From NCBI RefSeq assembly GCF_003428155.1, contig NZ_QLIR01000015.1, positions 1-32,000 on the forward strand: a DNA stretch of 32,000 bases, given 5' to 3'. A program made the translations under genes and the position numbers. The DNA comes from Fastidiosibacter lacustris. Lineage in GTDB: Bacteria > Pseudomonadota > Gammaproteobacteria > Francisellales > Francisellaceae. The notes beneath the pieces are model-generated. The model was not told the DNA's origin. It did not search any database and was given only the letters and a program-made list of their open reading frames with translations. Shown here piece after piece: positions 1 to 32,000 of this stretch (positions are counted from its first letter, which is position 1; every line of letters starts with the position of its first letter).

Positions 1-131
1 GTGTTGTTCAATTGAGCTTCATTCTCTACAGCTGTAGGGGTAATGCTACAGCCTGTTATTAGTAAAGCTCCAATCGCAAAAGGTAAAGCTTTTACAAGAA
101 GGTTCCTTTTTTTATTAGTATGATTATTCAT
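1..131 (-). CDS. Lipoprotein precursor, N-terminal 43 codons only (gene continues beyond window start)
   Basis: Not in the ORF track because it is truncated. Minus-strand ATG at 129-131 with GGAG 7 nt upstream. Translation MNNHTNKKRNLLVKALPFAIGALLITGCSITPTAVENEAQLNN shows a basic n-region, a hydrophobic core and lipobox LITGC. The family cannot be assigned from 43 aa. Confidence 0.5.
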   Translation of the reverse strand, partial: MNNHTNKKRNLLVKALPFAIGALLITGCSITPTAVENEAQLNN

Positions 132-452
132 AGCGTTACTCCAGTGAATGATTTGTTCATAAGCTTAAGTGATAGTTAATTAGAAACTTAGACGAAGATT
201 TTTAAAATGCAATATAATATATTGATAATGTACAGATAATATAAGCTAATAACTATAAATTGTTTCATAAGGATATGTAAAAAACTTACTATAGGATAGG
301 GTGCAAAAACTCTTGATAGTAAGCAATTTAATTACTTTCAATAAAACTCTTCCTATATATGGTTTGGAGATATTTTGGAATTGCTGTATATTTAATGAGC
401 TTGAACTATACTTTAACTATACAAGTATAAGAAAAGCATAAGGACAGTTGCA

Positions 453-1025
453 ATGAACAGGCAAATGGGCCTCACAGTTTTTGCACTTGCAACATTTTTG
501 AGTGGATGCAGCTTTCTTTTGCCATCCAAAAAGATTGAGCGTAATGACCAGTGGTCATCTTTTGATAGTATTCAACAGGTTTACGATAAAGTCACTCCAA
601 ATAAAACAAGTGTAAATGAGTTAAAAAATATGGGTTTTGATCCATACGCGGCCAATAATGTTAAGATTGAAAATTACTTAGATACACGTATTCGTTTTGA
701 CCCTTTGAGTACAGGTAAGAATATTCCTGCTCCTGTTGCCAAATGTTTAAGCATGTTTAAGCATTGCCAGGCATACGTTGTCAATGTCGATTACGACTAT
801 GAAAAACGTATTGGTAATGTCTTTCTTGATTTAACGAGTTTTCGTCGAGAAACAATGAAAGAAGGCTGGGGGTTTCAAGCAGTATTTATTATTCAAGATG
901 AGCTTGTCGTCTATAAGCTATGGTCAGGTGAGCCTAAACGTAAAGCCTATATTGATGAGATTCGCCCATTGGGACCACTGCAAAGTTTAGATGATTTAAT
1001 CACAGGAGCTGCTATTTCTTTCTAA
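453..1025 (+). CDS. Putative lipoprotein, unknown function
   Basis: 190-aa ORF. The N-terminus MNRQMGLTVFALATFLSGCSF has a signal peptide plus lipobox (LSGC). AAGGA lies 8 nt upstream of the ATG. No family recognised by eye. Confidence 0.6.
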   Translation: MNRQMGLTVFALATFLSGCSFLLPSKKIERNDQWSSFDSIQQVYDKVTPNKTSVNELKNMGFDPYAANNVKIENYLDTRIRFDPLSTGKNIPAPVAKCLSMFKHCQAYVVNVDYDYEKRIGNVFLDLTSFRRETMKEGWGFQAVFIIQDELVVYKLWSGEPKRKAYIDEIRPLGPLQSLDDLITGAAISF

Positions 1026-1047
1026 TATTATCGTGTTGCAATATATT

Positions 1048-3363
1048 TTAATGGCAATTTGAAGTAACTTTTGAAACTTTAGCAGTCGTTCCACAGTCTT
1101 TTAAACATGTTTGATTGAGCTCTAGTTTAAAGCATAGCTTTTGTGACAAACGCTTCATTATAATAACTAACATTGCCATATAAATAATAACTGCAAGTAT
1201 CCAGCTCAATGCGTGCAAGGGGGCTATGGTCAATTGTGCTAATTGATAGGAGATAACAGCAGCTGTATAAGCAATTGAGGTGCTCCAGATAACAGATATT
1301 ACTGCCCAACCACGTGTAGCTTCACGTGCCATAGCACCAATCACTGAAGCGCAAGGAACATAAAGTAGAACAAATAACATATAAGAAAATGCGGCAGCCA
1401 GAGAACCAAAAGCAATAATCATTGAACCCATCGCTGTTTTATCCATATTAGCATCACTTTCATTAGCTGAGAATGGATTAATAAAAGCACCAATGTTCAT
1501 GTTTTTGAAACTATCAACAGTGTCGTACCAAGATACAGCAAGACCTTCCAAAAGGTCAAATGTTTCATCAGCTGTGGCGGCAAGACTCTGAGGTTTTTCC
1601 TGAGTATAAAGAGTATTTAATGTGCCAACAACAACTTCTTTGGCCAAGGTTCCTGTAAGTAAGCCTACAGTTGCTTGCCAGTTTTCTTCAGACACTCCCA
1701 TTGGTTTCAGAATTGGTGTAATAGCACGTCCAGTTTCAGCAAGTATAGATTGTGGAGACCCTCCTGCTATAACTTGACCGTTTGTTTCAATACTATTGAG
1801 CGTTCCCACTAATACACAAATCGGGATAATCACCTTCCCTGCACGAAAAATAAAACGTTTTAAGCGATCCCAGCTATTGAAGCAAATGGTTTTAAGGTTA
1901 GGTAGATGATAGACAGGTAATTCCATAACAAAGGGGGTACTTTGACCGGTTAACAATGCAAATTTCACAACATAGCCTGTAACAATAGCACCAATAATTC
2001 CAGCGATGTAGAGACTAAATATAATAAAGGCACTATTATGCGGAAAGAACGCTGCGGCGAATACTGCAAAAATCGCTAAGCGTGCACCACAGGACATAAA
2101 GGGTGCCATCATGATTGTCATTAATCTATCACGACGTGTTTCAAGTGTTCGTGCAGCCATTACCGATGGCACATTACAGCCAAACCCAACAATCAAGGGC
2201 ACAAAAGCCTTCCCTGGTAGTCCAATCGCTTGCATGAATCTATCCATGACATAAGCAGCACGCGCCATGTAACCAGAGTCTTCTAAAAAGGATAAAAATA
2301 AAAACATGCAACCAATTTGTGGAATAAAGGTTAAGACGGTATTAATACCTAAGCCTATCCCTTGTGCAATTACTGCAACAAGCCATAAAGGTAAGCCAAG
2401 GTATAAACTTAAATGGGTCATGCCTTCAATAAAAATTATATTTGATGTATTATCGAATAAAGGTTGTAAGGCACCACCAATAGTGATCGAAAACTCAAAC
2501 ATTAAGTACATTACAAATAAGAATATTGGGATACCAAGATATTTATTCATACATACTTTATCAATCAGTTCAGTGGTTTTATGGGGTGTAATTGCTTGAG
2601 TTTTACAGACTTTTTTGATGACGTTTTCAATTGCCTTATAGCGTGCAGTAGATAAAGCGATGTCAGTTTTCTGATCAAGTTTAAAGTATGCTTTTAATTG
2701 TTGTAAGCGCTCGTAAGTTATACCGTCAAATAGTGTTTTTAACAGGTAGTTATCTTCTGCTAACGATGTAGCAAGCCATAAATTGGGATAATCGTGAGTA
2801 AGCTCAGTCAAAGTATTGGTTAAAGCATTTATTTCGTTTGGGTAATACTGTTCCAATGTATAACAAGACGATGAGTGTGTTTGAAATAACGCACTTTTTA
2901 GCTCATCAATTCCTACTTTTTTACGACCAATGACTGGAACAACCATACAACCTAACGTTTCTTGAAGCTTTTGATAATTTATGACAATTCCTTTTTTATT
3001 TGCAACATCTATCATATTAATTGCTAAGATAACAGGAATTTCTGTCTCGATTAATTGCATGGTCAGATAGAGATTTCTCTCTAAATTTGATGCGTCAATG
3101 ACGTTGATAATTGCATCTGGCTTATCTTCGACGATAAAGCGTGATGCAATTTGTTCATCAATTGAAGATTGATCGCTTGTGGTTAGTGTATAAATGCCAG
3201 GTAGATCAACGATTTCAAGGCGTTGATTATCAGATTCAATATAACCAACCTTTCTATCGACGGTAACACCACTCCAGTTACCTACTTTTTGTTTAAGCCC
3301 AGTTAAAGCATTAAAAAGAGTCGTTTTACCACAATTGGGATTACCTATGATTGCATATTTCAT
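1048..3363 (-). CDS. feoB: Ferrous iron transporter FeoB
   Basis: 771 aa. N-terminal G-domain with GNPNCGKTTLFNALTG (G1), DLPG (G3) and NMID (G4), followed by a long polytopic membrane domain. The start codon overlaps the feoA stop (ATGA at 3360-3363). Confidence 0.95.
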   Translation of the reverse strand: MKYAIIGNPNCGKTTLFNALTGLKQKVGNWSGVTVDRKVGYIESDNQRLEIVDLPGIYTLTTSDQSSIDEQIASRFIVEDKPDAIINVIDASNLERNLYLTMQLIETEIPVILAINMIDVANKKGIVINYQKLQETLGCMVVPVIGRKKVGIDELKSALFQTHSSSCYTLEQYYPNEINALTNTLTELTHDYPNLWLATSLAEDNYLLKTLFDGITYERLQQLKAYFKLDQKTDIALSTARYKAIENVIKKVCKTQAITPHKTTELIDKVCMNKYLGIPIFLFVMYLMFEFSITIGGALQPLFDNTSNIIFIEGMTHLSLYLGLPLWLVAVIAQGIGLGINTVLTFIPQIGCMFLFLSFLEDSGYMARAAYVMDRFMQAIGLPGKAFVPLIVGFGCNVPSVMAARTLETRRDRLMTIMMAPFMSCGARLAIFAVFAAAFFPHNSAFIIFSLYIAGIIGAIVTGYVVKFALLTGQSTPFVMELPVYHLPNLKTICFNSWDRLKRFIFRAGKVIIPICVLVGTLNSIETNGQVIAGGSPQSILAETGRAITPILKPMGVSEENWQATVGLLTGTLAKEVVVGTLNTLYTQEKPQSLAATADETFDLLEGLAVSWYDTVDSFKNMNIGAFINPFSANESDANMDKTAMGSMIIAFGSLAAAFSYMLFVLLYVPCASVIGAMAREATRGWAVISVIWSTSIAYTAAVISYQLAQLTIAPLHALSWILAVIIYMAMLVIIMKRLSQKLCFKLELNQTCLKDCGTTAKVSKVTSNCH

Positions 3364-3581
3364 ATTTTTTCAACCTGCATGAATAAAATTTCTGATTTGC
3401 GAAGTGAAACCGAAAAGTTTTTTATGGTAATGTGGTAAGGGTTACCAAACAGTGCTTTTTTAGCAATATAAAAGCTACCCCCTGGAATAAAACCAAGTGA
3501 GAGTAATTTTTGCATGTAGTTACGAGGGCAGTTGTCGTTAAATCCTAGGATTTTATAAGCCTGCTTGGTTTTAATAGTCAT
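3360..3581 (-). CDS. feoA: Ferrous iron transport protein FeoA
   Basis: 73-aa small protein immediately upstream of feoB and translationally coupled to it by a 4-nt overlap. Size and sequence style match the FeoA family. Confidence 0.85.
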   Translation of the reverse strand: MTIKTKQAYKILGFNDNCPRNYMQKLLSLGFIPGGSFYIAKKALFGNPYHITIKNFSVSLRKSEILFMQVEKI

Positions 3582-3614
3582 AATTATCGTGAATTGGTTA
3601 GCAAGTAGCTTGGC

Positions 3615-3643
3615 ATTATAGCTATCAGTTGAGTTTGAGTCAA
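3615..3643 (-). promoter_or_regulatory. Predicted sigma70 promoter of feoAB (TTGACT - 17 nt - TATAAT)
   Basis: The minus strand reads TTGACT (3643-3638), a 17-nt spacer CAAACTCAACTGATAGC, then TATAAT (3620-3615). The -10 ends 33 nt upstream of the feoA ATG (3581). Confidence 0.6.
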
Positions 3644-3644
3644 C

Positions 3645-3661
3645 TCAATTGATAAGCATTA

Positions 3662-3663
<2 letters not shown>
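3645..3663 (-). promoter_or_regulatory. Candidate Fur box abutting the feoAB -35 element
   Basis: The minus strand reads GATAATGCTTATCAATTGA, matching the classical Fur consensus GATAATGATAATCATTATC at 13/19. The plus-strand reading matches at 14/19. It sits directly upstream of the -35 and overlaps the wrbA stop codon. feo operons are classically Fur-regulated. Confidence 0.5.
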
Positions 3664-4255
<592 letters not shown>

Positions 4256-4257
4256 TT

Positions 4258-5439
4258 ATGGCAAAGTTAATATGCCACTATAGTAAGCGATTTTTAAGTT
4301 TCTGGGTATGGGTGTTTAAAGCATATATGCAACAAAATTGCCTTGCCAAAGCATCGGTCTTAGCATTAACGAGTCTATTTGCCTTGGTGCCATTGTTAAT
4401 GGTGTCAATTTCTATTTTAAGTATGTTACCTGTCTTTAAGAGTATGCAGGGTGACTTTCAGCAGTTTATTTTACAAAACATGCTGCCAAGTTCAGGTGAA
4501 GTAGTGAATGAATATTTAAAAATGTTCATGCAAAATCGTGCAGGGCTTCCAATTACTGCTGTGGTGGTATTGTTCTTTATCAGTATTATGATGATGCGTT
4601 CACTGGAAAAAGTACTCAACGACATCTGGCAGGTCAAAAAAGAGCGCCCCTTATCCCAAGCTTTTTTATTATATTGGGCGGTGTTGAGTTTGGGACCGTT
4701 ACTGGTTGGTGCAAGTTTAGGTTTGAGTTCATATTTGCTGTCATGGCATTGGCTTAATGATGGTGTGAGCAGGTTTGTGAATTTTTTGCAGATTTTGCCA
4801 TTTGTCTTTAATTTAATCGCATTTACGTTTATCTATCAGGTTGTGCCCTTCACGCGTGTGAAGCTTAAGCACGCCATATTAGGCGGCTTGTTGATGGCGC
4901 TTGTGTTTGATCTGGCTAAAAAAGCATTTGCTTGGTACGCGCTGAATTTGCCGACCTATGAGATGCTGTATGGTGCCCTGGCGATCATTCCGTTGTTTAT
5001 CCTTTGGGTTGCCATTTCCTGGCAGTTATTGTTACTTGGTGCGATCGTTGTTCGCATGTTAAGTCTTGAGCCAGTCTTGCGCGGACAAGGAAAAGCCATG
5101 CGTTTTGAGCTTTCGATCAAAATTTTAAAAGTGCTTTATGAACAGCAAAAAAGCAAACGGGCTGTGAGTAAAAATGAGTTGATTAAAATTGGCTTAGATG
5201 TTGATTTAAACGCATTGGATGAGCTGCTAGCGCTACTGGTAAAACACCACTATGTCTGTATTACCCAAGAGCAAAAGTATGTGTTAAGCTGTGATCTTGC
5301 CACGGAAAAGCTCAATGTGCTCTATCAAAACCTGGCATGTTTTCTGAGTCTTAGTAAGGATGAAAATATTGAGCTAAGCTCGCTTAAGGCAGGCATGCAC
5401 AAACAGATGGATTTAGCGCTAATTAACTTGGTTATTTGA
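4258..5439 (+). CDS. yihY: YihY/BrkB (ribonuclease BN-like) family inner membrane protein with about 100-aa C-terminal cytoplasmic extension
   Basis: 393 aa. Residues 1-285 align with E. coli YihY (LALTSLFALVPLL vs LAYVSLLSLVPLV; YWAVLSLGPLLVGASLGLSSYLLS vs [24 protein letters not shown]). Residues from about 285 to 393 have no E. coli counterpart. Confidence 0.8.
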   Translation: MAKLICHYSKRFLSFWVWVFKAYMQQNCLAKASVLALTSLFALVPLLMVSISILSMLPVFKSMQGDFQQFILQNMLPSSGEVVNEYLKMFMQNRAGLPITAVVVLFFISIMMMRSLEKVLNDIWQVKKERPLSQAFLLYWAVLSLGPLLVGASLGLSSYLLSWHWLNDGVSRFVNFLQILPFVFNLIAFTFIYQVVPFTRVKLKHAILGGLLMALVFDLAKKAFAWYALNLPTYEMLYGALAIIPLFILWVAISWQLLLLGAIVVRMLSLEPVLRGQGKAMRFELSIKILKVLYEQQKSKRAVSKNELIKIGLDVDLNALDELLALLVKHHYVCITQEQKYVLSCDLATEKLNVLYQNLACFLSLSKDENIELSSLKAGMHKQMDLALINLVI

Positions 5440-5477
5440 CTAAATAAGATACAGTTTGGTCAAAATAATCGGTTAAC

Positions 5478-5706
5478 TTTTTTGTAGACACTGGCAGAAA
5501 AATCACTGGGTATTTCATTGACTGCAATAAGGATTCGCCATCAAAAGGAAGTCAGGTAATTGTCAGTTATTCTCCTTCCAGATTTCATCATCCCAAAGGT
5601 GGTCGCTCATACTTTTGATAATCTTGAGCGAATTGTGACCAGAGATGAGCCAACTTGGCTTATTGGTCCTGCGGCTGCTGAAATGTTAATCTTCTGGTTT
5701 AATTGA
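5478..5706 (+). pseudogene. dtd: Decayed D-aminoacyl-tRNA deacylase gene (dtd remnant): 5' truncated, frameshifted, internally deleted
   Basis: Two overlapping frames give Dtd-like segments. Frame 5478-5618 reads ...GRKITGYFIDCNKDSPSKGSQVIVSYSPSRFHHPKGGRSYF*. Frame 5599-5706 reads ...AHTFDNLERIVTRDEPTWLIGPAAAEMLIFWFN*. Compare E. coli Dtd ...RVLGYRIFSD...[24 protein letters not shown]...ALYDYFVERC...[23 protein letters not shown]. The position downstream of yihY matches the E. coli yihY-dtd synteny. The alignment is by eye from memory. Confidence 0.5.
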
Positions 5707-6049
5707 CCTAATATGGGTGTTAGCTGTTGCCATTATTTTTCAGTTGATCGTTCTATGGGCAGCATATCGTTATTGTTGCCATAAGCATGTGCTATTTGGT
5801 GTTTAGAAGGAAGCTGTGGATGCTGGAAATATTAAGCTATCCGTAAAGCTGGATGAGTAAGTATAATACTCTCAACTATCTTGACAGTTGGGGGTATTTA
5901 TAGTGCTTAATGTGATTTGGCGAAAGAGACAGTTTATGCCCTTTACCCAAATTTAGGTTATTTCTTAGATCTAGATGAAAAGCTAGAAGGTAAATTAAGT
6001 AGTGTGCAACAAATCATTAGTATGATACTCAAGTAACCCATTATTGACT

Positions 6050-8224
6050 TTATTTAATTTCGATCGGATCGATATCAACTGTGATTTTTACTTTTTTTCG
6101 TGTAGTTGCAATTTCATGTTTAATGGATTTAAGGAGTTTTTGCAAAGTTGAGCGGTTTTTTGCTGTGAGCATCAACATAAATCGATAATAACCTGCTTGT
6201 TTGATATTAATGGCTGGCAAAACAGGAGAAATGTCACATTTAAATTGATAGTGCAGGTTATAGTGAGATAAGCTGTGATAGAGTTTTTGCAAAGCATAAG
6301 TACACATTTCAGTTTTTGTGGCTTGTGCGTAGATGTATGCTTGATAGGAAAAGGGTGGGTAGTTTAAAAGTTTACGTGTTTCAAGTGCATGGTGCAAGAA
6401 TTGCTCATAGTGTTTTTGTAAAATCAAATGCAAAATTGAGTTATCTGGTTGATAAGTTTGGATATAAACTTCTCCACTTTTATTACCACGCCCTGTTCTT
6501 CCTGCCACTTGCGTAATTAATTGCGCAGTTTTTTCAATAGCGTGGAAATCTTGACTATAAAACCCAGCATCAGCATTGATAACTCCAACCAGTGTGACAT
6601 GCTGAAAGTCGTGTCCTTTGGTGATCATTTGCGTGCCAACAATAATATCGATATGGTTACTTTTGATATTGTTTAATTGTGCTTCAAGCTCACCTTTTCT
6701 TTGTGTTGAGCTGCGATCTAAGCGAGCAACGTTGGCATAAGGGAAAATATCCATAAGCTGGTCTTCTAGCTTTTCGGTACCATTACCAAAATCAATTAAA
6801 TTATGTGATTTACAATTTGGGCATTCAGTAATGATTTCTTTTGCCTTTCCACAAAAATGACAGGCTAAGTGTTGGGGTTTTTTGTGCAAGGTATAAGGTT
6901 TTTGGCAGTGGTTACAGTTTGCACACCAACCACATGCTTGGCAAATAAGGCTATGTGCAAATCCACGCCGATTAATAAACAGCAATGCCTGTTCACCTTT
7001 AGCAATTACTTGTTGTATTTTATCGATCAATACTTGGCTTAAACCTAAGACAGTTTGTTGTTTTTGCATATTAATGATGTGTATCGTATTTTGTGTTTGA
7101 TTAAGTGCTCGTTTTTTAAGAGAAATCAAATGATATTTATTAGAAATGGCATGATGATAGCTTTCCAGAGAGGGTGTACCACTACCCAAGAGTATTGGAA
7201 CATTGAACTTTTGTGCTTTCATAATTGCAACGTCTCGCGCATGATAATTGGGTATGTTCTGCTGTTTGTAGGATGCATCATGTTCTTCATCTACAATAAT
7301 CATTTTAAGCTTAGGCAAATCAAAAAACAGCCCAATTCTGGTGGCAATAATTATATTAATGTTCCCTTCCTTTGCATGAAGCCAAACATCTAACCGTGCT
7401 TGATCTGTTAGTTGTGAATGAATAACAGCCATTGGTTGAGTCAATCTGTTTTGAAAGCGATTAAGCGTTTGTGGTGTGAGATTGATTTCAGGAACAAGAA
7501 TCAAAACTTGCCCACCTTTTTCTACAATAGGTTTGATTGTTTCAATGTATATTTCCGTTTTTCCACTACCAGTTACACCATATAATAGTATTGTATTGAA
7601 ATAATCTAAACGAGTAGAAATTGTTGAGACTATTTTTTGTTGTTCTGTTGTTAGTGTTTTAGGATACGTTTGTCGTTGTGTGTTATAAAACGGATTATAT
7701 GGATACACGTATTTCTGAATGGCGCTTTTATTTAGTAAAGCTTTTAGTGTTTGTGGCAGAACTCCCAATTTAATGAGTTCACTATGGTTGAGAACTTGAC
7801 GTTGCTTGAGTAATTCAATTAACTGATTTTGTTTGTGTGCATTTTTGGCAAGTTTAATATTAGAATTCGCTAATCTATATTCAATTACTTCAGAGTAAAA
7901 GGCTTGTTCTTTTTGTAGTAGAAGCTTAGGAATTGCCAATTTTAATGCCTGATAGAGTGAGCATTGGTAATAGGTTGAAAGCCAATTAATGAGCACGATG
8001 GTACGATTAGAAACGATGGCGTTACAATCAAGCACTTTGATCACTTGCTTTAGCTTATCCTTAGTAACGGCACAGTCAGGATTGATTTGGCTAATAATAC
8101 CAATAAGCTTGCGCTTTCCTAAAGGAACTAAAACACGTGTATAAAGCACGGGATGAGAAAAAGGGTAAAGATAGTCCAGTCCATCCTCAAAAGGTCCTTG
8201 CACCAGTATTCGAACGATTATCAT
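6050..8224 (-). CDS. priA: Primosomal replication-restart helicase PriA
   Basis: 724 aa. Walker A GVTGSGKTE, DExH box IVDEEHD, and a Cys-rich zinc-binding insertion (CQACGWCANCNHC...CHFCG...CPNC). The N-terminal region is similar to E. coli PriA. Confidence 0.95.
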   Translation of the reverse strand: MIIVRILVQGPFEDGLDYLYPFSHPVLYTRVLVPLGKRKLIGIISQINPDCAVTKDKLKQVIKVLDCNAIVSNRTIVLINWLSTYYQCSLYQALKLAIPKLLLQKEQAFYSEVIEYRLANSNIKLAKNAHKQNQLIELLKQRQVLNHSELIKLGVLPQTLKALLNKSAIQKYVYPYNPFYNTQRQTYPKTLTTEQQKIVSTISTRLDYFNTILLYGVTGSGKTEIYIETIKPIVEKGGQVLILVPEINLTPQTLNRFQNRLTQPMAVIHSQLTDQARLDVWLHAKEGNINIIIATRIGLFFDLPKLKMIIVDEEHDASYKQQNIPNYHARDVAIMKAQKFNVPILLGSGTPSLESYHHAISNKYHLISLKKRALNQTQNTIHIINMQKQQTVLGLSQVLIDKIQQVIAKGEQALLFINRRGFAHSLICQACGWCANCNHCQKPYTLHKKPQHLACHFCGKAKEIITECPNCKSHNLIDFGNGTEKLEDQLMDIFPYANVARLDRSSTQRKGELEAQLNNIKSNHIDIIVGTQMITKGHDFQHVTLVGVINADAGFYSQDFHAIEKTAQLITQVAGRTGRGNKSGEVYIQTYQPDNSILHLILQKHYEQFLHHALETRKLLNYPPFSYQAYIYAQATKTEMCTYALQKLYHSLSHYNLHYQFKCDISPVLPAINIKQAGYYRFMLMLTAKNRSTLQKLLKSIKHEIATTRKKVKITVDIDPIEIK

Positions 8225-8592
8225 TGTAATACTGCTTTACGAAGGTTGATCACTTTTTTTCTGTAATCTTACGATGAACTACATTATTTGTTTGACCATC
8301 ATAAATCCCTGTTACTATGTGTTGCTTTAATGTCATAAATTACTCCAGGCTTGAACTTTAGAGTGCTACAGTAATACAAAATAATGAAAATTCCAACTAC
8401 AATAAGTATGCTATTTCTACAAGGATGCTGCTTTAAAAATTGTGATAGGAATACTCTTGATTAGATACTTAGAGTAAAATTTTAATGAGGTGATTCTAAA
8501 AATGCTTTCTAACTTTAAAATATCCTTTTGCTTATTTGCAATCTGAGGATGCTTCCCATAGAATAGGTCAACTTCAATCAAGGCGTTTTTTC

Positions 8593-9645
8593 ATGATTCC
8601 AGCAAAATTGGTTTTACAGACAGGAGATGTATTCGAAGGTAAGGTTCCAGATTGGGTCAAAGGTATTAATTTTGGCGAAATTGTGTTCAATACTGGAATG
8701 GTAGGTTATACAGAAGTATTGACCGATCCATCTTATAAGGGGCAAATAGTTTGCTTTACATACCCTATGATTGGTAATTATGGTGTTGAAAACCAGGATC
8801 ATTGGGAATCAGATCAAATTCATGCTGCCGGGATTATTGTGTCAGAATTGGCACCATTTTATGCACGTGTGCAAGGTGAGCACTCCTTGAAGGAGTGGTG
8901 TGAAAAATACAACACTCCCATTATTGCAGATGTCGATACGAGAGCGCTCACCAAAGTCTTACGCCAGCACGGTGTGGTTGCAGGAGCTATTGTTGTGGGC
9001 GATAATATGCCCATAAGCTATCCAGATATTAGCGATTTAGACTTAGTTGCTGAGGTCACAATTAAGGAGTCTGTTGTCTATGGTGATGGTCAGAAAAAGG
9101 TTATTGTAGTAGATTGCGGGATGAAAGCCAATATTTGGCGTTACCTTTGTTCATATTCAGGGGTAACTTTAAAACGAGTGCCATATGATTATGATTATAC
9201 GAAGGAACCTTATGATGGTATATTTATTTCGAATGGTCCAGGTGATCCTGCTCGTTGCCAGCAAACAGCAAACTTCTTGAAAATAGCAATGGCAAAGTGC
9301 CCACAAAAGCCAATTTTTGGTATTTGTCTTGGTTCACAAATTATGGGGATTGCAATAGGTGCTAAAACCTATAAGTTAAAATTTGGTCATCGTGCTCAAA
9401 ATCATCCTTGCCTATTAGAGGGGACGAATCGAAGCTATTTGACTTCTCAAAATCATGGTTTTGCCGTTGATGAGAAAACCATCCCAAATGATTGGGAGGT
9501 ATGGTTTAGAAATTTAAATGATCATACTATTCAAGGCATTAAACATAAAACCTTGCCATATTCATCAGTACAGTTTCATCCAGAGGCAGGACCTGGTCCT
9601 GTTGATACAGTATGGTTGTTTGATCGTTTTATTGATCAGCTATAA
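8593..9645 (+). CDS. carA: Carbamoyl-phosphate synthase small (glutaminase) subunit CarA
   Basis: The track ORF starts at TTG 8536. I place the start at ATG 8593 (MIPAKLVLQTGDVFEG), which matches the E. coli CarA N-terminus in length. Amidotransferase active-site contexts GICLGSQ and VQFHPEA are present. Confidence 0.9.
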   Translation: MIPAKLVLQTGDVFEGKVPDWVKGINFGEIVFNTGMVGYTEVLTDPSYKGQIVCFTYPMIGNYGVENQDHWESDQIHAAGIIVSELAPFYARVQGEHSLKEWCEKYNTPIIADVDTRALTKVLRQHGVVAGAIVVGDNMPISYPDISDLDLVAEVTIKESVVYGDGQKKVIVVDCGMKANIWRYLCSYSGVTLKRVPYDYDYTKEPYDGIFISNGPGDPARCQQTANFLKIAMAKCPQKPIFGICLGSQIMGIAIGAKTYKLKFGHRAQNHPCLLEGTNRSYLTSQNHGFAVDEKTIPNDWEVWFRNLNDHTIQGIKHKTLPYSSVQFHPEAGPGPVDTVWLFDRFIDQL

Positions 9646-9656
9646 GGAAAATATAA

Positions 9657-10115
9657 ATGCGTATTCCAACAATAGAGTTAAAGTTATTAAAGCCTGAAAT
9701 TTTTTCGACATTACCTAAATATGGTACAACTGGAGCAGCAGCAGTAGATTTGCATGCTGCAATTGATAAGGTGCTTATTCTTAAACCTAATGCGTGTGAG
9801 CTTGTGTCTACCGGTATTGCAATTCATATTGCGGATCCATCGCTAGCAGGTATGATACTCCCACGCTCAGGTTTAGGGCATAAAAAGGGACTTGTTTTAG
9901 GTAACTCTATCGGACTCATTGATTCGGATTATCAAGGAGAGTTGATGGTATCTTGCTGGAACCGCTCAAATGAAGATATCATTATCGAGCCCTTGATGCG
10001 ATTTGCACAATTGATCATTGTTCCGGTGGTGCAGGTTAATTTTGTAGCGGTTAATGAATTTAATAGCGAGAGTGAGCGCAACATTGGTGGTTTTGGGCAT
10101 ACAGGTGTAAAGTAA
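9657..10115 (+). CDS. dut: dUTP diphosphatase
   Basis: 152 aa. Near-identical blocks to E. coli Dut: [43 protein letters not shown]. Confidence 0.95.
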
Positions 10116-10180
10116 AGGCTTGTTGCACTTATAAGCCAATGCTACACTAACAAAGTGTTAGGAAAAATGGTTGTAATAAG

Positions 10181-10750
10181 ATGATTTGGACAGTCCCTAA
10201 TATTTTAACCATGTTGCGGATTTTATTGATACCTGTATTAGTGGTTGCCTTCTATGTACCGTTTCCACATCATCATGGTGTGAGCGCAACTATATTTCTA
10301 CTTGCGGCTATAACTGATTGGTTGGATGGTTTTTTAGCGCGTTATTTTGAGCAAACGACGAAGCTTGGAGCCTTTTTGGATCCTGTTGCTGATAAGCTTA
10401 TGGTTGCAACAGCTCTTGGGCTTTTAATTGCTTTATATCCGTACCCATGGGTGGCGCTTCCTGCAATTATCATTATTTGTCGTGAAATTATTGTTTCTGC
10501 CTTGCGTGAATGGATGGCAGAAATTGGACAACGTGCTGTGGTAAAAGTTTCTTTTGTTGGCAAGGTGAAAACAGCTGCACAAATGGTGGCGATCTTTCTT
10601 TTGTTGCTTAAACCAAAGGATCTTACTAATTTGTGGGTAATTAGCGGTTTTGTGCTGCTCTATATTGCAGTCATTCTAACGGTTTATTCGATGTGGTTAT
10701 ATTTGTCAGCAGCTTATAAGGCTGTAAAGGCTGATTTAAACAAGTCATAA
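10181..10750 (+). CDS. pgsA: CDP-diacylglycerol--glycerol-3-phosphate 3-phosphatidyltransferase
   Basis: 189 aa. CDP-alcohol phosphatidyltransferase motif DWLDGFLARYFEQTTKLGAFLDPVADK, plus multiple transmembrane segments. Confidence 0.9.
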   Translation: MIWTVPNILTMLRILLIPVLVVAFYVPFPHHHGVSATIFLLAAITDWLDGFLARYFEQTTKLGAFLDPVADKLMVATALGLLIALYPYPWVALPAIIIICREIIVSALREWMAEIGQRAVVKVSFVGKVKTAAQMVAIFLLLLKPKDLTNLWVISGFVLLYIAVILTVYSMWLYLSAAYKAVKADLNKS

Positions 10751-10938
10751 ATAGTTAATCGAATAAGAAATAGCTATTTGAGATAGGGTCAATTTCCATA
10801 AAAGTTGCTAGAGATCACTCATTTTTTAATGAGGATGCTGCATTTACAGCAGACAGTTGTTGTCAAAGTACCACCTGTCATGTACATTAGTTGGGTTTTG
10901 AAATAAGCCAGAATTTTAGATATAACAGGAGACAATAA

Positions 10939-11295
10939 ATGAAGAGATTAGTTGTGATTCTATCGACCTTATTATTAACAAGCACTGCATTTGCTGAAGG
11001 TGTAGCTGCAACAGGTAGCGGTGCGATGAGCTCTATTTTAATGTTGGTTGCATTTTTTGCTATCTTTTATTTTTTGTTAATTCGTCCACAGATGAAGCGA
11101 AATAAAGAGCAACGTAAAATGATTTCTGAACTGACTAAAGGTGATGAGGTCATGACAACAGGAGGTATTCTGGGCAAAATTGTTAAGGTGGGCGAAAATT
11201 ATACTGAAGTTGAAATTGCAGAAAATGTAGTAGTCAAACTACAGAAAAATGCTGTTTCAGGCATTTTACCAAAAGGTGCCGTTAAAACGAATTAA
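10939..11295 (+). CDS. yajC: Preprotein translocase subunit YajC
   Basis: 118 aa. ILMLVAFFAIFYFLLIRPQMKRNKEQ and KGDEVMTTGGILGKI align with E. coli YajC. It sits immediately upstream of secDF. Confidence 0.85.
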   Translation: MKRLVVILSTLLLTSTAFAEGVAATGSGAMSSILMLVAFFAIFYFLLIRPQMKRNKEQRKMISELTKGDEVMTTGGILGKIVKVGENYTEVEIAENVVVKLQKNAVSGILPKGAVKTN

Positions 11296-11342
11296 TTTTT
11301 GCTACCTTCTATACAACTCAAGCATATAATCAATAAGGTATT

Positions 11343-13295
11343 ATGACTATGCTTCATCCTAGACAAAAAGCTGCGGTTAACAAGTATCCTTTATGGAAAT
11401 ATTTGATGATTCTAATGATTGCTATTTTGGCAATCATTTATGCTTTACCAAACCTGTTTGGTGAAACACCTTCATTACAAATATCACCAAAAGATGGCAC
11501 AATTAAAGCATCTCTTATCAGTCAAATCAAAGATACATTAGAGCAACAAAAGCTCCCATATAAATCATTGCATCAAGAATCAAGTACAGTTGTGCAAGTT
11601 AGTTTCTCAAATGCACAAGATCAGATAGCGGCACGTACGCTTTTACAAAAGTCGATTAGTAATGATTATATTGTTGCCCTTAACATGGCAGGCAATACGC
11701 CAAACTGGCTATTAGCATTAGGTGCTGAACCCATGAATCTTGGACTTGATTTGCGTGGTGGAATGTATTTGGTGTTAGAAGCTGATACACAATCGGCAAT
11801 TAACGCGCGTTTAGATAATACTTTAGAGAGTATTGTTCAGGGACTTAAAAAGTTCACAATTACACCGGAATCACAGCTCAAAGCAAGTCAAAAAATTAAA
11901 TTAAGCAAAGATTTTTCCGTGCCTGTGACGTATAGCAGCATTGGTTATGTTGCCTTACAATTTGCAAGTAGCGGGGATTTAGATAAGGCTGTCAATTATT
12001 TAAAGTCAGATTACACTAAAACACAAAATAACCAGCTTGTTTATAGCGTGCTTAAAGACAAAATGCTACTAATAAGCTTTAATAGCCAGTTGATTGCACA
12101 AATCAAGCAAGAAGCCATTTCACAGGTTGTGACTGTTATGCGTAATCGTATTAATGCACTAGGTGTAGCAGAAGCTTCTGTTGCTGCATCAGGTGACTCA
12201 CGTGTGATTATTGAGTTACCTGGTCTTCAAGATGCAGCTCGAGCAAAACAAATATTAGGAGGCACATCTACTGCGAGTTTCTATATCGTTTCTCCTGTTA
12301 TCGATCGCTTGAAAGTAGAAGAGCAGGGTATTAAGGTGTATCCATTAATCTCAAGTGGACATACATTTTACTATCAACTTGAAGGAAGTTCTGTTGTCAG
12401 TGGAAGCTCGATTGTTAATGCTTCACCTGGAGTTGATCATCAAACAGGTCAACCAATTGTGGCGGTGCAATTAAGTTCAGATGCGGCAGGGCATTTTAGG
12501 GAGATAACCAGTAAACATGTTGGTAATCTAATGGGTGTTATGCTTGTTAATACAACGTATAAAAAAGAAGTCATTGAGGGTAAAGAAGTCAATAGTATTG
12601 AAAAAACAGAAAAACTTGTCAATGCAGCAACTATTCAAACGGCTTTAGGTGCAAACTTTCAAATTACAGGTCTTGATCAGCGTGAAGCAAATAACTTAGC
12701 ACTTATGATTCGCTCAGGTGCGTTGCAAGTTCCTGTGCATATTGCTCAAGAGCAACAAATTGGACCTACACTAGGTAAGCAAAACATTGACCAGGGAATG
12801 ATTTCAATTATTGTAGCGCTTGTTTTGGTTGTACTGTTTATGGCAATTTACTATCACTTATTTGGCATGATCGCCAATGTGGCATTAGTGCTTAACTTGA
12901 TTTTAATTATTGCAATTATGTCGATTATTCCAGGAGCAACTTTAACGTTACCAGGAATTGCTGGTATTGTGCTTAATCTTGGGATGTCGATTGATGGTAA
13001 TGTGTTGGTATTTGAGCGCATCCGAGAAGAACTTAGAAATGGTATGCCGGTCCAAAGCGCAATTTCAGCAGGATATGAGCGCGCATTTGGGACGATTGTT
13101 GACTCCAATGTGACAACGCTTATTGTAGCAATCATTTTGTTTGCGATTGGCACAGGAGCAGTGAAAGGGTTTGCAGTAACACTTATTATAGGTATTATCA
13201 CTTCCATGTTCACAGCGGTGACTGTATCACGTGCGATGACCAATTTGATATATGGTTCTAGGCGTAATCTTAAAAAATTATCAATTGGGATATAG
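11343..13295 (+). CDS. secD: Protein translocase subunit SecD
   Basis: 650 aa. The N-terminus NKYPLWKYLMIL...YALPNLFGE matches E. coli SecD. There is a large periplasmic domain and a C-terminal 6-TM block. Confidence 0.95.
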   Translation: MTMLHPRQKAAVNKYPLWKYLMILMIAILAIIYALPNLFGETPSLQISPKDGTIKASLISQIKDTLEQQKLPYKSLHQESSTVVQVSFSNAQDQIAARTLLQKSISNDYIVALNMAGNTPNWLLALGAEPMNLGLDLRGGMYLVLEADTQSAINARLDNTLESIVQGLKKFTITPESQLKASQKIKLSKDFSVPVTYSSIGYVALQFASSGDLDKAVNYLKSDYTKTQNNQLVYSVLKDKMLLISFNSQLIAQIKQEAISQVVTVMRNRINALGVAEASVAASGDSRVIIELPGLQDAARAKQILGGTSTASFYIVSPVIDRLKVEEQGIKVYPLISSGHTFYYQLEGSSVVSGSSIVNASPGVDHQTGQPIVAVQLSSDAAGHFREITSKHVGNLMGVMLVNTTYKKEVIEGKEVNSIEKTEKLVNAATIQTALGANFQITGLDQREANNLALMIRSGALQVPVHIAQEQQIGPTLGKQNIDQGMISIIVALVLVVLFMAIYYHLFGMIANVALVLNLILIIAIMSIIPGATLTLPGIAGIVLNLGMSIDGNVLVFERIREELRNGMPVQSAISAGYERAFGTIVDSNVTTLIVAIILFAIGTGAVKGFAVTLIIGIITSMFTAVTVSRAMTNLIYGSRRNLKKLSIGI

Positions 13296-13304
13296 GGGTG
13301 CAGC

Positions 13305-14264
13305 ATGGAGTTTTTTAGGCATACAACAAATATCGACTTTATGGGCATCCGCAAATGGACTGCTCTTGTTTCGATCATATTAATTGGATTATCAATCATT
13401 TTTTTAATTGTGCGTGGTTTGAATATGGGACTGGATTTTACTGGAGGTTATCAGGTCCAAGTCAATTATAAAATAGCACCATCAACGCAAGATGTTGCAA
13501 AAATCCTTGCCAAAGATGGTTTTCCTACCGCACAAGTGACGACTTTTGGCTCAGTCGATAGCTTGATGATTAAACTACCAATTCAAAAAAATGAAAACAA
13601 TCAAGTGATGATTGATAAGGAAGGTCAGTCAGCACAGCAGCTGTTAAAGCAAAGAATTGAAGCGACGCTAGGCAGTGAAGCTCAGGTTGCAAGTTTGAAT
13701 TATATTGGACCTCAGGTTGGTAAAGAGTTGGCAACAAATGGTTTATTAGCACTTCTAGTAGCCATGATCTGTATCGTTGGTTATATCGCCTTTCGTTTTG
13801 AAATGAAATTTGCAATTAGTGCGGGCATTGCGCTTATTCATGATCCAATTATTATTTTGGGTGTGTTTTCAGCCTTCCAATTGGAATTTACTTTAACAAC
13901 TTTAGCAGCAGTATTGGCGGTAATCGGTTATTCGTTAAATGATACGGTTGTGATTTATGATCGGGTACGTGAGAATTTCCGTAAAATGCGTAAAGCAAGT
14001 GTGATTGAGGTAGTTAACCGCTCAGTAAATGATACTTTGTCACGCACGATTATGACCTCAGGCTTAACATTGCTAGTGGTGGTTGTACTTTATTTCTTTG
14101 GTGGACCTTCATTACACGAATTTTCTTTAGCATTAATTCTCGGTGTGATCGTTGGAACTTACTCCTCAATTTATGTTGCAGGTGTATTAGCTGTCCTGTT
14201 TGGTCTTAAACGTGAATCTTTACTGCCACCACAAAAGTTAGCTGATAGCGATAGGAATGAATGA
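13305..14264 (+). CDS. secF: Protein translocase subunit SecF
   Basis: 319 aa. GLDFTGG, IGYSLNDTVVIYDRVRENFRK and GGPSLHEFSLALILGV match E. coli SecF. It lies 9 nt after the secD stop. Confidence 0.95.
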   Translation: MEFFRHTTNIDFMGIRKWTALVSIILIGLSIIFLIVRGLNMGLDFTGGYQVQVNYKIAPSTQDVAKILAKDGFPTAQVTTFGSVDSLMIKLPIQKNENNQVMIDKEGQSAQQLLKQRIEATLGSEAQVASLNYIGPQVGKELATNGLLALLVAMICIVGYIAFRFEMKFAISAGIALIHDPIIILGVFSAFQLEFTLTTLAAVLAVIGYSLNDTVVIYDRVRENFRKMRKASVIEVVNRSVNDTLSRTIMTSGLTLLVVVVLYFFGGPSLHEFSLALILGVIVGTYSSIYVAGVLAVLFGLKRESLLPPQKLADSDRNE

Positions 14265-14513
14265 GATCATTTCGTAAAATTCAATCATATGGCAGTGTTA
14301 AGTTATTTAAACCCTACTATCGTTCAATGATGATTATTTAATAACACAAGAACAAAAGCAACATGTTATTTCACACCTTTTTATGCTTTTATAATAGCTA
14401 ATGAACTGACTAATTTTGTCATAATAAGTAATCAATTTGTGCTTTTTTTTCAAAGGAATCCAGCGTAAAATGCGTAAAGCCATTTTGCCTTAAACCCAAC
14501 GCAGATACATTTC

Positions 14514-15848
14514 ATGAAATATTTTGCTTTAAAAGCGCTAAAAAAGGATAAAATCTTTACTGAATCCCGTAAGCTTATGTCTTTTTCGTCGTGGCGTAGG
14601 CGTTTGATTTTCTGGGGTGGAGCGATTTTGGTAGGTCTGATATGCGTATTATTTGCCTATGTTTGTGACAATTTAAATGATAGCTTTAATGCACTTAGCC
14701 AAGCTCACCCTTATTGGCCACTTTTCATTATGCCAATTGGTTTTATGGTTATTATTTACTTATTAAAAACATATTTTGATGGTGCAGAAGGCAGTGGTAT
14801 TCCACAAGTGATAACGGCCTTAAAAGTTAAAAATATGCAACGACGTAGCAGGCTTGTTTCGATGCGTATTGCCTTAGGGAAGTTTATGTTGACAGCACTA
14901 GGCTTTTTAAGTGGTGCATCGATTGGTCGAGAAGGACCAACAATTCAATTGAGTGCATCAGTGATGCACTTTTTAGGTCGATTAGAAAAATTTAATCGTG
15001 AAGATACCGAGAAAGGTTTGTTATTAGCAGGTGGTGCAGCTGGAATTGCAGCAGCCTTTAATGCACCATTAGCCGGAGTTGTGTTTGCAATCGAAGAGCT
15101 TGCTGGTTCATTTGATAAAGGGATTACAGGTACGATGATTACAACAGTCGTGCTATGTGGTTTTGTGTCATTAGAAATCATGGGTAATTATGCTTATTTT
15201 GGTGCAAGTTCTGCTACTTTGGATATTTTAGGTGGTGGTTGGATTATTATAATCGTTGTTGCTGTGGCATGTGGTTTTTTAGGTGGACTTTTTAGTCAAA
15301 TGCTTCTAATAATATCAGCAGCATCTATTAGGATTATTCGTAGGTATCCAATTATTTTTGCAGGTAGCATTGGCTTTGTTGTTGCTGTGATTGGTGTACT
15401 AACAGGTGGTATTATTTATGGCAGTGGTAAAGATACTGCAGTAGCGTTATTAAATGGTTATGATACACATATAACTGCTTTTTTTGGTTTATGGAAAATG
15501 ATTGCGACGTTGTTATCTTTCATTAGTGGTATTCCTGGTGGGATATTTGCGCCATCTTTATCCGCAGGTGCAGGATTTGGACATATGATGAGTTTTTTGT
15601 TTGCAGATAAATATGCGAGTGCAGTGATTTTAATTGGCACAGTTGCTTATTTCTCAGGCGTTGTGCAAAGCCCAATTACGTGTTTTATCATCGTATCTGA
15701 AATGACACGTAATGTTTCAACAGGAATGCTGTTACCGATTATGTTAGCAGCGCTGTTAGGTACAGCTACCTCAAGAATTGTCTGTAAAGAACCTATTTAT
15801 CATATGTTATCGTTGCGCTATTTAGATAAGTTAAGGGGGGAGAAATAG
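14514..15848 (+). CDS. ClC family chloride channel / H+-Cl- exchanger
   Basis: 444 aa polytopic membrane protein with the three canonical ClC selectivity-filter motifs: GSGIPQV, GREGPTIQ and GGIFAPS. Confidence 0.85.
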   Translation: MKYFALKALKKDKIFTESRKLMSFSSWRRRLIFWGGAILVGLICVLFAYVCDNLNDSFNALSQAHPYWPLFIMPIGFMVIIYLLKTYFDGAEGSGIPQVITALKVKNMQRRSRLVSMRIALGKFMLTALGFLSGASIGREGPTIQLSASVMHFLGRLEKFNREDTEKGLLLAGGAAGIAAAFNAPLAGVVFAIEELAGSFDKGITGTMITTVVLCGFVSLEIMGNYAYFGASSATLDILGGGWIIIIVVAVACGFLGGLFSQMLLIISAASIRIIRRYPIIFAGSIGFVVAVIGVLTGGIIYGSGKDTAVALLNGYDTHITAFFGLWKMIATLLSFISGIPGGIFAPSLSAGAGFGHMMSFLFADKYASAVILIGTVAYFSGVVQSPITCFIIVSEMTRNVSTGMLLPIMLAALLGTATSRIVCKEPIYHMLSLRYLDKLRGEK

Positions 15849-15900
15849 ACCTTTGGTATTTACATAAAGCTTCGTTACAATAGGGCACTTTTATAAAACG

Positions 15901-16674
15901 ATGATGTCAATCATGTTTGATTATAATTTATTCAATAAACATTCTATTAAAAACAAACAAAGATTTAGCCAACTAAGCTTTATTAAGCTTGAAATAGGTA
16001 AGCGGTTACTCGATAAGCTTAGTTTTATAAAAATAATTCCTAAAATCATTTATGTTGAGGGATTGAGTGCAGAAGATCTGACAAATTTAAAAGTCTGGTT
16101 TACAGATGCCAAAATCATAACAGAGTTATCACAACCAGTTGATTTAATTCTTTCAAATTGTTTGCTTCACCTTAATGAGAGCATCGTAAAATGTTTAAAA
16201 AACTGGCAAAATTGGCTAAAACCGGAAGGGATCATCTTATTTACAAGTTTTGGTAGCACAACTTTGCAAGAGTTAAAAAAAGCCTGGCAATTCATAGATT
16301 CGTATCCCCATATCAATCAAATGGTTGATTTACACGATTTAGGTGATTTACTGCTAAAACAGTATTACCAAAATCCAGTAGTTGATGCTGAAATTTTGAC
16401 TTTGTCATATGATAATTTAACTATATTATTTAGCGATATTCGAAGTCTAGGTGAGCCATTAGCCGATACCAAAATGCGCCGTACATTTATAGGCAAAACT
16501 CGTTGGCAGCAATTTATAGCTCGATTGGAGAAAAAAGGGTTAAATATCAGTTATGAAATTATTTATGGTTATGCTTATAAAAGTCGAAAAAGTCTGGCTA
16601 CAAAAACAATAGATGGTGAAGCGATGATAAGTTTTGAGCAATTACAGTCTTCCCTTAGAAATAGGAAAACTTAA
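15901..16674 (+). CDS. BioC-like class I methyltransferase-fold protein with non-canonical SAM-binding motif I
   Basis: 257 aa. The C-terminal two thirds align with E. coli BioC (LKPEGIILFTSFGSTTLQELKKAWQFIDSYPHIN vs [34 protein letters not shown]). Motif I (VLDAGCGPG in BioC) reads IIYVEGLSA here. Confidence 0.6.
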   Translation: MMSIMFDYNLFNKHSIKNKQRFSQLSFIKLEIGKRLLDKLSFIKIIPKIIYVEGLSAEDLTNLKVWFTDAKIITELSQPVDLILSNCLLHLNESIVKCLKNWQNWLKPEGIILFTSFGSTTLQELKKAWQFIDSYPHINQMVDLHDLGDLLLKQYYQNPVVDAEILTLSYDNLTILFSDIRSLGEPLADTKMRRTFIGKTRWQQFIARLEKKGLNISYEIIYGYAYKSRKSLATKTIDGEAMISFEQLQSSLRNRKT

Positions 16675-16675
16675 T

Positions 16676-17137
16676 TTAATGTTGCGTTTGTTCAGTTGCT
16701 TGTTGTTGAGCAAGTCTTTGCATATAAAGTGCATCGAAGTTAATGGGTGCTAAATTAATTTGAGGAAAGCCACCACGGTTAATAAGGCTGTCGATAGTCT
16801 CTTTAGCATATGGGAACAATGTAGTTGGACAAAATGCACCCAACATTGGCTCAATTTGGTCTTTTGGCATATTTTGTAATGTAAAAATACCTGCTTGTGA
16901 TACTTCAATTAAATATGCATTTTTGTCTTTGTTTTTTACAGTCACGGTTAAGCTGAGTTCTACTTCGTAAACATTCCCACCCTCCAGTTTCTTGGAGTTA
17001 GTGTCTACATTTATATTGGCTTCTGGTTGCCATTGTGCTTTAAATACATCTGGGGTGCTTGGCGCTTCAAATGAGATATCCTTAGTATAAATTTTTTGAA
17101 TAACAAAATTAGGTTTAGCGCTATGTGTGTTTTCCAT
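16676..17137 (-). CDS. secB: Protein-export chaperone SecB
   Basis: 153 aa. IQKIYTKDISFEAPSTPDVFKAQWQPE and FPQINLAPINFDALYM are near-identical to E. coli SecB blocks. Confidence 0.9.
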   Translation of the reverse strand: MENTHSAKPNFVIQKIYTKDISFEAPSTPDVFKAQWQPEANINVDTNSKKLEGGNVYEVELSLTVTVKNKDKNAYLIEVSQAGIFTLQNMPKDQIEPMLGAFCPTTLFPYAKETIDSLINRGGFPQINLAPINFDALYMQRLAQQQATEQTQH

Positions 17138-17361
17138 TTTGGTTTCCTGTTTAACGAGTCATGATTTATTGAACTATTATGCCTCATAGCATAGCAAAGT
17201 CCAACCACTTTACTGGCAACAAAAATGCTTAAGTACTGTATTTATAATTAACCTAAATTGGCAAATACAATTTATATGTAAAAAAGAGTAAAAGCCATAG
17301 ATTAAATATCACGTTGTGATTGATGGTGATTGGTTCTTAATTAACCTTTTGTATGAGTATC

Positions 17362-20300
17362 CTATGTAGCCGAAGGTACAATCGATTTTTCAAGCTTGGT
17401 AATAAAGTGATTGATAAATGCAATTCTCTCTTTTGCATGGGGTAATGCTTTTTTTATTAAGAGGTTTTGAGCTTGACTTAACTGAAAATCTTGAGCTTGC
17501 ATTTGGACGATTTTGATCAAATGAATAGGGTCAAATTTAAGTGGTGTAATAAAGCTGATCTTGCCACCACTTGAGTGCATTTCAATTTTTTGAATGCCAA
17601 TTGCAGTGGCATTTAGCTTAAGATAAGTAATATCAAATAAGTATTGCCCATATTCAGGTAACAAACCAAAGCGATCAATGATTTCTACCTTAATTTGATT
17701 GAGTTCATCTGAAGTCATAGCGCTAGAGATACGTTTATAGAGTCCTAAACGTGTGTGAACATCAAAAATATATTCTTCTGGAAAAAGCGTTGGAATGCGA
17801 AGTTCAATAGACGCATCACTCTGGAAAGATTGATTAATTTTTGTTGCATCAAATGTTTCCCCTTTTTGTAAAGCATTAATTGTTTTTTGTAATAAATCCA
17901 TGTAGAGATTAAAGCCTATGCTTTGGATGTTGCCACTTTGTTCTTTACCTAGCATTTCTCCAGCGCCTCGAATTTCCAGATCGTGATTTGCAAGCATATA
18001 ACCACCACCTAAAGATTGCGTTTCAGCAATTGCTTCTAGCCGCTTTTTAGCATCTTTGGTCAGTGAAACATCAGGTGGTGTAAGTAGATAAGCATAAGCT
18101 TGATGGTGTGAGCGACCTACTCGACCTCTAAGCTGATGCAATTGTGCCAAGCCAAAATTATCAGCACGCTCGATGACGATGGTATTAACATTAGCGATAT
18201 CAATACCTGTTTCAATAATTGTTGTACAAACTAATATTTGGTAACGATTTTGTTGGAATTCGAACATGACCTTTTCAAGTTCACGTTCACGCATTTGTCC
18301 ATGTGCAACAGCTATTTTAATTTCAGGAAAAATTTGTTGTAATTGCTCTGATTTGTCATATATGGTGATGACACTATTATGTAAATAATAAACTTGTCCA
18401 CCACGCAAGGTTTCACGCATAATCGCTTCACGAATAATGCTGATATTAAACTGCCTTATAAAAGTCTTAACAGAGAGTCGTTTAGCAGGAGGTGTTGAAA
18501 TAACCGATAGATCACGAATATTTGAAAATGCCATGTTAAGCGTACGTGGAATAGGCGTTGCTGTCATGGTTAAAATATCTATATTCGTACGCAGTGCTTT
18601 CATTTTTTCTTTGTGTGTGACACCAAAACGATGCTCTTCATCAATAATTAATAATCCAAGGTTATGAAATTTAATTTTATCGGATAATAGTTTATGGGTG
18701 CCAATTATAATATCAATCATTCCATTATTGATTTTTTCAATGGCATCACCTTGCTCGCGTGTGGTTTTAAAACGAGATAAAACATCAACATTAGCACCTG
18801 TTTCACTAAAACGGTCACTGAAATTTTCAAAGTGCTGCTGTGCAAGCAATGTGGTAGGTGCTAAAATGGCAACTTGTTTGTTATTGTTGATAGCAATAAA
18901 AGCAGCTCGCATTGCAACCTCAGTTTTACCAAAACCCACATCACCACAAACCAATCTATCCATTGGCTTTTCAGTGATCATATCCTTTATTACATCATTG
19001 ATTGCAATAGCTTGATCAGGTGTTTCTTCAAAAGGAAATCCCTCACAAAAAGCAAGATATTCGTTTTCATTAAAAATATTACCATAGCCTTTTTTAAGCA
19101 AACGTTTAGCGTAAATATCTAAAAGGTCAGCTGCAACATCATTAATTTTTTTAGCAGCCTTTTCTTTTTCCTTTTCCCATTGATCGGAACCCAATTTACT
19201 AATTGGTGCATGCTCAAGGTCTGTACCGCTATAGCGACTAACAAGGTGTAAAGCATAAATAGGCACGTAAAGTTTTTCATCATTTTTAAAACTTAAAGTG
19301 AGGAATTCTGTCTCTTGATTGCCGACATCTAATTTGGTCAAGCCATCATAACGGGCAATACCATGTTCAATGTGAACCACAGGACTACCAATAGTGAGCT
19401 CCGATAGATCCTTTAACGCTACAGTTGGAAAATTCTCAATATCTTTTTTTATTTTACGGGAGCGTAAGTTAATTGCACTGTGACTTGCAAATAAATCAAA
19501 CTCGGTAATGATAGCGTAGTTTTGATTAAGAATTACTCCTTGCGTAAACGGTGCTACGATGATGATGTACTGCTCATCAGTGGATATGGCTTCCGACCAG
19601 TTAGTGTGGTGATGTAGCTTAAGATGAAGTTTTGTTAGGTTTTCATAAAGTAAAGCTTTACGACCACTGCTTTCAGCGCAGAAAATCACTTTTTTAAACG
19701 TTTGACCATTGAGTAGATCCAATAAATTTTGATAGGGTTCTTTATAGTGATAATGCACATGAATATCTGTTATGGGCGCAGTAATAAGATTATTTGCTTT
19801 TGGCTTATAGTTTTTAAGCCATTTGATGTGGTTAAAGGTTTGAAGTTTTTGATTAAAATCAGTTACTGATAAAAATACTTTATCATATCTCAAAATGGGT
19901 CGCTGATGATCATGAGCCAGTTGGTCATGACGAATGATAATATCTTGATAGTAACGCTCAAGCGCTTGTTGACAGTTATAAATGCTATGAACAATTGTCT
20001 TTTGGGGTACATAATCAAAAATAGTACATAACCTTTCATAAAAAAGTGGCAAGTAAAACTCAATACCACTGATGCTTTGACCTTTGATAATCTGTTGGTA
20101 AATTTGATTTTGAGACTTGGCGTGTGGTAAAAACGAAAACCAATTTTGTGCAAATTGATCCAAGCTTTTCTTATCTAGGACAAATTCTTGCGTTGGTAAA
20201 ATCTGAATTTTATCAATCAGATTATTTGATCTTTGAGTTTCTAGGTCAATGGTGCGAATGCTGTCTATTTCATCGTCAAATAGATCAATACGATATGCTT

Positions 20301-20817
20301 CATCTGATCCCATTGGAAAAATATCCAAAATACTGCCACGAACGCTAAACTCACCGCGACTAATAACTTGTGATACATTTTGGTAACCAACTGTTTCTAA
20401 TTGACGCTTTTTTTGAGTAATGTCAAGCCGATCACCTTTTTTCATTACGAAACTTTGTTGATTTAAAAAAGATTGTGGGGGTAAGTATTTTAAAAGTGTG
20501 GTGGCATTTGCAATGATAATCAGTTGATCATGGTTTTGGATGCGGTTTAAAGTACTTAAGCGGGAAGAAATAACGTCTTCAGAAGCGGAAAAATGGTCAA
20601 ATGGCAGAATCTCCAAATCCGCAAAATAAACAACGTCTTGAGTTGTTAATAGAAAACTTAGCTCATCATAAAGTTGTAGTGCAAGTTGTGCATTTTCAGT
20701 AATAACTAAGTGTGTACAAAGACTATTTTGGTTGATATATTCGCTTAACGCTAAAGAGATTGATGTTGTTTGAGCATTAGCGAAAATATTGCGTGTTGTA
20801 TGGGGTAACAGTTGCAT
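17362..20817 (-). CDS. mfd: Transcription-repair coupling factor Mfd
   Basis: 1151 aa. Helicase motifs GDVGFGKTEVA, IIDEEHRFG and MTATPIPRT. Length and domain order are typical of Mfd. Confidence 0.95.
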   Translation of the reverse strand: MQLLPHTTRNIFANAQTTSISLALSEYINQNSLCTHLVITENAQLALQLYDELSFLLTTQDVVYFADLEILPFDHFSASEDVISSRLSTLNRIQNHDQLIIIANATTLLKYLPPQSFLNQQSFVMKKGDRLDITQKKRQLETVGYQNVSQVISRGEFSVRGSILDIFPMGSDEAYRIDLFDDEIDSIRTIDLETQRSNNLIDKIQILPTQEFVLDKKSLDQFAQNWFSFLPHAKSQNQIYQQIIKGQSISGIEFYLPLFYERLCTIFDYVPQKTIVHSIYNCQQALERYYQDIIIRHDQLAHDHQRPILRYDKVFLSVTDFNQKLQTFNHIKWLKNYKPKANNLITAPITDIHVHYHYKEPYQNLLDLLNGQTFKKVIFCAESSGRKALLYENLTKLHLKLHHHTNWSEAISTDEQYIIIVAPFTQGVILNQNYAIITEFDLFASHSAINLRSRKIKKDIENFPTVALKDLSELTIGSPVVHIEHGIARYDGLTKLDVGNQETEFLTLSFKNDEKLYVPIYALHLVSRYSGTDLEHAPISKLGSDQWEKEKEKAAKKINDVAADLLDIYAKRLLKKGYGNIFNENEYLAFCEGFPFEETPDQAIAINDVIKDMITEKPMDRLVCGDVGFGKTEVAMRAAFIAINNNKQVAILAPTTLLAQQHFENFSDRFSETGANVDVLSRFKTTREQGDAIEKINNGMIDIIIGTHKLLSDKIKFHNLGLLIIDEEHRFGVTHKEKMKALRTNIDILTMTATPIPRTLNMAFSNIRDLSVISTPPAKRLSVKTFIRQFNISIIREAIMRETLRGGQVYYLHNSVITIYDKSEQLQQIFPEIKIAVAHGQMRERELEKVMFEFQQNRYQILVCTTIIETGIDIANVNTIVIERADNFGLAQLHQLRGRVGRSHHQAYAYLLTPPDVSLTKDAKKRLEAIAETQSLGGGYMLANHDLEIRGAGEMLGKEQSGNIQSIGFNLYMDLLQKTINALQKGETFDATKINQSFQSDASIELRIPTLFPEEYIFDVHTRLGLYKRISSAMTSDELNQIKVEIIDRFGLLPEYGQYLFDITYLKLNATAIGIQKIEMHSSGGKISFITPLKFDPIHLIKIVQMQAQDFQLSQAQNLLIKKALPHAKERIAFINHFITKLEKSIVPSAT

Positions 20818-20919
20818 TAATATGGGACTTACTTTTCAAATTACGCTATTTTAAAGACTCATGTTAAGGTTCGCAATAAAAGTTACCAAACTCTTAATAT
20901 TTAAACAGGAATATAGAAA

Positions 20920-21474
20920 ATGAAAATAAAGCGTTGCCTATGGGCTGAAGATGATTCTGATATGATTGCTTATCATGATGATGAATGGGGCATCCCTTTG
21001 TATGATGAGCAAAGACTATTTGAGTTTTTATCGTTGGAAGGTGCACAAGCTGGGTTGAGTTGGAAAACGATTTTAAAGCGAAGAGAAGCTTATCAAAAAG
21101 CATTTCACTGTTTTGAAATCAGCAAAGTGGCATTAATGAGCACTGAAGATATGGAGTTATTACTGACAAATAGTGGCATTATTCGCAACCGTTTAAAGGT
21201 TAAAAGTGTAATTAATAATGCAAGATGTTGGCTTAAACTTAAAGAGAATCTATCTGTGGTTGAGAAATTATGGACATTTTCGCCAGAAAACCAAGATATT
21301 TATTATCATCAACATGACGTTCCTGCGTTTACAGATGAAGCACAAGCAATGAGTAAATGGCTAAAATTAAATGGTTTTACATTCGTTGGTCCCAAGATAT
21401 GTTATGCCTTTATGCAAGCAACTGGTATGGTGAATGATCATATAAAAAGTTGCTATTTGTCACGGACACAATAA
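20920..21474 (+). CDS. tag: DNA-3-methyladenine glycosylase I
   Basis: 184 aa. YHDDEWGIP, LEGAQAGLSW and MVNDHIKSC match E. coli Tag, including the Zn-ligand positions. Confidence 0.9.
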   Translation: MKIKRCLWAEDDSDMIAYHDDEWGIPLYDEQRLFEFLSLEGAQAGLSWKTILKRREAYQKAFHCFEISKVALMSTEDMELLLTNSGIIRNRLKVKSVINNARCWLKLKENLSVVEKLWTFSPENQDIYYHQHDVPAFTDEAQAMSKWLKLNGFTFVGPKICYAFMQATGMVNDHIKSCYLSRTQ

Positions 21475-22646
21475 GTTACTAAGATTGCAACGATTGACAT
21501 AACTAGAATTAATAGCGCAATGAGTAAATTAGGGGTAATAGGGAGGGTTAGAGCAACGCCACTAATTAAGCCAGCAGCCAATATGTTGAGACAGCCGTAT
21601 AAACTACCAACTGCACCTATACGTGTTTTAAACGTAACAATAGCTAAAGCACTACTGGTTGGGAAGATAATCCCCGCTGAGAAGTTAAAAATAATCACCG
21701 CAATCATAATAAAGGAAAGGCTAGTTGTGAAAAATATAGCTTGAATCGTGATCAATATTCCAGAGAAGAAAAATAAAAAAATCGCTAGACGTTGAACCTT
21801 CTCAATAGGTATGTATTTTAAGGCAATGCCGTTAATAAACATACCAACAGCAATAAAAGTCTCTCCTACAGCGAAGACGATTGCATAATCGATTTCACTT
21901 AGACCAAAATAGTATTGAAATAAAAATGCACTTATAGATAAATAAGTAATAATAGCGCTCATAATCGTACTTGTAATTACCATGTTTTTAATAAACACTT
22001 TATTTTTAATTACCCAAATATAGGTTTGTAGCGATAGTTTAGCTGATAGTCTTTTTTGAGGATTTAATAATGTTTCAATAAGGTAAAAATAAGCAAGACC
22101 GTAGCAAATTAGGCTTAAAATGATAATAAAGACGAAATCTGCACGCCAGTGATATATATGGGCTAAGAATGCGCCTAAAATGGGAGCCAAAGCAGGTGCT
22201 ATGAGTATGCCTATGCTCATAAATGACATAAATCGTGCATAATTGATATCATTTGGAATGACATCACGTAATATAACACGCCCTAAAGACATTGGAGCTG
22301 CCATTCCAATGGCTTGAAATGTGCGTCCGATCATAAGCATACTAAAATTAATGCTAAAAATGGTAATAAGTGTGCCAACAATGCTAACGGAGAGCCCAAG
22401 CAGGAAAATTTTGCGGCGACCAAAGCGCTCAGATAAAGGACCATATATAAGTTGGGCACAGGCAAACATAATAAAATAGTAGGTGACACTAAAAGCAAGC
22501 AAATTTGTGCTTGTCCCAAAATCATTACTAATGTTTGGTAAAGAAGGAACGTAAATGTCGGATATAAAAATTCCCAACATTGATGTTACCATAATAATTG
22601 TAACGAATATTGCCTTGGCAGTAGCCGAGGTTTTCATGTTTAGCAT
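21453..22646 (-). CDS. MFS transporter, Bcr/CflA-like drug-resistance subfamily
   Basis: 397 aa, about 12 predicted TM segments. The MFS signature region GPLSERFGRRKIFLLG lies between TM2 and TM3. The substrate is unknown. Confidence 0.75.
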   Translation of the reverse strand: MLNMKTSATAKAIFVTIIMVTSMLGIFISDIYVPSLPNISNDFGTSTNLLAFSVTYYFIMFACAQLIYGPLSERFGRRKIFLLGLSVSIVGTLITIFSINFSMLMIGRTFQAIGMAAPMSLGRVILRDVIPNDINYARFMSFMSIGILIAPALAPILGAFLAHIYHWRADFVFIIILSLICYGLAYFYLIETLLNPQKRLSAKLSLQTYIWVIKNKVFIKNMVITSTIMSAIITYLSISAFLFQYYFGLSEIDYAIVFAVGETFIAVGMFINGIALKYIPIEKVQRLAIFLFFFSGILITIQAIFFTTSLSFIMIAVIIFNFSAGIIFPTSSALAIVTFKTRIGAVGSLYGCLNILAAGLISGVALTLPITPNLLIALLILVMSIVAILVTYCVRDK

Positions 22647-22974
22647 ATTTTTACCTTATTTATTTTTTATATCTATGTAATTGTATTTTTAATTTGTAAT
22701 TTTATTTGAAAATACGTTGATATTTGTAAAATAAAAGTTTAGATTGGGAAAGTCAATCGATTGATGCTTATCATTTATCAAACCTTACACAAGTAAGAAA
22801 ACAAGGAGGAAAAGTTATGAATAGTATTAATAACGATAGCACATATGTACATGGAGAATCATCTGCAAAAGAAATTTGGTAGTATTGTCTATTAGCTGCA
22901 TGTGTGTGAGTTGAAAAACATGTATATATCCAGCACACTTTAAACTAACCACTCAGTATGCATAAGGAGGTATT

Positions 22975-23475
22975 ATGAAAAAGATAATTTTACCCATAAC
23001 CTTAGCTTTAATTTCCAGTGAGGTTTTTGCTGACGCTTATGATGCATCTGGGAATTATATTCCAAGTGGTCAAACCACTCCAAGATACGAAACTAAAATG
23101 GTTGTACACAAGTATCAATATGCAGGGCAATATATTAATGACCTTAAATTGGTCAATTTTATAGACTATTATTTGAGCTTATATCCATCGGGGTTAACTG
23201 ATCTTTATTTTAAGGGTTTTTCACCCCAACAGGCAGAAGAGTCAACTGTATATGATATTCAGGAAACTAGTATTATAAACGACAGCAATAAACTAATGAC
23301 TTTTAATGAGTTTAAAACTTGGGCTTTGCACAACGTTAGTCCTAATAGTAAAGGGCTGGAAAAGTTACAACAATTAGATGAAGCAACTTTTATACAAAAA
23401 GTTGTTCAAGCGCAACAAATTTTAAACAAAACAAATAATGATGTGATTAGTATAAACACCCCGAAAGTCAAATAG
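22975..23475 (+). CDS. Secreted hypothetical protein (orphan)
   Basis: 166 aa. AAGGAGG lies just upstream of the ATG. Sec-type signal peptide MKKIILPITLALISSEVFA/DAY. No family recognised. The stop codon lies 2 nt from the IS end. Confidence 0.55.
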   Translation: MKKIILPITLALISSEVFADAYDASGNYIPSGQTTPRYETKMVVHKYQYAGQYINDLKLVNFIDYYLSLYPSGLTDLYFKGFSPQQAEESTVYDIQETSIINDSNKLMTFNEFKTWALHNVSPNSKGLEKLQQLDEATFIQKVVQAQQILNKTNNDVISINTPKVK

Positions 23476-23477
23476 CC

Positions 23478-24036
23478 GGTAGTGTCTTACTTTAGCGTTT
23501 TAGATATTTCTACCCCATTCAATACGGTTAATGTAAAGCCCGATAACGGTATCGTGCATTAACTCGCTTTTTGAAAAGCAGATACTTTTCCTGGCAAATT
23601 GCTTTATTCTGGTTCTAAATGTTAAAAATTTGCGTTCAATCTTCTGTGTATTACGTTTCCCTATATCATGATATTCACCGGGAATAAAGCTCCGGTTACA
23701 TTTCAACAATCTAAAGGCTTTTTTTATCGTATTAATCACGGTTTTTGTGCTAGCTTTTAAAACACGTGCTATATCTCGTATACCACTACCATTGCTACAC
23801 ATATCAATAATTTTTTCTTTTATCTTGGGCAGCCGACCTAGTGCTTTATATTCAAGTTGAAAGTACTTTCTGCAACCTTGACAGGGATATCTTTGCGTAC
23901 CATTTGGACTAGATTTCAATTGGTTTTTACCTGATTTAACTGTTTTTATTGAGTTGCAATTCCTGTAACGTACATCAATTTTTGCCATTTTTGATTTGGG
24001 ATTATAAAAACAAATGTGCCAGATGATAACACTACC
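23478..24036 (-). mobile_element. IS1-family element, internally deleted (559 bp)
   Basis: Terminal inverted repeats start GGTAGTGT (23478-23485) and its reverse complement ACACTACC (24029-24036), which is an IS1-type terminus. It encloses a single InsA/InsB-related ORF. No flanking direct repeat is visible. Confidence 0.75.
23500..23988 (-). CDS. IS1-family InsA-like protein fused in frame to the InsB C-terminal tail; DDE core missing
   Basis: 162 aa. RYPCQGCRKYFQLEY...KIIDMCSNGSGIRDIARVLKASTKTVINTIKK resembles E. coli InsA. NTQKIERKFLTFRTRIKQFARKSICFSKSELMHDTVIGLYIN resembles the last 45 aa or so of InsB. About 70 residues of a full InsAB' are absent. Confidence 0.7.
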   Translation of the reverse strand: MAKIDVRYRNCNSIKTVKSGKNQLKSSPNGTQRYPCQGCRKYFQLEYKALGRLPKIKEKIIDMCSNGSGIRDIARVLKASTKTVINTIKKAFRLLKCNRSFIPGEYHDIGKRNTQKIERKFLTFRTRIKQFARKSICFSKSELMHDTVIGLYINRIEWGRNI

Positions 24037-24195
24037 CGCAATTTTAAGTCGAACTCATTTAATGCTAAGTTAAAATATTTTCTTAAAGTAATAAGTTTAA
24101 AGTAATAAGAATGTCATAACAGATGGATTTACATTTAGCTCAAACAGTGATTATATAGCTAGACTCAGAAATAAAGCTAACGTATTAACATAATA

Positions 24196-25206
24196 ATGAT
24201 CGTACTATCTGGAGATGTCGGGGGCACAAATACACGCCTTCAAATAACGGAGCATCAAAGTAAAAAAGCGAAAATAATCTTTGCCAAAAAATATTTGGCA
24301 GCTGAGTTTAAAAGTCTATCTGCGATCATTGAGCAGTTTTTGGCAGAGGCTACATTTGATCGATCCAAGATTCAAGCTGTGTGTATTGCAGTTGCAGGTC
24401 CTGTTAAAAATGGAGCAATTGAATTTACGAATTTACCCTGGGGTTTAACCGAGAATGAGTTAGCAGAGGTGCTTTGTTTGGATAAAAGCAAAGTAAGATT
24501 AATTAATGATTTTACATCGATTGGTTATGGTCTAGATTCGGTAGAAAAAAACAATTTAATTTGTCTACAAAAAGCGGAAATTGATCCTGATGCGCCAATA
24601 GCCATGGTAGGGGCAGGCACAGGAATTGGGATGGGAATTGTAACTAAACATAACGGTCAAACTTTAGTCTATCCAAGCGAAGGAGGACACCAAGATTTTG
24701 CGCCAGTAGATGATGAGCAAATTGGATTATTTCAATTTTTGAAAAAGCGGCTACATCGGGTTTCAATCGAGAGAATTTGTTGTGGTCCTGGTCTTATTAA
24801 CATCTATAAATATGTCGTTGCAAATCCATTGTATAACCAGCCTGAGTCGCCAGAATTAAAGCGAGATATGCACAAAGGGATTGACCATGCTCAGCTTATT
24901 ACTCAGTATGCGTTGGAAAAAGGTGATCCTATGGCGTTAAGAGCCGTGGATATATTTATTCGTGTATATGGTGCAGTTGCAGGTGATATGGCACTGGTTA
25001 CTTTACCAAAAGGTGGATTGTATATTGTTGGTGGAATTGCACCTAAAATTATTACACAAATGCAGGATGGTCGTTTCATGAAAACCTTTCAAGATAAGGG
25101 GAGGTTATCTGGTTTAATGAAAGAAATTCCTATTTTTGTTGTTATGGATACTGACGTTGGTATCAAGGGGGCTGCCGAATTTGCGTTATCATTGTGCAAA
25201 AAATAA
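24196..25206 (+). CDS. glk: Glucokinase
   Basis: 336 aa. LSGDVGGTNTRL, INDFTSIGYG, GAGTGIGMG and EGGHQDFAP align with E. coli Glk over the full length. Confidence 0.9.
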   Translation: MIVLSGDVGGTNTRLQITEHQSKKAKIIFAKKYLAAEFKSLSAIIEQFLAEATFDRSKIQAVCIAVAGPVKNGAIEFTNLPWGLTENELAEVLCLDKSKVRLINDFTSIGYGLDSVEKNNLICLQKAEIDPDAPIAMVGAGTGIGMGIVTKHNGQTLVYPSEGGHQDFAPVDDEQIGLFQFLKKRLHRVSIERICCGPGLINIYKYVVANPLYNQPESPELKRDMHKGIDHAQLITQYALEKGDPMALRAVDIFIRVYGAVAGDMALVTLPKGGLYIVGGIAPKIITQMQDGRFMKTFQDKGRLSGLMKEIPIFVVMDTDVGIKGAAEFALSLCKK

Positions 25207-25237
25207 TCCTGGCAATTTTACCAATATCCTATATGAT

Positions 25238-25261
25238 ACCCATGCAAAATGGGTTTATTTT
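25238..25261 (+). terminator. Possible intrinsic terminator after glk
   Basis: ACCCAT (25238-25243), loop GCAAA, ATGGGT (25249-25254), followed by TTATTTT. The stem is short (6 bp) so it is weak. Confidence 0.4.
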
Positions 25262-25308
25262 AAAACGTCCAATTTGATTATATATAGACGGTTAATGAAG
25301 GTAAAAAT

Positions 25309-26463
25309 ATGCAGAAAATATTAAAACAACCAATAGACTTAAAAAGTGTATTGGTCTTAACGTTGACTCCTATTGCTGCTGTTATTTTTATTCCATATTA
25401 TGCAATTAGCTATGGATTTTCAGCAGCAGATTGGTTTTGGTTTAGTTTTTTTATGATAGCAACTGGAGTTTCGATTACAGCGGGTTACCATCGATTATGG
25501 GCTCATCGTGCTTATAAGGCAAAAGCACCATTGAAGATATTCTTCATGTTGTTTGGTGCAGCTGCGCTACAAAACAGCATTATCAAATGGTCCTCAGATC
25601 ATCGTAAACATCATCGTTTTGTCGATGATAAAGAAATGGACCCTTATGCAGCAACAAAAGGCTTTTGGTATAGTCACTTTACATGGATGTTACGTCATTT
25701 ACCTAAAAAAGTGGCGCAAGTTGAGAACGTAAGTGATTTAGAAAATGATAAAATTGTTGCTTTTCAGCATAAATATTACGTTCTATTAGCAATTTTTATG
25801 TGCGTGATTTTGCCCATACTTATTGGTGCGAGCTACGGTAGTATTGGTGGTTGTTTGTTATTAGCAGGATTATTGCGTTTGGTGCTCAATCATCACTTTA
25901 CTTTTTTTATTAATTCACTTGCACACATTTGGGGTAAGCAAAAATTTTCAGACGAAAACACCGCGCGTGATAATCCAATCTTGTCGTTAGTTACTTATGG
26001 GGAGGGTTATCACAACTATCATCACAAATATGCAGGTGACTATCGCAATGGAGTGAAGTGGTACGACTTTGATCCATCTAAGTGGTTGATTTATGGAGCA
26101 TCCAAAATTGGTTGGGCATATGATTTAAAAACAATACCTAAGCCTGCTATTGAGGCAGCAAGAGCATCCATGCAACTAAAAGAAGCACAAAGTAGAATTA
26201 AAGACAAACGCTATATTAAGCTCGTCGTTGACTTTGAGAAAAGGTTGGAGGATCAGTATAAAGTGCTTTTTGATAGTATCAAGGAGTGGGCAAAAGCCAA
26301 ACAAGCTTGGTTACAAGCTAAAAAAGATAAGTTATCTGCCACCCAAATTTTACAGTTAAAAGAGCACTATAAGTCATTGAAACAGAAATTTAAAACCGAA
26401 CGTAAATTATGGCGCACACTTTCAAACTCATCTGTCAAGGTTGCTAAATTAAAAGTTGCATAG
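25309..26463 (+). CDS. Membrane acyl-lipid/acyl-CoA delta-9-type fatty acid desaturase
   Basis: 384 aa. Three histidine boxes HRLWAH, HRKHH and HNYHH in the canonical order, with TM hairpins between them. The C-terminal 95 aa or so form a Lys-rich, coiled-coil-like tail. Confidence 0.85.
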   Translation: MQKILKQPIDLKSVLVLTLTPIAAVIFIPYYAISYGFSAADWFWFSFFMIATGVSITAGYHRLWAHRAYKAKAPLKIFFMLFGAAALQNSIIKWSSDHRKHHRFVDDKEMDPYAATKGFWYSHFTWMLRHLPKKVAQVENVSDLENDKIVAFQHKYYVLLAIFMCVILPILIGASYGSIGGCLLLAGLLRLVLNHHFTFFINSLAHIWGKQKFSDENTARDNPILSLVTYGEGYHNYHHKYAGDYRNGVKWYDFDPSKWLIYGASKIGWAYDLKTIPKPAIEAARASMQLKEAQSRIKDKRYIKLVVDFEKRLEDQYKVLFDSIKEWAKAKQAWLQAKKDKLSATQILQLKEHYKSLKQKFKTERKLWRTLSNSSVKVAKLKVA

Positions 26464-26475
26464 TTTAAAATTCCT

Positions 26476-26499
26476 CCCACCCATCTAAATGATGGTGGG
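26476..26499 (+). terminator. Stem-loop after the desaturase gene (possible terminator, no U-tract)
   Basis: CCCACCCATC / loop TAAAT / GATGGTGGG gives a 9-bp GC-rich stem with a one-nt bulge. The downstream sequence TCAATAAC is not T-rich. Confidence 0.3.
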
Positions 26500-26673
26500 T
26501 CAATAACTACCTGTTTTAGCAGGCAGTCATTTAACATTTAATGTGAGTGATTATCTTATAGTCCACGATTAGTTTAAACCTTGCAATGCAACATAGGTCT
26601 CATGATTTTGTTCGACAACATGCAAGTGTACGACTACAATAAACACAAATTTATAAGGACAGCAATCGTTAGA

Positions 26674-27567
26674 ATGAAAAAATGTGGCTATATTGCAATT
26701 ATTGGGCGACCTAACGTAGGTAAATCAACATTGCTTAATCATATCTTAAAGTATAAAGTCAGCATAACTAGCCGCAAACCACAAACAACAAGGCATCAAA
26801 TTACAGGAGTTAAAACCGTTAAAAATGCACAGTTTATCTATGTTGATACTCCAGGCTTGCATCAAGATGAGCCACGAGCAATTAATAGAATGATGAATAG
26901 GCAAGCAATGAGTGTAATCAACGATGTTGATGTCGTGCTATTTGTTGTTGAAGTGGGTAAATGGACAGCTGCTGAAGAATGGATTTTGCAAAAACTTGGG
27001 AGCGTTAAGGTATCTGTGATATTGGTTATTAATAAAGTTGATCAACTACATAATCGCCAGCAAGAGCAATTGTTTGAAAAACAAATAAGACAAAAATATC
27101 ATTTCGCGGCGAGCTTTTTGATCTCGGCAAAACAAGGGCATTTAATCACAGAGTTGGAGCAAACAATTGAGCAGTACTTACCTGTAAGTGAACACTTTTT
27201 CTATGCTGAAGATCAAGTTACTGATCGTACAGAGCGTTTTATGATCGCAGAAATTATCCGTGAGAAACTTATGCGCACTTTAGGTCAGGAAGTGCCATAT
27301 CAATTAACGGTTGAGATCAATAAATGTAAATTTGATGAACAGCGTCAATTAATGGAAATTTTTGCAACGATTTTGGTTGAGCGTATGGGACAAAAAGCAA
27401 TGGTAATTGGCAGTAAAGGACAAAAACTCAAGAAAATTGGTAGTGAAGCACGCAAGGATATCGAATATATGCTGGGGAAAAAAGTCTTTTTGGAATTATG
27501 GGTTAAAGTCAAAGAAGGCTGGTCAGATGATGAGCGTGCACTTAAATCATTGGGATATGATTTGTAA
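26674..27567 (+). CDS. era: GTPase Era
   Basis: The track ORF starts at TTG 26581. I place the start at ATG 26674 (MKKCGYIAIIGRPNVGKSTLLN), giving 297 aa, comparable to E. coli Era. G1 GRPNVGKS, G3 DTPG and G4 NKVD are present, plus a C-terminal KH domain (VERMGQKAMVIGSKGQKLKKIG). Confidence 0.95.
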   Translation: MKKCGYIAIIGRPNVGKSTLLNHILKYKVSITSRKPQTTRHQITGVKTVKNAQFIYVDTPGLHQDEPRAINRMMNRQAMSVINDVDVVLFVVEVGKWTAAEEWILQKLGSVKVSVILVINKVDQLHNRQQEQLFEKQIRQKYHFAASFLISAKQGHLITELEQTIEQYLPVSEHFFYAEDQVTDRTERFMIAEIIREKLMRTLGQEVPYQLTVEINKCKFDEQRQLMEIFATILVERMGQKAMVIGSKGQKLKKIGSEARKDIEYMLGKKVFLELWVKVKEGWSDDERALKSLGYDL

Positions 27568-27587
27568 TTTTAAAAAGGTAATGGAAA

Positions 27588-28646
27588 ATGACAGAAGGTG
27601 ATAATATATCCACGGCTGATACATCGTTTGTAACTGAAAATGCTCAAATTGAAAATAGAAAAAATAAAGCATGGATTAAATATCTAGTTTTAGCAATTGT
27701 CGTAGTTGTCTGTGTTGGTGGTTTTTATACTTATGTAAAATATACAGAAATCTATCCATCAACAGATGACGCTTATATAAATGCCAATATTATTCAAATA
27801 TCAGCACAAGTGACAGGTAAACTTGGTAAGCTATATATTGAAAACAATCAAGAGGTCAAAAAGGGGCAGCTTTTATTTACTATCGAGTCACAGAGTTTTC
27901 AATATGCACAAGATAAAGCAAAGGCTGATTTAATCCTCTTAGAACAGGAGGTAGCTGCAATTGAAGATAATATTGAAGTACAGAAAGCTAAACTTAAACA
28001 AGCTCAAGCACAGCAGTTTGTAGCTGAACAAAAAGAAATAAGGATCATAAAACTTGTATCTAAAGGCATGGCATCTCAAGAAAATGGAGACGAGGTGAAA
28101 GGGAATTTAGAGGTTGCCAGAGCGAATGTAAATGCTGCGCTTGCAGGTATTGCCCAACAACAAAAGCAATTGGTATTACAGCAGTCTAAAATTGCAGCAG
28201 CGAAAGCAAACTTGTCTACCGCTGAACTTAACCTGAGCTATACCAAAATCTATGCACCTACCTCTGGCTTTATTACCAATTTTAATTTACAGCATGGATC
28301 TTTGATTACCCAAAATCAAAATTTATTTGTATTGGTAAGTAATGAGCATTTTTGGATAGATGCAAATTATAAAGAAACTCAAATGTCACGCATGAAAGTT
28401 GGTCAAAAAGCAACGATTAGATTGGATATGTATCAAAATGTCGAACTAAGTGGCACAATTCAAAGTATTTCTGAAGGAAGTGGTAGTATATTTTCGCTTC
28501 TTCCACCTGAAAATGCATCTGGGAACTGGGTGAAGGTAGTGCAGCGTTTTCCAGTTAAAGTTATATTAGATAAAGGGGAAATAAATAAAGTTCCACATTT
28601 ACGAGTTGGGTCATCTGCCACAGTTCAAGTCGATACAAACAGTTAA
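27588..28646 (+). CDS. emrA: HlyD-family membrane fusion protein, EmrA-like
   Basis: 352 aa. TDDAYINANIIQISAQVTGK, DANYKETQMSRMKVGQ and SLLPPENASGNWVKVVQRFPVKV closely parallel E. coli EmrA. There is a single N-terminal TM segment and a coiled-coil middle region. Confidence 0.85.
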   Translation: MTEGDNISTADTSFVTENAQIENRKNKAWIKYLVLAIVVVVCVGGFYTYVKYTEIYPSTDDAYINANIIQISAQVTGKLGKLYIENNQEVKKGQLLFTIESQSFQYAQDKAKADLILLEQEVAAIEDNIEVQKAKLKQAQAQQFVAEQKEIRIIKLVSKGMASQENGDEVKGNLEVARANVNAALAGIAQQQKQLVLQQSKIAAAKANLSTAELNLSYTKIYAPTSGFITNFNLQHGSLITQNQNLFVLVSNEHFWIDANYKETQMSRMKVGQKATIRLDMYQNVELSGTIQSISEGSGSIFSLLPPENASGNWVKVVQRFPVKVILDKGEINKVPHLRVGSSATVQVDTNS

Positions 28647-29492
28647 TTATTTAACGCCTAGCTCAATCAATCTTTCTTGTAAAAAACTATCTGCAGTTGG
28701 GTACCTTTTGGAAAGATAAACTTCAGGTTTAGCATGCATAAAGCAAGGAATAGACATCCGATCAATCCCTAGTGCTTCACCTTCTGGTTTAATAACACGG
28801 TGTTTTGTCGCAATGTACTCAAAATCAGTCATTTCTTGTAACATATCGCCGATGTTAATAATGATTGATTGTGGTTTGCAAAGTACCTCATACCATTTAT
28901 CTTCTTTATGCGAATAAACTTCTAATCCTGGAGAAGATGCAACAGGTAGTAATGTAATGAGATTGATATCTTCATGTGCAGCAGCTCGAATTGCACCTGG
29001 TTCTTCATCACCTTGGATAGCAGGATAGTGCAGAATTCTAAAGAGTGTACGTTCTAGCGACAGCGCATCAACTAAAGGCATTGCGAGCTTGTTAGATACT
29101 GCATGATCCATATGACTATCTATCCATTGCAATAGTGTTTTTCCTAACGTGAAAAGTTGATTAAACAGTTCTCGTGCTTGATTGGAAACTTCTTTTGGAT
29201 ATCGTCCATGTGGAAAATATAAATGGAAGTAATGCTTAATATCACGAGTTATTTCACCTTTGGCGATTTCAGAGACATCAAGTGGAAAGTAACCATCTTG
29301 TGTATCCTTATTATAATAATAGTTTTTTGCAGCATCAGAGTTAATGAATTGACGCCACTCGGTATAAACTTCTTCAACTAACTGCCAATCAATAGGATGT
29401 TTCTCTAATACTGCAAACCCCGTTTGTTTTAATGAGTCAGTAAAAAGTTTTGTAGCATTTGCTGCATAAAAATCAACGTTTAAAATTTTCAT
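28647..29492 (-). CDS. 2-oxoglutarate/Fe(II)-dependent oxygenase (isopenicillin N synthase-like family)
   Basis: 281 aa. Facial-triad context AAHEDINLITLL (HxD) ... ATKHRV (distal His), with RMSIPCF as the 2OG-binding Arg-x-Ser. Substrate unknown. Confidence 0.7.
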   Translation of the reverse strand: MKILNVDFYAANATKLFTDSLKQTGFAVLEKHPIDWQLVEEVYTEWRQFINSDAAKNYYYNKDTQDGYFPLDVSEIAKGEITRDIKHYFHLYFPHGRYPKEVSNQARELFNQLFTLGKTLLQWIDSHMDHAVSNKLAMPLVDALSLERTLFRILHYPAIQGDEEPGAIRAAAHEDINLITLLPVASSPGLEVYSHKEDKWYEVLCKPQSIIINIGDMLQEMTDFEYIATKHRVIKPEGEALGIDRMSIPCFMHAKPEVYLSKRYPTADSFLQERLIELGVK

Positions 29493-29754
29493 AAAATACC
29501 TTATGATTAAACCAAGTTTTGGCTATCCTAAAGAGCGAGTAAGATGATGTCAATAAATGGTAAAAGAGATGATAATAAATACCATTTTTTTTTACTTAGA
29601 TTGATTTTCTTTTAGGTTTTTTGGTAAAAATTTGCTAGAATACTGCAAATTTCTGACACCCGTATCCTTTTCATAAATTACTATATAATGATTTATTGTT
29701 AATAAATTGTGGTTGTTTATGTTAGGTATGCAAAAGTAAAAGGTATATGAGAGA

Positions 29755-30708
29755 ATGGCATTAGAGCATTTATTGCATCCAACAACAGTGAATAATCAAG
29801 AAAGAATTGGCAATCAAGCAAAGATTACTTTAGAGCCTTTGGAGCGTGGCTTTGGTCATACCTTAGGTTTTTCGTTAAAGCAAATCATGTTACACGTTTT
29901 ATCAGGTGCATCGTTAACAAAAGTTAAATTTAACGATGGTGTGAATAGTGAGGTCAAGTTAGCAACAACTGAATCAGTTGAAGAGTTATTGCTTAATTTG
30001 CAAATCATTAAGTTTAAACTGGATTCAGCTCATACCACTGGTAATATAAGTATTAAATTATCAGGAAAAGCTCGTGAAGTATACGCTGCAGACTTAACCT
30101 TATCAGAAGGTGTAGAGATTTTAAATCCTGATGTGCTTATTTGCCAATATGTAGGAAAAGATAAGCTTAGCATTGAAGGATGGATAGAGTCAGGTGCTGG
30201 TTATAAACCTGCAAATCAGAACTTTATAGATGGTTACTTTATGTTAGATGCTTCTTTTTCACCTGTTGTCAGTCTCAATTACAACGTTGAAAACGCGCGT
30301 GTTGCACAAAGAACTGACTTGGACAAACTTATTTTAGATGTGCAAACAGATGGCAGCTTGACACCTTCGGAGGCATTGAGTTTAGCGGCACAAAAGATTC
30401 AATCTCAAATGTCTAGAATTGTTGATGAAGAAGCATTAGCTGAACGTTTGCACATTGAAGAAGAACCAAAAATTGATCCGTTTTTATTAAAAACAGTAGA
30501 AGAGTTAGACTTAACTGTGCGTTCTGCAAACTGCTTGAAGTCTGAGAATATTCGTTATATTGGTGAGCTTGTTCAACGCACGGAATCTGAGCTTATGAAA
30601 ACACCAAACTTTGGACGTAAATCTTTAAATGAAATTAAAGAAAAACTTTCTTCGTATGGATACTCATTAGGCACAATTGTTGGAGATTGGTCAAGGGATT
30701 TAATATAG
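29755..30708 (+). CDS. rpoA: DNA-directed RNA polymerase alpha subunit paralog (divergent, outside the ribosomal protein operon)
   Basis: 317 aa, collinear with E. coli Rpo[13 protein letters not shown] is identical, [12 protein letters not shown] is present, and the alpha-CTD reads [10 protein letters not shown]...[10 protein letters not shown]...[13 protein letters not shown]. Conserved NTD positions are altered (see findings). No rpsD/rplQ neighbours. Confidence 0.85.
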
Positions 30709-30845
30709 TAGAGTCGTCAATATTAGGTTCTGTTCTGTAAACCAAAAAAACTACACGCTACGTAATTAGAGTATGCAAGATACGATGCTTGATTCAACGA
30801 TTGTAAGAGGTGCATGCTTGTTCGGCAGGTTATAAAAAGAAGGCA

Positions 30846-31036
30846 ATGCGCTTCAAGCGTTTGGTAGAAGCAAGGGTGGCTTTATCAATATGATCCTGTA
30901 CATGAAGAAAAAATTGCAAACAACTGCTTGAAGCGTTATTTTTTCTTGATTTGCATAACATGAAAAAGCATCTCAAGCAGCTGACAAGTAGTTTTAATGG
31001 GAACGGAGTATACGAGTGACAAACTAAGACACTACC
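30846..31036 (+). mobile_element. Decayed IS1-family 3' end / solo terminal repeat
   Basis: The reverse complement of 31017-31036 is GGTAGTGTCTTAGTTTGTCA. It matches the 23478 terminus GGTAGTGTCTTACTTTAGCG at 12/12 for the first 12 nt and 16/20 overall. Inward there are only short, frame-broken InsB-tail-like fragments. The inner boundary is uncertain. Confidence 0.4.
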
Positions 31037-31055
31037 CACTCACTACCTTGAATAG

Positions 31056-31913
31056 TTACCTTAAAGCAATAAGCGCTCCAACACCACTGAACAAACATCC
31101 AAATAGTAAATAAAAGGTAGGAGCAGAATCTCCAATGATTACTGAGGAAATACCGCCTATCGCGGGGAAAAGTGCTACCATATAGCTGCTTGCAGATGCT
31201 CCGATGCGCGCAACTAATTTAAGATAAAACATCCATGCAGTAAAAGAGGAAAAGACAATTAAAAACATCAAAGCCCCGAGGTAGGAAAAGGATATTGGCA
31301 ATGTAAAGCTCTGTTTTTGTATCAGACAAACCATAAGTGAAAATATAAAAGCGACGGCAAAACCAATGCTATTTGAATACATCGCATTCACACCACATCG
31401 TACATTTCTTGCGGAGGCAACATCACCAATCGCCGTCAATAGCGTTCCAAGCAATGCAATGGCTATTCCCTTTAAATTGCTCACTCCAGCGCCATTCATT
31501 AACAAAGGATAAACAAGTATGGAGACACCCATAATGCCCATCGAGCCTCCAACCAGAATTCTAGGATGAAGACGGTCTCCTAGACATATGCGAAGCGCAA
31601 TTGGAGTCATAACAGTTTTGAGTGAAAATATCAACGTTACAAGTGCAGCAGAAACCCATATTGTCGCATAATACAGGCAAATATAACTCAAGGCTAGGTT
31701 GCATATTCCAAAGCTCGCTATAGGGAGAAAATCCTGTCGAGAAAGCCTTCCCCTAGGTTTTATAAGATACAAAAAAGCAACAAACAATAAAACGGTTCCG
31801 CCCAATCGATACGTCAGCGATAATTCAAGGTTCACAGGGGTTCCTTGAATTTTGATGACGACAAAGTTCACTCCCCAAACAATGGCGCAAAAGGCGTACA
31901 TAAAAACTGTCAT
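31056..31913 (-). CDS. EamA/DMT-superfamily transporter
   Basis: 285 aa, about 10 TM segments in two repeats. The N-terminus FCAIVWGVNFVVIK is typical of EamA domains. GC is about 45-48% in three sampled 60-nt lines, above the window background. Confidence 0.75.
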   Translation of the reverse strand: MTVFMYAFCAIVWGVNFVVIKIQGTPVNLELSLTYRLGGTVLLFVAFLYLIKPRGRLSRQDFLPIASFGICNLALSYICLYYATIWVSAALVTLIFSLKTVMTPIALRICLGDRLHPRILVGGSMGIMGVSILVYPLLMNGAGVSNLKGIAIALLGTLLTAIGDVASARNVRCGVNAMYSNSIGFAVAFIFSLMVCLIQKQSFTLPISFSYLGALMFLIVFSSFTAWMFYLKLVARIGASASSYMVALFPAIGGISSVIIGDSAPTFYLLFGCLFSGVGALIALR

Positions 31914-32000
31914 GCGTTTAAAAAATCCTGCTCGTGACTGAAAGAAATTCCAAAATAGTGAAAAACTTCCGTGAGTGCGAAAGCTAATTTCTCGATCTGC

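Follow-up and report, generated by a model that had tools for sequence, protein, structure and literature searches.

The closest described counterpart of the gene analyzed here comes from Francisella, where two different alpha subunits form an alpha1-alpha2 heterodimer in RNA polymerase (RNAP). The published argument for this arrangement draws on the β-binding arginine of Escherichia coli alpha, R45, which is replaced by glutamine in Francisella alpha2 (PMC3294249). Alpha2 by itself neither dimerizes nor supports transcription (PMC3294249), and it is present as a stoichiometric subunit in the solved RNAP structures 6WMP, 6WMR, and 6WMT. The papers searched, which reach up to 2026, still present the two-alpha RNAP as a Francisella peculiarity, and in them we found no mention of such an enzyme outside this genus.

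Two other systems offer a comparison. The archaeal/eukaryotic pair Rpo3-Rpo11 (Rpb3-Rpb11, AC40-AC19) likewise consists of two nonidentical alpha-like subunits that form an oriented platform, with the R45 equivalent contacting the β-like subunit on one partner only (PMC3294249). Unlike that pair, however, alpha1 and alpha2 are both full length with C-terminal domains (CTDs), have no helper subunits of the Rpo10/Rpo12 type, and stem from a recent duplication inside the gammaproteobacteria. Chloroflexus spp. and Streptomyces avermitilis also carry a second rpoA outside the ribosomal operon, but these copies are reported to show no drastic changes in the regions of dimerization or of β/β' contact (PMC3294249), whereas the clade of alpha2 proteins shows strong complementary decay. 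Here, we describe a gene of Fastidiosibacter lacustris that is, with high probability, the ortholog of Francisella rpoA2, its product presumably pairing with an alpha1 encoded in the ribosomal cluster as an oriented heterodimer.

A stand-alone rpoA gene in F. lacustris

The window (the whole stretch of DNA analyzed, 32 kb) contains an intact open reading frame (ORF) for a full-length RpoA homolog, with similarity far beyond chance (Table 1). The end-to-end resemblance to RpoA proposed in the original prediction was borne out by the NCBIfam rpoA model NF003513, which matched residues 3 to 314 of the 317-amino-acid product with 323.2 bits (curated cutoff, 302), and by TIGR02027 (262.6 bits; cutoff, 227.8). 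The product has the RpoA architecture, namely, an N-terminal domain (NTD) that combines the Rpb3/Rpb11-like dimerization domain with an insert, and the αCTD after it; the corresponding Pfam matches are RNA_pol_L (4e-16), RNA_pol_A_bac (9e-15), and RNA_pol_A_CTD. It is 100% identical to the NCBI entry “RNAP subunit alpha [Fastidiosibacter lacustris],” and every nucleotide of the ORF is the same in a contig of “Ca. Nebulobacter.” The lineage of the genome, initially left open, is the Fastidiosibacteraceae (F. lacustris/“Ca. Nebulobacter yamunensis”), the sister family of the Francisellaceae. The assemblies are QLIR00000000 for F. lacustris SYSU HZH-2 and JAMBMW000000000 for “Ca. Nebulobacter.” Across genera, in comparisons with Cysteiniphilum, Caedibacter, and Facilibium, dN/dS values of 0.05 to 0.10 indicate that rpoA2 is under purifying selection.

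Table 1. Features of the rpoA2 locus and its flanks in the window
Feature	Position	Strand	Basis or remark
2OG-Fe(II) oxygenase gene, divergent neighbor	28647..29492	-	Pfam 2OG-FeII_Oxy, DIOX_N
Promoter-like extended -10 TGcTAGAAT, ~105 nt upstream of ATG	29633..29641	+	Conservation; function inferred
Shine-Dalgarno-like AAGGT, 10 nt before ATG	29740..29744	+	Read from sequence
rpoA2 CDS, RNA polymerase alpha2 subunit	29755..30708	+	317 aa + stop, ATG start
Alpha N-terminal (dimerization/assembly) domain, aa 27-218	29833..30408	+	Pfam RNA_pol_L 27-218
Insert domain, aa 71-169, inside alpha NTD	within 29833..30408	+	Pfam RNA_pol_A_bac
Codons K42-Q43, equivalents of E. coli R44-R45 (R45, β-binding arginine)	29878..29883	+	Alignment
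aa 61-67 DGVNSEV, degenerate remnant of GVLHEYST (β-protected segment 65-75)	29935..29955	+	Alignment, consensus identity
Retained β'-side motif RVxQRTDLDK, aa 182-191 (E. coli R191-K200)	30298..30327	+	Alignment
Alpha C-terminal domain, aa 235-299	30457..30651	+	Pfam RNA_pol_A_CTD 1e-27
αCTD DNA-binding determinant, two segments	30511-30540; NFGRKS 30607-30624	+	Alignment
Probable IS4/IS5-type left-end remnant	30896..31019	+	One weak nucleotide match
19-codon stub ORF in IS-like remnant, MKKHLKQLTSSF...	30960-31019	+	No Pfam match
EamA transporter gene, neighbor	31056-31913	-	

The gene lies outside the rpsM-rpsK-rpsD-rpoA-rplQ cluster, as had been noticed from the sequence; it is flanked by the oxygenase and transporter genes, and the 32-kb window holds no ribosomal protein genes. 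As to the neighbors first proposed, the divergent 2OG oxygenase was confirmed by Pfam, while the decayed insertion sequence (IS) end remains doubtful. Namely, positions 30896 to 30985 show 73% identity over 90 nt (E value, 6e-4) to the Francisella halioticida plasmid pFHSM2, where the matched part covers the left end together with the opening codons of a transposase ORF (DDE_Tnp_1) starting MRTMKKHFNQLTES. The IS-like segment has no second copy within the window and no Pfam match in any frame; this match faintly suggests that it may be the remnant of an IS end.

In the window as well as in Cysteiniphilum, Caedibacter, Facilibium, and Thiotrichales bacterium 19S3-7, rpoA2 is stand-alone and monocistronic, in varied neighborhoods. 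The divergent pairing with the 2OG oxygenase gene is also found in Cysteiniphilum halobium, and glk and a desaturase gene lie upstream in the window and Caedibacter alike. The upstream regions of rpoA2 in Fastidiosibacter, Cysteiniphilum, Caedibacter, and Facilibium share the sequence TTTG[C/A/T]TA[G/A]AAT, and Cysteiniphilum and Caedibacter have the Shine-Dalgarno sequence conserved in the form AAAGGGTATAT. A consensus promoter scan missed the extended -10-like element because its -35 is weak; judging by its conservation, rpoA2 would be transcribed as a monocistronic unit from this promoter of its own. A leader RNA or riboswitch 5' of rpoA2 was considered and rejected, as the region had no Rfam match and its fold did not stand out from that of shuffled sequences (z = -0.12).

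Placement among the Francisella alpha subunits

The original prediction had named Francisella rpoA1/rpoA2 as the precedent. In agreement with this, the best PDB match of the protein is 6WMP_B, F. tularensis “alpha 2” (E value, 4e-95; residues 1 to 316 aligned to 1 to 317), followed by canonical gammaproteobacterial alphas at about 1e-73, with 6WMP_A, “alpha 1,” at 1.7e-41. We placed the protein in a distance-based neighbor-joining (NJ) tree of RpoA (76 sequences, 312 columns, 200 bootstraps). According to this tree, it belongs to an alpha2 clade that includes 6WMP_B, with bootstrap support of about 100%, and is therefore an ortholog of Francisella alpha2; the alpha1 proteins form another clade, with 100% support. 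Within the alpha2 clade, the protein groups with those of Cysteiniphilum and Caedibacter (93.5%), next to Facilibium and Fangia and then to Francisella. Its amino acid identity to Francisella alpha2 is 49.7%, near the 46 to 48% that it shares with canonical alphas. The NJ tree did not recover alpha1 and alpha2 as sisters (8%), and both clades have long branches; since the sister grouping reaches only 8%, a single duplication is not demonstrated.

The stand-alone position, the IS-like segment immediately downstream, and a neighborhood that differs among genera could be taken to mean that a foreign rpoA was acquired horizontally beside mobile-element debris instead of being inherited vertically as alpha2. 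Yet branching within the alpha2 clade tracks family structure, the oxygenase pairing is common to the window and Cysteiniphilum, glk and the desaturase gene precede rpoA2 in Caedibacter as they do in the window, and in a published analysis, both Francisella alphas fall inside the gammaproteobacteria (PMC3294249). We thus regard horizontal acquisition as extremely improbable.

The F. tularensis protein (RpoA2, FTT_1442c; chain B in 6WMP, 6WMR, and 6WMT) has the same length of 317 amino acids and begins MALE(N/H)LLHPT. Like its F. lacustris counterpart, it has K-Q at E. coli positions 44 and 45, has lost GVLHEYS, retains an RVxxRTDLDK motif and the DNA-binding residues of the CTD, and is encoded by a stand-alone gene outside the ribosomal cluster. 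The two come from different genera and families, F. lacustris being a nonpathogenic freshwater bacterium or ciliate symbiont, and CTD positions A267, V264, and E273 are nearer to the canonical state in F. lacustris, whose heterodimer, in contrast to that of F. tularensis, is a predicted one.

Complementary changes in alpha1 and alpha2

Several near-invariant positions of the NTD had been reported as altered, and the alignment with E. coli alpha upheld each case. LRRIL of E. coli reads LKQIM in F. lacustris alpha2, so that R44-R45 correspond to K42-Q43; DGVLHEYST is reduced to NDG-VNSEV; and QRGRGY becomes ESGAGY. Relative to E. coli alpha, the protein also has R150 replaced by A, N41 by F, and a 7-residue deletion at the loop spanning positions 160 to 166, and its gene lacks the S13-S11-S4-rpoA-L17 operon context. 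The changes at R45 and GVLHEYS extend to the alpha2 clade: among its 32 sequences, the R45 position is occupied by E (16), Q (15), or S (1) but never by R, and the GVLHEYS motif is gone from all of them. Identity to the canonical consensus over E. coli positions 65 to 75 is 0.00 for the window protein and 0.07 for the alpha2 clade, compared with 0.68 to 0.76 for alpha1. F. lacustris alpha2 thus lacks the canonical β-binding determinant (R45 and the conserved 63-70 segment, GVLHEYST) and, by prediction, cannot act as the β-binding protomer.

The β' side shows the opposite pattern. Over positions 186 to 194, the window protein matches the canonical consensus with an identity of 0.67 and alpha2 with 0.69, against 0.11 to 0.16 for alpha1. 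R191, D197, and D199 hardly vary across the alpha2 clade, where 30 of 32 sequences also keep K200, whereas the alpha1 clade has a deletion of 4 to 5 residues in this motif and T or S in place of K200. The β'-side surface (E. coli 186-210, with K200) is therefore retained in F. lacustris alpha2 and lost in alpha1. Conversely, the alpha1 proteins encoded in the ribosomal cluster of this lineage keep RR and LHEYS while their β' side has decayed. Residues of the dimer interface, as listed in PMC3294249, are split as well: F35, T38, and L39 are kept by alpha2 and I46, S50, and Q227 by alpha1. Since alpha2 proteins typically carry the NTD substitutions and the ribosomal-cluster alphas do not, these substitutions are not the normal state of canonical alphas in this group, and the interpretation of the gene as a paralog stands.

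This reciprocal pattern, together with alpha2 orthology, favors the proposal that the protein is a second alpha specialized for one position of the dimer. With the β'-side surface kept and the β contacts lost, alpha2 would be expected at the β'-proximal (αII) position and alpha1 at the β-proximal (αI) one, and their heterodimer would nucleate assembly of the RNAP core. In F. lacustris, the assignment of each alpha to β or β' is a probable one, drawn from mutant and footprinting studies of E. coli and from in vitro work on Francisella.

The CTD has been preserved. The claim that it keeps the DNA-binding determinant proved accurate, as all six E. coli residues (R265, N268, C269, G296, K298, and S299) have identical equivalents in the window protein (R256, N259, C260, G287, K289, and S290, respectively), and these are invariant in 32 of 32 alpha2 sequences. 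On this basis, the alpha2 CTD may have kept its contacts with UP-like DNA and with activators. The NTD-CTD linker had been described as shorter, but it aligns without gaps to E. coli 236-248; a shortened linker in F. lacustris alpha2 was ruled out by this equal length, and the 12-residue difference from E. coli alpha instead arises at the N terminus, in the loop deletion (160-166), and at the C-terminal tail. F. lacustris alpha2 hence shares with E. coli alpha (TIGR02027/NF003513) its three domains, the six αCTD residues, and the length of the linker.

Clade-specific substitutions are also conserved in the alpha2 CTD: L295F is invariant, and E261D, V287S, and R317I/V occur, with changes in both the 261 and the 287 determinant regions. 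They could mean that alpha2 is a genuine subunit with a mainly regulatory role, its CTD serving different partners or promoters, or that it defines a subpopulation of polymerase beside an enzyme built on an alpha1 homodimer. Weak activity of the alpha1 homodimer has been reported in Francisella (PMC3294249), and PigR recruits αCTDs at Francisella virulence promoters. A regulatory role of this kind would, however, supplement the main explanation without replacing it, and the complementary decay of the NTDs points to a role in assembly first; we consider it unlikely as the principal explanation.

Strong divergence of the NTD from canonical alphas, IS fragments within the window, and the 129 to 191 predicted pseudogenes and 25 insertion sequences of the genomes might suggest a paralog that is redundant or in decay and has dropped out of RNAP. 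Such decay is extremely improbable, given an ORF that is intact and nucleotide-identical to the “Ca. Nebulobacter” contig, the low dN/dS, the invariant CTD residues and retained β'-side motif in 32 orthologs, the conserved promoter-like element and Shine-Dalgarno sequence, and the stoichiometric presence of the Francisella ortholog in RNAP structures.

The presumed alpha1 partner and the reach of the two-alpha polymerase

An oriented heterodimer calls for an alpha1, and four related genomes, including two of the same family, have one in their ribosomal cluster. Facilibium, Fangia, and two Thiotrichales genomes carry alpha1 in S13-S11-S4-rpoA-L17 plus a stand-alone alpha2. Both genes lie within one assembly in Facilibium subflavum and Thiotrichales bacterium 19S3-7, the Facilibium alpha1 being WP_119343915.1; in Fangia hongkongensis, both proteins are named, and Thiotrichales 19S11-10 likewise has an alpha1 partner.

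An F. lacustris alpha1 was not among the best 120 matches listed for either an F. tularensis alpha1 query or an alpha1-like profile. The matches listed came from Francisella, Allofrancisella, Pseudofrancisella, Facilibium, Fangia, and Thiotrichales, with none named as Cysteiniphilum or Caedibacter. For 20 unnamed candidates, cluster look-ups yielded no match, a search against representatives returned only two alpha1-type 50% clusters and no extra divergent lineage, and an alpha1-specific motif scan of metagenomes found 10 loci but none that could be assigned to F. lacustris. These match lists are demonstrably incomplete, because two public contigs carry alpha1 genes, 79% identical to that of Fangia, that are missing from them. 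By analogy with its relatives, the F. lacustris genome presumably holds alpha1 as well.

Taken at face value, the absence of Fastidiosibacter, Cysteiniphilum, and Caedibacter from the matches listed and the cluster look-ups would fit a loss of alpha1 in this subclade, the gene in the window then being its sole rpoA, a relocated essential gene whose product forms the alpha homodimer. The incompleteness of the lists weakens this argument, and same-family Fangia and Facilibium hold both genes. In addition, the protein has Q at R45 and lacks LHEYS, just like alpha2 in genomes with alpha1, with no sign of reversion, and Francisella alpha2 alone neither dimerizes nor supports transcription. A sole, relocated rpoA is accordingly very improbable. 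The same holds, with slightly less credence, for a variant in which alpha1 was lost or replaced in these three genera and an alpha2-type sole alpha homodimerizes and binds β noncanonically. The explanation that we favor therefore remains an alpha2 paired with a ribosomal-cluster alpha1.

While the rpoA2 type of gene was already known from Francisella, our results show that the two-alpha polymerase reaches beyond this genus, as alpha1/alpha2 pairs occur in genomes of the Fastidiosibacteraceae and in Thiotrichales lineages. Both genes share the plain annotation “RNA polymerase subunit alpha,” and counts of single-copy markers can be distorted as a result. F. lacustris is culturable and nonpathogenic, and the heterodimer, possibly with nonequivalent CTDs, could be studied there without select-agent constraints. 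In bacteria, the alpha1-alpha2 pair parallels the Rpb3/Rpb11 heterodimer, and since its complementary pattern, the β side in alpha1 and the β' side in alpha2, is conserved across genera, the split predates Francisella as a genus and has been maintained stably.

The stand-alone alpha gene and its surroundings

The stand-alone RNA polymerase alpha gene (rpoA2, encoding alpha2) encodes a full-length RpoA-type protein, as originally predicted and as both Pfam and NCBIfam confirm: residues 3-314 score 323 bits against the NCBIfam rpoA equivalog NF003513 (cut-off 302). At 100% identity, the product matches NCBI's [quoted passage not shown] and the same protein is encoded on contig JAMBMW010000003.1 of "Ca. 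Nebulobacter yamunensis," which lives as a symbiont in Euplotes and shares 99.4% ANI with F. lacustris. Of the 347 bases of the downstream spacer, 1 differs between the window and this contig, which makes the free-living strain the probable source of the window. NCBI taxonomy places F. lacustris in Thiotrichales, Fastidiosibacteraceae, with Fangia, Facilibium, Cysteiniphilum, and Caedibacter. The dN/dS of rpoA2 was 0.05-0.10 versus three other genera, with dS saturated; judged from these codon comparisons, the gene is under purifying selection.

Features of the window around and within rpoA2
Feature	Position	Strand	Remarks
190-aa ORF	453-1025	+	window start; no NCBIfam or Pfam match
166-aa ORF	22975-23475	+	adjoins IS1 fragment; no family match
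Truncated IS1-family transposase	23500-23988	-	162 aa; HTH_Tnp_IS1 and tail of DDE_Tnp_IS1
glk-desaturase pair	24196-26463		upstream of rpoA2
2OG-Fe(II) oxygenase	28647-29492	-	upstream of rpoA2, divergent
TTTG[C/A/T]TA[G/A]AAT element	29631-29641		preceded by a T-rich block
Extended -10-like TGnTAGAAT	29633-29641		~105 nt before rpoA2 start codon
rpoA2 ORF	29755-30708	+	ATG start, 317 aa
RNA_pol_L	aa 27-218 of rpoA2 product		Pfam
RNA_pol_A_bac	aa 71-169 of rpoA2 product		Pfam
RNA_pol_A_CTD	aa 235-299 of rpoA2 product		Pfam, E 1e-27
EamA transporter	31056-31913	-	downstream of rpoA2

The gene map also bears out a position outside the ribosomal cluster, beside the divergent oxygenase, and the 32-kb window has no ribosomal protein genes. 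Its other genes are feoB, wrbA, priA, carA, dut, pgsA, yajC-secDF, clcA, secB, mfd, tag, era, glk, and those for an MFS pump, the IS1 fragment, a desaturase, and an HlyD-type protein. The divergent oxygenase is shared with Cysteiniphilum, and the glk-fatty-acid desaturase pair also lies upstream of rpoA2 in Caedibacter taeniospiralis (locus L089, 1-2032), with different genes in between; pair and oxygenase are remnants of an ancestral rpoA2 neighborhood. Neighborhoods otherwise vary among genera, and the gene is always monocistronic. The TTTG[C/A/T]TA[G/A]AAT element is conserved upstream of rpoA2 in four genera (the window and loci L088, L089, and L090). The ~105-nt leader gave no Rfam match and no significant or unusual fold.

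An insertion-sequence remnant had been proposed next to rpoA2. The 347-bp spacer that separates rpoA2 from the EamA gene gave one weak nucleotide hit (73% over 90 nt, E 6e-4), on Francisella halioticida plasmid pFHSM2, covering the left end and first ~12 codons of an IS4/IS5-type (DDE_Tnp_1) transposase ORF; within positions 30896-31019, a 19-codon stub ORF from 30960 (MKKHLKQLTSSF...) mirrors the start of that ORF. A remnant here is plausible but weak. The IS1 fragment 6 kb upstream is clearer and, with its adjoining ORF, agrees with reports of 25 insertion sequences and 129-191 pseudogenes in F. lacustris/"Ca. Nebulobacter" genomes.

Complementary divergence of alpha2 and alpha1

Among all solved structures, the window protein best matches chain B of 6WMP/6WMR/6WMT, F. 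tularensis "RNA polymerase subunit alpha 2" (residues 1-316 to 1-317, E 4e-95), followed by canonical gammaproteobacterial alphas (~1e-73) and Francisella "alpha 1" (chain A, 1.7e-41). Its nearest database relatives (315-324 aa) form a graded series: Cysteiniphilum (79%), Fangia and Facilibium (75%), Caedibacter taeniospiralis (74%), one Francisellaceae MAG (63%), and "Thiotrichales bacterium 19S3-7/19S11-10/19X7-9" (55-56%).

We constructed a neighbor-joining tree from 76 alphas (312 columns, 200 bootstraps) after confirming the sequences of F. tularensis alpha1 and of E. coli alpha in PDB. The window protein and 6WMP_B belong to a 32-sequence alpha2 clade with ~100% support, within which Cysteiniphilum and Caedibacter group with the window protein (93.5%). 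A separate alpha1 clade (100%) holds 6WMP_A and the alphas that these lineages encode in the ribosomal cluster. This tree did not recover alpha1 and alpha2 as sisters (8%); the 2011 Francisella study likewise left their deeper position unresolved (PMC3294249).

Alignment to E. coli alpha upholds the residue calls of the original prediction. At the position of E. coli R45, 32/32 alpha2 sequences have E, Q, or S in place of R (Q in Francisella alpha2; PMC3294249); N41 is replaced by F, Y, or H, and GVLHEYS is unrecognizable. Had these substitutions been normal for the canonical alphas of the lineage, they would not mark a paralog; all 22 alpha1-clade sequences keep R44-R45, LHEY(S/C), and R150, and the alignment assigns the NTD substitutions to the alpha2 clade. 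Conversely, alpha2 retains R191, Q194, D197, D199, and K200, whereas alpha1 lacks 4-5 residues at E. coli 190-194 and has T, S, or M for K200. In the footprint segments cited in PMC3294249, identity to the canonical consensus is 0.07 for alpha2 versus 0.68-0.76 for alpha1 in 65-75 (β-protected in E. coli), 0.69 versus 0.11-0.16 in 186-194, and 0.64 versus 0.37 in 195-210. Read from this pattern, the β-side surface of the window protein is degenerate and its β'-side surface preserved. A division also runs through the dimer-interface cluster, with F35/T38/L39 kept by alpha2 and I46/S50/Q227 by alpha1, so that one of two pseudo-symmetric contact clusters would be canonical only in an alpha1-alpha2 heterodimer.

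The αCTD DNA-binding residues are invariant in both clades, and alpha2 also shows conserved CTD changes of its own (L295F in 32/32, E261D, V287S, and R317I/V). The shorter NTD-CTD linker proposed earlier did not hold up: the linker aligns gap-free to E. coli 236-248, and the length difference from E. coli alpha reflects the termini plus a deletion of 7 residues in the loop at E. coli 160-166. Overall, the locus has every testable defining feature of a Francisella-type alpha2 and lacks two of a canonical rpoA, the β determinant and the operon location. At the sequence level, rpoA2 is intact and under selection, an ortholog of alpha2 whose CTD is competent for DNA binding.

The probable alpha1 partner and the proposed heterodimer

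Strong indirect evidence suggests that F. lacustris also carries alpha1. Genomes with both alphas bracket it: one Facilibium subflavum assembly has a ribosomal-cluster alpha1 (QLIT01000115.1) and a stand-alone alpha2 (QLIT01000050.1), Thiotrichales 19S3-7 has the same arrangement, and Fangia hongkongensis has both proteins. None of the β-side positions has reverted in the window protein, and Francisella alpha2 by itself neither dimerizes nor supports transcription (PMC3294249). Alpha1-directed protein searches listed matches from Francisella, Allofrancisella, Pseudofrancisella, Facilibium, Fangia, and "19S"; none of the matches in these non-exhaustive lists was named for Fastidiosibacter, Cysteiniphilum, or Caedibacter. 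A metagenome motif scan found alpha1-type rpoA genes, 79% identical to Fangia alpha1 and set within S13-S11-S4-rpoA-L17, on two contigs, L096 (Ga0255288_1004333) and L102 (JACCDZ010255896.1, 1540-2511). Both are missing from the protein-search lists, which are therefore incomplete, and both could come from the Fastidiosibacter/Cysteiniphilum group.

In Francisella, alpha1 and alpha2 form a heterodimer that assembles active RNA polymerase (PMC3294249). By analogy, F. lacustris alpha2 would pair with a ribosomal-cluster alpha1, occupy the β'-proximal position, and supply one of two nonidentical CTDs.

Alpha architectures in and beyond the lineage

Other alpha-related architectures were also observed. 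P0343 (GBR76562.1, "Ca. Termititenax persephonae," 526 aa), P0367 (664 aa, JGI), and P0334 (569 aa, ENA) each place a single CTD after two tandem alpha NTDs. P0343 combines a divergent first NTD, without the HEFS motif, with a canonical second one; from its sequence, such a polypeptide looks like a covalently fused, subfunctionalized alpha "heterodimer." The two NTD copies of P0334 are identical, and its double NTD may be an assembly artifact. P0335 (1031 aa, 22-kb ENA metagenome contig) has a signal-peptide-like N-terminus and ~12 tandem αCTD-like helix-hairpin-helix repeats, without an alpha NTD.

The Francisella-type alpha2 is an already known kind of gene. The papers searched on this subject still call heterodimeric alpha unique to Francisella and make no mention of Fastidiosibacteraceae. 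Our results make a modest addition: the split between alpha1 and alpha2, with its complementary decay, extends across the lineage.
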